A stretch of DNA of 59,525 nt, filler included. It is 9 parts of 9 records of this genome, joined end to end, with 100 filler letters (N's around TTAATTAATTAA, not from the genome) between each part and the next. Parts side by side here need not be neighbours in the genome. Positions count along the whole stretch, not along the records: positions 45,767 to 51,264 come from SRR31156797_129514; 8 more parts are not named here. The stretch is one strand, 5' to 3'. Position numbers and translations under genes: made by a program. The notes beneath the pieces were generated by a model. The model was not told the origin of the DNA and searched no databases. It was given only the letters and a program-made list of their open reading frames with translations. Positions 1 to 59,525 of this stretch are shown piece after piece; within the stretch, counting starts at the first letter, position 1; the number at the start of each line of letters is the position of its first letter.

Positions 1-203
1 AAGAAATGGGAAATTGTGATAAAGCCGGGCTTGCCCCAAGGAATAACGTAACGAAATGTTACAGTTGATTCTATATAAGTCCAGAAAACCGACACAGTTT
101 GATACACTTGCCCGCAAAGGCTAATATGAATAAGTTATTATGGGAGTGATAGAAAAAAATAATAAGTATTGCTGCCCGGCTATAACAAAATTGTCAAATC
201 GAC

Positions 204-232
204 TTGATAAAAATTGAAGACGGATTTATGTT
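204..232 (+). promoter_or_regulatory. Putative sigma70 promoter of gntR (TTGATA-N17-TATGTT)
   Basis: -35/-10-like hexamers with 17-bp spacing about 85 bp before the likely start. Confidence 0.45.
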
Positions 233-242
233 GAATTCAAAT
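224..242. promoter_or_regulatory. Putative GntR operator containing the perfect palindrome TTGAATTCAA
   Basis: ATTTATGTTGAATTCAAAT matches 1171-1189 at 17/19 positions and overlaps the putative -10. Confidence 0.55.
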
Positions 243-316
243 AGATGCGATATTGCCCGAAGGATTGATTGAATTGATCCGGATAATTATAGTTGGGCGG
301 TGAAAGAGGTAATATT

Positions 317-934
317 TTGGAACCTAAGCAAATATATGATTCGTTACGACAAAAGATAATTTGGCTGGAACTCCAACCCGAAAGCGTTCTTAATCTTAGT
401 GAACTGGCCGAGATGTTTGAAGTCAGCAGGACGCCTATCAAGGAAGTATTGATCCATTTATACGCGGAAGGTTGGGTTCAGAGGCAGGGGTCCCACTTCC
501 TGGTGACCCCTCTATCACTGGATCGGATACGTGAAATCACTGAAATAAGAACGGTTTTAGAGGTTCAAGCCAATTTGTGGGCCATGAAGCGAATAAAGCC
601 CGATGAATTGGAAAACCTTCATAAATGGCGAGAATCAGCGCTTAGCATGGGTGACCAGGCTGATTACAGAATAATTGTTGAACAGGATTTCCTTTTCCAC
701 AGACTTGTTTTTTCGGCCGCAAAAAACAGCCAACTTACCAGCCTGCTTGAAAGGTTGCTTGGGCACTACTTAAGATTCTGGCTCGCCATTCCACGAGAAA
801 TAAACGTGCGTCAGTTCTTCACGGAAGCAGTGGAAATCATTCAAGCAATCGAAGAAAAAAACGAAGAAATGATAAAGGATTGTACGCGGCGTCATATAAA
901 AAATTCAATATTGGAAATTATGGGCACTACGTGA
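317..934 (+). CDS. GntR family transcriptional regulator (wHTH + FCD domain)
   Basis: ELAEMFEVSRTPIKE wHTH motif and FCD-like DFLFHRLVFSAAKN; TTG at 317 follows a GAGGT RBS (ORF track start 293). Confidence 0.9.
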   Translation: MEPKQIYDSLRQKIIWLELQPESVLNLSELAEMFEVSRTPIKEVLIHLYAEGWVQRQGSHFLVTPLSLDRIREITEIRTVLEVQANLWAMKRIKPDELENLHKWRESALSMGDQADYRIIVEQDFLFHRLVFSAAKNSQLTSLLERLLGHYLRFWLAIPREINVRQFFTEAVEIIQAIEEKNEEMIKDCTRRHIKNSILEIMGTT

Positions 935-1170
935 AGAAAGCCCGCCTGCCGGCGCCCCCTTTAGTAAAAGTGCGGCTGGCTCGGTCAGATTATCAAGGCA
1001 TTGTTTTTACATATAATCAGCTACACTCTAGTCTAAATTAGGATCTCGAGTTGAAATGCTTTAATGCTCACTGCTCAACATGACCGCGGAGTCGGCGGTT
1101 AACTTTTCTACCCTCATTTACTCTTTAAAATCAAATTGATTCATGTCGGCAACAACTCGGCGACCTGGAT

Positions 1171-1223
1171 ATTTATATTGGATTCAAATTTTTGTTGACA
1201 TAGATACATCATAAATTTAGATT
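1171..1223 (+). promoter_or_regulatory. Operator copy (TTGGATTCAA) plus sigma70 promoter TTGACA-N17-TAGATT for the cupin operon
   Basis: Consensus -35 at 1195-1200, -10 at 1218-1223, operator-like repeat immediately upstream. Confidence 0.6.
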
Positions 1224-1298
1224 AAATACAATTACGATTATGGATGCATGGACTGCTGTGGCGGGCCGCCGTAAACCAAAAATAATGAGGTGTAAAAA

Positions 1299-1703
1299 AT
1301 GGAAGTAATGAGTTTCAAGGATTGCGAAGATGTAAAAATTGAAAAATTCCCCTTTAAGGGTGAAAAAAGAGACGTCACCGGAACAAGTATACGCTGGCTT
1401 TCAAAATACGGCGATGACGGAACAGGATACCCGGAATACGGCCTTAGATACTTTACCATACAACCCGGTGGAGAAATCCCGATCCATAACCATTTCTATT
1501 ATCAGACCATGTACATATTGTCGGGCAAGTTCGAATGCTATCAATACGATTATGAAACAGAAGAGAAAACGGTAACAGCTGTCACCGGCCCCGGAGATTT
1601 TATTTACGTGCCGAGCATGGAGCCCCACGGAATGAAAAATATCGGAGACGGACCGGCTGAATTTCTCTGTTGTATTGCAAATGTGTACGAGGATAAGGAA
1701 TAA
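1299..1703 (+). CDS. Cupin domain protein
   Basis: Cupin motifs GGEIPIHNH..Q..YILSG and GDFIYVPSMEPHGMKN; GAGG RBS. Confidence 0.85.
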   Translation: MEVMSFKDCEDVKIEKFPFKGEKRDVTGTSIRWLSKYGDDGTGYPEYGLRYFTIQPGGEIPIHNHFYYQTMYILSGKFECYQYDYETEEKTVTAVTGPGDFIYVPSMEPHGMKNIGDGPAEFLCCIANVYEDKE

Positions 1704-2866
1704 TGAGACTGGCTAATCGTTTGGAACAGTTCGAAGGGTACATGGGAACCGCCATGAACGTCATCCTGACCAGGATGAAGCAGGAAGGCAAGGATGTTAT
1801 TAACCTTGGGCTAGGCGATCCGGACGTCAGGCCTCCGGAACATATGCGTAAAATATTGGCCGATGCATGCCTGGATGAAGATAACCATCATTACCCAAGT
1901 TTTTATTCAATAGCCCCCTTAAAGGAAGCCATGGCCGGTTGGTATCATCGTAAATACGGCGTGGATCTGGATTCCGAAAAAGAAGTCCTTCCCTTACTCG
2001 GATCGGCGGATGGGTTATTTCATATTCACACATGTCTTTTGGACCCGGGAGACGTCGCCCTGGTGCCGGACCCATGCTATCCGGCTTATGTGGCCGGCGT
2101 AACAATCGCCGGAGGAACCGTAGAACCTGTTCCCTTGTTAAAAGAAAACGGTTTTCTGCCTGATCTGGATGCCATTCCGGCGGATACGGCGAAAAAGGCT
2201 CGTATGATATGGGTTAATTATCCAAACAATCCAACCGGAGCAAATGCCGATCCGGAGTTTTATGAAGAGCTGATAAAATGGGCCCGGCGCCATGATGTAA
2301 TTATCGTTTCCGACAACCCATATTCGGAAATTTGTTTTGAAGGATATTGCCCGCCGTCGTTTCTTCAGTTTGAAGGCGCCAAGGACATCGGCGTTGAATT
2401 CAATTCAATATCAAAATCATTTAATTCCTGTGGTTGGCGAGTTGGGATGATACTCGGCAATGCGGATATCCTTGAAGGAATGAGTAAAGTCAAATCCCAC
2501 TCCGACAGGGGGATGTTTTTCCCGCTGCAGGCGGCGGCGACCGAGGCATTGAACGGCTCCCATGATTTCATGGAAGATCGCAACTGCATGCTGCGGGATA
2601 GAAGAGATGTAGTTGTAAATGGATTAAAGGCCGCGGGCCTGGATTTGGCCGTTCCAAAGGCGACTTTCTATTGCTGGGCGGAAGTTCCCGATGGATTTAA
2701 GGATTCACGTGATTTCTGTTTTAAAGTCCTGGATGAAATTGCCGTATGGATGATACCGGGGTCGATGTATGGAGAACATGGCGAAGGATACTTCCGCATC
2801 GCCCTGACTCACCCGGTCAGTCGCCTCCGGGAGGCAATGGATAGACTCAAATCCTACCTGTCTTGA
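1703..2866 (+). CDS. PLP-dependent class I/II aminotransferase (LL-DAP aminotransferase/AlaC-like)
   Basis: NLGLGDPD, NYPNNPTG, SDNPY, SISKSFNSCGWRVG (PLP lysine); TAATG overlap with the cupin stop. Confidence 0.9.
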   Translation: MRLANRLEQFEGYMGTAMNVILTRMKQEGKDVINLGLGDPDVRPPEHMRKILADACLDEDNHHYPSFYSIAPLKEAMAGWYHRKYGVDLDSEKEVLPLLGSADGLFHIHTCLLDPGDVALVPDPCYPAYVAGVTIAGGTVEPVPLLKENGFLPDLDAIPADTAKKARMIWVNYPNNPTGANADPEFYEELIKWARRHDVIIVSDNPYSEICFEGYCPPSFLQFEGAKDIGVEFNSISKSFNSCGWRVGMILGNADILEGMSKVKSHSDRGMFFPLQAAATEALNGSHDFMEDRNCMLRDRRDVVVNGLKAAGLDLAVPKATFYCWAEVPDGFKDSRDFCFKVLDEIAVWMIPGSMYGEHGEGYFRIALTHPVSRLREAMDRLKSYLS

Positions 2867-2888
2867 AAAAACAGGCAGGCTTTTTTAT

Positions 2889-2910
2889 TCCCCGCGCATT
2901 GCCGCGGGGA
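2889..2910. terminator. GC-rich hairpin TCCCCGCG-N6-CGCGGGGA after the aminotransferase
   Basis: 8-bp inverted repeat just downstream of the stop codon. Confidence 0.45.
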
Positions 2911-2991
2911 TATTGCTTTGGCATCTGTTTCCATCCATGCCGTTCTGTATTCCCGGAAATCTTTTTTCCATGAGAAATAACTTGATACAGT

Positions 2992-3040
2992 ATGAATTCA
3001 ATGTAATTAAATTGAACGCCATGCAGCATTAATATAGAAT
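2992..3040 (+). promoter_or_regulatory. Operator-like ATGAATTCAA plus promoter TTGAAC-N17-TAGAAT upstream of the MerR gene
   Basis: 9/10 match to TTGAATTCAA; -35 at 3012-3017, -10 at 3035-3040. Confidence 0.45.
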
Positions 3041-3063
3041 TCTTATGTAAAGGAGATAGCCAA

Positions 3064-3447
3064 GTGGATGACGACCGGGACCAGGTAATGAATATTGGCG
3101 AACTAGCCGAAAAAGCCGGTATTTCAACACACACGATTCGTTATTATGAAAAAATCGGCATCCTGCGAAGTATAAAACGGAGCCCAAGCGGATACAGAAA
3201 ATACTCAAAGCAGGATCTTTATTTGCTTACCCTGGCCTTGAGGGGGAAAAGGCTGGGATTAGCCCTGGAAGAGCTAAAAGAATTATCGGATATATTTTGG
3301 CAGGATCCCACCGAAAAAGTTTTGACCAAAAAATCCATAAAAACGTTCAGCGCTCACCTGGATAAAGCTCTGCAAAAACGCAAGGAACTCGATGCTTATA
3401 TTTCGCTGCTTGAAAACGAGATAATGCGATTGGTCGATTTGTTATAA
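3064..3447 (+). CDS. MerR family transcriptional regulator
   Basis: MNIGELAEKAGISTHTIRYYEKIGIL..RSPSGYRKY HTH; AAGGAG RBS. Confidence 0.9.
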   Translation: MDDDRDQVMNIGELAEKAGISTHTIRYYEKIGILRSIKRSPSGYRKYSKQDLYLLTLALRGKRLGLALEELKELSDIFWQDPTEKVLTKKSIKTFSAHLDKALQKRKELDAYISLLENEIMRLVDLL

Positions 3448-3620
3448 ACAGCAGCCGGCCCAAAACCGGAAACAAGATAATTCAAATAGGACTGTTTGAT
3501 GGAATAGAGTTGTATTCTGTCAAGCAAACCTATAAATTATATATCTGTAAGCGGATTTTGAATCTGAATCTGAAATTAAGCTGTTCCTGACACGCCCGCG
3601 TATACAATGGAGAAGTTTAG

Positions 3621-4280
3621 ATGGATAAAACTGTTCTTGATAGAATTAATGAACATGAAAAAAAATTCAGCCTATTGGCCAAAAACCTTGTGGACGGCAT
3701 CTGGGTTGTGGACATTGATACGCTGAAATATGTCTATATAACCCCTGGAACCGAAGTTTCCAGGGGGTATGAGCGAGGCGAACTTATTAACATGTCGCTC
3801 AAGGACGTCATGGTTCCGGCTTCATTTGATACGGCGATGAAGGTTCTCATTGAGGAACTGAAAAACTATGAAAAAGATCCGGAAGCCAGTCGGGTCATAG
3901 AACTGGAGATGTATAAGAAAGACGGGACCACGACCTGGGTTGAAATCACGGCTCGCTTTTATACAGAAAACGACGGAACAATCAGGCTCATAGGCGTTAC
4001 CAAGGATATTAATCGCAGAAAGCTGTTTGAATTGGACCAGAAAGAGGTCATAAGGCAGCTGGAGGAAGCTTTAGAGGAGCAAAAAAGGCTGTTAAAAGAA
4101 AACAAGATATTGCGAGGACTCCTGCCGATATGCGCCGGTTGTAAGAAAATTCGCGATAAAGAGGGGAAGTGGTGGCCCGTTGAAGAATACATCGCTTCAA
4201 GAACCGAGGCTGATTTCACGCATACGATCTGTCCTGAATGCAAGGTGAAGTATTACCCCGATATTGGTAAAAAAATTTAA
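3621..4280 (+). CDS. PAS domain protein with C-terminal Cys/His putative zinc-binding domain
   Basis: PAS/PAC (ELEMYKKDGTTTWVEITA..GVTKDI), coiled coil, LLPICAGCKKIRD..FTHTICPEC. Confidence 0.85.
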   Translation: MDKTVLDRINEHEKKFSLLAKNLVDGIWVVDIDTLKYVYITPGTEVSRGYERGELINMSLKDVMVPASFDTAMKVLIEELKNYEKDPEASRVIELEMYKKDGTTTWVEITARFYTENDGTIRLIGVTKDINRRKLFELDQKEVIRQLEEALEEQKRLLKENKILRGLLPICAGCKKIRDKEGKWWPVEEYIASRTEADFTHTICPECKVKYYPDIGKKI

Positions 4281-4308
4281 ACCTGGATAACCCTTTGGAG
4301 GATGAATC

Positions 4309-4719
4309 ATGGATAAAGATGAAATCAGGGCGCAACCCAAGTTTGAACTGCTTCTCGAAGAAAATGTGGATAAATTCAACCAATTGGTCAAGGCCGGCAA
4401 GGTCCCGGATATGAAAAACGCCAACCTGGCCGGACTCGATCTGAGAAAGGCCCATTTAAGAGGTCTCGACCTGACGGGTTGTTACATGAGGGCAACCAAC
4501 CTGCGGGGCGTGGACATGACCGGTTGCAATCTCTTCGGCGCCAGTATGCAGGGCGCCATGATAAGCGGAGCCCTTTTCCCAAGCAATGTTCCCATGGATG
4601 AGATCAGGTTGTCTGTGGAATACGGCACTCGTATTCGGACTTTGCGCATGGGCGACGATTTAAAGAAAATTATGTCCATTTTGGGCGAGATTCATGAGTT
4701 GTTATTAAATATGAATTAA
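4309..4719 (+). CDS. Pentapeptide repeat protein
   Basis: A(N/D)LxG-type repeats: ANLAG LDLRK AHLRG LDLTG..TNLRG VDMTG CNLFG ASMQG. Confidence 0.85.
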   Translation: MDKDEIRAQPKFELLLEENVDKFNQLVKAGKVPDMKNANLAGLDLRKAHLRGLDLTGCYMRATNLRGVDMTGCNLFGASMQGAMISGALFPSNVPMDEIRLSVEYGTRIRTLRMGDDLKKIMSILGEIHELLLNMN

Positions 4720-4761
4720 CCTTCAATGCCATTTTAGAGCTTTGAAAAAACCGAATTCAAA

Positions 4762-4781
4762 CCCCGCGGCCGGCCGCGGGG
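4762..4781. terminator. Perfect 20-bp palindrome CCCCGCGGCCGGCCGCGGGG between convergent genes
   Basis: Self-complementary sequence located between two stop codons. Confidence 0.5.
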
Positions 4782-4784
4782 GCC

Positions 4785-7577
4785 TTAATTCATCATCGGC
4801 GGTCCGCCGTTTTTATTCATTACCTTTTTGATGGTCCGGGCTATATCGCTCATTAAAATGGGTTTCATTATATAGTCGCGGATACCTATTTCCCTGGCTT
4901 TTTCCATGGATATAGTCTGGCTGAATCCGGTGCACAATATTATCGGCGTCTCGGGCGCTATTTCCAAAATTGCTCTCGAAAGCTCATTGCCGGTCATGTT
5001 GGGCATTGTCTGGTCGGTAATAACAAGGTCGAATCGTTCGGGCTGCGCCCGAAATGCTTCAAGCGCCTCCACACTGCTGGTTCTGCTTACAACTTCGTAC
5101 CCGAGCCTTTTTAGTATTCTTCGCCACATATCGACCAGGGCTTCCTCATCATCTACCAGAAGAATTCTTCCGCTTCCCTTTTCCAATGGCGCTACGGTCT
5201 GGCTGTGGATGGACTCCCTTTCCTCGCATATGGGAAGGTATACGGTAAAGGAAGCCCCCCTGCCATGTTTGCTCTCCAGGATTATCTCGCCGTTATGGCT
5301 TTTCACTATACCGTGAACTATGGCCAGGCCCATTCCCGTCCCTTCATCAAGGGGTTTGGTAGTGAAATACGGATCGAATATTCTGTGTTGAATTTCGTTT
5401 TTTATTCCATGCCCCGTGTCGGATACTTTCAACATCAGGTATTGCCCCGAATTGAGTTCAGCCCCGACGAGAGGATGATTTTTACTGATTTCAACCCGGT
5501 CAAGTTCTATGGTCATTTGCCCGCCGTTGTCTTTCATGGCGTGCGCGGCGTTCGTACACAGGTTCAATAAAAGCTGGTGAATTTGGGTCGGATCGCCCAT
5601 AGTCGTATCGGATTCGGCTTTCAAATCCGTGATTATTTCTATGGTCGACGGGAGCGAGGCCCTTAACATTTTCAATGCTTCTTTCACAATAGCCGTCATC
5701 AGAACCGGTTTAAGCTCCTGTTCGGTCTGGCGACTGAAGGTAAGGATATGGCTGACAAGTTCGGCGGCGCGATCTCCGGCGTTTAAAACCTGTTCCAGGT
5801 AATAATTAATTTCGGAATCTTTCTCCGCATCCTGAAGCGCGAGTTGAGTATAGCCGATTATTGCTCCCAGAATATTGTTGAAATCGTGGGCGATCCCGCC
5901 GGCCAGAGTTCCAATGGCTTCCATTTTCTGGCTTTGTCTTAGTTGCCTTTCCAGGGATTTTTCCTTGGTGACATCCCGTTTCACCGCTACATAATTGGTA
6001 ATGGCGCCCTTATCGTCCATTATGGGCGAAATCGTCATTTCCACGTCATAGTCAAATCCGTTTTTATTTTTATTGGTTATTATTCCATGCCAGACTTTCC
6101 CGGATTTTATTGCGTTCCACATGGCATTATAAAAAGAAGGGCCGTGTTTGCCGCTTTTAAGCTTACTGGATGTACACCCGATGATTTCTTCCCGGCTAAA
6201 CCCTGAAATTTCCTCAAAGCCGGGATTAACATATTGAATGACGCCGTTTTTATCCGTGATGCATATACTCTCGGCTGCGTGCTCAACCGCTGTGAATAAT
6301 AGAATATGCGCCTGTTCCGCTTTCTTTCGCTCGGTGATGTTTTCAAAAATGGCTACAAAATATCCCTTGGCCGGAGAATAAATCGTTTGGGAATACCAAC
6401 TGTCCAGGTCTTCCGAATATTCTTCAAAGCAAAGCGGCTCCCCATGAATGGCCACGCGGCCGTACGTTTCTATCCAGTTGAAAGGAGATACGGTCATATC
6501 GGGCATGACTTTAGACACCTTTTTACCTACCACCTTTTCCCTTTTTAGGCCGGTCATCTCCTCGAACTTGTCATTGACTTCCAGGAAAATGTAATCAACA
6601 GGTTCATCATTTTCATCCAGGACTATTTTATGGTAAGCGACTCCATTTATCATGTTGCTGAATAGTGAATGGTAATTGGCTTCGGTTTCCTTCATTGCCT
6701 TTTCAGCCTGTTGGCGCTCCGCAATTTCCTTTTCCAGTCTGATATTGATCCTGCGCAAATCAGCAGTGCGTTGTGCTACTCGCTGTTCCAGTTCTTTATG
6801 GGCTTTACCGAGTTCTTCCGCAGCTGCATCCCTGTCCCTGATGTTTTTTCTTATGCTGTGAAAGGATAGCAATATTACGGAAAGGCCGAATAAAAATATT
6901 ATAATATGTGAAAACGCATGTCTGATTATTATTCCGTCGCGTTTTGAAAAAAAACGATCTAAAGGCATGGAAACGCTAATACCGCCGCTTATACTTCCTA
7001 TTTTCTTATTATGATTCCGGTGACAATTCAGGCAAGATTCCTGAAAATGAATCGGTTTCATCAGCCTGAGCCTGGGACTTTTTTCAGTTGAAATGATTTC
7101 GGTGACTTCCCTTGTACCGCTGTTTAATAATAATAACGCCTCTTTTTCCCATTCATCCGGGGCGTTTTCCGGAGCCAGATGATTAAGACTTGTTACATGA
7201 CCTTTAATCCCGTACACTTTTTCATGTCTGTTCATGGTTGCCCGAACCATATTGGCCGGATTCAAAAGCGTCAGCTTTCGACCCGAAGGCGTAACTACAT
7301 CGCGCTCTTCCAAATGAGCCATGAGCGGATTGGGTTGAACATCGTCTTTTACCGGAACATACACGCCGCCATGGGAAGCTCCCCACATCCGAAAGGCCAT
7401 GTCCTTGTTATATACCGCCCTGGCCTCCATTAAGGCCATATCATAATAGGCCTGCCTGAGCTGGCCGACGTCCATGATGAACAGAATGCCCACCATCATG
7501 GTCCAGATCAGGACGGTGCAGATAATATAAGGCGCAAGATTACTACGCTTGGGCTGGTGATTTATATCAAACATCAA
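4785..7577 (-). CDS. Hybrid sensor histidine kinase/response regulator with periplasmic DUF3365-like c-heme domain and two PAS domains
   Basis: Two TM helices flanking a domain with CLNCH; PAS x2; GIAHDFNN H-box; DTGHG, FTTK, GTGMGL; C-terminal REC (LLVDDE, DQTMP, KP). Confidence 0.9.
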   Translation of the reverse strand: MMFDINHQPKRSNLAPYIICTVLIWTMMVGILFIMDVGQLRQAYYDMALMEARAVYNKDMAFRMWGASHGGVYVPVKDDVQPNPLMAHLEERDVVTPSGRKLTLLNPANMVRATMNRHEKVYGIKGHVTSLNHLAPENAPDEWEKEALLLLNSGTREVTEIISTEKSPRLRLMKPIHFQESCLNCHRNHNKKIGSISGGISVSMPLDRFFSKRDGIIIRHAFSHIIIFLFGLSVILLSFHSIRKNIRDRDAAAEELGKAHKELEQRVAQRTADLRRINIRLEKEIAERQQAEKAMKETEANYHSLFSNMINGVAYHKIVLDENDEPVDYIFLEVNDKFEEMTGLKREKVVGKKVSKVMPDMTVSPFNWIETYGRVAIHGEPLCFEEYSEDLDSWYSQTIYSPAKGYFVAIFENITERKKAEQAHILLFTAVEHAAESICITDKNGVIQYVNPGFEEISGFSREEIIGCTSSKLKSGKHGPSFYNAMWNAIKSGKVWHGIITNKNKNGFDYDVEMTISPIMDDKGAITNYVAVKRDVTKEKSLERQLRQSQKMEAIGTLAGGIAHDFNNILGAIIGYTQLALQDAEKDSEINYYLEQVLNAGDRAAELVSHILTFSRQTEQELKPVLMTAIVKEALKMLRASLPSTIEIITDLKAESDTTMGDPTQIHQLLLNLCTNAAHAMKDNGGQMTIELDRVEISKNHPLVGAELNSGQYLMLKVSDTGHGIKNEIQHRIFDPYFTTKPLDEGTGMGLAIVHGIVKSHNGEIILESKHGRGASFTVYLPICEERESIHSQTVAPLEKGSGRILLVDDEEALVDMWRRILKRLGYEVVSRTSSVEALEAFRAQPERFDLVITDQTMPNMTGNELSRAILEIAPETPIILCTGFSQTISMEKAREIGIRDYIMKPILMSDIARTIKKVMNKNGGPPMMN

Positions 7578-7633
7578 TACGCCTCGCTCCTGAAGGCTTC
7601 CCCCGGACCAAATGTCCGGGGGCGGGATCAGGC

Positions 7634-8069
7634 TTAAAAATCGTTGAAATCCTCATCCATAGGCAACGCTTTTTCCGCTTGCACTATGCTGATTTTGTTT
7701 CTGCTTCCGCCGGAATACGCGCCGTCGGATGCTATATTCCTTGTGTAGTTAGGTGTAGTAATCCTGGAAGAGGCGCCCGCGCCATTTCTTTCTTTCAGGG
7801 CGGCGCCTACGAGTTTAAGCATCACTTCCACGCTTTCCTTCATGGACTGCGACTGGGCATTAAGTTCTTCCGATGCGCTGGCCGATTCTTCGGCGTTAGC
7901 GGCATTTTGCTGAGTGACCTTGTCCATCTGGGAAACCGCTTCATTCACCTGCTCTATGCCCTTGGCCTGTTCCTGGGATGCCGCCGCTATTTCATTCACC
8001 AGTTCGGCTACTTTATTCGCGCTGGTTGCTACTTCGCCGAAAGCTTCGTCCGTTGTTTTAACCAATTGA
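7634..8069 (-). CDS. Methyl-accepting chemotaxis protein, C-terminal fragment (5' truncated)
   Basis: IAAASQEQAKGIEQVNEAVSQMDKVTQQNAANAEESASASEEL methylation helix; C-terminal DFNDF pentapeptide-like tail. Confidence 0.9.
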
Positions 8070-8169
8070 NNNNNNNNNNNNNNNNNNNNNNNNNNNNNNN
8101 NNNNNNNNNNNNNTTAATTAATTAANNNNNNNNNNNNNNNNNNNNNNNNNNNNNNNNNNNNNNNNNNNN
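8070..8169. other. Artificial contig spacer N44-TTAATTAATTAA-N44
   Basis: Identical 100-bp spacer occurs eight times; composition changes across it. Confidence 0.98.
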
Positions 8170-8193
8170 CCCCGGCCGGTCCCGGTACAGGAT

Positions 8194-9567
8194 CTATTCG
8201 ACGATGATGATCTCGTCGCCGAGTTCGGACTGCAGTTCCTCGATGACGAATTCGGCGCCTTCCTCGGCCGACAGGCGGCCGGTCTCGACACCCTGGATGC
8301 CCTTGTAGACGATGGCGTTGTAGGGGCCGATCTTCTGATGGTTGGGCATGAAGGTGGAATAGGGCAGCATCTTGGTGCCTTCACGCAAGGCCCAGCCGTC
8401 CTGGACGAAATCCGGCATCGCGGCCTGGCCGAAATTGATCGGTGTGTGGCCCGACGATACCGCGTGTTTGGTGTTCGGCACGTGCTGCGACGCCAGCGCC
8501 ACGACCATGGCCGACAGATCCGGGTGCTGGGACTTGCTGCTGACGACGTAGATGATCGGGTGCGACAGGTTGGCCGGGCGGCCGCCCTTCTTGCCGGCCG
8601 GGCTGTGGATCCAGCCCAGTTCGTTGAAGTAGGAGGCCTTGGTCAGGTTCATGATCTTTAACTGATGGGGAACGTTCCAGATGCCGTGGAACTTCATGAA
8701 GCTCTCGCGGCCGCGGAAGGCTTGGTGCACGGAATCCCAGGACCAGGAGGTCATGTTGCCCGGCAAGGCGCCCTTGTCGACGCTGTATTTCAGCCACTTG
8801 TAGAATTCGGTCAGGCCGGACTTCGACATCTTCAACTTGCCGGTTGCCTCGTCCGACGGCTCGATGCCGAAGGAAGCCAAGGCCATCAGGAAGTCGGGAC
8901 CGACGTTCGGGCGATGGATGAAGCCGTATTTTGCGGCGCCTTTCGAAACCACCTCGGCGGCCAGATCGGACAGGTCGTACATGGTGAATTCACCGCTTTC
9001 GACCTTGGCCGGCAGACCTTCGATGAAGTCCTCGGACTTGCCGATCTTGCGCAGCATTTCCTTGTTGTAGAAGAACATGCGCACTTCCGAATCCTGCGGA
9101 ATGCCGTAACGCACGCCCTTGTATTTCACCGAATTCCAAAGGACCGGAATGATGTCGCCGTAAAGGTCCTCGTTGGAATTGATGTGGTTTTCCATGTTCA
9201 TGGTGTAGCCGGCCTCGGTGAAGGCGCCGATCCATTCGTGGGCGGCGACGTAGATGTCCGGCCCCTTGTCGGCGGCAAACGCTTTCATCAGGTCGAGGGC
9301 ATCGGCGTCGAAGCCCTTGGCGTTGTTTTCGTGGACGTCGATTTTCAGGGTCTTGTCGATGCCGGCGGCAGCAAACATGTTGTTCAGCGTCTTGGCGGCA
9401 TTGACGATATTCGCCGTGCGCATCGGGCCGGACCGGTCGGCGCGGCTCCAAAGTTTCAGGGTGACGGTGTCGGCGACGGCCGTACTGATCGCCGGACCAG
9501 TCAACATGGCGGCGACCGTCGCCGCCGCCAATGTCTTCGCCAAGGCATTTCGTTTCAATACTGTCAT
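8194..9567 (-). CDS. Sugar-type ABC transporter substrate-binding protein
   Basis: Signal peptide ending AVA-D; GPDIYVAAHEWIG, YGIPQDSEVRMFFYNKEML; ATG at 9567 follows GGGAG (track start 9684). Confidence 0.85.
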   Translation of the reverse strand: MTVLKRNALAKTLAAATVAAMLTGPAISTAVADTVTLKLWSRADRSGPMRTANIVNAAKTLNNMFAAAGIDKTLKIDVHENNAKGFDADALDLMKAFAADKGPDIYVAAHEWIGAFTEAGYTMNMENHINSNEDLYGDIIPVLWNSVKYKGVRYGIPQDSEVRMFFYNKEMLRKIGKSEDFIEGLPAKVESGEFTMYDLSDLAAEVVSKGAAKYGFIHRPNVGPDFLMALASFGIEPSDEATGKLKMSKSGLTEFYKWLKYSVDKGALPGNMTSWSWDSVHQAFRGRESFMKFHGIWNVPHQLKIMNLTKASYFNELGWIHSPAGKKGGRPANLSHPIIYVVSSKSQHPDLSAMVVALASQHVPNTKHAVSSGHTPINFGQAAMPDFVQDGWALREGTKMLPYSTFMPNHQKIGPYNAIVYKGIQGVETGRLSAEEGAEFVIEELQSELGDEIIIVE

Positions 9568-9930
9568 GGTTCTCGCTCCCCAGATGTCATGCGATTCGTC
9601 CAAACTGGACGGTGCAATTCGAACACGGCGCGACTCGATCCGCCGAAACGGTGGTTTGCCGAGGACCGACCGACTATCGGCCACCGGACCACTGCCATCG
9701 CGTTTCGACGCGTCCGAACCGTGTCACGGACGCATCGGTTTCCGTGCCCTCCCGTTCTAAACGCGCAGCCATGACAGATTTTTTAAACTTTGTTGAAGAA
9801 TAAAATATCAGTTCCTTTTTATGCACAGAGTTGCAATTTTATTTCGTGCGGATAGGGTGGCGGCGGCGCCTATCGGGCCGTGACTTGGGGCTTGAATACG
9901 CTCGCTTGCCGATTTGAAGGCCGGATGCCA

Positions 9931-11190
9931 ATGAGCCGGAAACGGAGGTCGAATATCTTGAACATTGGCATTCACGCCGGCACCAATGTCGAACAGACTC
10001 GCACCTACAACCGGCGCGCCGTGTTGCAGGCCATACGGTTGGGCGGGCCGATTTCGCGGCCGGAACTGGCCGACCTGACCGGGCTGACGGCGCAGACGGT
10101 TTCGATCATCACCCGGGAATTGATCGAAACCGATCTCATCGAAATTGCCGGCCGGCGGCAGGGTCGCCGCGGGCATCCGGCCGTCGAACTGCAGATCAAT
10201 CCGTCCGGTGCCTTCGCCATCGGCGTCAGCCTCGATCAGGATCGCATCGTCATTCTGCTGGTTGATCTGCAGGGAAACATTCATCACCGCCTGAGTCTGA
10301 AGACGGATTTTCCGCCTCCCGAAACAGCGCTTCCCCTGATCGCCGAGAGAATCACCCAAATGGCGGCGACGGATCCGGAACGGGCCGGCAAGCTGCTGGG
10401 CATCGGCATGGCCGTTCCCGGCCGGTTGAGTTTGAACCATGAACTGGTTATCCCGCCGAGCCGATTGCAGGCCTGGAACCAGGTGCCGATCGTCTCGCAT
10501 CTGTCCGCGGCCACCGGCCTTCCGGTGATCCTGGAGAACGACGCCAACGCCGCGGCCGTCGGTGAAAGCCTTTACGGGGTCAGTCGGGGATTTCAAAATT
10601 TCGTATACGTTTTCCTGGGCGCCGGCCTTGGCTGCGGAATCATGACGAACGGCTTTCCCTATCGCGGGACGACCGGTTTCGCAGGCGAATTCGGATTGTT
10701 TCCAACCGATGGCGGGAACCCCGCGGGTCAAGGATTCTCGGGGTTGTCCGATCACGTTTCCCTGTTTCAGCTTTGTGCCCGGTTGAAGGCGCGCGGCTAC
10801 GGGGCCGTCCGCCCGGAGGATTTGCAGGAGCTGTGCGAATCTGCCGATCCATGCGTCGAAGAATGGCTCGACGAGGCCTCTTCGCTGCTGTTTCAGCCGA
10901 TCCAGGCGCTGCAATGCCTGCTCGATCCGCAGGCCATCCTGTTCGGCGGCCCGGCACCGTCGATCCTGATCGACGCCCTTTTGACGCGCCTGGAAATCAG
11001 GCTCTCGGAAATGACCGAAAATCGCTTGATCGCGCCGAAACTGATGCGGGCGACGTCCGGCGAAGACGCTGCCGCCCTTGGCGCCGCCGTACTGCCGGTA
11101 TATGACGCCCTGTCGGCCCATCCCGACGCCTTTCTGAACCGCGCCGTCGGCCGTGCCGCGCCGCTGGGATCGGGGAGTTTTTTTTCGTAG
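9931..11190 (+). CDS. ROK family transcriptional regulator (NagC/XylR-like)
   Basis: HTH ISRPELADLTGLTAQTVS; ENDANAAAVGE, GAGLGCG, GFAGEFG; exact start uncertain. Confidence 0.9.
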   Translation: MSRKRRSNILNIGIHAGTNVEQTRTYNRRAVLQAIRLGGPISRPELADLTGLTAQTVSIITRELIETDLIEIAGRRQGRRGHPAVELQINPSGAFAIGVSLDQDRIVILLVDLQGNIHHRLSLKTDFPPPETALPLIAERITQMAATDPERAGKLLGIGMAVPGRLSLNHELVIPPSRLQAWNQVPIVSHLSAATGLPVILENDANAAAVGESLYGVSRGFQNFVYVFLGAGLGCGIMTNGFPYRGTTGFAGEFGLFPTDGGNPAGQGFSGLSDHVSLFQLCARLKARGYGAVRPEDLQELCESADPCVEEWLDEASSLLFQPIQALQCLLDPQAILFGGPAPSILIDALLTRLEIRLSEMTENRLIAPKLMRATSGEDAAALGAAVLPVYDALSAHPDAFLNRAVGRAAPLGSGSFFS

Positions 11191-11227
11191 TGTGAAGCGG
11201 CAGCCTAGGGAAAAAAAGAGGAACCGG

Positions 11228-12151
11228 ATGAAGTTCGTCACCCTCAACATGCAATACGGCCTCGGCAAGGACGGCAGATACGACCTCGCCCGAACGGCGG
11301 AAGCGGTGCGCGGCGCCGATGTCATCGCCCTGCAGGAGGTCGAACGCTTCTGGCAGCGTTCGGGCAATGTCGATCAGGCCGCCGACCTGGCCGATATGTT
11401 CGACGGTTATTACTGGGTCTACGCCCCCGGCCTCGACATGGACGCCGGATTTATGGACGACGACGGCAGGCTGATCAACCGCCGGCGCCAACATGGGGTC
11501 ATGCTGATGGCCCGCCGGCCGATCATTTCGACCCGCACGTTCCCGCTGCCGAAATGGGGAACCCGGGTTCAGCACAGCCTGCAACTGGTCCTGCTGGAAG
11601 GGGTCATCGAGACCGCCGCCGGAGCGATCCGTATCTTCACCTCGAAGCTCTGCCACCTGGTGCCGGAAACCCGCCTGCCGCAGATCGAATTCATTCTCGA
11701 TATCCGCCAACGGGCGGCACGCGAAGGCGGCGCCTGGTGCGGCGGCCACCCGAATTCGCAATCGGGCTGGGTCGAGGGAACCGAACCGCCGATGCCGCGG
11801 GATCTGATCTGGCTCGGCGACATGAACTTCCGGCCCGATTCGGCCGAATACGACCGCATCGTCGGTCCCTTTTCGGCCCATCACGGCCGCCTCAACAACC
11901 GCGACGGCCTGATCGACGCCTGGGTGGCTGCCGGCCACACGGAAAACGACGGCATCACCCGTCCCGGCATGACCGATCCCCTGGAACCCGGGCGCACCAT
12001 CGAAGCCAGGCTGGATTACGCCTTCGTAACGCCGGCCCTGGCCGAGCGCGTCACCGATGCCCGGGTCGATGCACAATCGCAGGCATCCGATCATCAGCCG
12101 GTCTGGTTCGATTTGGACCTGGAAAGCCCGACCCCGGTTTTGGGCGCCTGA
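11228..12151 (+). CDS. Endonuclease/exonuclease/phosphatase (EEP) family hydrolase
   Basis: VTLNMQ, DVIALQEV, LGDMN, RLDYAF, SDHQPV; GAGGA RBS. Confidence 0.88.
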   Translation: MKFVTLNMQYGLGKDGRYDLARTAEAVRGADVIALQEVERFWQRSGNVDQAADLADMFDGYYWVYAPGLDMDAGFMDDDGRLINRRRQHGVMLMARRPIISTRTFPLPKWGTRVQHSLQLVLLEGVIETAAGAIRIFTSKLCHLVPETRLPQIEFILDIRQRAAREGGAWCGGHPNSQSGWVEGTEPPMPRDLIWLGDMNFRPDSAEYDRIVGPFSAHHGRLNNRDGLIDAWVAAGHTENDGITRPGMTDPLEPGRTIEARLDYAFVTPALAERVTDARVDAQSQASDHQPVWFDLDLESPTPVLGA

Positions 12152-12178
12152 GCCGACCGGAGATGCGGCGGCGTGTAT

Positions 12179-13120
12179 TCAGGAAAGCGTTCGTTTCCCG
12201 CCGTGCCTGCGATTTCCGGGCACCGCGAGCACGGCCACGAAAACCGCCGCCAGGGCGATGAAACCAAGTAGGGACAATTTCGTCCAAAGGACCTGTGGAT
12301 GATGGGCCCAGCCGTCGATGACGATCGGATAGCCGATGACGAAGTGTCCGGAAATCAGAAAGCTGCGCGGCACCGTGGCGAACCAAGTCGACTGGCGCAG
12401 TTGCAGGATCGGCGTATCAAGCATACCGCCTCCAAAATAATAGGCCTCGGAAACGAGCCCGCGGGCGCCGGCGCGGATGGCGGTCTCGAACGCGCCATAT
12501 TCGATGGAAACGGCCTCTTTGCCTTTCCCGAAAAAAAGCCTGAGAAGATCCGACATGGACAGCAGATTGCCGTCGCGCCCCCTGAACAGCACCGCGTGCT
12601 GGGCGTCGACGAGTTGCCATCGGCCACGTTCGGGATTGAAATATTCGACCATCGAATGCCCCTGTCCCCGCAGCCAGCCCGGCGCCACCAAATGCCATTC
12701 CCGGGCCTTCAGGCCCTGGCGCCAGGCAGCCAGGATGAAAAGCTGTGTCGCATCGGTGCAGTAGAAAGGTTTGGACCGGATCTCGGCAATCCATTTGGCG
12801 AAATCGAGATCCGTATAGTTGGGGATTCCGTCGACTCCCGCCATCGGGCTGAAGGCTTGAATGGCGGCCAGGGTTCGGCGCAGCCCCGCCTCGGTCCTGA
12901 GGTCGCCGGCTACAAGATCGACGGCACCCATGGCCCGAGCCGACTGCGAGGCCGGCAACAACCAGGATTCCGTATCGACGAGGTCGATATAGTCGAGCGG
13001 TATGGGGATAAACCGCAAATAAAAACGCTGCACATAGACATGATATGCCAGCCCCGCCATGACGACGGCGAGGATCAGAAGAACTGCTGATCGGTTTCGA
13101 ATGAGGGCGAAGGCGGGCAT
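12179..13120 (-). CDS. Membrane-anchored transglutaminase-like (Cys-His-Asp) protein
   Basis: FYCTD..GLKAR..GHSMVEYF..WQLVDA pattern; N- and C-terminal TM helices; start reassigned to MPAFALIR. Confidence 0.65.
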   Translation of the reverse strand: MPAFALIRNRSAVLLILAVVMAGLAYHVYVQRFYLRFIPIPLDYIDLVDTESWLLPASQSARAMGAVDLVAGDLRTEAGLRRTLAAIQAFSPMAGVDGIPNYTDLDFAKWIAEIRSKPFYCTDATQLFILAAWRQGLKAREWHLVAPGWLRGQGHSMVEYFNPERGRWQLVDAQHAVLFRGRDGNLLSMSDLLRLFFGKGKEAVSIEYGAFETAIRAGARGLVSEAYYFGGGMLDTPILQLRQSTWFATVPRSFLISGHFVIGYPIVIDGWAHHPQVLWTKLSLLGFIALAAVFVAVLAVPGNRRHGGKRTLS

Positions 13121-13182
13121 CGGCCAATCTTGCCGGATTCCGGCTCGGGTTGAAAGTCCGCTCGCGAGCCGCCGGTTCGGGC

Positions 13183-14481
13183 TTAGGGTTTCGCCGCCGG
13201 CGCCGGTTGGCGTTCGACGGTGGCCACGGCAATCGCCGAAACCAGCCAAATCGCCGCAAACCACCAGCTTTGCCAGATTCCGAAGGATCCGCAGGCTACG
13301 ACCAGTGCCGAAACGAACATGGCCAGAAGCCCGGCCCGCCCGCGTTCGGTTACGGGTGCGGCCGACATCGCCTTGAGTCCGGCCAACAGCAACGCGATCG
13401 CCGCAAGGGCGCCCGGCAGGCCAAGATCGAGCCAGACCTGCAGCACGCCGTTGTGGGGGTGCAGCGGCAGGATCTGGCTTTTGAAATAGGCCAGCATGCC
13501 CGCCTTCCGGTGCGGCGGAGTCGGTGAAACATACTTCTTCGGCAATTCGACGGCGTAGCGATCCTGGAAAGTGCGCGAACTGTCGAGCCCCCAACCGAAA
13601 ATCGGCCGTTCGCCAATGCGATCGGACGCGAACTGCCAGATGGACAGGCGGTGGATCGCCGAATAGGGCAGCGCCGGGGTCATTTCGATGGCCACCGACG
13701 GCTGCGGCATCAGCGGCGGCAGCAAGGGCGCCAACAGGAAACCGGCAACGACAACGACACGGACGGCCCGAAAGGCGCCGGTCGGGCAAAACCTCGCGAT
13801 TGCATAGACGATCGCGCCGACGGCAAAGGCAATGATTGCCGTCAGGTTGTCCAGAGCCAGCAGGGCCGCGGCCAGAACGAGGACGATGGCGGCCCTTGCG
13901 ACGGGATGCCATCTTCCGCCGGTGGCGGCGACGATCGCCCATATGACGAAGGCGAACAGGGCAACGGTAATATTGTAGATCAGCAAGCCGTCGAGCGGGT
14001 TCGCTTCGTCCCTGCCCAGGAACCAGGAAACCACAAGTCCGTCCGTGGCAATCTCACCCGACAGAAAAGCCAGAGCCGGCAGGAAACCGGCAACGAAACA
14101 AAGCCGGACGCGGCGGCGGTCCGATTGCGGCAAATCGCCGGCGGCTCCGATCAGCAGCAATCCCGCAAAGCCGGCGAAGGCGAGCTTGCCGACGGTCAAC
14201 ACCGAATGGGCACCCGGCGGGCTCCACAGGGCGCTGATCAGGCCCCACATCAAGAGGGCCGCAAGGGCCAACGCGGCGCCCAGGGAAATCGGCGGAATCC
14301 ACCGTTCATCACGCCAATAGAGACCCCCGGTAAGGACGGCGCCGATAATCAGCGTCACGGCCAAACCGCGCGCCACCGAAACGGCCAGAACCGGAACAAC
14401 GACGCCAAGGGCGGCGATCGGCCAGGAATAGGATTTGTTCAAAACGCTTCCTCGATACATCCGCCGGCGCGGCGGGGCCAT
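13183..14481 (-). CDS. O-antigen ligase (WaaL/Wzy_C) family protein
   Basis: Polytopic; HRLSIWQ..RPIFGWG and HPHNGVLQVWLDLGLPG. Confidence 0.85.
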   Translation of the reverse strand: MAPPRRRMYRGSVLNKSYSWPIAALGVVVPVLAVSVARGLAVTLIIGAVLTGGLYWRDERWIPPISLGAALALAALLMWGLISALWSPPGAHSVLTVGKLAFAGFAGLLLIGAAGDLPQSDRRRVRLCFVAGFLPALAFLSGEIATDGLVVSWFLGRDEANPLDGLLIYNITVALFAFVIWAIVAATGGRWHPVARAAIVLVLAAALLALDNLTAIIAFAVGAIVYAIARFCPTGAFRAVRVVVVAGFLLAPLLPPLMPQPSVAIEMTPALPYSAIHRLSIWQFASDRIGERPIFGWGLDSSRTFQDRYAVELPKKYVSPTPPHRKAGMLAYFKSQILPLHPHNGVLQVWLDLGLPGALAAIALLLAGLKAMSAAPVTERGRAGLLAMFVSALVVACGSFGIWQSWWFAAIWLVSAIAVATVERQPAPAAKP

Positions 14482-14583
14482 CGCTGCGTTTATCCCCGTA
14501 GCGGCATGTAAAAATCAAGGGTGGCGTGTTGGCGTGCGGGCGCGGCGGCGTTTTGCGGGCCTGAAATAGCGATCAGCGATCCG

Positions 14584-14683
14584 NNNNNNNNNNNNNNNNN
14601 NNNNNNNNNNNNNNNNNNNNNNNNNNNTTAATTAATTAANNNNNNNNNNNNNNNNNNNNNNNNNNNNNNNNNNNNNNNNNNNN
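14584..14683. other. Artificial contig spacer
   Basis: N44-TTAATTAATTAA-N44. Confidence 0.98.
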
Positions 14684-14713
14684 GCCGCCTTTACAAATCA
14701 AAAACCGACGAAT

Positions 14714-17700
14714 GTGAAAAAAATGAACCTTCTGTCAAGATACAAGTCCCTTGCGCCCTGGAAAAAAATCTTCCTCTGGACTACGGCCTGCCTGTTGCTC
14801 CATGGGATCACGGGATTTTTCATCCTGCCCGCCATCATCAAAACCGTTTCGGTGAACCAGTTGACAACCCAACTGAAAAGAAACGTTACCATCAACAAGG
14901 TCCGGGCAAACCCCTACACCCTCTCCTTCACGGTGGAGGGCCTTACCATCATGGACAGGGACGGTGGTCACCCTTTTTTCGCCTTTGAGACCCTGCATTT
15001 AAACCTGGGGAGCGGCTCCCTTATCAAGCTTGCCCCGGTGGTCCAGGAATTCAGCATTGACACCCCCGCCCTCCGCCTGGTCCGGCTCGAGAACGCCCTT
15101 TACAACTTTTCAGACCTTCTTCCCAAGCCCGGCCCCACCCCAACCACGGTTGAGGCCAAGGACGCTCCCAAAGATTTTTTCCGATTCCTCCTCGCCAACC
15201 TGTCGATCCATAACGGCCGGATCGATATCCGGGACGAGGTCAAGGGAAAGACCCATACCCTGGCCAATCTCAACCTGGCTGTGCCCTTTGTTTCCAGCCT
15301 GGTACCGGATGGGGAGACCTTTGTAACCCCCCATTTTTCGATCCGTATCAACGATGCCCTTTTAACGATTTCAGCAAAGACAAAACCCTTTGCCAGCTCC
15401 CTTGAAACATGCATCGACCTTGACCTCAAGGGCATGAACCTGAACCGCTATCTCACCTACCTGCCGGTGGAGACCAATATCAAAAGCATGACAGGCGCTG
15501 CCGACCTCTCCCTGTCCCTTTGCTATTCAAAGGAACAACCGGACACCCCCAAAGCCTCCCTGTCAGGGTCACTGAACCTGACCAATCTTTCCGTGGAGAC
15601 CATCCAGGGAGACACCCTCCTGAACCTCAACCGGTTCGAGGCGGTGCTCAACCCGTCAACCCCCCTTAACGGAGATTTCAACATCGGCCGCATCTTCCTG
15701 GACGCTCCCACCATCCATCTGGTCAGGGACGCCCAGGGGAATCTCAACATCAACAACCTGGTGCCCCCCGCAAAAGAAACGCCGCCCCGGAGCGAACAGC
15801 CCCCCGTCCCTTTCACCATCACCCTTGATGAAGCACGGCTCAGCCAGGGAAAAGTCCTTGTAACCGACCGGTTCAACAGCAAGGATACCAAGCCCGCCCC
15901 CCGGGAATTTGCAACCCTCGGCACCCTTGTGGCAAGCCAGGCGAGGATCGACTCGACGGAAAAGCGAATCACCCTAGAAAAATTCATTGCCGACACCGGC
16001 GTTCTCACGATCCAACGATCAACGGACAACCGGTTGAACCTGGAAGCCTTTGGGTCCGGCGGCAAGGAGAAAGAAAAGAAAGAGCCGGCCGCCCACGGGG
16101 CCACCCCCTGGAAGACCGAGGCGGATGAGGTGGTGCTGGACAATTTTGCCGTCAAGGGCATGGGTCTGGCCCGGCCCGGCGAAGGAGACATCATCCTGGA
16201 CAATCTCAAATTCAGGGCCACGGCCCTTTCCACCCTGCCCGGCAAAGAAACCCCTGTGGACCTGGGTGTCAGGATCAACACAACCGGCGGCCTGGAAGTC
16301 AAGGGCAAGGTGGGATTGAACCCGGCCACGGCCGACCTGGACCTGACCCTTGAAGGGATCGATCTTGCCTGGGCCCAGCCCTTTCTATCCGACCACCTGA
16401 ACATTATGCTTTCAAACGGCCGGCTCGCGGCAAAGGGGAACCTGGCCATGGCCCGGCCCGGCACCCCGGATTTCAAGGCGGGATTCACCGGCGACGCCCG
16501 GATAACCGGCCTGAGTGTCACCGAGCCCCACCTGGGAGACGAAATTGTGGCCTGGGAGCGCCTTGGGTTCAACGGAATGGATATCGGCATTGCTCCGGTA
16601 CATGCGTCCATTGCCGAAATCACCCTGAAGCGGCCCCTGGGACGCATCGTTCTGGATCAGGACAAACGGCTCAATCTTCAGAAAATCCTGAAGCCCCGGA
16701 AACAGGCATCCAAGACACCCAAACAGAAAGCACCGGAAAAAAACAAGCCGGAACAACCGGTCCCGGTGACCATCGGCCGTGTTCTCCTGGAAAAGGGCAA
16801 CTTCGAGTTTACGGACAAATCCATCCAACCGGAATTCAAGGTAACCCTGAGCGACATCGACACAACCATCAAGGATCTCGACTCCCGGGAGACGCAACGG
16901 GCCGATGTTGACATCAACGCCCAGGTGAACAACCATGCAAGCCTTGCAGTCACCGGAAAAATCAATCCCCTGACACAGGACCTTTTCCTGGACACCCGGG
17001 TACGGCTACAGGACCTGGACCTTGGCACGGCCAGCCCCTATGCGGGGAAATATGCCGGTTACACCATCCAGAAGGGAAAACTCTCCATGGATCTGAGCTA
17101 CCACATCGACAACCGGGCCCTTGATTCCAAAAACGATCTTTTCATCGACCAGTTTGATTTTGGGGCCCCCACGGGAAGCGAGACAGCCGTAAACGCACCG
17201 GTCAAGCTAGCCATCGCCCTGCTGAAGGATACCAGCGGCAAAATCAGCCTGAACCTGCCGGTCAAGGGTCACCTGGACGATCCCGAATTCAGCGTCGCCG
17301 GCATCATCGTCAAAATGGTTTCCAACCTTCTTGCCAAGGCCGCCACCTCCCCCTTTTCCCTGTTGGGTTCAATGTTCGGCGGAGGGGAGGACCTCAATAT
17401 TATAGACTTTCCCCCCGGCGCCACCGTGCCCACCCCCCGGGCCATGGAGAAGATCGCCGTCCTTGCAAAAGCCCTTGGGGAGCGCCCGGGACTCGGCCTT
17501 GAAATCACGGGCCATGCCGACCTTGACAAGGACAGGAAAGCCATGGAGGACAGAAGGTTCAACCGGACCCTGAAAGCCATCAAGCTTGCCGAAATGATCG
17601 ACCAGGGCGCCCAGGGCATGCCGGTTGATGAGATTCCCCTCCCGGATGAGGAATTTGCAGATTACCTTTCAAAGGCGTACAGGGCAACCCTTGCAGATCC

Positions 17701-17974
17701 GGACAGCGCCTCCGATGACGGGGCCGGGACCCCTCCTGAAACAACCGGTCCCGATCTCTCCCAAATGGAGGAAAGTGTGAGGAAAACCATTGCCGTAAGC
17801 GACGACGACCTGGGACACCTGGCCCATGCCCGGGCCCAGGCAGTGGCGGACCGGATCCTGGCCGGGGGGAACATAGACCCGGGACGGATCTTCATGGTGG
17901 AACCCAAACACATCGAACCCGCGGGAGAAAAGGAAGGGATCTCCCCGGCTTCGGTTCTCCTGAAACTGCTATGA
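14714..17974 (+). CDS. DUF748-containing (AsmA-like superfamily) envelope protein with OmpA-like C-terminus
   Basis: N-terminal TM then GFFILP..NPYTL; repeated beta-rich modules; SPYAGKYAGY, LAIALLKD..LPVKGHLDDPEFS, ATSPFSLL. Confidence 0.8.
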   Translation: MKKMNLLSRYKSLAPWKKIFLWTTACLLLHGITGFFILPAIIKTVSVNQLTTQLKRNVTINKVRANPYTLSFTVEGLTIMDRDGGHPFFAFETLHLNLGSGSLIKLAPVVQEFSIDTPALRLVRLENALYNFSDLLPKPGPTPTTVEAKDAPKDFFRFLLANLSIHNGRIDIRDEVKGKTHTLANLNLAVPFVSSLVPDGETFVTPHFSIRINDALLTISAKTKPFASSLETCIDLDLKGMNLNRYLTYLPVETNIKSMTGAADLSLSLCYSKEQPDTPKASLSGSLNLTNLSVETIQGDTLLNLNRFEAVLNPSTPLNGDFNIGRIFLDAPTIHLVRDAQGNLNINNLVPPAKETPPRSEQPPVPFTITLDEARLSQGKVLVTDRFNSKDTKPAPREFATLGTLVASQARIDSTEKRITLEKFIADTGVLTIQRSTDNRLNLEAFGSGGKEKEKKEPAAHGATPWKTEADEVVLDNFAVKGMGLARPGEGDIILDNLKFRATALSTLPGKETPVDLGVRINTTGGLEVKGKVGLNPATADLDLTLEGIDLAWAQPFLSDHLNIMLSNGRLAAKGNLAMARPGTPDFKAGFTGDARITGLSVTEPHLGDEIVAWERLGFNGMDIGIAPVHASIAEITLKRPLGRIVLDQDKRLNLQKILKPRKQASKTPKQKAPEKNKPEQPVPVTIGRVLLEKGNFEFTDKSIQPEFKVTLSDIDTTIKDLDSRETQRADVDINAQVNNHASLAVTGKINPLTQDLFLDTRVRLQDLDLGTASPYAGKYAGYTIQKGKLSMDLSYHIDNRALDSKNDLFIDQFDFGAPTGSETAVNAPVKLAIALLKDTSGKISLNLPVKGHLDDPEFSVAGIIVKMVSNLLAKAATSPFSLLGSMFGGGEDLNIIDFPPGATVPTPRAMEKIAVLAKALGERPGLGLEITGHADLDKDRKAMEDRRFNRTLKAIKLAEMIDQGAQGMPVDEIPLPDEEFADYLSKAYRATLADPDSASDDGAGTPPETTGPDLSQMEESVRKTIAVSDDDLGHLAHARAQAVADRILAGGNIDPGRIFMVEPKHIEPAGEKEGISPASVLLKLL

Positions 17975-18039
17975 TCCTTGCCCGATTATGAACGTTTTTG
18001 GCATTTATCGTTATTCCAAATTGTGATACACTGCAAACC

Positions 18040-18375
18040 ATGTACATTATAGCAACAGCCCTATTGATCATCGGAACTCTGGCCGGTGCCGCCTACGGTA
18101 TCATGTTCGAACTGACTCACCTTGAAACCCTCTTCTCGAGCGCAGCAGGCGGTTTTGCAGGAAGCCTTATCGGCGGTGCCCTTTTCACCTATCTCTACCT
18201 CACCGCCGACGAGGAGGAAGACGAGGAGGAAACACCCCATACCGAGACGTTCACCGCCCTTCCCCCAACGGAACAATCCGGGCTTATCCGGGAAAATAAG
18301 CCGGAAAGAGACAAAAAGCCAACCAAACGCATGGAAGATGAATTCCAAGCCATCAAAAACAACAGGAGAAAATAA
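18040..18375 (+). CDS. Small membrane protein (2 TM, acidic tail), unknown function
   Basis: Fills the gap in a co-directional gene run; ATG at 18040 preferred to TTG at 17998. Confidence 0.6.
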   Translation: MYIIATALLIIGTLAGAAYGIMFELTHLETLFSSAAGGFAGSLIGGALFTYLYLTADEEEDEEETPHTETFTALPPTEQSGLIRENKPERDKKPTKRMEDEFQAIKNNRRK

Positions 18376-18382
18376 AAGACGA

Positions 18383-19231
18383 ATGGATATCCAGTGGTTC
18401 CCGGGACATATGAGAGAGACCAAAGAGCTCCTGAAGAAAGCTGTCTCAACGGTTGACGTGGTGATGGAAATTCTTGATGCCAGGATCCCGGTCTCAAGCA
18501 GCAACCCCCTTCTTGACAAGATCTGCCAAAACGTTCTCCGGATCAAGGTGCTGAACAAAAACGACCTTGCCGACCCCGAGACCACCCGGTTGTGGCTCGA
18601 TCATTTCAACCGGCAACCCTCCACAAAGGCCATTGCAATCACGGGAACAGAGAGTTCGGAGACCTGGAAAGCCGCCAATCTCTGCCTCAAGCACGTCAAC
18701 AAGGGAAAGGCCAGAAGAACCCGGATGATGGTCGTGGGCATTCCCAACACGGGAAAGTCAACCATCATCAACACCCTGGCCGGTAAAAAGATCGCCAAAA
18801 CGGGCAATGTGCCGGCCATCACCCGGCACCAGCAGCGGACAGGCCTGAAAAACGGTGTCGACATCTACGATACCCCGGGCATTCTATGGCCCGTGATGGA
18901 GGAACGGGAGACCACCTACCGCCTGGCGGCCAGCGGCGCCATCTCCGACACCGCCATCGACTATACCGAGATCGCCTGCTTTACGGCGGAAATCCTCGTG
19001 AAGCATTACCCGGCTCTTTTGTGTGAACGGTACAAGCTGAGCGCCCCCTTGCCCCAGGAGGGAATATCGCTTGTGGAGGCCATCGGAGCCAAACGGGGAT
19101 GCCTGAAAAAAGGGGGCATCCTCGATTACCAGAAAGCGTCGGAAATCCTCATCCGGGAACTCCGGGCAGGAAAAATCGGCCGAATCAGCCTTGAGACCCC
19201 CAACGATATCACCCCCATGGAGAACATATGA
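18383..19231 (+). CDS. rbgA: Ribosome biogenesis GTPase RbgA/YlqF
   Basis: MDIQWFPGHM, DARIP, NKND, GIPNTGKS, DTPGILWP. Confidence 0.95.
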   Translation: MDIQWFPGHMRETKELLKKAVSTVDVVMEILDARIPVSSSNPLLDKICQNVLRIKVLNKNDLADPETTRLWLDHFNRQPSTKAIAITGTESSETWKAANLCLKHVNKGKARRTRMMVVGIPNTGKSTIINTLAGKKIAKTGNVPAITRHQQRTGLKNGVDIYDTPGILWPVMEERETTYRLAASGAISDTAIDYTEIACFTAEILVKHYPALLCERYKLSAPLPQEGISLVEAIGAKRGCLKKGGILDYQKASEILIRELRAGKIGRISLETPNDITPMENI

Positions 19232-21390
19232 AGCGTAAATCAATTTGTTCAATCGCTGCCCTTATCGCAGCAGCCGTCATGGTGTTCGTTCCGGCTGCCC
19301 AGGCAACGGCGTCAGCCAAAAAAACCGCAGCCCCTGTCCAGCTGACCTTCACACCGGAAGACCGGAACACCTGCGTTGCCATCGTCAGCTCCCTGGAGCG
19401 GAACCACTATGCAGGGAAACGCCTCAACAACGCCATGTCATCACGGATCCTGGACAGGTACTTCACCGCGCTGGATCCCTCCAAAAGCCTGTTTACCCAA
19501 AAGGATATCGACCGGTTCGAACCCCTGCGATACCGGTTGGACAACGCCCTGAAAAAAGGGGACCTGACCCCTGGATACGACCTGTTCAACCTGTACCTCG
19601 AGCGGTCCCGTGAACGGCTGGAGTTTATCATCGCCCTTTCCAAGACCTGGGAGAAGACCCTGGACTTCACCACCAATGAGACCATCGATCTTGACAGGGA
19701 AGAGATGCCATGGCCCGCCAACAGGAAAGAACTTGAACTTCTGTGGAAAAAGTCGTTTAAAAACGCCGTACTGGCCATGAAACTGGACCAGGAGGAGGAA
19801 TCAAACGACGATGCCGCCACCAAGGCAGTGACAGAGGACAACGCCGGGGGGAACCAGGAGCTTGTCCTGGAGCCGGACGAGGACATCACCGAGACATTGA
19901 CAAAGCGCTATACGAGCAGGCTCAACCGGCTGGCCCAGACAAACTCGGCCGACACCTTCAGAACCTTCATGAATTCCGTGGCCATGAGCTTTGATCCCCA
20001 CACCCAATATTTCCCCCCCAGGGTCTCGGAGGATTTCGACATCCAGATGAGCCTCAGCCTGGAAGGCATCGGTGCGGTACTCCAGAACGAATATGAGTAC
20101 ACCAAGGTTGTCAGGCTCATCACGGCAGGCCCTGCCGAGAAGTCAAACCAGCTCATGCCCGGAGACCGGATCATCGGCGTGGGACAGGACGACCTGGGCG
20201 AGATCCAGGACGTTGTGGGCTGGAGAATCGACGATGTGGTAAAGCTGATCCGGGGCCCCAAGGACACCATTGTCCGGCTCAAGATCATTCCGGCCGAAAA
20301 AAAAGGCGATCACCATGCAAGGCTTGTCAGCATCAAGCGGGACAAGGTCAAACTTGAAGACCAGGCAGCCAAGAAGACTGTGGAGACCGTGCATGCCAAC
20401 GGCCGGGACTACACCATCGGCATCATCGATATTCCAGCCTTTTACCAGGATTTCAAGGGTTCCCAGGCCGGGAGCACAGACTACCGGAGCACCACCCGGG
20501 ATGTCAGGAAATTGATCGAGGAGCTCAAACAGGAAAATATCGACGGACTCATCATCGACCTCAGAAACAACGGCGGCGGTTCGCTCCAGGAGGTCAACCA
20601 GCTTGTGGGGCTCTTTATCAACTCCGGGCCTACTGTGCAGATCCGGGGCAGAAAGGGGTTCATGTCCCGCCTCAACGACCCGGACCCCTCCATTGTCTAC
20701 ACAGGCCCGCTGGTGGTCATGATCAACCGCATGAGCGCATCTGCCTCCGAGATCTTCGCAGGAGCCATAAAGGATTACAACCGGGGCGTCATTGTCGGCA
20801 CAAGAAGCTTTGGCAAGGGAACGGTCCAGGCCCTTCAAGCCATCGACAAGGGCCAGCTCAAGCTCACCAGCGCCAAATTTTACCGAATTTCCGGCAAGAG
20901 CACCCAGAACCTGGGAGTGGCTCCGGACATCAATTATCCCAGGCTCTACAACCCGGAAGAAACAGGTGAAAGCTCCCTCAAGGGCGCCCTTCCCTGGGAC
21001 ATGTCCCGCCGGGCGGAATTCCAGCCTTACAAAGAGCTGTCGCCCTACATTGGCAAGCTTCGGATAAACCATGAAAAACGAACCGAATCAAGCCCCGACT
21101 TTATCTACCTCAGATCAAAGTATCGCCTTGCCTCGGATATCTACAACCTGAAGCAGTGGTCCTTGAACGAGACAAAGCGCAAGGAGCAAAAAGAGCGGTT
21201 CATCGACATGGAGCTTGAGATCGAGAACCGGTCCCGGCTGGCCAAGGGCCTCGATCCCCTTGAGAAGATAGAGGAGAACGAGACCCGGACAACGGAGAAC
21301 GACACCGACAATGACTTTCTCCTGAAGGAGACGGAGCAGGTGATGGCCGATTTCATCGACCTTGCCAAAACCGAGGCGCTCCACTGGTAA
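19228..21390 (+). CDS. prc: Carboxy-terminal processing protease (S41, Prc/Tsp)
   Basis: Signal peptide; DPHTQYF, LEGIGAVL, PDZ, DLRNNGGG, SASASEIFAG, FGKGTVQ. Confidence 0.93.
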   Translation: MKRKSICSIAALIAAAVMVFVPAAQATASAKKTAAPVQLTFTPEDRNTCVAIVSSLERNHYAGKRLNNAMSSRILDRYFTALDPSKSLFTQKDIDRFEPLRYRLDNALKKGDLTPGYDLFNLYLERSRERLEFIIALSKTWEKTLDFTTNETIDLDREEMPWPANRKELELLWKKSFKNAVLAMKLDQEEESNDDAATKAVTEDNAGGNQELVLEPDEDITETLTKRYTSRLNRLAQTNSADTFRTFMNSVAMSFDPHTQYFPPRVSEDFDIQMSLSLEGIGAVLQNEYEYTKVVRLITAGPAEKSNQLMPGDRIIGVGQDDLGEIQDVVGWRIDDVVKLIRGPKDTIVRLKIIPAEKKGDHHARLVSIKRDKVKLEDQAAKKTVETVHANGRDYTIGIIDIPAFYQDFKGSQAGSTDYRSTTRDVRKLIEELKQENIDGLIIDLRNNGGGSLQEVNQLVGLFINSGPTVQIRGRKGFMSRLNDPDPSIVYTGPLVVMINRMSASASEIFAGAIKDYNRGVIVGTRSFGKGTVQALQAIDKGQLKLTSAKFYRISGKSTQNLGVAPDINYPRLYNPEETGESSLKGALPWDMSRRAEFQPYKELSPYIGKLRINHEKRTESSPDFIYLRSKYRLASDIYNLKQWSLNETKRKEQKERFIDMELEIENRSRLAKGLDPLEKIEENETRTTENDTDNDFLLKETEQVMADFIDLAKTEALHW

Positions 21391-21520
21391 TCCTTGCTAT
21401 TTGGGCTGCAATTGTTTAGTATTTCAGCCTGTATGATTAACGTATAGATATTTGCACTATAATTGAGACCCGCTTCAATTCATATGCAAGGAGCTATAAC
21501 CGACAAAAAAGGAGAGACCC

Positions 21521-21802
21521 ATGGCAAAAGCGTGTGCACGCCATATTCTTGTGGACAAAGAGGATCAGTGCCAGGACCTGATCGATCAGATCAACAACGG
21601 TGCCGATTTTGCAGAGCTTGCAAAACAGCATTCCAAATGCCCTTCCGGACGCCAGGGAGGAGACCTTGGCGAGTTCGGCCCGGGAATGATGGTTCCCGAG
21701 TTTGACCGGGTTGTGTTTAACGAAGAGGTGGGAAAACCCCACGGTCCGGTAAAAACCGACTTTGGTTACCATGTGGTTGAAATCACCAGCCGCACCGAAT
21801 AA
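21521..21802 (+). CDS. ppiC: Parvulin peptidyl-prolyl isomerase
   Basis: ARHILV, FAELAKQHSKCPSG..GGDLG, PVKTDFGYH; 93 aa. Confidence 0.95.
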   Translation: MAKACARHILVDKEDQCQDLIDQINNGADFAELAKQHSKCPSGRQGGDLGEFGPGMMVPEFDRVVFNEEVGKPHGPVKTDFGYHVVEITSRTE

Positions 21803-21810
21803 GTATCGCT

Positions 21811-21847
21811 TTTCAGCGCCGGCCCCTTTTATCGGCCGGTGCTGAAA
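21811..21847 (+). terminator. Hairpin after ppiC
   Basis: TTTCAGCGCCGGCC ... GGCCGGTGCTGAAA inverted repeat (one G-U pair). Confidence 0.55.
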
Positions 21848-21864
21848 TTCAAGCCCCCCTGACC

Positions 21865-23170
21865 ATGATCCTGAGAAAAAAACCGATTAAACGACCGCTC
21901 CTCATAACCACCCTCTGTATCATCCTTTTTGTGATCATCAGCGCCATGGGCCTCATGGCCTCTCTTCCCTGGATCGTGGACTCGGCCTATGTCAAACAGG
22001 AAATCTCGACGATTCTGTCGGAAAGGCTCCACACCACCACAACCACCCATACCATCGATCTTAAATTCCGTCCCCGCCCCCTTCTGAGAATTCAGGGCCT
22101 CGGCATGGATCTCCAGGGCAGGGCCCACCTCTCCATCAACGAGACACTGCTCTACCCCGACATCCTGAGCCTGATAACGGGCAAGATCGATATCAACAAG
22201 GTATGCTTCAAAACGGTCTCTGCCTCACTGGTTGATTCCAAGCCCCGGAAGAAAGGAAAGGAACCGGGCCTGCCGCCCCTGATGGACCTGGTGGATCTGG
22301 TGGAAACGGCACTTTTCCCCCTGCTTCCGGAAACCCAGAACGACCTTGCCGTTGTGGTTGAAAATTTTCATTCCGACCTGTTTCAGCGAATGGATGCCGC
22401 CCTTCACCTCTCCCCCAAAAACAGGAAGATCATGGGAGAAGCATTGGTTCAAGACCTCAGTATTGAAGAAAAAAACCTGCCGGGCTTCTCCCTGGGCAAC
22501 ACCATCGCATCCGTGGCCTCCGGCCGAATAAAAGCGCGTTTTTCCTACCATCCGTCCGCCCCACTCACCCTTGACATGGACCTGATATCTCCGAAAATCA
22601 TGCTGAAGAATCCAAAGGCTCCGGAGATCAAGGGGGAAAGAATATCGGCAAGTGCCGCTGTGACCCGGGAGCGCGTCACGATGTCCATCGACCCGATCCT
22701 GCTTGACACCCCCCGGCTTGGCTGCGCCATCGACTTTGGATTTGACCGCAAGACAAAGAATGCGGCCATCACCTTCAAGGGAACCGATGTCAACATCGAC
22801 CAGACAAGGCGCACAGCCCTTGAGCTTCTAAAGACGAGCGAGGTCTGCCGGGAAATTTTCTGGATATTGCGCGGGGGCCTTGCCCCCCAGCTCACGGTCT
22901 CGTTCAACTCAGACAACCTGGAAGACCTGTTCGACCCTGAAAACATGGTCATCACCGGATTTATTCTCAAGGGTGGGGTCAGGGTTCCCGAAACGGTGAT
23001 TTCCGTTTCAGACATCCGGGGAAAGGTGACCATGGCAAAGGGAATTCTCCACACGGATGTCACCAGGGGCAGTGTGGAGGGGGCGTTGATCCGTAAAGGC
23101 GTCCTGGATGTTGACATACTGGGAGATCACCACGCCTTTGAAGGTGAATTTGATCTTTCCGCGGATCTGT
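21865..23170 (+). CDS. AsmA/YhdP-like large envelope protein, N-terminal part (3' truncated)
   Basis: N-terminal TM followed by a beta-rich region with an AsmA-like start (YPDILSLITGKIDI). Confidence 0.55.
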
Positions 23171-23270
23171 NNNNNNNNNNNNNNNNNNNNNNNNNNNNNN
23201 NNNNNNNNNNNNNNTTAATTAATTAANNNNNNNNNNNNNNNNNNNNNNNNNNNNNNNNNNNNNNNNNNNN
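23171..23270. other. Artificial contig spacer
   Basis: N44-TTAATTAATTAA-N44. Confidence 0.98.
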
Positions 23271-23271
23271 T

Positions 23272-23385
23272 CTTCGATACCATGGTCGGGGCGAAGGCGC
23301 CAGCAGCGGCACCGGTGCCTTCAAACAATTCCGGGCCGAGCAGAAAGAACTGATGGAAGGCATCCTCGATTCAGAGTCGACATGA
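23272..23385 (+). CDS. sucA: 2-oxoglutarate dehydrogenase E1, last 37 codons (not in ORF track)
   Basis: LRYHGRGEGASSGTGAFKQFRAEQKELM resembles the SucA C-terminal YxGRxxxASxAxG..EQ; directly upstream of sucB. Confidence 0.75.
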   Translation, partial: LRYHGRGEGASSGTGAFKQFRAEQKELMEGILDSEST

Positions 23386-23423
23386 GTCGGGGTGAATCCT
23401 GACACGAGCAGAGGACATTCGAC

Positions 23424-24614
23424 ATGGCAAAGCAGGAAATCAAAGTCCCGTCGGTAGGGGAGTCCATTACCAGCGGTGTCTTGGTCACGTGGCTCAAGAA
23501 GAACGGAAGCCAGGTCCGTGAGGGCGAGAATCTCTTCGAATTGGAGACCGACAAGGCCGTTCTCGAGGTTCCCTCACCGGCTGCCGGCGTGCTTGAGATC
23601 CTTGTCGATGAAGGGACCGAGGTGTCGATTGGACAGACTGTTGCGATGCTGGAGCCCGCTGCGGGTACCGAGCCGCCTTCCGAACCGGCGTCCGTAACGC
23701 CACCAGCGGCCGAGGCGGTTCGACCGGCCGAACCGGTCCCACCTGTTCAACCAGCGCCGCCGTCAAGGGAAGTGGCCGCGCCGCTGAGAGAGACGCAGAG
23801 CCAGGCCTCGACTCCTGCACCGGACGCACGGAGACCCTCAAAGGAAGCAGTGCCACCCAGTGCGCTACCGGAGGCTCCTATTGGGTGGGCGGTGCCCACG
23901 GAGGGAACGGAAGATCGTCGTACGGAACGTGTGCGCATGAGCGCGATCCGTCGTAAGACGGCTGAACGTTTGGCCAAGGCGCGGCAGACGGCCGCCTATT
24001 TGACCACGTTCAACGAGATCGACATGGAGAAGATCATCGCGATCCGCAGCCAGTACAAGACCGAATTCCAGAAAGAGCATGGCATTCGTATCGGCTTCAT
24101 GTCTTTCTTCGTCAAAGCATGTTGTCAGGCCCTGAAAGAGTATCCCGGTGTCAATGCGATGGTCGAAGGTGAGGACATCATCTACAACCACTTCTACGAT
24201 ATCGGGGTGGCGATCTCTATCGAGCACGGACTCGTGGTGCCCATTCTCCGTAACGCCGATCGCTTGCACTTTGCCGAGATCGAGACAACGATTGCCGACC
24301 TGGCCCAGCGCGCTGGGGAGAAGCGCCTGTTGCCCACCGAACTGACCGGTGGGACGTTCACCATCACCAATGGCGGCGTCTTTGGATCGCTACAGTCGAC
24401 ACCGATCCCGGCCTATCCGCAGAGTGCCATTTTGGGTATGCATGCGATCAAGAAGCGTCCCGTGGTGGTGGACGATACCATTGTGATTCGGCCGATGATG
24501 TACGTGGCGTTGACCTACGATCACCGCGTGATCGACGGGCGCGAGGCCATTGGTTTTCTCGTTAAGGTAAAGGAATACATTGAGTACCCGGACAAGTTGC
24601 TGTTGGAGCTGTGA
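23424..24614 (+). CDS. sucB: Dihydrolipoamide succinyltransferase E2o
   Basis: Lipoyl domain ETDKA; LTTFNEIDM, GFMSFFVKA, TFTITNGGVFGS, ALTYDHRVIDG. Confidence 0.95.
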   Translation: MAKQEIKVPSVGESITSGVLVTWLKKNGSQVREGENLFELETDKAVLEVPSPAAGVLEILVDEGTEVSIGQTVAMLEPAAGTEPPSEPASVTPPAAEAVRPAEPVPPVQPAPPSREVAAPLRETQSQASTPAPDARRPSKEAVPPSALPEAPIGWAVPTEGTEDRRTERVRMSAIRRKTAERLAKARQTAAYLTTFNEIDMEKIIAIRSQYKTEFQKEHGIRIGFMSFFVKACCQALKEYPGVNAMVEGEDIIYNHFYDIGVAISIEHGLVVPILRNADRLHFAEIETTIADLAQRAGEKRLLPTELTGGTFTITNGGVFGSLQSTPIPAYPQSAILGMHAIKKRPVVVDDTIVIRPMMYVALTYDHRVIDGREAIGFLVKVKEYIEYPDKLLLEL

Positions 24615-24714
24615 GGGCCTGGAAGCGGAACATGAAGGTCTCAACTGACGTCACTGTGCTTCGGGCGGTTCCCTGCGGGGCTCTCAAATGGCAGCCAATT
24701 TAGGAGACGATTTG

Positions 24715-25857
24715 ATGGCAGAGACAACGTATGCAAAAGGGCTCGAAGGCGTAATCGCGGCCGAATCAGATGTTTGCCAAATCGACGGCGCTAAGGGAAA
24801 GCTGTACTATCGCGGGTACTCGATCGAGGACCTTGCCGAGCATTCCACTTTTGAAGAGACGACCTTTCTCCTGCTCAACGAAAAGCTGCCCTCGGCGAGC
24901 GAACTCGACGATTTCAGCCGTCGGATGCGCGAATCGCGTGGTCTCGCCGAGCCGATCCAGAGCATGATTCGCCAGTTCCCGGCGGCGGGGTCACCGATGG
25001 AGTTGCTTCAGTCGGTTATCTCCTATCTGAGCAGCTCGGTGGAGCATAAGATCCAGCACTCGACCACATGCAACTGCCGTCGGACCCTGCACCAGATTTC
25101 GCAGATGGCGACGGTGCTGGCAACGTATCAGCGCTTTCGGGAAGGCAAGTCCTACGTCGAGCCCCGGGCCGATCTTTCTCAGGGAGCCAACTTCCTCTAC
25201 ATGCTGCGCGGCACCGAACCCACGCCGGAAGAAGGTCGGATCATGGATACATGCCTGACGCTGCACGCCGAGCACGGGTTCAACGCTTCGACCTTCACGG
25301 CCCGCGTTGTGGCCTCGACCTATTCCACCTGCTATTGCAGCATCTCGGCCGCCATCGGGGCGCTGGCCGGGCCGCTGCACGGGGGCGCGAACGAACGCGT
25401 CATGGACATGGTCGAAGAGATCGGATCGAAAGACAAGGTCAATGCCTGGCTGGACAAGGCGCTGGCCGAACGACGCAAGGTCATGGGCATGGGCCACCGC
25501 GTCTACAAAGCCAAGGATCCCCGCTCTGTCGTGATGGAACAGATGCTCACCGATCTCTCCAAGCAGCAGGGGGATGCGAGCTTCTATGAGATTCTCAAGC
25601 AGATCGAGAAAGGGTTTCGGGCTCGCATGGAGGAGAAGGGCAAGCCGATCTATCCGAACGTGGACTTTTTCTCCGGTGCCGTCTACGCGCTACTGGGGAT
25701 TCCGCGCGATTTGTTCACACCGATCTTTGGGGCCGCCCGCGCGCCCGGCTGGCTCGCGCATATTCTGGAGCAGCGCAAGGACAATCGGATCTTCCGGCCC
25801 AAGTCGCTCTATGTGGGGCCGGAGCCTCGGTCTTACGTAGCCATCGACGAGCGGTAG
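24715..25857 (+). CDS. gltA: Citrate synthase (or 2-methylcitrate synthase)
   Basis: GLEGV, HAEHGFNASTF, GPLHGGAN, GMGHRVYK..DPR, PNVDFFS; AGGAG RBS. Confidence 0.88.
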   Translation: MAETTYAKGLEGVIAAESDVCQIDGAKGKLYYRGYSIEDLAEHSTFEETTFLLLNEKLPSASELDDFSRRMRESRGLAEPIQSMIRQFPAAGSPMELLQSVISYLSSSVEHKIQHSTTCNCRRTLHQISQMATVLATYQRFREGKSYVEPRADLSQGANFLYMLRGTEPTPEEGRIMDTCLTLHAEHGFNASTFTARVVASTYSTCYCSISAAIGALAGPLHGGANERVMDMVEEIGSKDKVNAWLDKALAERRKVMGMGHRVYKAKDPRSVVMEQMLTDLSKQQGDASFYEILKQIEKGFRARMEEKGKPIYPNVDFFSGAVYALLGIPRDLFTPIFGAARAPGWLAHILEQRKDNRIFRPKSLYVGPEPRSYVAIDER

Positions 25858-25873
25858 AAGCGTCGGAGGCCGG

Positions 25874-27286
25874 TTACTGTTTGAACTCAGAGACCAGCGT
25901 CCCGATAGAGGCTTTGGCGTCACCGAACAGCATGCGGGTATTGTCTTTGAAGAAAAGAGAATTGTCGACGCCGGCGAATCCTGGATTGAGCGATCGCTTC
26001 AGAACGATGCAGGTGTGGGCGCGATCCACGTCGATAATGGGCATGCCCCAGAGGGGACTGTTCTCGTCTTCTCTGGCCGCCGGGTTGACGACGTCATTGG
26101 CACCGATGACCACGGCCACGTCCACCATCTCCATGCTGGGGTTCACGTCCGGCGGTTCGACCAGCACCTCATAGGGAACGTTTGCCTCGGCCAGCAGCAC
26201 ATTCATGTGCCCGGGCATCCGGCCGGCGACCGGATGGATGCAGTACCGGACCTCGGCCCCATTGTTCTCCAGCAGTTCGCCGAGTTCTCGCACCACATGC
26301 TGGGCTTGGGCCGCCGCCATCCCATAGCCCGGGACGAAGACCACATTGTGAGCGGCCTCGAGCATGAGATAGGCGTCCTCGGCGCTGATGGGTTTGGCCT
26401 CGCCGTGGTAGCCTTTGCCGGTGGCCGTGGTGGCCGAGCCGAACCCACTGAACAGGACGTTTGTCAGCGACCGGTTCATCGCTTTGCACATGATGCTGGT
26501 CAGGATGATGCCGGAGGCGCCGACCAACGAGCCGGAGACGATCAGAACGTTGTTGCCGATGGCGAAGCCGGCGGCGCAGGCGGCCAGCCCCGAATAGCTG
26601 TTCAGCAGGCAGATGACTACCGGCATATCGGCACCGCCGATGGGAACGGTCGACAGGACACCAAGCACGAACGCGAGAATGATGCCCGTGACGAGCAGGG
26701 CGTAAGCCAGGCTACCTCGTCCGGCCTCGGCCGGTTCCAGACCCATGGTGCAGAATAAGACACTCAGCACGACGATCGCGATCAACAGGCCGGCGTTGAC
26801 GAGGTTCTGACCCTTGAAGAGAATGGGCTTGCCGTTGATGAACCCGGACAGTTTTCCGAATGCGATGAGACTGCCGGTGAAGGTTACGCCGCCGATCAGG
26901 ACGGTTAGGAGTATGGCTACCGTAGTGAAGAGGGCAATCTGACCCGGGCCGGCCCAGTTCCAGTGATACTCCGACCAACCGACCAGCAGGCTGGCCAGGC
27001 CGCCGAAGCCGTTGAACAAGCCCACCATTTCCGGCATGGATGTCATTTTCACCAGCCGTGCCGCCAGTATGCCTACTGTTGCGCCGACGCCGGCGCCGGC
27101 GATGAGCCACGCCCAGTTGATGTCGGTCATCGCTGTTAGCGTCGTTACCACGGCGATCAGCATGCCGATGGCTGAGACGAGGTTCCCCTTGCGGGCGGTG
27201 CGCGGCGAACTGAGCATTTTCAGGCCGAACACGAAGAAGATCGAGGCAACGATATAACAGAGGCCGCGTATCAGGGGCAGGTTCAT
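25874..27286 (-). CDS. pntB: NAD(P) transhydrogenase subunit beta
   Basis: GGADMPVVI.LLNSYSG, VPGYGMA, HPVAGRMPGHMNVLLAEA, GANDVVNPAA. Confidence 0.97.
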   Translation of the reverse strand: MNLPLIRGLCYIVASIFFVFGLKMLSSPRTARKGNLVSAIGMLIAVVTTLTAMTDINWAWLIAGAGVGATVGILAARLVKMTSMPEMVGLFNGFGGLASLLVGWSEYHWNWAGPGQIALFTTVAILLTVLIGGVTFTGSLIAFGKLSGFINGKPILFKGQNLVNAGLLIAIVVLSVLFCTMGLEPAEAGRGSLAYALLVTGIILAFVLGVLSTVPIGGADMPVVICLLNSYSGLAACAAGFAIGNNVLIVSGSLVGASGIILTSIMCKAMNRSLTNVLFSGFGSATTATGKGYHGEAKPISAEDAYLMLEAAHNVVFVPGYGMAAAQAQHVVRELGELLENNGAEVRYCIHPVAGRMPGHMNVLLAEANVPYEVLVEPPDVNPSMEMVDVAVVIGANDVVNPAAREDENSPLWGMPIIDVDRAHTCIVLKRSLNPGFAGVDNSLFFKDNTRMLFGDAKASIGTLVSEFKQ

Positions 27287-27597
27287 TGCGACCCTCCATC
27301 TTTGCGCTTGCTCTTGAACATCTCCAGCATGCGGTCGGTAACGAGATACCCGCCTACGACGTTAATCATCGCAAACGTCACCGCCAGGGTGGCCAGCACC
27401 GTCACCGCCGGGCCGCTATTGGCTCGTCCTGAGGCGATCAATGCCCCGACGATGGTGATCCCGGAGATAGCGTTCGAACCCGACATCAACGGTGTGTGCA
27501 ATTGGGAAGGAACTTTCTTGATCAGCTCCACGCCCAGAAACATGGCCAGCACGAACACAAAGAACAGCAGTGGCATCGTCGTGGCGTCTAATTCCAT
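27283..27597 (-). CDS. pntA: NAD(P) transhydrogenase subunit alpha, part 2 (membrane)
   Basis: LHTPLMSGSNAISG, NVVGGYLVTDRMLEMF. Confidence 0.95.
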   Translation of the reverse strand: MELDATTMPLLFFVFVLAMFLGVELIKKVPSQLHTPLMSGSNAISGITIVGALIASGRANSGPAVTVLATLAVTFAMINVVGGYLVTDRMLEMFKSKRKDGGSQ

Positions 27598-27599
27598 TG

Positions 27600-28742
27600 T
27601 TACGCTCCTTCCGCGATTGTGGCACGGATCGTTTCGTTGACAATCTCGCCGTCATGAGTGATCAGGCATCCCTGGAGTATTTCGTCGTCGCGCTTCAGTT
27701 CAAGACGCTTGGCCTCCTTGTCCCAGAAGTGGTCGACGAAATTATAGAGATTGCTGGAGAACATCTGGCTGGCCGCCAGGGGGACGCGGCGTTGAAGCTC
27801 GGGATGTCCGATGATCGTCACGCCTTTTCGTTCGACCTCTTTGCCGAGTTCGGATGCTTCCACGTTCCCGCCGGTCTCCACTGCCAGATCGACCACGGTG
27901 CTGCCAGGTTTCATCCCGTCCAGCATTTCGTTGGTCACAATCAGCGGGGCCTTGCGGCCGAAGACTTTGGCCGTGGTGATGACGACATCGGATTGGGCGC
28001 ACTGCTTGGCCATCGCTTCGCGCTGCTGACGGAGCTGCTCGTCGGTCAACTTTGTCGCGTAGCCGTCTTTGGTTTGACCGGTCTGCCCCAGATCGATCTT
28101 CAGCGGCTTGGCGCCCAATGAGAGAATCTGCTCCTGGGCCTCCGGGCGCACGTCGAAAGCGTCGACCCGGGCCCCCAGGCGTTTGGCCGTGGCAATGGCT
28201 TGGAGGCCGGCGACGCCCACGCCGATGACGAATACCCGCACCGGTGGAATCGTACCGGCCGGTGTCATCATCATCGGGAAGATCCGCTTCTGGCGAGCCG
28301 CTGCCAGGAGGACGGCAACGTACCCCGCCAGATTGGCCTGGGAGCTTATCACATCCATCTTCTGTGCGAGAGTTGTACGGGGGATCATCTCGAGACTGAT
28401 GCCGCTTACCTTGCGAGCGGCAAGCGCTTTGACGATATCGATATTATTGAACGGATCCATGTGGCTGATATGGACGCACCCGGGAGCCAGATGGCGAATC
28501 TCTTCGGCACGGGGGATGCTAAGGCGCAGCACCATATCGGCTGCGGCCAGCGACTTCTCGCGCTGGCCTGACATCCGTGCGCCGACCCGTTCGTATTCGT
28601 CATCGGCGATCGAAAGCGTCCGACCGAGGCCCGTCTCAATCTCGACGTCAGCTTCCAGTTTCACCAGCTTGCCCACATCGACCGGCAGCATCGGCGCTCG
28701 CGTTTCGTCAGGATCAAGCTCCCTTGGAACAAACAGCTTCAT
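27600..28742 (-). CDS. pntA: NAD(P) transhydrogenase subunit alpha, part 1 (NAD-binding domain I)
   Basis: IPRTTLAQKMD, MTPAGT, GVGVAGLQAIATAKRLGA, VDLAVETGGN. Confidence 0.95.
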   Translation of the reverse strand: MKLFVPRELDPDETRAPMLPVDVGKLVKLEADVEIETGLGRTLSIADDEYERVGARMSGQREKSLAAADMVLRLSIPRAEEIRHLAPGCVHISHMDPFNNIDIVKALAARKVSGISLEMIPRTTLAQKMDVISSQANLAGYVAVLLAAARQKRIFPMMMTPAGTIPPVRVFVIGVGVAGLQAIATAKRLGARVDAFDVRPEAQEQILSLGAKPLKIDLGQTGQTKDGYATKLTDEQLRQQREAMAKQCAQSDVVITTAKVFGRKAPLIVTNEMLDGMKPGSTVVDLAVETGGNVEASELGKEVERKGVTIIGHPELQRRVPLAASQMFSSNLYNFVDHFWDKEAKRLELKRDDEILQGCLITHDGEIVNETIRATIAEGA

Positions 28743-28812
28743 TTGTGCTCCTTCATTCCTGAGTTTGTTCAGCGAACACCCTTAGATCTGATCTGAAAGC
28801 CTCGCGCTCCAG

Positions 28813-28912
28813 NNNNNNNNNNNNNNNNNNNNNNNNNNNNNNNNNNNNNNNNNNNNTTAATTAATTAANNNNNNNNNNNNNNNNNNNNNNNNNNNNNNNN
28901 NNNNNNNNNNNN
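28813..28912. other. Artificial contig spacer
   Basis: N44-TTAATTAATTAA-N44. Confidence 0.98.
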
Positions 28913-30256
28913 CATGAGGGGATAAAAGGCGGCAATGGTGGTCATCACCCCGAACACGGTGGCCGTGGACACCCGGCTCACCCCCTTGACCGTGCCCGCC
29001 ACGGAATCGCTTGTGCCCCGTCTTTCCTCAAAAACGCTCTCCCCCACCACCACGGCATCGTCCACCAGGATGCCCAGCACGATGATGAAGCCAAAGGTGG
29101 TGATATCGTTCAGGGAATAGTCAAGGAACCGCTGGTTCATGAGCATGAGGGCGCCGGCGATACTGAAGGGAATCCCCGCCGCCACCCAGAAGGCGAGCCG
29201 GAAGCTCAGGAACACCGCCAGGATGCCCCAGACGATCAACAGCCCCTGCCAGGCGTTGCTGGAAAGAAGCGTGAGCCGCTGGTTCATGTAAGTACTCATG
29301 TCCGCCCAGATATCCAGGCGGATGGTGTCGGGCAGCGCCCTTGAAACCTGGTCCACCACGTCGTGGGCCGCCGCGCTCACATCCATGAGCCGGCCCTTGT
29401 TGCCCGTGTAGACAACGAATCCCAAAGAGGGTTTTCCCTGGTACAGGGAGAGGAAATCGTCATCTTCAAACCCGTCCACAACGGTCACCACATCCTTCAG
29501 CATGATCCGGGCGCCGTCTTTTTCGCAGACCAGGGGCATCTTGAGCAGCGCCTCCACGGAACGGGCCTGCCGGCCCACCCGTATCATGATGGTGCCGTCA
29601 TCGCTTTTCAGGTTGCCGGAACGGTAGGTAAAGGAATTTTGCTTAAACACCGCCATGATGTCGGCCATGGTCAGTCCCAGGGCCCGGAGCCGCTCCCGCA
29701 CCACCTCCAGGCGGATCTCCGGGGTTTTCTCGCCATAGGCGTCCACCTTGGAGATTTTGGGATGCCGAAGGAGCGCCGCCTTGACCCGTTTTCCCGCCTG
29801 CTGGAGGCTCTTTTCATCGGTCTGTCCATACACCTGGACGATCAGGGCATGGTCCTTGAACTCGTTCAGGGTGATCACGGGCTTTTCCGACCGCGCAACC
29901 AGGTTCGGGATGCCGTCCACCCGGGTCTTCACGTCCGACATGAGCCGCATCATGTCATAGTCAACGGTCTTCTCCACCGTGACCTGGCTGAAATCCTCAT
30001 AGGAAAGGGAAGATATTTTTTTGATGCCGGGCACCCCCTCCAGGGCGTTCTCCACCCACTGGGTCACCCCCTCATCCACCTCCCGGGCGCTTGTGCCGGG
30101 GCAGGAAACCGCAATGCTCAGGCTGTTGGGCGGAATGGACGGGAACCCCTCGATGCTCAGGGTGGAAAGGGAAAGAAGCCCCCCGGCCAGCACCAGGAGC
30201 ACCACCAGGTTGGCCGCCACCGGATTGTTCACAAACCACCGGGTCAACCCTTCCAT
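28913..30256 (-). CDS. RND efflux permease (AcrB family), N-terminal half (3' truncated)
   Basis: WFVNNPVAANL; GILVDDAVVVGE TM4 motif. Confidence 0.92.
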
Positions 30257-31392
30257 GGCGCCCCCGCTTCCGTGACCGGATTCACTTTTTCCTTTGCGAT
30301 AAAGCCCGCCATGGGATGCCGGACCATGCGAAACCGCGACGACGGGTCATCCGGGGGCGGCGTCACCACAATGCTCCCCTCCTGATGGAACAGGGGACGG
30401 CTGGTGAAGGAGGCAAGCCGGTCCTCCCCGTCCACGTACCAGATGGTGTTGTCCCGGGTCCGGACGCCCTCGGGCAGCCGAAGCACGTTTTCCAGGGTGC
30501 GTCCGGTCAGGCTGACATCCACGAACATCCCGGGCAGGATCTCTTCCGCCCGGTCCGGGACTTCCACGAAATAGGCCCTTAGGCGGGTCTTCTCCTCAAG
30601 GTAGCCCGCCCGTCTCACCAGCCGGCCCTCCCATTGTTTTTCGCCCCGTGTGATGGTCACCGGTTTTTCCAGGAAATCCTCCCCCACCAGCCGTTCCTCC
30701 TCTTCCCCCAGAAAGACCTTCACCTCCAGCCGGTCCACGCTGTTGATAACGGCGATATCATCCCCGGCAAACAGGGAATCCCCCCGGCTGATGTGCCGGG
30801 AGACGATCACCCCGTTGAAAGGGGCGGTGACAGTGGTGGCGGCCAGATCCCGCTCCGCCTTGACCAGGGCGGAGCGGGCGGCATCCACCTCGGCCCCGGC
30901 CGCCTTAAGCTGGGGTTCCCGGAACACGAGACCGGAGCCGGGCGCGCCCTTTATGCCCGAGCGTTCCCACCCGGCCATGGCCTGGGAGCGCTCCTGCCGC
31001 TCCTTGATCAGGGCAAGCTCGGCATTGGCCACCCGTGTCCTTGCTTCATCCCGGGCAGCCACATAATCCACATCATCGATCGTCATCAGCACCTCGCCCT
31101 CGGCCACCCTGGCGCCGGGCTGAAACCGGTCCGATACCCCGACGATATTGCCGGACACCCGGGAACGCACCCGGGCGGTCCACACCGGGGTGACCTGGCC
31201 GAAGGCCTGAATCCGGGCCGTCTCGTCGGAAACCGTCACCCCCAGCACCGTGACCGGCCTCAGCACCCGCTTGTCCGGTTCAGCCACCGGGGCGTCATGC
31301 TTGATACCGGCAAACAGAAAGGTCACGGCGCCGGCACAGAGCGCCGTGACACCCACAAACACCAACATTTTTTTAATGGTCGCTTTTTTCAT
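30244..31392 (-). CDS. RND efflux periplasmic adaptor (MFP)
   Basis: N-terminal TM; SRVSG, coiled coil, VTAPFNG, LPGMFV; start reassigned to MKKATIK (ATG overlaps the OMF stop). Confidence 0.9.
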   Translation of the reverse strand: MKKATIKKMLVFVGVTALCAGAVTFLFAGIKHDAPVAEPDKRVLRPVTVLGVTVSDETARIQAFGQVTPVWTARVRSRVSGNIVGVSDRFQPGARVAEGEVLMTIDDVDYVAARDEARTRVANAELALIKERQERSQAMAGWERSGIKGAPGSGLVFREPQLKAAGAEVDAARSALVKAERDLAATTVTAPFNGVIVSRHISRGDSLFAGDDIAVINSVDRLEVKVFLGEEEERLVGEDFLEKPVTITRGEKQWEGRLVRRAGYLEEKTRLRAYFVEVPDRAEEILPGMFVDVSLTGRTLENVLRLPEGVRTRDNTIWYVDGEDRLASFTSRPLFHQEGSIVVTPPPDDPSSRFRMVRHPMAGFIAKEKVNPVTEAGAPWKG

Positions 31393-32750
31393 TGTGCGGA
31401 ACTCACTCCCATGCCAAGGGCCTTGGCCATTTCGATCCGGTTGACAAGCCGTGCCTTCCGGATCTCCACCAGGCGCTTTCTCACCATCAGGGCCCCGTCG
31501 TTCGCCTGGTTCAATTCCAGGATGGACGCAAGACCTAAGATATATCGTTGAAAAAAATAGCGGCTGTTCTGTTCCGCCTGTTCCAGGGCCGTTGCAAGGT
31601 GCGCCGCCTGCACCCCCAGGGCCCGCTCCCGGCCAAAGGCGTTCTCCACCTCTTTCATGGCCACAAGCACGGTCTGGCAATACTGGTCCACCAGGGCCTT
31701 TTCCTTTTCCGCCATGGCTTCATACCTGGCCCTGAGGCTGTTACCGTTGAAAACCGGCTGGAGGATGGACACGGACGTACCCCACAGGGTGTCCGCCGCC
31801 CCGAGACTGCCCAGATGGGCATGGGACTTGAACAGGTCCGCCGACAGGGTGATCCCGGGCAGCAGGGCCTTTTTCTCGGCTGCCGTCACCAGGTGGGCCG
31901 CCTCGATCCGGGTGGTCAGGGCCCTGATGTCGGGCCTGTTTTCAAGGACCGCAGCCGGCACCCTTGCCGGGGGCAGGGCCATCACCGGCAATCCCTCGGG
32001 AAAATCCAGGGACGCGTCCGGGTAGCGGCCCACCAGGATCTCCAGGGCCCTTGCGATCTCCGCATACCCGCATTGCTCCGCCACAAGCTCGGCCCGGGCC
32101 TGCTCCATGGTGGAACGAACGGCGGCCAGATCGTTCAGGTTCCCCAATCCCTGCCGGTACCGTTCAAGCACCGTGGCTTCGCTCTTTTGATGAATCCTGA
32201 TCCGCTTCTCCTGGAGGGCGATCCGCTGGCTTGCGGAAGCCCCCTCGACCCAGAGCTTGAGCACCCCGGCGCCAAGGGAGTCCATGGCAGCCCGGTAATC
32301 CGTTTCAGATGCCCGGCACTCCGCGCCCTCGGCGTATTGAAGGTCCTTGAGCCGCCCCCAGATATCGATCTCCCAGCTGACCGTGCCGGCAAACTTGAAC
32401 AAACTTGCCGGCCCACGGCCCGCCCCCTGGTTGTTCCGGGCAAGATCCACTCCCCCGGTAACCGTGGGCAGCCGCCTTGCACGGGTGCCTGTCAGCAACA
32501 GCCGGGAGGCGGCCAACCGTTGGGCCGCGGCCCTGAGATCATGGTTCCGGTTCAGTCCTTCCCGGACCAGGGCCCTTGCACGGGGATCGTCCACAAGATC
32601 GAGCAGGGTGGCGGTGACCGTCAGATGCGTTTGGACGGTTTCATCGCTCCAGCCGGGGGGAACATCCGCCCGGGGCAACCGCACCGGTTCCCGGGCGGCA
32701 CAGCCCGTCATCACCATGGTAAACGCTATAACTGTCAGGAAAAGTTTCAT
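31389..32750 (-). CDS. Outer membrane factor lipoprotein (TolC/NodT family)
   Basis: Lipobox MTGC; SWEIDIWG, NRPDIRA, KALG end. Confidence 0.9.
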   Translation of the reverse strand: MKLFLTVIAFTMVMTGCAAREPVRLPRADVPPGWSDETVQTHLTVTATLLDLVDDPRARALVREGLNRNHDLRAAAQRLAASRLLLTGTRARRLPTVTGGVDLARNNQGAGRGPASLFKFAGTVSWEIDIWGRLKDLQYAEGAECRASETDYRAAMDSLGAGVLKLWVEGASASQRIALQEKRIRIHQKSEATVLERYRQGLGNLNDLAAVRSTMEQARAELVAEQCGYAEIARALEILVGRYPDASLDFPEGLPVMALPPARVPAAVLENRPDIRALTTRIEAAHLVTAAEKKALLPGITLSADLFKSHAHLGSLGAADTLWGTSVSILQPVFNGNSLRARYEAMAEKEKALVDQYCQTVLVAMKEVENAFGRERALGVQAAHLATALEQAEQNSRYFFQRYILGLASILELNQANDGALMVRKRLVEIRKARLVNRIEMAKALGMGVSSAQ

Positions 32751-32765
32751 TGGATAATTTAATAA

Positions 32766-33725
32766 TCAGAAGCTGTAGCCGATGGCCATGCCCGTGGTGG
32801 TATCATCGGAATCAAAGAAATTGATGTTGGCATCCACACGGGTATGGGAAGCCAACACCGTGACAAAATAATTTTCCATGCCAAAGGGCGCATACAGGGT
32901 GTACCGGGTGCAGATGGAATATTCTTTCTCGTCCCGGGTCCGGTTGAAATCCGGATGTTTTTCGTCATAATCCCGCATGCCTGCCGCAACCGTGGTTTCA
33001 AGGGACCAGCCATCCATGTTCAGCATGTGGATCAATCCCAGGTTCCAGCCGGTATAACTGTTGCTCTTGCCCTCCATATCTCCGATGGCACCGGTAAGGT
33101 TGGCAAACACGCAGTTTTGCTCTCCCATAAACAGGGGCGCCCCCAGCTCCAGGGCATGGATGTTGCCGTCCCGCTGAAGATCCTTGTGCCGGATACCGGC
33201 CAGGTCCTCATCCACATCAATCTTGGTGAAGGTATACCCCACCATGAACGGGGTCTCCAGAATATCCTCCCAGGCAACGCCGAATTCAATCTCCTCCCTG
33301 TCCGTCTTCTGCCGCTCTTTTCCCGTCACATAGGGGTCCCTCCACACATCTTCCTTGCCCCATCCGCCACGGAGAGAAAACAGCCCCAGGCCGTTCACCT
33401 CCTGGGCCAGGGTGAGACCATCCATATTCCCGAAGCTCACCTCGGTACCGGTTGCCTCAAACCGGTAGCCGATTTCGCCCATGACGATCGGCTGAAACTC
33501 GCTATCGCTCTTATCACTGTCATCAAGGGAGGTCAATGTTTTCCGGTCACGGTTGTCCGTACTCAACAGCCCCGGTTTTCCTGTCTGGTACATGCCCCCC
33601 ACCATGATGGTGCCGAAGACGCCGCCCCCCTCTTCTTCCTCCTGGGCCTGGACAATGGTGGAGGTAAAGGCAAGGGCAAAAAGAGAAGCTGCAATAAGGG
33701 TAAGAAAGGCCAACATCTGTTTCAT
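32766..33725 (-). CDS. Outer-membrane beta-barrel protein, probably DUF2860 family
   Basis: Signal peptide, amphipathic strands, C-terminal GYSF; WRDPY motif; AGGAG RBS. Confidence 0.65.
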   Translation of the reverse strand: MKQMLAFLTLIAASLFALAFTSTIVQAQEEEEGGGVFGTIMVGGMYQTGKPGLLSTDNRDRKTLTSLDDSDKSDSEFQPIVMGEIGYRFEATGTEVSFGNMDGLTLAQEVNGLGLFSLRGGWGKEDVWRDPYVTGKERQKTDREEIEFGVAWEDILETPFMVGYTFTKIDVDEDLAGIRHKDLQRDGNIHALELGAPLFMGEQNCVFANLTGAIGDMEGKSNSYTGWNLGLIHMLNMDGWSLETTVAAGMRDYDEKHPDFNRTRDEKEYSICTRYTLYAPFGMENYFVTVLASHTRVDANINFFDSDDTTTGMAIGYSF

Positions 33726-33838
33726 GGTAAACGCTCCTGTAAGGTTGTAGTTTAAACGGTAACAACGGGTAACGCCGCTCCGGCTCCACCCTGGCATAGG
33801 AACCTACCAGGAACGAAACCAAAGATCTGTTGAACTTG

Positions 33839-33862
33839 TGTAGAACCGTGTAAAAAAATGTA
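33839..33862 (-). promoter_or_regulatory. Triple TACA direct repeat with 10-bp period (RstA-box-like)
   Basis: TGTA at 33839, 33849 and 33859 on the + strand, i.e. TACA-N6-TACA-N6-TACA on the - strand. Confidence 0.65.
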
Positions 33863-33892
33863 ACAGAAGCCCTTGGGACAGGATCCGGCCAT

Positions 33893-33906
33893 TACAAATT
33901 GATACA
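33893..33906 (+). promoter_or_regulatory. TACA-N6-TACA box upstream of the regulator
   Basis: TACAAATTGATACA. Confidence 0.55.
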
Positions 33907-33984
33907 TTTTTACAGTGGCTTGCACACAGGGGCTGTGGTATCGTTTCCAGGATTGAACAACCATTGATTTCACACGGAGTTCCC

Positions 33985-34270
33985 ATGGATCAGGACAAAA
34001 AGACAATTCTGCTGGTGGAGGACGACATCCGCCTGGCCGACCTTGTCAGCGAATACCTCGCGGCACAGGGGTTTACCATCAACGTGGAGTACCGGGGAGA
34101 CACGGCCGTTGCGCGCATCACCAGGGAGCAGCCAGACATGGTGATCCTCGATCTCATGCTGCCGGGCAAGGACGGGCTCTCGGTGTGCCGGGATGTCCGG
34201 AACGACTACCCCGGCCCCATCCTCATTCTCACGGCCAAGGAGGATGACATGGACCAGGTGGCCGGCCTTG
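33985..34270 (+). CDS. OmpR/RstA family response regulator (3' truncated)
   Basis: ILLVEDD, DLMLPGKDGLSVCR, LTAKEDDMDQVAGL. Confidence 0.88.
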
Positions 34271-34370
34271 NNNNNNNNNNNNNNNNNNNNNNNNNNNNNN
34301 NNNNNNNNNNNNNNTTAATTAATTAANNNNNNNNNNNNNNNNNNNNNNNNNNNNNNNNNNNNNNNNNNNN
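34271..34370. other. Artificial contig spacer
   Basis: N44-TTAATTAATTAA-N44. Confidence 0.98.
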
Positions 34371-35290
34371 AGCGCGAAGCTGGCGATCTCCCGGGGCACG
34401 CCCAGGTTCTCTTCGACGCATTCCATTGTCACCGGCAGCGCTGCCGAACTGGAACTCGAACTAAAGGCGATCAGTTGAGCCGGGCGAATGCCCCGGAAGA
34501 ACGACCGAACCTTCGTGCGGGCCAGGACCTTGACGGCCATCGAGTAGACCAGGCATGCGTGTAGGATCAGACCCAGCAGGACAACGAGTGCGTATTTTGC
34601 CAGCACGTGCAGAATCTCGGCGCCGAAGTTGGCGGTCACCGCCGCGATCAGCGCGAAGACCGCATACGGAGCGATGTGCATAATGACGTGGACCATCCGG
34701 ATCATCACGTCGTTGAGCCCTTCGAAGAAGGCGATGACCGGGGCGCCGCGGGTGTCGGGGACCAGCGTCAGACAGATTCCCATCAGCAGGGCGAAGAAGA
34801 TCACCTGCAGCATTTTGCCTTCGGCAAAGGACTGGATGGGGTTGCTGGGAATGATGTTCAGCAGAGTGTCCTTGAGCGAGGGCTTCTGTTTCATCTGCTC
34901 GACTTTGGCAGTCATGTCCTGGGTACCGCTTTCGAGCAACTGGGCCTTGGTCTCTTCAGGTAGACTGGCGCCGGGCTTCAGCGCGTTGGCCAGGATCAAA
35001 CCAATACTGATCGCAATGATGGTCGTGGCCAGGTAATAGCCGGCGGTTCGGATGCCGATACGGCCGAGTTTGCGGATGTCATTGAGACTGGCCGTCCCGA
35101 CCAACAGGGACGCGAACACCAGGGGGATCACCACCATGGTGATGAGCTTGACGAAGGCCGTGCCGACCGGCTTGATATAATCGACGACGAAATCGTTCCA
35201 GCCGGCGCGGTTGGCGATCACGCCAAAGATGGCTCCCAGAATCAAGCCCAGCATGATCTTGGTCGGCAGCGTGAGTTTCGGCCACTTCAT
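34371..35290 (-). CDS. Dicarboxylate/amino acid:cation symporter (GltP/DAACS; 3' truncated)
   Basis: FVKLITMVVIPLVF, IIPSNP, MLQVIFFA, AFSSSSSSAALP. Confidence 0.93.
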
Positions 35291-35405
35291 AGACGCTCCT
35301 AAAGGGAGATATTCCAAACACTTGCCGCCGATGATAAGGCAGGACGGGCGCCAAGTCAAAGGAGATCGGGTGCCGCATTGCCGGTCCCGCTGCCGGTTGT
35401 TCGTT

Positions 35406-37091
35406 CTAACGCGCCTGCTCAGTCTGCTTGTAGGCGTCGAACAGTGCGGCGATCTGCGCCTCCTGGGCGTTGCCCGCGTGGACGACGACTCGGTATTGCA
35501 GTGTCAGCGGCTGGCCCTGGGGCAGGTCCAGGCGGTCGTCCTCGAGCCAGTACATGGGGGTGGGCGAGAAGAATCCGTAATCGCGGGTGAACCACGGGGT
35601 TGGGTACCAGCGGTTGCTCGGGTGCTGGAGGATGGCGAGCCCCTCAGTGGTGCCATCGCGCGTGCCTGAGTAGTCGCACCAGGGGGACGGGACGCCCCAG
35701 GTTCCCTTCTCGCTCTTCTGGCCCCGGGCATTGATCAGCGTTCCGCCGGACTTGACGCTCAGTTCGGAGACCATGCGGGCCGCGAACAACGAGTGGTTGT
35801 TCTTCAAGATCCGGATGTCGGTCAGCGGTTCCAGAGTGATGCGGAAGTCTATGAGACGCACGTCCTCGCTGGGCGCGGAGATGAGGATCTCGCGCGTGTC
35901 ACGCATGATCGGCTCTTTGCCGGGTTGACGCCAAACGCAGCGATCGGTGATGGCCACGTGCCCGTCGGTGGATTTGACGCGGGGTCCTGCGGAGATGATC
36001 TGCCCCCGCTCGTTGGTGTCCTGCCAGTAGTTCCCGCCGTTGACGCGGTCGCAGCCGAAGAACAGGGAATGATGGTGGGGGTAAGGCTCAGACGTCTCCG
36101 TGGTGACGGATTGGCCTGAGGCCGGACCGTTGACCGGCCAGAAGTAAGGGTATTTCTGCGACTCGGCGAACTTGTAGCAAGTGAAGAGCTTGCCATTGAT
36201 AGTAACGACCACTTGATTCGCTTCGAGCCTGGCCTCCAGTTGTTGTTTGGAGCTCTTGAGGTGCTTCGCCACGTCGACCGCTGGTGCGGTCCAGATGCGA
36301 TCTTTGTTGGCGGCCAGGTAGGCCACGAGCTTGGCGTGTTCCTCAGCTTCGATATAGAGGCTGTGGGTGCCCTGGCCGACGCCGTGGAACATGTAGAATA
36401 TCCACTTGCCGTCGCGAACGGCCGCTTCGATCTCGTCGCGCAGCTGTTCAAAGGATTTGCTGTCACCACTGTAATGGCCGAAGTTGGCGAACGTCATGTT
36501 CGCCGGATCGATCGGCTTGCTTACGTATTCACCCCGGCCCCCGGCGAAGAGTTGGGGAATGAGTTCTTCGAGGCAGGTCTTGTTGTCGAGCGGGCCGACG
36601 TAGTTGTCGCAGCAGGTGTTGCCGAAGGTGCGCTCGGTCTTGCCATCAATGAGGTAGAGGATGAGATTGGTCATCCGCATCTCAGCGAGCCAGCGGTTCG
36701 GCGTGTAGTTGCTCAGGTTGTAGTCGTCCGAAAGCCAGGTGTGCTGGTCCGGGCGATCCTTGCGACAGGGGTGGTGCAGGGAGTGGTTGCCGAGTTCGTG
36801 CCCGGCCTGAGCGACCTGACGCCACTGGTCGGTGTGTTGCCGAAATCCACCGCTATCGGCTTGAATGTAGAAGGTGCCCCGCAAGCCGGCCTTCTCCAAC
36901 TGGGGCGCGACCGACTCGAAATGGGACGGGATAGCGTCGTCGTAGGAGAGCGTCACGGCTCCCTGCTGTCCGGCCGGCCAGTGGAAGCCGGCAGGTCCCG
37001 CGGCTTGCACGGGTGGTCCATCGGCGCAAAGCGATAGCAGGGCAATCAGTATGACGCAGGTTAGCAGGCAGGCAGGGGTTCTGTTCAGCAT
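35406..37091 (-). CDS. Secreted polysaccharide deacetylase-like domain fused to a DUF6807 (Pfam PmoA-named) domain
   Basis: Signal peptide; TLSYDDA, HELGNHSLHH, MFHGV; C-terminal half YPYFWPV..HHHSLFF..HPSN..WFTRDYG. Confidence 0.75.
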   Translation of the reverse strand: MLNRTPACLLTCVILIALLSLCADGPPVQAAGPAGFHWPAGQQGAVTLSYDDAIPSHFESVAPQLEKAGLRGTFYIQADSGGFRQHTDQWRQVAQAGHELGNHSLHHPCRKDRPDQHTWLSDDYNLSNYTPNRWLAEMRMTNLILYLIDGKTERTFGNTCCDNYVGPLDNKTCLEELIPQLFAGGRGEYVSKPIDPANMTFANFGHYSGDSKSFEQLRDEIEAAVRDGKWIFYMFHGVGQGTHSLYIEAEEHAKLVAYLAANKDRIWTAPAVDVAKHLKSSKQQLEARLEANQVVVTINGKLFTCYKFAESQKYPYFWPVNGPASGQSVTTETSEPYPHHHSLFFGCDRVNGGNYWQDTNERGQIISAGPRVKSTDGHVAITDRCVWRQPGKEPIMRDTREILISAPSEDVRLIDFRITLEPLTDIRILKNNHSLFAARMVSELSVKSGGTLINARGQKSEKGTWGVPSPWCDYSGTRDGTTEGLAILQHPSNRWYPTPWFTRDYGFFSPTPMYWLEDDRLDLPQGQPLTLQYRVVVHAGNAQEAQIAALFDAYKQTEQAR

Positions 37092-37251
37092 CTGATAGAC
37101 TCCTCAGTTCGGTCGTTCCGGGCCCTCCGAGCATAGGCTCGATCATCATACCGATTCTAACGCATGTCTTCTGTCGACAAAAGGGCAGGGGCGCGTTTTT
37201 TGCCCGGCGCTGAGCCATGGGGCGACGAGGAGATGCTGTGCTGGAAGGCGT

Positions 37252-37461
37252 CTATGCTTCTTCGATCTTGGCAGCTCCTGTCGGCGCGATGGGGTCTGAG
37301 ATGACCACAAAGAAGGTGGCCAGTGGGCCCAGGAGCAGGGAGGCCAGGAACCAGGCCAGCCCGCTACGGTTTTTCGACTGGGCCAGTCCGGCGTTGATCA
37401 AGGCCAGCGTCCCCCAGCCAATGGCGTAGGGCGACTGCTGTGACAGATTCGCGAGTATCAT
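37252..37461 (-). CDS. Conserved small membrane protein (GWGTLALINAGLAQ.KNRSG family)
   Basis: Recognisable motif of a widespread hypothetical family; GAGGAG RBS. Confidence 0.75.
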   Translation of the reverse strand: MILANLSQQSPYAIGWGTLALINAGLAQSKNRSGLAWFLASLLLGPLATFFVVISDPIAPTGAAKIEEA

Positions 37462-37481
37462 CGGATCACTCCTCTTAGTGG

Positions 37482-37691
37482 CTAGTTGGCGAACAGATCG
37501 AAGATGTTACCGAGCATGCTGGTATCGGCCTGATAAATCTCAGTATAACGGCACCGCACGCAAGTGACGGTGGAAAACCGGCGGGTCTGAATGTTGAAGA
37601 TCTTACTCCAAAAACCACCCGCGGCACGCATTTCACCCGTTTCGTACTCGGCACCCGAGCATTTCGGACATCGGTAGTTGATTGCCTGCAT
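37482..37691 (-). CDS. Zinc-ribbon protein (COG3478/DUF2082-like)
   Basis: CPKC..GGFWSKIFNIQ..CVRCRYTEIY; AGGAG RBS before the ATG at 37691. Confidence 0.85.
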   Translation of the reverse strand: MQAINYRCPKCSGAEYETGEMRAAGGFWSKIFNIQTRRFSTVTCVRCRYTEIYQADTSMLGNIFDLFAN

Positions 37692-37830
37692 AACGGTATC
37701 TCCTATGGGATAGGCGCATCGGCACTGTCCCAGAAATGGACGCTTCAGCGGCCACATTCTCACACAGTTTTTCCCGGGAATCTCCGAGCGACCTCTCCTC
37801 GGGTTTCGTGGGGAACCAGATCTTGGCTAT

Positions 37831-37860
37831 TTGACAGGGGGGCGTGTCCACCGGTACGAT
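37831..37860 (+). promoter_or_regulatory. Putative sigma70 promoter TTGACA-N18-TACGAT
   Basis: Near-consensus hexamers upstream of the sensor gene. Confidence 0.55.
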
Positions 37861-37976
37861 ACGGCGTCGCAGGTGGGGCCTGCGCACGATCATCCGTGGC
37901 TCCCGGTTCTGCCCCAGCCGGATCTTGTGGGAGCCGCTCGGCGAGCGATAAATCTGTCCGCGTTTGGAGACGTCAG

Positions 37977-39826
37977 ATGGTATTCGTTGTGCTGATCGAG
38001 AACATCGCCCTGCTGCTGGCCGCCAGCCTCCTTCACGGCCTTTTCGTCGGTCGTGCCAAGCCCAGGAGAGTGCCGCGAGAGCTCATGTCCGGCATCATAT
38101 TCGGCCTGGCCACACTGGCGGCCATGAGTGGTCCCTTCGAATTGTCGCCCGGAGTCGTGTTCGACGGCCGGTCCATTGCTATCAGTCTGGCAGGTATGTT
38201 TGGAGGACCTCTCGCTGCTGCTATAACGGTTGTTCTGGGTACCTTGCACCGACTGTACACAGGGGGCGGCGGGACACTGACGGGTGTCTGTGTGGTCGTG
38301 ACCTCGGGGGTGCTCGGCACGGCTTTCTTCTATTTGCGGCAGCGCCGTGAGTATCTGGTACAGCCGCTGTACCTGTATGGCTTTGGTCTGCTGGTGCACA
38401 TCAACATGCTGCTGTGGATGCTGACCTTGCCCCGCGACGCCATGATTCCGGCCTACAAGGCCGTTGGTCTGCCGGTCATTGCGCTCTACCCATTTGCGAC
38501 TCTATTGCTGGGAGTGCTTCTAACGAATCTGGAGGCGAGAGCGGCTTCGGACCAGGCTTTGCAGGAGTCGGAGGCACGCTACCGGACCATCGCGGGCAGC
38601 CTGCCTGGAGGCATCATCCACGTCATGGATCGCGAATACCGCTACGTTTTCAGTGCCGGGTCGGAACTGGCTAACCTGGGACTGACGCACGAGATGCTCG
38701 TGGGCAAGAGCATTCACGACGTGCTGCCCCCCGATGTCGCCCAGATGGTTGCAGGACACTACGCCAAGGCTTTTTCGGGCCATCCCTGCTCCTACGAAGG
38801 AACCTATAAGGACCAGACGTTCCTGGTGAATGCGACGCCGCTTCCGAAACCAGATGGGACCATCGATAGCATACTGGTCTTGTCGCTGGACATTACCGCT
38901 CGCAAGGCGGCCGAACGGAAGCTTCGCGAGCGCGAGGAGTTGTTGGCCGAGATGAGCCGCATGGCAAAGATCGGCGCCTGGGAATTTGATCCGGAGACCC
39001 TTGAAGGCACCTGGACCGAGGAGGTGGCGCGGATTCATGACCGCGATCCCGAGGCCTCGACCAGCGTCGCAGTTGGGCTGGGGGACTACGCCGAATCGTC
39101 CCGACCGATCATTGAAAACGCGGTGAAACGCGCTATCGAGGAAGGAGAACCGTACGACCTGGAGTTGGAGCTGGTCACGGCCAGGCAGAGCCGCAAATGG
39201 GTGCGGACCGTTGGTCAGCCGGTGAAACAGGGAGGCCAGGTCGTCAAGGTCAGAGGGACCTTTCAGGACATCACGGAAAAGAAGCGGGCAGAGGAGGCGC
39301 TGCGGGAGAACGAGGCCATCCTCAAAGCGGCCATGGACAACTCTGTGGCGGGGATTGCGATCGCCGACGCGCCCGATGGCCAAATGCGCTATGTGAACGA
39401 TGCGGGATTACTCATGCGTGGCAAGAGCAGGGAGGAAGTTGTCAATGGTAGTGGCATCGAACAATATGTGGCAAGTTGGCGGATTTCTCATTTGGATGGC
39501 ACACCCTATCGGGATGATGAAGTTCCTCTGGCGCGGGCCATTCTGTTTGGAGAGACGTGTTGCGAAGAGCTTGTTATAGGGCGGGCGAATGAAGAGTTTT
39601 GTATCGTCTGGGTCAGCGCCACGCCGATTAGGAACGCAGAAGGCGAGGTCATCGCCGGTATTGCCGTGTTCCTGGATATTACGGAGCGCAAGCAGGCGGA
39701 GGAGACCTTGCGTGAGAGTGAAGAGCGATTCGCACGGTTGTTCAATACCAGTCCGGTCGCCATGTCCATTTCCGGATTGTCTGACGGCAAATACACCGAG
39801 GTCAACGATGCGTGGTGCAATCTGAT
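37977..39826 (+). CDS. 5TM-LytS/YhcK-type membrane sensor with multiple PAS domains (3' truncated, output domain not visible)
   Basis: PGVVFDGRS..MFGGP..RLYTGGGG; at least three PAS/PAC units each ending in DIT.RK/KK. Confidence 0.85.
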
Positions 39827-39926
39827 NNNNNNNNNNNNNNNNNNNNNNNNNNNNNNNNNNNNNNNNNNNNTTAATTAATTAANNNNNNNNNNNNNNNNNN
39901 NNNNNNNNNNNNNNNNNNNNNNNNNN
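39827..39926. other. Artificial contig spacer
   Basis: N44-TTAATTAATTAA-N44. Confidence 0.98.
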
Positions 39927-39974
39927 TCCCTGCGCGACGGTCGATTGGACGAAATGACCTGATCGGGACAAGGC

Positions 39975-41438
39975 CTAATTGGTATATGCGACGGTGCCCG
40001 AGGCGTCGACCGTGTAGTTCCACTGCTTGATGTAATCCCGCCCGGAGTGGAACTCATCACGTGTTTGCCTCAGCTTGCGGTCCAGGATCTGCTCCAGTTC
40101 CCGCTGCAGTTCTGCGTGGGCGGGCCGGTTGCACAGATTGTTGCGTTGGTAGGGGTCCTTGATGTTGTCGTAGAGTAGCCAGGGCCCTTTGAGATCGCGG
40201 GCGTACGTGTAGCGGGCGGTGCGCACCCCGCGGTATTCGCGGCCCCCACGCTTGCGATTCCACTGGCCGAAAGGCGAGGGGCAACTTATCAGAGTCGCGG
40301 TGTCCGGCGCGTCGGCCTGGCCCTGGAGGAACGGTGAGAAATCCAATCCTTCAACCGTGTTCGGAATTGCCACGCCGCAGAGGCCCAGCAGGGTGGGCAT
40401 GATGTCGGGTGTGTTGATGGGAACATCGATCATGCGACCCGTCTTACCCAGCGCCGCCGGGTAGCGCAGCAGGAAGGGCACCCGAATGGACTCGTCCCAG
40501 GGTTGCTGTTTCTTCTGGCCGCCATGGGAGTAGAGCATGTCGCCATGGTCGGAGGTGAAGACGAAGATCGTCTCGTCGGCGATGCCCGTTTCATTCAGCG
40601 TCTTGAGTAGATCGCCCATGCAATCGTCGAGGGCCGCGATGTGGGCGTAGTAGCCGGCGAGGGCCTTCCGAGCCTTGGCTCTGTCGGCTTCGGGTACGTT
40701 CAGTCTCAGCGTGACATCTTCGGGTCTGAACATGGCCTGGTACTTCTCAGGGGCGGTATGGTACGGTGCGTGGGGTGGACCCCACGAGAGGAAGAGGGCG
40801 AAGGGCCCGTCCGGCGCGTGGTCGCGGATGTAGCCCTGGGCCTCGCGCGTCTGGGCGATGGCGTCGTAACCCTCCCATTTCAGTTTGACGTCTTCATCGG
40901 CGTAATAGGCCGAATTGTTGTAGTTGTGCGTACAGCCCAGGGCCTTCCAGAACTGAAATCCCTGACGCCGCTCGCGCGGGATGAAGGCGGTGCGATGAAC
41001 GCCGTCGAGGTGCCACTTGCCGATGTAGCCGGTGTGGTAGCCGGCGTCGTTGTAGGCCTGGGCGATCGAGACGGCCCGGTTGTCGAGCAGGACGTCGTTG
41101 AGAAAGACGCCGTGGGTGAGCGGATACTGACCGGTCAGGAGGCTGGCCCGATAGGGACAGCATACGGGACAGCCCGACACGGCGGTGCGAAAGTTCACGC
41201 TCTGACGCGCCAGGGCGTCGAGGCGGGGCGTTCGGGCGTTCGGGTCACCCGCATAGCCGGTGGCCTGGGCCCGCCACTGGTCGGCGAAGACGAAAACGAG
41301 GTTGGGTCGTCTGCGCGAACGTGCGGTGTGGGCGGCGCGTGCCGGTCGATGTCCCTGGAAACCACCGACGAATGCCGAAACGGCGCCGAGACCGGCCGCT
41401 TGGCGGAAGTGTCTTCTGTCGATCGTGCCATGATCCAT
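39975..41438 (-). CDS. Formylglycine-dependent (S1) sulfatase, Tat-type signal
   Basis: RRHF; PNLVFVFADQ, CCPYRASLLTG (CxPxR), GKWHL, PPHAPY, SDHG. Confidence 0.95.
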   Translation of the reverse strand: MDHGTIDRRHFRQAAGLGAVSAFVGGFQGHRPARAAHTARSRRRPNLVFVFADQWRAQATGYAGDPNARTPRLDALARQSVNFRTAVSGCPVCCPYRASLLTGQYPLTHGVFLNDVLLDNRAVSIAQAYNDAGYHTGYIGKWHLDGVHRTAFIPRERRQGFQFWKALGCTHNYNNSAYYADEDVKLKWEGYDAIAQTREAQGYIRDHAPDGPFALFLSWGPPHAPYHTAPEKYQAMFRPEDVTLRLNVPEADRAKARKALAGYYAHIAALDDCMGDLLKTLNETGIADETIFVFTSDHGDMLYSHGGQKKQQPWDESIRVPFLLRYPAALGKTGRMIDVPINTPDIMPTLLGLCGVAIPNTVEGLDFSPFLQGQADAPDTATLISCPSPFGQWNRKRGGREYRGVRTARYTYARDLKGPWLLYDNIKDPYQRNNLCNRPAHAELQRELEQILDRKLRQTRDEFHSGRDYIKQWNYTVDASGTVAYTN

Positions 41439-41748
41439 GAGTGTGCCCCTAATGCGATTGTCCTGTCCGTGTCCGCACGATTATAGTGATCCGGATGCCC
41501 AACGGCAATCGACATTGTGCGCTGGCGAGCCATCGAAGGTTCCCCAGTTTGACGTTCGTGTGTTGAGAGTGCGTTGATGAGCAGATTCGGCCGTCGGTGG
41601 CGGCTCGGTGCCGGCCTTGTGGGAAAAGTCCCGTCGGATTGGCGGCAATACTGCTTGCGTCGGGGGCTTGCGGGCTTTACTATCGGGGCCTTTAGGTCAC
41701 AACAGGCGTCCGCGACGCCAGAACAGAGTGTTTTGGGAGGTCACAACC

Positions 41749-43110
41749 ATGAGCGATCTGAACCGTAGGGATTTCATCAGGACTGGTGCGATGGCGGGCG
41801 TGGGAGTATCGCTGGCCTCCATGGCGTCGTCCTGTTCCAGCATGAAACTGACGCGCGGTGGTGGCGACAGCCTGATCGGATTCAAGGTGCCCCCGATTGA
41901 GAACGTACGGATTGCGTACGTTGGGGTCGGCGGTATGGGATCGAATCACGTTCGCAACCTCCTGAAGATCAAAGGCTGTCAGATCACCGCGGTCTGTGAC
42001 ATCGTCCCCGAGAAAGTCGCGCGGGTCCAGAAATGGGTGCAGGACGCGGGGTTCCCGAAGCCGGCCGGTTATTCGCGGGGCGATTGGGACTTCAAGCGGC
42101 TGTGCGAGACGGAAGATCTCGATCTGGTCTATACGGCGACGCCATGGAAGTGGCACACGCCGGTTCTGCTGGCGGCGATGGAAAACGGCAAGCACGGTGC
42201 GACGGAGGTCAACGCCGCCTTCAACGTCGAGGATTGCTGGAAGCTCGTCGAGATGGCCGAGAAGATGCAGCGTCACTGCGTCTTGATGGAAAACTGCTGC
42301 TACGATCGGGCCGAGATGCAGATTCTCAACATGGTCAAGCAAGGCCTGTTTGGCGAACTGCTCCACGGCGAGTGTGGGTACCTGCACGATTTGCGCGGCG
42401 TCAAGTTCTCCGAAGGGGGCGAAGGGCTCTGGCGGCGCAACTGGTCCATGACCCATGACGCCAACCTGTATCCCACGCACGGCCTGGGACCGATCGCCCA
42501 GTGCATGGACGTTAATCGAGGCGATGCCTTCGACTATCTCGTTTCGGTCAGCAGTAACTCCCGGGGGCTGTTCGACTATGCCAAGGAGCACTACCCAGAA
42601 GGCGATCCGAAACGCGATGAGGTGTACAAACTCGGTGACGTCAACACTTCACTGATTCGTACGAAACTGGGCAAGACGATCGTTGTCAAACACGACACCA
42701 ACGTGCCCCGGCCGTACAGTCGCGACATCCTCGTGCAGGGCACCAAGGGCATCGTCCGCAAGTACCCGGAAGGAAAGGTCCACATCGAAGGCAAGAGCGC
42801 CGGACATGGCTGGGAAGACCTGAACAAGTACCAGGACTACGACCATCCGCTGTGGAAGGCCATGCAGGACAGCGCCGAAGGCGCCGGCCATGGCGGCATG
42901 GACTTCATTGAAGATTACCGTCTGATCGACGCGTTGCGCAACGGTCGACCGACCGACATTGACGTTTACGACGCCGTCGCCTGGTCGGCGGTCGTGGGGT
43001 TGTCGGAGCAATCGGTGGCCAAGAACGGCCGGCCGATGGACTTCCCCGATTTCACACGCGGCGGATGGAAGACACCGCGCCAGTTGCAGGTCATGCAGTT
43101 CAAGGGATAG
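41749..43110 (+). CDS. GH109 NAD-dependent alpha-N-acetylgalactosaminidase-like glycosidase (Gfo/Idh/MocA fold)
   Basis: Tat RRDF plus lipobox ASSC; ATPWKWH, MENCCY, GYLHDLR, YPTHGLGP, GHGGMDF. Confidence 0.85.
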   Translation: MSDLNRRDFIRTGAMAGVGVSLASMASSCSSMKLTRGGGDSLIGFKVPPIENVRIAYVGVGGMGSNHVRNLLKIKGCQITAVCDIVPEKVARVQKWVQDAGFPKPAGYSRGDWDFKRLCETEDLDLVYTATPWKWHTPVLLAAMENGKHGATEVNAAFNVEDCWKLVEMAEKMQRHCVLMENCCYDRAEMQILNMVKQGLFGELLHGECGYLHDLRGVKFSEGGEGLWRRNWSMTHDANLYPTHGLGPIAQCMDVNRGDAFDYLVSVSSNSRGLFDYAKEHYPEGDPKRDEVYKLGDVNTSLIRTKLGKTIVVKHDTNVPRPYSRDILVQGTKGIVRKYPEGKVHIEGKSAGHGWEDLNKYQDYDHPLWKAMQDSAEGAGHGGMDFIEDYRLIDALRNGRPTDIDVYDAVAWSAVVGLSEQSVAKNGRPMDFPDFTRGGWKTPRQLQVMQFKG

Positions 43111-43165
43111 AGACGCGTGCCGGTAGTGCGGTTGGTGCCGCGACCGCTTGAGGAAAGGTCTACGG

Positions 43166-44002
43166 ATGAAGATCAGTGCAAGCTATTGGATGTTCGAAGG
43201 TGGCCTGGAGGCGACCTTGCCGGTGGCCGATGCGATGACGCAGGCCAAGGACCTGGGCTTTGACGCGATCGAATTGTGTATCGGCAGCCAGGGGGTGCTG
43301 ACCCACGAGACGACCGAAGCCCAGTGCGCGCAGATCGTGGCCCAGGCGAAGGATCTGGGGATCGAAATCGCCAGTGTCGCCAGTGGCGAGAGTTGGGGTT
43401 GTTCGCCTTCGGACGACGATCCGGCCGTGCGAGTGAAGATCATCGATTTCACGATGCAAGCGCTGCAAGTGACCAAGTGGCTGGGGACTGATGCGTATCT
43501 ATTCGTCCCCGGGGCGGTGGATGTCTTCTTTCTGGAGAACAGCCCCGTCGTGCCCTACGAGGTGTGTTACGAACGGGCGCGCGTTGCGATCGCCAATCTG
43601 CTTTCCACGGCCAAGCAATTGAGCGTGGCCATTGGCATTGAGAATGTGTGGAACAAGTTCCTTCTGAGTCCGTTGGAGATGCGCGACTTTATCGACAGCT
43701 TTGCCTCGTCGGCCGTTGGCGCCTATTTTGATGTCGGCAACGTTCTGCTCACGGGGTATCCCGACCAGTGGATCAAGATTCTCGGTAAGCGCATCGTGCG
43801 CGTCCACGTTAAAGACTTCAAGAAGTCGGTGGGTACGGCCGAGGGCTTCGTTGACCTGCTCGAAGGCGATGTGGATTTCGAAGCGGTCAAGGCGGCGCTG
43901 GCCGAGGTGGGCTACGATGGATATGTCACGGCCGAGATGTTGCCGTATCAGCCGGGCCGGCCGGAGAAGACCGCGGCGGCCATGAAGAAGATTTTCAAGT
44001 AG
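43166..44002 (+). CDS. Sugar phosphate isomerase/epimerase (xylose isomerase-like TIM barrel)
   Basis: IENVWNKFLLSP, YFDVGN, VHVKDF, GYVTAE. Confidence 0.9.
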   Translation: MKISASYWMFEGGLEATLPVADAMTQAKDLGFDAIELCIGSQGVLTHETTEAQCAQIVAQAKDLGIEIASVASGESWGCSPSDDDPAVRVKIIDFTMQALQVTKWLGTDAYLFVPGAVDVFFLENSPVVPYEVCYERARVAIANLLSTAKQLSVAIGIENVWNKFLLSPLEMRDFIDSFASSAVGAYFDVGNVLLTGYPDQWIKILGKRIVRVHVKDFKKSVGTAEGFVDLLEGDVDFEAVKAALAEVGYDGYVTAEMLPYQPGRPEKTAAAMKKIFK

Positions 44003-44029
44003 ACCATTGTTTCCGGAAGGGACAGCGCG

Positions 44030-45046
44030 ATGACGAAAGTTGGCATAATCGGCTTGGGCTTCATGGGCAAGATGCACTTTCGCTGCTATCAGGCCCTCGA
44101 CGGCGTCCAGGTGGTGGCGATCTGCGATACGGACAAGGCCAAGTTCGCGGACACCGGCGGCACGGCCGGCAATATCGAAGGGGCCGAGGCGCCCTTGGAC
44201 TTGGCCGGTATCGGCTTGTACGACGATTTCGACAAGATGCTGGCCGAGGCGGATCTCGATGCGGTCTCGATCACATTGCCGACGTATATGCACAGGGAAT
44301 ACGCAACGAAGGCGTTAGACGCCGGCGTCAATACCCTATGCGAAAAGCCCCTGGCGTTGAATGCTGAAGACGCCGAGCAGATCATCGCGGCGGCCGAAAG
44401 AGCGGGCAAACTCCTCCAGACGGGGCATTGCATTCGCTTCTGGCCTGAATATGCCAAGACGAAAGAGATCATTGATTCCAATGAGTATGGCAAGGTGCTG
44501 GCGGCGACGTTCCAGCGTCTGAGCCTGACCCCGACGTGGTCGTGGGAGAACTGGCTGATGGACGCGAGCAAGAGCGGTTCGGCGGCGCTGGATCTGCACA
44601 TCCACGATTCCGATTTCGTGCAGTACGTTTTCGGGATGCCGAAGGCGGTGTTCAGTCGGGCGGCGGGCGGTCCGGCCAAAGAGTTCGACCACATCGTGAC
44701 TCAGTACGTCTACGATGGCGATTGCGTCGTGACAGCCGAGGGGGGCTGGGCGATGACGCCCGGATTCGGGTTCGAGATGAGTTTCAACATCGTGCTGGAG
44801 AAGGCCACGATCAGCTATGACTGCTCGCGCAGTCCGGCGTTCAAGGTCGCTCCGGCTGGCCGCGAGGCCTTCACCCCCAAGATCGCCTCGGGCGACGGCT
44901 ACTCCAACGAGATCGGACATTTCATCAAGGCCGTTCGCGGCGAGAAGGTCCCCGAGATCATCACGCCGGCGCAATCGGTCGATTCGCTTCGACTCGTGTT
45001 GGCGGAAAAGCAATCGGTCACGTCAGGTCAATCGGTGCAGCTGTAG
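44030..45046 (+). CDS. Gfo/Idh/MocA family oxidoreductase
   Basis: GIIGLGFMG, CEKP, DLHIHD. Confidence 0.92.
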   Translation: MTKVGIIGLGFMGKMHFRCYQALDGVQVVAICDTDKAKFADTGGTAGNIEGAEAPLDLAGIGLYDDFDKMLAEADLDAVSITLPTYMHREYATKALDAGVNTLCEKPLALNAEDAEQIIAAAERAGKLLQTGHCIRFWPEYAKTKEIIDSNEYGKVLAATFQRLSLTPTWSWENWLMDASKSGSAALDLHIHDSDFVQYVFGMPKAVFSRAAGGPAKEFDHIVTQYVYDGDCVVTAEGGWAMTPGFGFEMSFNIVLEKATISYDCSRSPAFKVAPAGREAFTPKIASGDGYSNEIGHFIKAVRGEKVPEIITPAQSVDSLRLVLAEKQSVTSGQSVQL

Positions 45047-45085
45047 GAAGACCAAACATATTGAGTTCCATGAGCGGGAGAAACG

Positions 45086-45666
45086 ATGGGCATTGATTTC
45101 GCAGAACTGGGATTCGGCACGAATTTCGGCACCCTGGATTGGTGTATCGTTGTCGGCTATCTGATCGCCATCGTCAGCATTGGCGTCTATATCCGCAAGT
45201 ACATCGCCAGTGCCACCGATTTCATGGTCGCCGGACGTGGACTCCGAACCTTCCTGGCCATCGCCACCATGATCGGCACGGAGATGGGCCTGATCACGGT
45301 GATGTACTCAGCTCAGAAAGGCTTCACGGGGGGGTTCGCTGCTTTTCACATTGCTTTTGCGGCCGCGATCGTGACGCTGCTGGTGGGGCTCAGCGGCTTT
45401 ATCGTCGTGCCACTGCGGCGCATGAAGGTGATGACGATCCCGGAGTTCTACGAGAAGCGCTTTGGCCGGGACGTGCGCATTTTGGGCGGTACGATCCTGG
45501 CTCTTTCGGGCATCCTCAACATGGGTCTGTTCCTCAAGGCCGGGGCCATGTTTGTCTTTGGTGTCACCGGGATGAGTTCGGAGAGGCATCTGAACATCAT
45601 CATGACGGTATTGTTGGGCATGGTGCTGCTGTATACGACGCTGGGTGGGATGGTTTCGGTCGCCGT
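45086..45666 (+). CDS. Sodium:solute symporter (3' truncated)
   Basis: DFMVAGR, MTIPEFYEKRFG, YTTLGGM. Confidence 0.9.
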
Positions 45667-45766
45667 NNNNNNNNNNNNNNNNNNNNNNNNNNNNNNNNNN
45701 NNNNNNNNNNTTAATTAATTAANNNNNNNNNNNNNNNNNNNNNNNNNNNNNNNNNNNNNNNNNNNN
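45667..45766. other. Artificial contig spacer
   Basis: N44-TTAATTAATTAA-N44. Confidence 0.98.
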
Positions 45767-46037
45767 ATCTGTAGGGAGAGATGAAAGAAACAAGTGTTGC
45801 AACGCCATTTTTTGATAACATTCCGGCAATAAATGTTACTCTCCTTATATTCTCGGTTCTGTCTTCCTTGGAAAAACCCAGGTCCTTGCAGAGATCTTCC
45901 CTGACAATATCTCCGTCAAGTCTCTGAACATAACCTATTTGTCTTCTATCCAGTTCTTTCTCAAGAGCCGTTGCAATAGTTGTTTTTCCAGCCCCTGACC
46001 AGCCAGTAAACCATAGTGTAAATCCTTCTTTTAGCAT
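45767..46037 (-). CDS. cysC: Adenylyl-sulfate (APS) kinase (3' truncated)
   Basis: [41 protein letters not shown]. Confidence 0.93.
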
Positions 46038-46055
46038 GTCTGCACCCACACAGTA

Positions 46056-46844
46056 TCAGTCTTCTTCAATACTTTGTATCTTTATAGATGATAAATCCAG
46101 CCCATTCCCTATGACAATAAAGAAATTATTAAGCAATGATTCCTTGTTATATTCCGGTTCTTTCATTGTTTTGAGGTCCAGAAGCTTGCAGCCTGCTTCT
46201 TTTGCAATGATATGTCCTGCTGCGATATCCCACTCCATTGAACCCTGGAATCTTGGATACAGATGTGCATATCCCATGGCAACTCTGCAGAACTTAAGCG
46301 AAGAACCGGCAGAAACTACGTCATCAATATTGTTCATCTGCATAAACTTTGCATCCATTTCTGTTGCATGCTTTCTGCTTCCTGTGGCAATCAGTTTGTC
46401 TGATTCAATTTCAGTAACAGGTAGTTTTTTGATGCCATCTGAATCTTCCACATATGAACCAAAGCCTTCTGCAGCAAAAAAGGTAACACCGGTGGCAGGC
46501 ACGTGTATAACTCCCATGCTTGGTTTTTTATCCTTCATGTAAGCAATATTCACTGTAAACTCGCCACTATCTTCAATAAATTCTTTTGTCCCATCCAGCG
46601 GGTCAACAAGGAAAAAATCATCATAAGTCTTTCTGATATCGTAACCTGAGTACTTTTCCTCAGAGGTTATTGGAATATCCCATCTCTCCTCAAGTTTCTG
46701 TGCTATGTATTTATCAGATTCGAGATCAGCTTTAGTTAAAGGGGAATCGTCCGCTTTTTTCTTAATACCTTTTTCGGGGTCATTGTAATATTTCAGAATA
46801 ATGTCTCCGGCACCCCTGGAAATATGAATCATTTCCTCCAGCAT
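46056..46844 (-). CDS. cysQ: 3'(2'),5'-bisphosphate nucleotidase
   Basis: KADDSPLTKAD, SEE, VDPLDGTKEF, GSSLKFC, EWDIAAG; start uncertain (track 46958). Confidence 0.92.
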   Translation of the reverse strand: MLEEMIHISRGAGDIILKYYNDPEKGIKKKADDSPLTKADLESDKYIAQKLEERWDIPITSEEKYSGYDIRKTYDDFFLVDPLDGTKEFIEDSGEFTVNIAYMKDKKPSMGVIHVPATGVTFFAAEGFGSYVEDSDGIKKLPVTEIESDKLIATGSRKHATEMDAKFMQMNNIDDVVSAGSSLKFCRVAMGYAHLYPRFQGSMEWDIAAGHIIAKEAGCKLLDLKTMKEPEYNKESLLNNFFIVIGNGLDLSSIKIQSIEED

Positions 46845-47159
46845 TTTAGGAATTTTACTGTTGTTCACGTTTTTATCTCTTTTAATTGTTGCAATATAAA
46901 ACACATCTTTTAAGATACGAGACTTAATAAATCTAGTATCATTATATAAAGAAGACATATTTATAGATATTTAATACATTTTTAAAATATTAGACTTAAT
47001 GATGCCATAGTTTTGTGAGATCACCAAATTAGAATTTTAGCTTAAATTTAAATGCCTACTTAAATACTTCGCCAATTGATCCAAAATCTCTCAAAAACGA
47101 GTTTAGAAATAGCTGGCATAATCAAAAAAACACATCATATATTTTTCTTGGTAAAATAT

Positions 47160-47178
47160 AAGTAAAGCTTATATTTTA
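47160..47178 (+). promoter_or_regulatory. Putative archaeal BRE-TATA promoter
   Basis: Purine-rich AAGTAAAG followed by CTTATATT, about 150 bp upstream of the ATG at 47319. Confidence 0.45.
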
Positions 47179-47199
47179 AGACCGCAATAAAAAATTAAG

Positions 47200-47300
47200 G
47201 AGTCATTCTGACCCGGGAGCGGCAGGGGGAGATAGCAGGTACTGCAGAGTGTAACTCTCAAAAATAACCCGACGCAGACCTGTTCCTGTCCATTTGACAA
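47200..47300 (+). ncRNA. Candidate structured 5' leader RNA
   Basis: GC-rich island in an AT-rich intergenic region; closing stem 47221-47231/47280-47290 encloses two hairpins with GTA loops. Confidence 0.35.
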
Positions 47301-47318
47301 AACATTGGAGGAAAAATT

Positions 47319-49013
47319 ATGGGATGGTTTGATGTTGTAGCAGGCATCGCTACAGGTGGATTATATACAGCAGGAAAAGCAATCTATCAGGCAGGAAATG
47401 CAGCGGAAGAGGCAGGAGAAGCAGCCGAAGAAGCAGGTATGGCAATTGCAGTTATCGGTTCGACCATACAGGCTGTCGGCGAGCAGTTGACCTCTACATT
47501 GAAGGAAGCAGAGGAACTCCTGATGATACAGAGACTGACACCAAGAAGTGAGGCAGACCTCTGGGATGAGGAGAAAGAAAGACTTGATGACCTCAGAAAA
47601 GAAAAGAAACGTCTTGAGGACAAACTAAAGGATAAAGGAGTTACTAATACAGGTAGCTTTGATTTCAATTTCTGGGATATAATCTCAGACTTCAGTGATG
47701 TGATAGAGAACTTCCAGCTCATGGCAAAACTGGCGGCCGTGAACCAGGAGATACACGATATATTCTATCAGGAGCCGGGTGTTGTTACAACAGGTATCTA
47801 CAACGCCAAGGAGGTCCTTGAGCGTTTCAACACCATCGAGCAGCCCATGATAGAAGACATCATGGCATCCCTTGATGAAAATCTGGACGTCAGTGAGGAG
47901 GTGCTTCAGGAAGTAAAGAAGCTCTTTGTGACTAAGAAAAAAATACCGATAGCTATCGCGGACCTCAGTCCTTCCATAAGGGATCACCTGGACATGATCC
48001 AGACTGACAAACTCTACTATGAAGGACTCATTTCACGAAAGGACACAGTCACAGCACAGCTTGGCGACATAATGAAGGTCCATCCCGTTAACAAGTTCGA
48101 GATAGCTGCGGGAGCTATCAATGTTCCAAAAGACTTCATCTATGCCAGCAGTGTCCTTGATGATGTCATAGATGCGACAAAGATACTCGACAACATAGAT
48201 ATAGCCGACTCCATAAGGGACAATACCGATGTCATAGACAGGGTCGATGACAGGGATATCAGTGCTGGTGTGGGAAGGGCCGATGCGATCAGAGAAACTG
48301 AGGATATAAGGGACAGCATCAGGGGCAATGTGAACATAAGGGACTCTGTCAGATCATTCGATTCAACAGAGAGGGCCGTCAGGAATATGGCGACTTCCCG
48401 TCCTGTGGTGAGAACATCAGCCACAACCAACGCAACAGCCAAAAGCAGCACAACGGCTTCAGCTGGTGCAAACAAAGAAATAACTACCATCTCTGCGGCC
48501 AACATAGCCAGACTTGCAACATCGGTCAGGAAAGGTCCTTCCACTTCCATGTCCATGATGCAGCCATACGGTGCAAAGATATCCGCATCCCTGAGTACTA
48601 AGTTCGATGGATACCAGCGTAACTATGACCTTATGAAGGCGCAGAAGGCATTCTACTTCAGACAGACCCTCAAGATGGAGAAGAAATACGAACTCCTTTC
48701 CAACAAATGGGTAGAAGAACCAGGAATCATCCCCAAGACGCTGGACGAACTGCACGGTGTGCTTCACAATGTCAGGACAGAGGAACAGCCACGCATCGAT
48801 CAGGTTCTTGATAATGTCAATGCGACCCTTGAAGAAGCACAGGGAACCGTTGAGAAAGCCAACGATACTATGGATTCCGTGAAGAATGCTCTTTCAATAC
48901 TGGACTTTGATACAAAGTACCTGAAACTGGGAGGCATGGTCATTGGCGGATTGATAGTCCTTGACCTTTTCGTAGGATTTATAGTGCTCATAAGGATGGC
49001 ACTGGGAGTATAA
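47319..49013 (+). CDS. Uncharacterised 564-aa helical protein with internal duplication and C-terminal TM anchor
   Basis: Long ORF, GGAGG RBS, consistent codon use; no family recognised. Confidence 0.85.
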   Translation: MGWFDVVAGIATGGLYTAGKAIYQAGNAAEEAGEAAEEAGMAIAVIGSTIQAVGEQLTSTLKEAEELLMIQRLTPRSEADLWDEEKERLDDLRKEKKRLEDKLKDKGVTNTGSFDFNFWDIISDFSDVIENFQLMAKLAAVNQEIHDIFYQEPGVVTTGIYNAKEVLERFNTIEQPMIEDIMASLDENLDVSEEVLQEVKKLFVTKKKIPIAIADLSPSIRDHLDMIQTDKLYYEGLISRKDTVTAQLGDIMKVHPVNKFEIAAGAINVPKDFIYASSVLDDVIDATKILDNIDIADSIRDNTDVIDRVDDRDISAGVGRADAIRETEDIRDSIRGNVNIRDSVRSFDSTERAVRNMATSRPVVRTSATTNATAKSSTTASAGANKEITTISAANIARLATSVRKGPSTSMSMMQPYGAKISASLSTKFDGYQRNYDLMKAQKAFYFRQTLKMEKKYELLSNKWVEEPGIIPKTLDELHGVLHNVRTEEQPRIDQVLDNVNATLEEAQGTVEKANDTMDSVKNALSILDFDTKYLKLGGMVIGGLIVLDLFVGFIVLIRMALGV

Positions 49014-49052
49014 AATTTTAGAATGGAATAGAAAGTAACAACAAAGGTAATC

Positions 49053-49076
49053 TCCGGTTGCTTAATGGCAACCGGA
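49053..49076. terminator. Hairpin between convergent genes
   Basis: TCCGGTTGC-N6-GCAACCGGA perfect 9-bp inverted repeat. Confidence 0.55.
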
Positions 49077-49112
49077 TCAAATCTAATTTATTTATGTATT
49101 TATGTACTTGCC

Positions 49113-51264
49113 TTATTCTTCTGCAGACCTGACATCTACAGTCAGTTCAGTCCCATTGCTGTTCACATGGACCGTTGCACCTTCCGGCACCTCACCTGCA
49201 ACGATGAGCTTTGCGATCATGGTCTCAACCTCGTTCTGGATGACACGCTTAAGCGGCCTTGCACCGAATGTCTCGCTGTATCCTGCCTTTGACAGGTATG
49301 CCTTTGCAGCATCTGTAAGTTCAAGGCCGATACGCTTGTCCCTGAGCCTATTCACAAGATCAGCAGCCTTGATGTCCACGATATCAACAAGCTCTTCGGG
49401 TTTCAGTGCATGGAAGAGAGCAATCTCATCGATACGGTTGAGGAACTCAGGCCTGAAATACTTTCCAAGCTCTGTCATGGCACGCATCTGGAGTATATTG
49501 TAATCAACAGTCTCCTCGGTCTCACCGGCCTGAAGAAGGTCTGTCAGGTCACCTGCAAAGATGTTCGAGGTCATGATGATCAGAGTGTTCTTGAAGTCCA
49601 CTGTCCGGCCCTTGGAATCCGTCAGACGGCCGTCGTCAAGGAGCTGCAGCATGACGTTGAACACATCAGGATGCGCCTTCTCGATCTCATCGAAGAGAAC
49701 GACCGAGTATGGCCTCCTGTGGACTGCCTCTGTGAGCTGTCCGCCTTCATCATGTCCTACATAACCTGGTGGTGCACCGATCATCCTTGAAACAGTATGC
49801 TTTTCCATGTACTCTGACATGTCGATACGCACCATGTTGTTCTCATCATCGAACAGCTCCGCTGCGAGTGCCTTTACAAGCTCGGTCTTACCTACACCAG
49901 TTGGACCAAGGAAGATAAAACTACCAATAGGTCGTCTTGGGTCCTTGATGCCTGCGTAGTTACGTATGACAGCATCAGCAACTGCCTTTACAGCCTCACT
50001 TTGGCCAATAATACGCTGGTGGAGGTTATCTTCGAAATGGACCAGCTTCTCACGCTGACCCTCCATGAGCCTTGTAACAGGTATGTGGGTCCACTGACTG
50101 ACAACCTCGGCAATGTCCTCTTCACCAACCTCCTCGTTCAGGAGCATGTCGCCCTGCATTTCCTGAAGTTGCTTCTCTTCTTCAGCGTACTGATGTTGCA
50201 GTGGGATAAGAGTTCCGTACTTCAACCTGGAAGCCAGTTCAAGGTTGTTATCATTTTCAGCAAGTTCTAGCTGGACCTTGGTCTCCTCTATCTCCTCCTT
50301 CAGGGCACCAAGTTTAGAGATGGCTTCCTTCTCGCGGTCCCATCTGGCACGCATTGCATCGGATTCTGCCCTGATGTCGGCAAGTTCTTTCTCAAGCATT
50401 TCCAGACGGTCCTTTGAAGCAGCATCCTTCTCCTTCTTCAGAGCCTCACGTTCGATCTCAAGCTGCATGATCTTACGATCTGCCTCATCAAGCTCTGCCG
50501 GTTTACTGTCAATTGCTGTTCTCTTCTTTGCAGCGGCCTCATCTACAAGATCAATGGCCTTGTCAGGAAGGAATCTGTCTGCAATGTAACGGTCACTCAT
50601 GATGGCAGCGGCAACAAGTGAGGAATCCTTCAAACGAACACCGTGGTGGACCTCATACTTCTCCTTCAGACCACGCAATATGGAAATAGTATCCTCTACC
50701 GTAGGCTCTTCTACAAAGACCGGCAGGAACCTGCGTTCAAGTGCAGCATCCTTTTCGATATACTTACGGTACTCATCGATCGTAGTGGCACCGATACAGT
50801 GAAGCTCACCACGTGCAAGCATAGGTTTTAGGAGGTTTCCTGCATCCATTGCACCTTCAGTGGCTCCTGCACCTACGATGGTATGTATCTCATCGATGAA
50901 GAGGATTATCTGGCCTTCGGATTCTGATACTTCCTTGAGCACCGCCTTCAATCTTTCCTCAAACTCACCACGGAACTTCGCACCTGCAATAAGCGATCCC
51001 ATATCAAGAGCAATGATACGTTTTTCCTTCATGGCATCGGGAACATCCCTTTTAGCTATACGCTGTGCCAGTCCCTCTACAATAGCGGTCTTACCTACAC
51101 CGGCCTCACCAATGAGTACAGGATTGTTCTTCCTGCGGCGTGAAAGGATCTCCACAGAGTGCCTGATCTCATGGTCCCTTCCGATAACAGGGTCAAGTTT
51201 GCCCTGGGCTGCAAGCTCTGTGAAATCAATTCCATACTTCTTTAATGGTTCCATTGTGTCTTCC
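49113..51264 (-). CDS. clpB: ATP-dependent chaperone ClpB (N-terminal domain cut off by contig end)
   Basis: Two AAA+ modules ([16 protein letters not shown]), long middle coiled coil with [12 protein letters not shown]. Confidence 0.95.
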
Positions 51265-51364
51265 NNNNNNNNNNNNNNNNNNNNNNNNNNNNNNNNNNNN
51301 NNNNNNNNTTAATTAATTAANNNNNNNNNNNNNNNNNNNNNNNNNNNNNNNNNNNNNNNNNNNN
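51265..51364. other. Artificial contig spacer
   Basis: N44-TTAATTAATTAA-N44. Confidence 0.98.
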
Positions 51365-51495
51365 GCCTGTTCTTCTCTGAACATGGCCGGGTATACGTCG
51401 GCTCGTATTGTGACCCGGCAATGGGGGCAACCGGTCAGGTATTGCGTGTTCAATACTTCCGCCGGGAGCGGATTGCGGCATTTGGTACAGTTCAT
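51365..51495 (-). CDS. Zinc-finger protein N-terminus (3' truncated)
   Basis: CTKC..CPHC; GGGAG RBS; follows the RDD gene. Confidence 0.65.
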
Positions 51496-51516
51496 TGGAT
51501 CTCCCGGATAATGATT

Positions 51517-52221
51517 CTACTTTCTAATAACCCTGGTGCTGCATATTCTGTCGTGAAGGGTTCGCTTCTCATCATCAAAGCCGGCCATGATATAACCTAT
51601 AAATAAAATCATGGCTGAAATCATTTCGGCAAAATGTCTTCCCAGGGCGCGGAGATAGCTGACCCGGCCCCCGTCGTCGACCACTATTTTGATCTGGCAG
51701 GCCAACTTGCCGACGGTTGCGCCGTACTTGCCCACGAAGAAAGTGGAATATACGGCGAAAATGACAATTTGTAAGACATTGAGGATTATAACCGCGGCTA
51801 TTTCGGAGGCGGCCTGCATCAAAAATACCGTCCCAAAAGAAAGGACCATCTGGACAATAGTGAGGATAATGTAGTCTATCACCTTGGCGCCGAATCGAAG
51901 CCAGAAGCCGGCGTAATCCATTGCTCCGGGCAGGGCTACGCCTTCCTTGATTTTCTGGACGAACGCCGGCTTGCAGGTCGCGCAAACCCAGGAGCCGCCG
52001 TAATGAATCATGTCTTCCTTTGAAAAAAGGCGTCCGCATTGACTGCAGGCGGCGTTTTCGCCGTTAAGCTCCTGCAGGCTGCCGTATTCAACCCAGTTTG
52101 ACATGCCCGGCTGCCAAACCAGCGTGGTTGCCGTTATATGTCCGGACCTTATCTTTGATTGAAATTCTTCTTCGCTGACCGGACCGATCTGCCGTCCTTC
52201 ATCGGCATAATGCCATTGCAT
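51517..52221 (-). CDS. RDD family protein with N-terminal GYF_2 (DUF4339) domain and zinc ribbon
   Basis: WHY..GPVS..TLVWQPGMSNW; CSQC..CATC; YAGFWLRFGAKVID, GATVGK, LHDRICST. Confidence 0.9.
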   Translation of the reverse strand: MQWHYADEGRQIGPVSEEEFQSKIRSGHITATTLVWQPGMSNWVEYGSLQELNGENAACSQCGRLFSKEDMIHYGGSWVCATCKPAFVQKIKEGVALPGAMDYAGFWLRFGAKVIDYIILTIVQMVLSFGTVFLMQAASEIAAVIILNVLQIVIFAVYSTFFVGKYGATVGKLACQIKIVVDDGGRVSYLRALGRHFAEMISAMILFIGYIMAGFDDEKRTLHDRICSTRVIRK

Positions 52222-52509
52222 TATTTCCTCCAAAATGCGTCCCTTTCAGGCTGTTAGACGTGATCTGAAGCCTGAACTCAGGGAAAAGTAATGACTTGTA
52301 GCAAAATAGTTGTCGCATATCCCCCGGTTGGAATTATTCCCCAATGTCGTTCGGACTGTAAAGCGCGCGCGCCCCATTGATGCTGCGCTGGTTTCCGGGG
52401 GCCGTAATAATAAAAGAGCGAATCGCGGAACCGGTCGGGGCCGGGAAGGCGAATTCATTACTGAAATACTAAAACATGAAATTAAGGACTGAGAATAAAG
52501 CGCGTTTGA

Positions 52510-53007
52510 TTACAGGGCGCCCAACTCTGCAGCACTCAGAACCTGGTCGATATCCAGAAGTATTTTAACTCCGCCCGGCGTTTTGGCCATGCCCAAAATA
52601 TATTGAGTTTCCATTTGCGAGCCGAGAACAGGATTATTTTCAACATCCGCATCATTGACGTTGACCACTTCCGAAACCGCGTCCACAACCACGCCGATGG
52701 CGACCCGGCCGGCCGGATCCGTTACTTCAACCACAATGATGCTTGTTCTTTCCGTATATTCCTTTTCGGTCAGACTAAACTTTAACCTTAGGTCTACTAC
52801 GGGAATAACCTGGCCCCTCAGGTTGATTACGCCCTTTACAAAGGACGGAGTCTGGGGGACGGGCGTGATGGGCAACATGCCTATAATTTCCCTGACCTTG
52901 AGTATACCAATGCCGTATTCCTCGTTGGCCAATGAAAAGGTAAGATAAGTGCCGCCCTTGCCTTTGCTTGTAACCGACGATGCCTGGCTTCCATTTTGGG
53001 TCGTCAT
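52510..53007 (-). CDS. cheW: Chemotaxis coupling protein CheW
   Basis: YLTFSL..YGIGILKVREII, GVINLRGQVIPVVDLR, VDAVSEV; GGAGG RBS. Confidence 0.95.
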   Translation of the reverse strand: MTTQNGSQASSVTSKGKGGTYLTFSLANEEYGIGILKVREIIGMLPITPVPQTPSFVKGVINLRGQVIPVVDLRLKFSLTEKEYTERTSIIVVEVTDPAGRVAIGVVVDAVSEVVNVNDADVENNPVLGSQMETQYILGMAKTPGGVKILLDIDQVLSAAELGAL

Positions 53008-53229
53008 TTCGGCAACCTCCAATCCACAATCATTATTTAACCGGAAACGGTGCAAAGTTCAAGTATAAAGAAAACAAGGCCTTGGCTTAAGATAAAGTAT
53101 TTACGCATAAAATATTGGCCGGACCATGCTCGTCCGGTTACGGGGCCATGTCATAATTCTGTTTTGTGAGCTCGCGCCGGCAAATGCGCCGCGCTTTTTA
53201 CATGGCCTAAATAATACCGGGAAAAGTGA

Positions 53230-53622
53230 TTATTTCATATGGGAATAATCCTTGAACTTCCCGGAAGCCGCGATCAGGTTTAGAACAAGCCCGTAAATGT
53301 TTATGCCGATGGCCAGAGCCCAGGCCAAAAAGGACTGGTATACGGACAGATCAGTGAAAAAGTTGACAATATGCTTGTATATGCCGCCATAACCGTAAAC
53401 AAGAATGGACACGGCCATAAGCACTCGGTATATGGTCAGTTTGCGCATAAATCCGGGAATGAGGAACAGGCCGAAAACGGCCATTGACAGGCCGCCCGTA
53501 AACGGGTCTGTTGTGGAGAGCTGCGGTCTTCCGGCCGCGACTTCAAACCAGCTGACCACGTTGTAACCTACACCCAAAAGGCAATATACAATCTGACAGA
53601 TGAGCAACGATTTCAGTTTCAT
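53230..53622 (-). CDS. Hypothetical 4-TM membrane protein
   Basis: Four hydrophobic segments; AAGGAG RBS. Confidence 0.7.
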   Translation of the reverse strand: MKLKSLLICQIVYCLLGVGYNVVSWFEVAAGRPQLSTTDPFTGGLSMAVFGLFLIPGFMRKLTIYRVLMAVSILVYGYGGIYKHIVNFFTDLSVYQSFLAWALAIGINIYGLVLNLIAASGKFKDYSHMK

Positions 53623-53733
53623 ATAGCATCTCCTTATAATAACGGTCGTTTAAGATGTCACGGGGCGATCCCGGCTCGGATTAAATCGTCAATTATCAAT
53701 AATATCAAAACAATATCAGCCGGCTATTAAGGC

Positions 53734-53763
53734 TTGACAAATATAAGCTCCAATAACGATAAT
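53734..53763 (+). promoter_or_regulatory. Putative cas operon promoter TTGACA-N18-GATAAT
   Basis: Consensus -35 and near-consensus -10, 180 bp upstream of cas1. Confidence 0.5.
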
Positions 53764-53943
53764 ATCTGAGATTCCCGGGGCGATCCTTTTTACTAACTAA
53801 ACGTAATTCTTACCACTTTCGGCGCATGTCGTCGAGAAAAATAAGTGATGACCAGGGCGGCGACTTAATGTCGCTCAACTATGGGGACGTGGGCAACTCC
53901 GCTTATTTATTATGCTTTTAATTAAAATGCAGAAAGATTACCT

Positions 53944-54921
53944 ATGGATGACTTAAAACCCTCCGACCTGAAATCCATTCTACATTCAAAACGGGCCAAC
54001 ATTTATTACCTGGAGCATTGTCGAGTGTTGGTTAACAGCGGACGAGTCGAATATGTGACGGATGAAGGACGGCGTTCGCTATACTGGAACATACCAATAG
54101 CCAACACGACCTGCCTTTTGCTGGGCACTGGTACGTCGATCACCCAGGCCGCCATGCGCGAGTTGGCCAAGGCCGGGGTTTTAGTCGGCTTTTGCGGCGG
54201 AGGCGGAACGCCTTTGTTCAGCGCCAATGAAGTCGATATCGAAGTCGCCTGGTTTTCGCCTCAAAGCGAATACCGCCCTACCCAGTACCTTCAGAATTGG
54301 GTGCGCTTTTGGTTTGACGATCAAAAACGTCTGGACGCTGCAAAAGACTTTCAACGCCTTCGTCTGCAAAAGCTGGAAAAGCTATGGTTAGAAAACCGGT
54401 CGTTGCGTGAAGATGGGTTTACAGCCGAAGCAATGGAATTGCGTCCCTTAATTGCTCAAGCAATCAATGCAGTAGACAGGTCGCCCGGATCCGCCGATCT
54501 TTTGAGCGTTGAAGCCCGGTTGACAAAGGATCTTTTTAAAATGGCCGCCGGAATTGTGAATTACGGCAAATTTGTCCGTTCAAAACGCGGTTCCGGATCG
54601 GATCCGGCCAACCGTTTTCTCGATCACGGCAACTACCTGGCTTATGGAATGGGCGCCACAGCCGCCTGGGTGCTGGGGTTGCCGCACGGCCTGGCTGTTT
54701 TACACGGCAAAACCAGAAGAGGCGGCCTTGTTTTTGACATCGCGGATTTAGTAAAGGATGCGGTGATTTTGCCGCAAGCTTTTATTTCAGCCATGGCCGG
54801 TCATGAAGAGCAGGAATTTCGCAATGCCTGCATTGAAAACCTTACCCGCACTGAAGCGCTGGATTTCATGATCGACTCTTTAAAAGCGGTTGCGGAGAAA
54901 TTTGGAGGCCGGGAACCGTGA
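53944..54921 (+). CDS. cas1: Type I-F CRISPR-associated endonuclease Cas1
   Basis: ILHSKRANIYYLEHCRV, WNIPIANT, NRFLDHGNYLAYG, HGKTRRGGLVFDIADLVKD. Confidence 0.97.
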   Translation: MDDLKPSDLKSILHSKRANIYYLEHCRVLVNSGRVEYVTDEGRRSLYWNIPIANTTCLLLGTGTSITQAAMRELAKAGVLVGFCGGGGTPLFSANEVDIEVAWFSPQSEYRPTQYLQNWVRFWFDDQKRLDAAKDFQRLRLQKLEKLWLENRSLREDGFTAEAMELRPLIAQAINAVDRSPGSADLLSVEARLTKDLFKMAAGIVNYGKFVRSKRGSGSDPANRFLDHGNYLAYGMGATAAWVLGLPHGLAVLHGKTRRGGLVFDIADLVKDAVILPQAFISAMAGHEEQEFRNACIENLTRTEALDFMIDSLKAVAEKFGGREP

Positions 54922-57900
54922 TAGTGATGCTTATATCCCAGTGCAGCAAAAACGCCTTAAAGGAAACCCGGAGAATTCTCGATCAATTTGCCGAAAGGCG
55001 GGGCGACAGAACCTGGCAGACCCCGATCACGCAGGAGGGGCTTAAAACCCTGCACAAAATGCTGCGGAAAACCGCGCGAAAAAATACAGCCGTGGCCTGC
55101 CACCGTTTGCAGGGCCGTAAGTCCAGCGAACTGATTTGGATTGTCGGCGATGTTGGAAGATTCAATGAACAAGGGGCCGTGCCCACAAACACGACCTCCC
55201 GGGACATATTACGGGCGCAGGCGGAAAATGACTGGCATACAGCGGAAGAAATTCGATTGTTGGCCGTTTTGGCGGCGCTTTTCCACGATTTCGGGAAAAG
55301 CAACCAGGCGTTCCAGTATAAATTGACCAAAGGCGGCCCGCTGGCGGATGCATTTCGTCATGAATGGGCGTCCTTGCGTCTGTTTGAAGCTTTTGTCGAT
55401 GGGGACAGCGATGAAGAGTGGCTGGGGCGGCTGGCGTCGGAATCGGAAATATTGGATAAAAAACACCTTAATAACCTGTTGCGGGACCGTATTGACAACC
55501 GTTTGCAGGGTCCATTCATCAGTCTGCCTCCCCTGGCCCGTGTTGTGGGGTGGCTTATTGTAAGTCACCATCGGCTGCCGACGCAGGAATGGGAGGCGCC
55601 GCTCCAGGCGGAGGCCTTGAATTTACTGCCGGCAACAATTGAAGAACAATGGTGCGGTTCGCTTTCCAACCCGGATCCAAAGGATGTGAAAGCGTGTTGG
55701 TCCTTTATGAAGGGGCTGCCGTTTGACAGTCTTTCATGGCGGCGGCAGGCGTCAAGAGCGGCGAGGCAAATATTGAACCGGCCCGGAATGACCGCGACGA
55801 ACCTGTTTGGAAACCTTTTTATCCTGCATATGTCACGCCTGGCCCTGATGCTGGCCGATCATTTTTATTCCGGCGAATCCGGCGCCCGGCGCTACGGAGA
55901 AGCCGACTATCATCTTTATGCCAATACGAATCGAGAAACAGGCTCGCTGAACCAGCGCCTGGACGAGCATTTGATCGGCGTGGCCGTAAACGCCGGCCGT
56001 ATAGTGCGAATGCTGCTGCGTCTGGAGCAGCGACTTCCTCGCATCGCCCGTCACAAGGGATTTCGGACGCGCACCCGGGATCCTGTTTTTCGCTGGCAGG
56101 ACCGATCTTTTGACCTGGCCGAAGGATTAAGGAACCGCTCTGCCGGCCAGGGTTTTTTCGGCGTAAACATGGCGTCCACTGGTTGCGGCAAAACCCTGGC
56201 CAACGGCCGTATAATGTACGCCCTCTCCAATCCCCGGCAAGGCGCTCGGTTCAGCATTGCCCTGGGATTGCGCACGCTTACCTTGCAGACCGGGGAAGTT
56301 TACAGGGAACAGATGGGATTGGGCGAGGAAGATTTGGCCGTGTTGGTCGGAGGCGGCGCTGTAAAGGAGTTGTACGAACATCGGCGGAAAGCCGACTTCC
56401 AAACCATAAGCGGGTCGGAATCGGGGAGCGATATTTTTCCGGATCATAATTACGTGCATTTCGAAGGCAGTCTTGAGGACGGGCCGCTTAACCGCTGGCT
56501 GGACAAGAGTCCCAATCTGAAAAAAATGCTTAATGCTCCGGTTCTGGTTTGCACCATAGATCATTTGTCGCCCGCTGTCGAAGGCGTTCGGGGCGGCCGC
56601 CAGATAGCTCCCATGCTTCGTTTGTCGACTTCCGACCTTGTGCTGGATGAACCGGATGATTTCAGCGTTGAAGATTTACCCGCCTTGACCCGTCTGGTGC
56701 ATTGGGCCGGCCTGTTGGGAAGCCGGGTGCTTTTGTCTTCGGCCACCCTCCCGCCTGCTTTGGTGCAGGGTTTGTTTCAGGCTTACCTCGAAGGCCGCCG
56801 CAACCATCAAAATAACCGCGGAGTCCCTAATCGGCCCCTGAACGTATGTTGCGCCTGGTTTGATGAATTCGGCGTCATGGCGGGCGACCATGCCGATGGT
56901 GAAAGCTTCAAACAACAACATAATTCTTTTGTCAAAAAGAGGCTTGACCGACTAACCGGGGAAACAATACGGCGGCGGGCCGTAATTGCCCCGGTTCCGA
57001 TTGCGCACGGTGTTGGCCGGGAAAAGATATGCGCCGAACTGGCGGAAATCCTTCATCGGTATTCACACGAACTGCACCAAAAGCATCACAGCGTCGATCC
57101 GATTACAGCCGGAAAAATAAGCTTTGGTTTGATCCGCATGGCCAATATCGACCCCCTGGTGGAAACCGCTCGCGCCTTGTGCGCTCTTGGCGCCGAGAAA
57201 AATCACCGTATTCATATTTGCATCTATCATTCCCAGCATCCATTACTTGTGCGTTCGGTCATCGAACAGCGGCTTGATCTGCTGCTTAACCGTAAAAATG
57301 AAAACGCGGTTTTTTTCGATCATGGTATGCGTCGATTGCTGGATCACTCATCTGAAGATAACCATATCTTTATTACTATCAGTACGGCCGTGGCTGAAGT
57401 CGGCCGGGATCATGATTATGACTGGGGCATTGTTGAGCCCTCTTCAATGCGTTCCATCATCCAGTTGGCCGGCCGAATCCGTCGTCATCGCCCGGGCCCC
57501 TGCCTGACGCCCAACTTATACCTGCTGGACGTTAACACCCGATATTTGCTTAAAGGCGCCGGGCCCGCCTTTTGCCGCCCCGGTTTTGAGAATGAGCGGT
57601 TTTTATTGAAAAGTCACCATTTGAGCAAACTGTTCTCTACCGAAAGCCTGGCCGTGATCGATGCTTCCAGCCGTATTTATGAAAAGGACGATCCCGATCC
57701 CGAAAACAACCTGGCGGACCTGGAGCATGAACGAATCAGGGCTTTAATGATCGGAGAGCAGCGGGGACATGGGCTTCGGACTAATCCGGCCCACTGGTGG
57801 TGGACGACCAATGCCGCCCTGAGCGGAGAAATGCAGCGCGTGCAGAAATTCAGAAACGATCCTTTGGGACGCAGGCGCTACGGTCTTTTGCCGGACGAAA

Positions 57901-58172
57901 ACGGCGAGATACGTTTTAATCGATTTGAATCGGACGGCGTCCTGACTCCCGTACACGACAACCTGCTGCATTCATTTGAGGTTGAGCCCGGTCCTCGATT
58001 GAGTTTTTGGGGGGCGCCAAACTACGCCGAGGCCCTCGAAAACCTTGCCGGGGCATTGGATATGGAAACCGGGGACTGCGCCCGCCGCTTCGGCGTTATT
58101 GATTTACCTGCCAAGGGAGTTGAGCAGGGTTGGTTATATAATCCTTTTTTTGGATTTAGCCGTTTCCGTTAA
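54918..58172 (+). CDS. cas3: Type I-F Cas2-Cas3 fusion (HD nuclease-helicase)
   Basis: Cas2 part SQCSKNALKETRRILDQFAER; LFHDFGK, MASTGCGKT, LDEPD, SSAT, EVGRDHDYD, QLAGRIRRHR. Confidence 0.96.
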   Translation: MIVMLISQCSKNALKETRRILDQFAERRGDRTWQTPITQEGLKTLHKMLRKTARKNTAVACHRLQGRKSSELIWIVGDVGRFNEQGAVPTNTTSRDILRAQAENDWHTAEEIRLLAVLAALFHDFGKSNQAFQYKLTKGGPLADAFRHEWASLRLFEAFVDGDSDEEWLGRLASESEILDKKHLNNLLRDRIDNRLQGPFISLPPLARVVGWLIVSHHRLPTQEWEAPLQAEALNLLPATIEEQWCGSLSNPDPKDVKACWSFMKGLPFDSLSWRRQASRAARQILNRPGMTATNLFGNLFILHMSRLALMLADHFYSGESGARRYGEADYHLYANTNRETGSLNQRLDEHLIGVAVNAGRIVRMLLRLEQRLPRIARHKGFRTRTRDPVFRWQDRSFDLAEGLRNRSAGQGFFGVNMASTGCGKTLANGRIMYALSNPRQGARFSIALGLRTLTLQTGEVYREQMGLGEEDLAVLVGGGAVKELYEHRRKADFQTISGSESGSDIFPDHNYVHFEGSLEDGPLNRWLDKSPNLKKMLNAPVLVCTIDHLSPAVEGVRGGRQIAPMLRLSTSDLVLDEPDDFSVEDLPALTRLVHWAGLLGSRVLLSSATLPPALVQGLFQAYLEGRRNHQNNRGVPNRPLNVCCAWFDEFGVMAGDHADGESFKQQHNSFVKKRLDRLTGETIRRRAVIAPVPIAHGVGREKICAELAEILHRYSHELHQKHHSVDPITAGKISFGLIRMANIDPLVETARALCALGAEKNHRIHICIYHSQHPLLVRSVIEQRLDLLLNRKNENAVFFDHGMRRLLDHSSEDNHIFITISTAVAEVGRDHDYDWGIVEPSSMRSIIQLAGRIRRHRPGPCLTPNLYLLDVNTRYLLKGAGPAFCRPGFENERFLLKSHHLSKLFSTESLAVIDASSRIYEKDDPDPENNLADLEHERIRALMIGEQRGHGLRTNPAHWWWTTNAALSGEMQRVQKFRNDPLGRRRYGLLPDENGEIRFNRFESDGVLTPVHDNLLHSFEVEPGPRLSFWGAPNYAEALENLAGALDMETGDCARRFGVIDLPAKGVEQGWLYNPFFGFSRFR

Positions 58173-58198
58173 ACACCCGAGACAAGGAGTTGTAAACA

Positions 58199-59525
58199 AT
58201 GAATGAAGTCGAAGAGGCCGGAGGAACGCCCGAGGAGAAAATCAGGGCGGTGATTAATGGTTTTCTGCAGGAACGCCTGGAGCCAAAGCTGGATCCGATC
58301 CTGAAAAAGGAGGAAAAGCTCAGGGAGCAACATGATAGCGGCAAACAACTTGATGAATTGGAGAAGCAACGGACAAAGCTGCTTTTTGAATTTTCACCGG
58401 AGGTCTGGATTGATAATGCCGCTCGACGCGTGAGTCAGTTACAGCAGGCCACGCATGCAGTCAAATACATGCATCCAGACGCCAAGGGAACGTCTTTGAA
58501 TGAGCCGGGCAATCCGGACGCGGGCGACTTGGCCGTGGGCACTCACACAATTGCATGCCATTATAAGCCCGATGTAGTAGGCAATGCAGCCGTGTTGGAT
58601 GTTTACAAGTTTTTATGCTTGCAGGTTAATGGAAAAACCATGCTTGGCCTTATGCTGGACAGGGATCCGGCATTGCGGAACGCATTGTCCGATGATGCTG
58701 AAAAGGCAGAATCGTGGATTAACTCATTTGCCGCAATTACAGATTGTCATGACGATCCGGCATCCCACAAGCTCGCCAAGCAGGTGTACTGGCCCCTGGG
58801 GGAAGGCGCATATCACCTTCTGGCGCCTTTATTCCCGACGTCTTTATGTCATGAGATCAGGGAAAAAATAAATGAAGACCGGTTTTCGGAGGAAGCAAAA
58901 GCGGCCAGGGAGGCAAGGAAAAACGGGGAGTCGCATCCTAACGGCTATCGGGAATATCCTGAGTGTGTGCTCCAGAAGTTCGGTGGTTCCAAGCCTCAGA
59001 ATATCAGCCAGCTAAACACTGAACGTGGTGGAGAAATCTACCTGCTGGCCTCATGCCCGCCTAATTGGAGATCCGAGCCCGCACGCCCCCCTTTGTTCGT
59101 TAAAAGTGTTTTTGACAGTCTGTTCGGGAAAAGGCGCAGGGTGCGCGAGCTGACCCGGGTCCTGCGGGACTTTCTATTGAAAGTCAGGGATTACAACAAC
59201 ATCAGGATCAGGGAAAAACGGTCCGAACTGGTTGGTTACATCCGCGATGAATTGCTTTTATTCGCGGCTGAGATCCAGGATATCGAACCCGGTTGGAGTC
59301 TTGATGAAAACTGCCGATTGAACCCGGATGAACAGTGTTGGCTCGACCCATGGCGAGCCCAGGACGACGAAGCCTTTGCCGCTTTGCGTAATCAGGGCGA
59401 ATGGAAAGACGCTGTTTGTAAACGATTCGGCAACTGGCTCAACGCGCGTCTGACTGCCAAAAGCCTGAATATGGGCGAGGACGAGGCCCGGGAGTGGCAA
59501 TCGGTTCTTGATAAGGAACTGCGCA
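58199..59525 (+). CDS. csy1: Type I-F Cascade large subunit Csy1/Cas8f (runs off the window end; absent from the ORF track)
   Basis: Manual translation from ATG 58199 (AAGGAG RBS): ATHAVKYMHPDAKG, GNAAVLDVYKFL, SHKLAKQVYW, YHLLAPLFPTSL, GGSKPQNISQLN. Confidence 0.93.
   Translation, partial: MNEVEEAGGTPEEKIRAVINGFLQERLEPKLDPILKKEEKLREQHDSGKQLDELEKQRTKLLFEFSPEVWIDNAARRVSQLQQATHAVKYMHPDAKGTSLNEPGNPDAGDLAVGTHTIACHYKPDVVGNAAVLDVYKFLCLQVNGKTMLGLMLDRDPALRNALSDDAEKAESWINSFAAITDCHDDPASHKLAKQVYWPLGEGAYHLLAPLFPTSLCHEIREKINEDRFSEEAKAAREARKNGESHPNGYREYPECVLQKFGGSKPQNISQLNTERGGEIYLLASCPPNWRSEPARPPLFVKSVFDSLFGKRRRVRELTRVLRDFLLKVRDYNNIRIREKRSELVGYIRDELLLFAAEIQDIEPGWSLDENCRLNPDEQCWLDPWRAQDDEAFAALRNQGEWKDAVCKRFGNWLNARLTAKSLNMGEDEAREWQSVLDKELR

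Follow-up and report, generated by a model that had tools for sequence, protein, structure and literature searches.

The window analysed here, the whole 59,525-nucleotide stretch of DNA (filler included), is made up of nine concatenated contigs, and the open reading frame under study lies on a 5.5-kb Methanolobus-like contig. This frame, at 47319-49013 on the plus strand, is a genuine gene of 564 amino acids plus a stop codon; its product is referred to as P0001. Its start was placed at 47319 because 107 of the 124 homologues that retain the family N-terminus begin exactly at that point, and a GGAGG lies 8 nt before the ATG. The features of the locus are as follows:

47169..47311, plus strand: putative promoter and leader, with a TATA-like TTATATTTT at 47169-47177 and GGAGG at 47307-47311.
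47319..49013, plus strand: complete open reading frame of P0001, a member of an uncharacterized archaeal family.
47319..47390, plus strand: conserved N-terminal peptide, residues 1-24, consensus M-[AG]-W-x-D-[VW]-V-x-G-[VI]-x-T-G-G-L-Y-[TN]-x-G-K-x-x-Y.
47373..47522, plus strand: predicted Gly-stripe helix, residues 19-68, with G19, 26, 33, 40, 47 and 54 at 7-residue spacing.
47499..47927, plus strand: module 1, residues 61-203, from hhalign internal repeats; pLDDT mostly 55-89.
47928..48086, plus strand: first arm of module 2, residues 204-256 (strand 204-210, helix 218-254); pLDDT 83-95.
48087..48563, plus strand: rapidly evolving insert of low complexity, residues 257-415, at the tip of the hairpin; pLDDT <50.
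48564..48902, plus strand: return arm and third helix of module 2, residues 416-528, also an hhalign repeat; pLDDT 76-92.
48927..49004, plus strand: C-terminal transmembrane anchor, residues ~537-562, Gly-rich (G538, G543, G544, G553), followed by R559 and a 5-residue tail.

From the sequence, we infer that transcription starts after the TATA-like TTATATTTT; the leader downstream of it measures ~115 nt and includes two conserved blocks shared with relatives. Consensus structure prediction for the leader RNA returned 0 pairs, its single-sequence fold was no better than that of shuffles (z = 0.35), and an Rfam search of the contig gave one sub-threshold RsmY match, in a cysC fragment, that scored 17.3 bits where the gathering score is 57. 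The run search listed no RNA sequencing runs with this sequence; one DNA run that contains all of it may be the source sample, and two salt-marsh sequencing runs contain small shares of it. The initial annotation was right in calling the gene probably archaeal: the ClpB encoded on the contig shares 91-94% identity with its Methanolobus counterparts, and P0001 has its closest homologue (88%) in Methanolobus sp. WCC4.

The protein had also been described as an orphan, which it is not. Its relatives amount to 122 homologues, 91 representative clusters and 55 genomic loci, and the family ranges over Methanosarcinales, ANME-2, Syntrophoarchaeum and Methanomicrobiaceae. The gene is single-copy in 56 of the 229 genomes of its order, a patchy distribution that shows it to be dispensable in most relatives. 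Synteny is kept within genera only, with different neighbours between genera, and the gene does stand alone in having no deeply conserved neighbour; none of the neighbours in the loci compared is informative about the function of the family. At 18 loci the gene and ClpB are arranged tail-to-tail, and ClpB is a neighbour in the window as well. Nearly all of these loci come from Methanolobus or from Methanolobus-like MAG contigs, and at many of them ClpB is followed by Hsp20 and a thermosome subunit, with a TrmB-family regulator just upstream. In Methanococcoides, the gene and ClpB are ~1 Mb apart. Co-distribution with ClpB was rejected as a functional link: ClpB is missing from 7 of the 56 carrier genomes and present in 96 of the 173 genomes without the gene. 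No longer or fused forms were found among proteins of 988-2820 residues (weak evidence), and Pfam searches of 25 distant homologues returned no informative fused domain. Literature searches, which did not extend to supplements, found no mention of the locus tags Mpsy_2750, SCAL_000073, LI82_08785 or RE476_01220, and searches for tail-anchored or coiled-coil proteins of these genera turned up nothing about the family.

That the protein belongs to no recognized family was borne out, as no Pfam, NCBIfam, PHROG, PADLOC or PDB family matched P0001 above threshold. PHROG gave no match with E below 0.0076 and PADLOC nothing beyond coiled-coil noise (best E 0.00036, to BrxC). The PDB sequence profile search had a best E of 0.29, and its parainfluenza F heptad peptides (E 0.38-0.57) are likewise coiled-coil noise. 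ESM Atlas contained no usable match to the whole protein or to residues 61-262, and Foldseek searches of PDB (with both models) and BFVD returned nothing at E <= 0.001. A DUF2240 match (E 0.00094, below the cut-off) is regarded as spurious, lying in the low-complexity insert and occurring in 2 of 29 members. DUF948 (PF06103) scored 11.9 bits on P0001 (E 0.26) against a curated cut-off of 37.2 bits and was sub-threshold on the membrane-proximal helix of 6 of 29 members (best E 0.0014); the same helix has weak sub-threshold similarity to DUF1664 and apolipoprotein families. Membership of DUF948 was rejected on this score and because the target gene was unmatched in all four of the genomes tested, and the sub-threshold signal is non-specific because it appears in 11 of 14 control genomes. 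No confident match was found to DUF948, MCE or apolipoprotein families, the assignments that the initial annotation itself had set against its reading.

As had been proposed, predictions for P0001 are mostly of helix. On profile comparison, its body contains one module twice, in tandem: residues 61-105 correspond to 196-240 (hhalign 94.8%, E 5e-8), residues 137-200 match 449-515 (hhalign 99.5%, E 1.7e-22), and the tandem modules also align at 99.2% (E 7e-20). Distant homologues have 3-4 modules, and additional EQP repeats, 33 residues long, occur in some close ones. Module 1 comprises a strand (69-71), a helix (83-105), a short tip loop, a second helix (118-150), an EPG turn (151-154) and a long EQP-motif helix (155-203). 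Nearly invariant are R72, R76, E85, Y150, E152, P153 and G154 and, in the EQP helix, E168, R169, N171, E174, Q175 and P176; among polar residues, D498, N501 and E506 are also nearly invariant. So many nearly invariant polar positions suggest that the protein has a specific fold or binding surface and is not simply a generic coiled coil.

After its first arm and the insert, module 2 resumes with a helix (428-461), an EPG turn (strand 462-468) and a helix (470-525) with an EEQPRID motif. Helices 218-254 and 428-461 are predicted to form a long antiparallel hairpin, a pairing assigned because structural matches span model residues 217..461, and a helical hairpin of the kind anticipated is thus present in the AlphaFold2 model. 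The annotated order of fusion peptide, HR1, linker, HR2 and transmembrane helix is better read as a tandem duplication with an insert at the hairpin tip. A heptad run at 475-528 survives in part: the 3.5-residue periodicity is strongest in 492-528, but the nearly invariant Pro491 interrupts the run. A complex prediction for two copies of residues 1-262, made without alignment or controls, scored 0.00 and is evidence neither way.

The insert contains a Ser/Thr-rich stretch and D-[IV]-R-D-like repeats and is probably disordered. Its length varies from 0 to 218 residues, with a median of 132, in the 148 homologues of alignment A2 (the 148 of 202 proteins that have at least 380 amino acids). Within Methanolobus, insert identity is 52-59% in six of seven close homologues, compared with 84-95% in the flanks, and 81% in the closest homologue, P0002. 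The Ser/Thr-rich composition assigned to residues 359-392 is confirmed (15 of 34 are Ser or Thr), but what had been called a linker is part of this fast-evolving insert.

The N-terminus, GWFDVVAGIATGG, is Gly-rich and hydrophobic and has no basic n-region, in agreement with the initial annotation; residues 2-19 have a net charge of -1, a mean Eisenberg hydrophobicity of 0.56 and a hydrophobic moment of 0.21. N-terminal residues were counted in the 124 of 201 homologues with TGG[LAMIV]Y in the first 80 residues, the other 77 being fragments or distant forms. TGG and Y16 occur in all 124 (by selection), D5 in 120, W3 in 112 and K20 in 122, and the peptide, for which conservation had been a stated test, is conserved among homologues. 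Its place is always the extreme N-terminus, where Met is followed by a small residue, and pLDDT in the AlphaFold2 model is <50 over the first 61 residues, the peptide included. The spacing G-x-F-x-x-x-A-G-x-x-x-G-G, which the initial annotation matched to the HA2 sequence as it gave it, is indeed present at residues 2-14, and there were 0 matches to it in 667 unrelated ORF products (190,775 residues). The full pattern occurs in 36 of the 124 homologues: G2 is Gly in 50, F4 is Phe in 38 and A8 is Ala in 52, and only G9, G13 and G14 of the six pattern letters are conserved. The family-wide conserved residues are instead W3, D5, T12, Y16, K20 and Y23, which, as a sequence pattern, is not a generic fusion-peptide signature. 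The likeness to a viral fusion peptide looks coincidental, as the initial annotation had allowed.

A P-loop NTPase, suggested by G14-x4-G19-K20, was rejected: position 21 is Ala in 86 of 124 homologues and Thr or Ser in 34, K20 is lost in the distant homologues P0145 and P0161, and the model is helical, without a central sheet. Residues 8-70 can be aligned weakly with residues 153-205, where module 1 has its EPG turn and third helix, and the two stretches are in register (E 4.9e-4, probability 32%); a degenerate half-module may precede the two modules at the N-terminus. The Gly-stripe helix has a 3.5-residue periodicity over residues 19-68, where model confidence is low, and its stripe Gly residues are conserved in 113-131 of the 148 aligned sequences. 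The AEEAG repeat reported previously was found within this helix as AAEEAG(E)AAEEAG at residues 28-40.

A single transmembrane helix at the extreme C-terminus was likewise confirmed. The highest Kyte-Doolittle value over 19 residues, 2.78, falls at residue 540, and windows above 1.6 start only at residues 534-546, spanning 534-564; the N-terminal windows reach 1.0-1.15 at most, with a net charge of -1 or 0. The AlphaFold2 model has a helix at 533-561, and about 5 residues follow the transmembrane segment. Within the anchor, G538 is conserved in 123, G543 in 119, G544 in 112 and R/K559 in 145 of 148 sequences. By hydropathy, P0001 belongs to the tail-anchored class, with one transmembrane segment near the C-terminus and no signal peptide or other transmembrane segment. 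We infer from this hydropathy and the lack of a signal peptide, which are the sole basis for the orientation, that the bulk of the protein should be cytoplasmic, unlike a class I ectodomain. In four carrier genomes no full-length Get3/ArsA-type insertase was found; the matches there were partial P-loop ones that reached no further than position 132 of a 305-position profile.

The gene and its family are established, as are the repeats, the anchor and the variability of the insert. We tentatively favour, at somewhat less than an even chance, a tail-anchored scaffold of an undescribed archaeal family at the cytoplasmic face of the membrane. The single C-terminal helix would hold P0001 in the cytoplasmic membrane, with the other ~535 residues facing the cytoplasm as two modules, each a strand, two helices, an EPG turn and a long EQP helix. 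The long hairpin helices of module 2 would project away from a membrane-proximal head and carry the variable insert at their tip. Such a protein could serve as a membrane-tethered scaffold or spacer on the inner membrane face, in which the conserved head and the N-terminal peptide would bind specifically, either to the protein itself or to a partner protein, and the variable tip would be a flexible, length-tolerant extension. 'Scaffold' names a weak, generic function here. For the predicted model, no structural match is above the level expected of any helical protein, the best having Z 10.4 against a stated noise of ~13 for helical models.

An unlikely alternative is a tail-anchored amphipathic-helix protein that, when heat, cold or salt stresses the cell, would keep the membrane stable or repair it and act like PspA/Vipp1, ElaB/YqjD or DUF948/apolipoprotein-like proteins while being unrelated to them. 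The 18 loci with ClpB, often with Hsp20, the thermosome subunit and the TrmB-family regulator, are consistent with such a role, but this synteny is genus-level only and does not hold in Methanococcoides, and the 7 carriers without ClpB and 96 non-carriers with it argue against a link. Similarly, the sub-threshold similarities to DUF948, DUF1664 and apolipoproteins would fit, but the DUF948 signal is the non-specific one described above, and the ESCRT-III hairpins among the top structural matches lie below the helical noise level.

A mobile, viral or defence accessory gene, for example a membrane effector or a protein with a diversifying variable tip, is improbable. The patchy distribution, the change of neighbours between genera and the hypervariable central region point in that direction; against them stand the single copy and stable position across Methanolobus, the PHROG and PADLOC results and the absence of integrase, transposase or defence genes among the conserved neighbour clusters examined.

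We give slightly less credence to a membrane-remodelling machine at the cytoplasmic face, in which the anchor and N-terminal peptide would both touch the membrane and the modules and hairpin would fold back to bend, bridge or sever it. If true, it might work in processes such as division or vesicle release in methanogens and in archaea that oxidize methane or alkanes, and a SNARE- or class-I-like hairpin mechanism would have been invented independently in a lineage without ESCRT.

The fusogen or pore-former of the initial annotation, whose Gly-rich N-terminal peptide would be membrane-active and whose hairpins would pull membranes together or form a pore, is very improbable and has no positive support. 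None of the three tests that the initial annotation set for its own reading went against it. The peptide is highly conserved, always N-terminal after a small residue and hydrophobic (0.56), but its HA2-like pattern is not conserved, its hydrophobic moment is 0.21 and it has no positive charge, and the conserved W3, D5, T12, Y16, K20 and Y23 suggest specific packing or binding. It also aligns weakly with the protein's own EPG turn. Both the transmembrane helix and the N-terminal region are Gly-rich with conserved small-residue motifs, and the model contains a helical hairpin; with no signal peptide, however, the peptide would be cytoplasmic, where these organisms are not known to have a second membrane for it to fuse with. 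Chains of IpaB, XaxAB and YaxB occur among the structural matches (Z 8.9-9.6), but these are within noise and cover a generic hairpin only, as with 6gy6_A (Z 9.0) and 6ek8_A (Z 8.9), which cover only the 214..467 hairpin. Pfam, PDB profile and other family searches gave no sequence match to toxins or fusogens, no fold match reached E <= 0.001, and neither type of search tied P0001 to a fusogen, SNARE or pore-former above noise.

A SNARE- or syntaxin-like protein, in which a helical bundle, membrane-proximal helix and tail anchor would zipper with partners, is scarcely credible: the outline is similar (a helical N-terminal domain, helix 470-525, a linker of 8-11 residues, the anchor at 537-562 as in SNAREs, and a short tail), and homologue P0045 bears the automatic name 't-SNARE coiled-coil homology domain-containing protein', but no SNARE, syntaxin or synaptobrevin Pfam family was found for P0001 (E <= 1) or P0045 (E <= 10), the membrane-proximal helix both contains the nearly invariant P491 and repeats an internal module, and the gene is single-copy per genome, so there is no set of cognate partners.

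P0001 combines a repeat module of its own (EPG turn and EQP helix) with the conserved N-terminal peptide and the hypervariable tip, and it matches no described family. The first reading is corrected in two respects: the fusion-peptide likeness is not kept across the family, and the 'heptad regions' come from a duplication within the protein. Much of the global methane cycle is driven by Methanosarcinales, ANME-2, their alkane-oxidizing relatives and Methanomicrobiaceae, whose cell biology is poorly known; the family is a concrete, testable candidate for a membrane-associated function in these archaea. Were P0001 to prove membrane-active, it would represent an independent archaeal invention of hairpin-type membrane remodelling.

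Several known systems resemble P0001 in part. Heimdallarchaeota SNARE-like proteins provide one comparison (bioRxiv 10.1101/810531 and 10.64898/2026.10.19.760048); syntaxin-type SNAREs, these included, share with P0001 a tail anchor, a preceding helix and an N-terminal helical domain. P0001 differs from them: no SNARE-motif match was found, its helix contains a conserved Pro, there is one copy per genome, and its host lineages are not known to have endomembranes. HA2-type class I subunits share the Gly-rich hydrophobic N-terminal peptide with its spacing, the helices and the C-terminal transmembrane segment, whereas P0001 has no signal peptide or precursor, is predicted to be cytoplasmic, and has module repeats in place of HR1 and HR2. 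Its peptide was rejected as a class I fusion peptide, since the pattern is kept in 36 of 124 homologues and the reading frame begins at the peptide in 107 of 124; the monomer model has a hairpin, and Foldseek searches of BFVD and PDB gave no match at E <= 0.001.

ESCRT-III proteins (CHMP4B, Snf7 and Shrub; Z 9.2-10.4) and SMC/Rad50 coiled coils (Z 9.7-9.9) match the same helices, 218-254 and 428-461, with CHMP4B (4abm_A) at Z 10.4 and an rmsd of 1.6 Å over 79 residues. The shared part is only a generic two-helix hairpin with Z below helical noise, and no Snf7 or PspA_IM30 Pfam match was found at E <= 1. In P0001, by contrast, the arms are split by a ~170-residue insert, and no ATPase head or equivalent of ESCRT-III helices 3-5 is evident. 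Similar in outline are prokaryotic C-tail-anchored helical proteins such as E. coli ElaB and YqjD (DUF883), and the bacterial DUF948 family, all compared by their Pfam models, in which a cytoplasmic helical region ends in one membrane helix. The profile similarities are weak and sub-threshold: DUF883 gave E 0.43 on P0045, and DUF948 reached its best E of 0.0014 on the membrane-proximal helix. P0001 exceeds these proteins four- to fivefold in length and has a duplicated EPG/EQP module, a large insert and a conserved N-terminal peptide.

The target open reading frame, its 564-residue product and the sequence features listed in the initial annotation were all present on re-examination. The window is made up of nine pieces, each joint being an N44-TTAATTAATTAA-N44 spacer, and the piece that carries the target (45767-51264; 5498 bp) has a G+C content of 0.449, with flanking pieces at 0.60 and 0.52.

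Spacers of the window and genes of the target piece
8070-8169, 14584-14683, 23171-23270, 28813-28912: spacers at the first four joints
34271-34370, 39827-39926, 45667-45766, 51265-51364: spacers at the last four joints
45767-46049, minus strand: adenylylsulfate kinase gene (cysC), truncated
46056-46958, minus strand: CysQ-like inositol-monophosphatase-family gene
47319-49013, plus strand: target, 564-residue product
49113 to contig end, minus strand: ClpB gene, truncated

The truncated ClpB shares 91-94% protein identity with ClpB of Methanolobus genomes, and the DNA that begins 12 nt ahead of the target start codon and runs to the end of the contig can be aligned to Methanolobus loci at 75-83%, both of which mark the contig as Methanolobus-like. 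Because the pieces range in G+C from 0.45 to 0.62 and most, the target piece aside, lie near 0.60, the joined record may be a mixed bin. The ORF list for the next contig includes a 238-aa frame (51517-52233, minus strand) that starts with a Cys-rich region of GYF-like or zinc-ribbon-like type and has hydrophobic segments towards its C-terminus.

The protein had been taken for an orphan, a description contradicted by a word-indexed search that returned 122 homologous proteins at E <= 0.001. The best, from Methanolobus sp. WCC4, is 88% identical and the others range downward; named sources are Methanolobus, Methanococcoides, Methanohalophilus and some Methanosarcina, together with an ANME-2 archaeon, Candidatus Syntrophoarchaeum caldarius and Methanogenium. 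When 1.84 billion representatives were scanned exhaustively with HMMER, 91 clusters passed E <= 0.001; 68 of these reached 1e-10 or better and 41 reached 1e-30 or better. In species genomes a scan located the family at 55 loci, among them GoM-Arc1, Methanoculleus and other Methanomicrobiaceae. Homologues 43-44% identical to the target also lie on three MAG contigs labelled Anaerolineae, Pseudomonadales and Brevefilum (L038, L041 and L046); these are probably mis-binned archaeal contigs and not bacterial genes. In the order to which a Methanolobus reference genome belongs, the gene is present, always once, in 56 of the 229 genomes that are at least 80% complete. The gene is real, conserved and single-copy. 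Pfam gave nothing over cut-off for the target and nothing consistent across 29 family members, NCBIfam had no match for the target, and the family profile reached a best E of only 0.29 against all PDB sequences. In the source records examined the annotation is only 'hypothetical protein', and searches by locus tag (0 papers) and by topic found no paper on the family among titles and the openings of abstracts. The target belongs to an unknown but clearly delimited family of archaea that matter ecologically.

Conservation in the alignments, one of 29 and one of 148 members, is high over residues 1-260 and 416-564 and poor in the part between them. Profile-profile comparison of alignment slices matched residues 149-202 to 464-517 (99.2%, E 7e-20), 61-105 to 196-240 (94.8%, E 5e-8) and, with the deeper alignment, 137-200 to 449-515 (99.5%, E 1.7e-22), matches that reveal an internal tandem duplication. 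Every module has a turn with a nearly invariant E-P-G, followed by a helix in which E-Q-P hardly varies and many polar residues are conserved. The heptad run described at 475-528 needs correction, since a nearly invariant proline (P491) falls inside it. Some close homologues carry one to three additional 33-residue copies of the unit LDELHGVL..RTEEQPRID, and three distant ones (P0139, P0159 and P0150) differ at the N-terminus and contain three or four modules; the family is therefore a modular repeat family, and its module is new. At a Brockarchaeota-labelled locus (L050, 7860-9634) the homologue is split into two overlapping frames of 393 aa and 240 aa, which could reflect a frameshift or a sequencing error.

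An AlphaFold2 model built with 148 sequences had a mean pLDDT of 61 and a pTM of 0.35. Residues 70-260 mostly scored 55-95 and 430-520 scored 76-92, with 1-61 and 274-424 below 50. The modelled secondary structure agrees with the repeat analysis.

Secondary structure of the model
Module 1: strand 69-71, helix 83-105, 12-residue tip, helix 118-150, strand 151-153, helix 155-203
Module 2: strand 204-210, helix 218-254, long low-confidence region, helix 428-461, strand 462-468, helix 470-525
After module 2: transmembrane helix 533-561

When the model was compared exhaustively with 48,161 PDB representatives, nearly all matches fell on residues 213-467, which means that this moderately confident model predicts an antiparallel hairpin of helices 218-254 and 428-461. 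The best match was the CHMP4B hairpin (Z 10.4, rmsd 1.6 A, 79 residues), with Wadjet JetC, SMC and Rad50 arms, the seryl-tRNA synthetase arm and prefoldin also near the top. According to the comparison tool, helical models commonly reach Z ~13-14 through arrangement alone, so these matches point to a generic hairpin and not to kinship. The Ser/Thr-rich stretch noted initially is present; because the two helices would pair around it, it is better read as an insert at the module-2 hairpin tip (residues 257-415) than as a linker, occupying the position of the 12-residue tip loop in module 1. The insert evolves fast: it is 0 to 218 residues long across homologues (median 132), and within Methanolobus its identity is 81% for the closest homologue (P0002) and 52-59% for the other six of the seven close homologues, with flanks at 84-95%. 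Ala, Ser, Thr, Pro and Ile are over-represented in it, Leu and aromatic residues under-represented.

A C-terminal anchor is present as the only hydrophobic segment of transmembrane grade (537-562), with ~5 residues after it, conserved glycines at G538, G543, G544 and G553, and R or K at 559. Hydropathy and charge revealed nothing resembling a signal peptide at the N-terminus. In tail-anchored proteins, a hydrophilic stretch ahead of the anchor that lacks a signal should remain cytoplasmic, and the 535-residue hydrophilic part of the target would be so placed. An ArsA/Get3 profile gave only partial P-loop matches in four carrier genomes (G001-G004), with no full-length match listed; they reach only the first 30-132 positions, as is typical of generic MinD/ParA-type P-loops. 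We tentatively propose, at somewhat short of an even chance, that the target acts as a scaffold or spacer tethered to the cytoplasmic face of the membrane; its conserved polar head and N-terminal peptide would bind specifically.

Protection against membrane stress is the next reading, suggested by the neighbourhood and on balance unlikely. A tail-to-tail arrangement with ClpB is seen in 18 loci, of which nearly all are Methanolobus or Methanolobus-like MAG contigs; many of them continue with Hsp20 and a thermosome subunit. The full arrangement (L001-L021 and L030; for example, L002 3667-11941) runs from an MMPL transporter and a TrmB-family regulator with DUF7436 to the target, with ClpB, Hsp20, the thermosome subunit and a DEAD-box helicase beyond it on the opposite strand. 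In 9 of 11 loci that regulator is the first gene upstream on the same strand; the window instead has cysQ and cysC there, on the opposite strand. The homologue neighbours FMN reductase and DUF134 in Methanococcoides, where ClpB is far away, a DNA alkylation repair enzyme and an ABC ATPase in Methanosarcina, and a hydantoinase in an ANME-like group. ClpB occurs in 145 of the 229 genomes, 49/56 with the target and 96/173 without, leaving 7/56 target-bearing genomes that lack it. The chaperone neighbourhood is best read as genus-level synteny, and any link to stress is at most a weak hint. A TATA-like box lies ~142 nt upstream of the target ATG (box and leader within 47169-47311), and the ~115-nt leader contains two blocks, about GGnACTTnCAGA and CTGTTCCTGTCC, common to Methanolobus, Methanococcoides and Methanohalophilus loci, which could be a regulator binding site. 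No consensus RNA structure was predicted for the leader, its fold was no better than that of shuffles, and Rfam found no family on the target contig.

That the gene is a mobile or defence accessory is improbable; PHROGs and PADLOC returned coiled-coil noise only.

The fusogen or pore-former claim that had drawn attention to the protein is less probable still and found no support. It rested in part on the likeness of the N-terminus to influenza HA2. The peptide, with the consensus M-[AG]-W-x-D-[VW]-V-x-G-[VI]-x-T-G-G-L-Y-[TN]-x-G-K-x-x-Y, stands at the very start in 107 of the 124 homologues that keep it, and W3 (112), D5 (120), G9 (117), G19 (120), K20 (122), Y23 (114) and Y16 are conserved. 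Three residues that make the HA2-like pattern are not (G2 is Gly in 50/124, F4 is Phe in 38/124 and A8 is Ala in 52/124), and the complete pattern occurs in 36/124 only. As a helix, residues 2-19 have a mean Eisenberg hydrophobicity of 0.56, a hydrophobic moment of 0.21 and a net charge of -1, which is not a typical membrane-seeking amphipathic helix. In the helix that follows, Gly recurs exactly every seven residues (19, 26, 33, 40, 47, 54), and is kept at these positions in 113-131 of the 148 sequences. In coiled coils, small residues lined up in this way mark very close helix-helix packing, as is probably the case here. Profile comparison aligned residues 8-70 in register with the module-1 EPG turn and third helix (A8-G9 on P153-G154), running on to the strand that opens the next module; the match is weak (E 4.9e-4, probability 32%) and, if real, would make the 'fusion peptide' a degenerate version of a turn element that the protein itself contains. 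A Walker-A-like G14-x4-G19-K20-[A/T/S] (residues 14-21, window 47358-47381) was rejected: residue 21 is Ala in 86/124, K20 is kept in 122/124 close homologues but not in distant ones, and no P-loop fold is seen in the model.

Least probable of all is a SNARE-like protein, the likeness to syntaxins being superficial. A function that we have not anticipated takes the remaining probability. The target matched none of the SNARE, DUF948 and P-loop family profiles, and neither sequence conservation nor a precursor places it with class I fusion proteins. In fold comparisons, Foldseek against PDB and BFVD gave no fusogen or other match at E <= 0.001, and ClyA-type toxin chains (Z 8.9-9.0) and ESCRT-III proteins (Z 9.2-10.4) superposed on the hairpin alone, below the helical noise level. 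By definition it is tail-anchored, and in outline it resembles bacterial C-tail-anchored helical proteins and generic antiparallel coiled-coil arms; we rate it among the membrane-anchored helical-repeat proteins.
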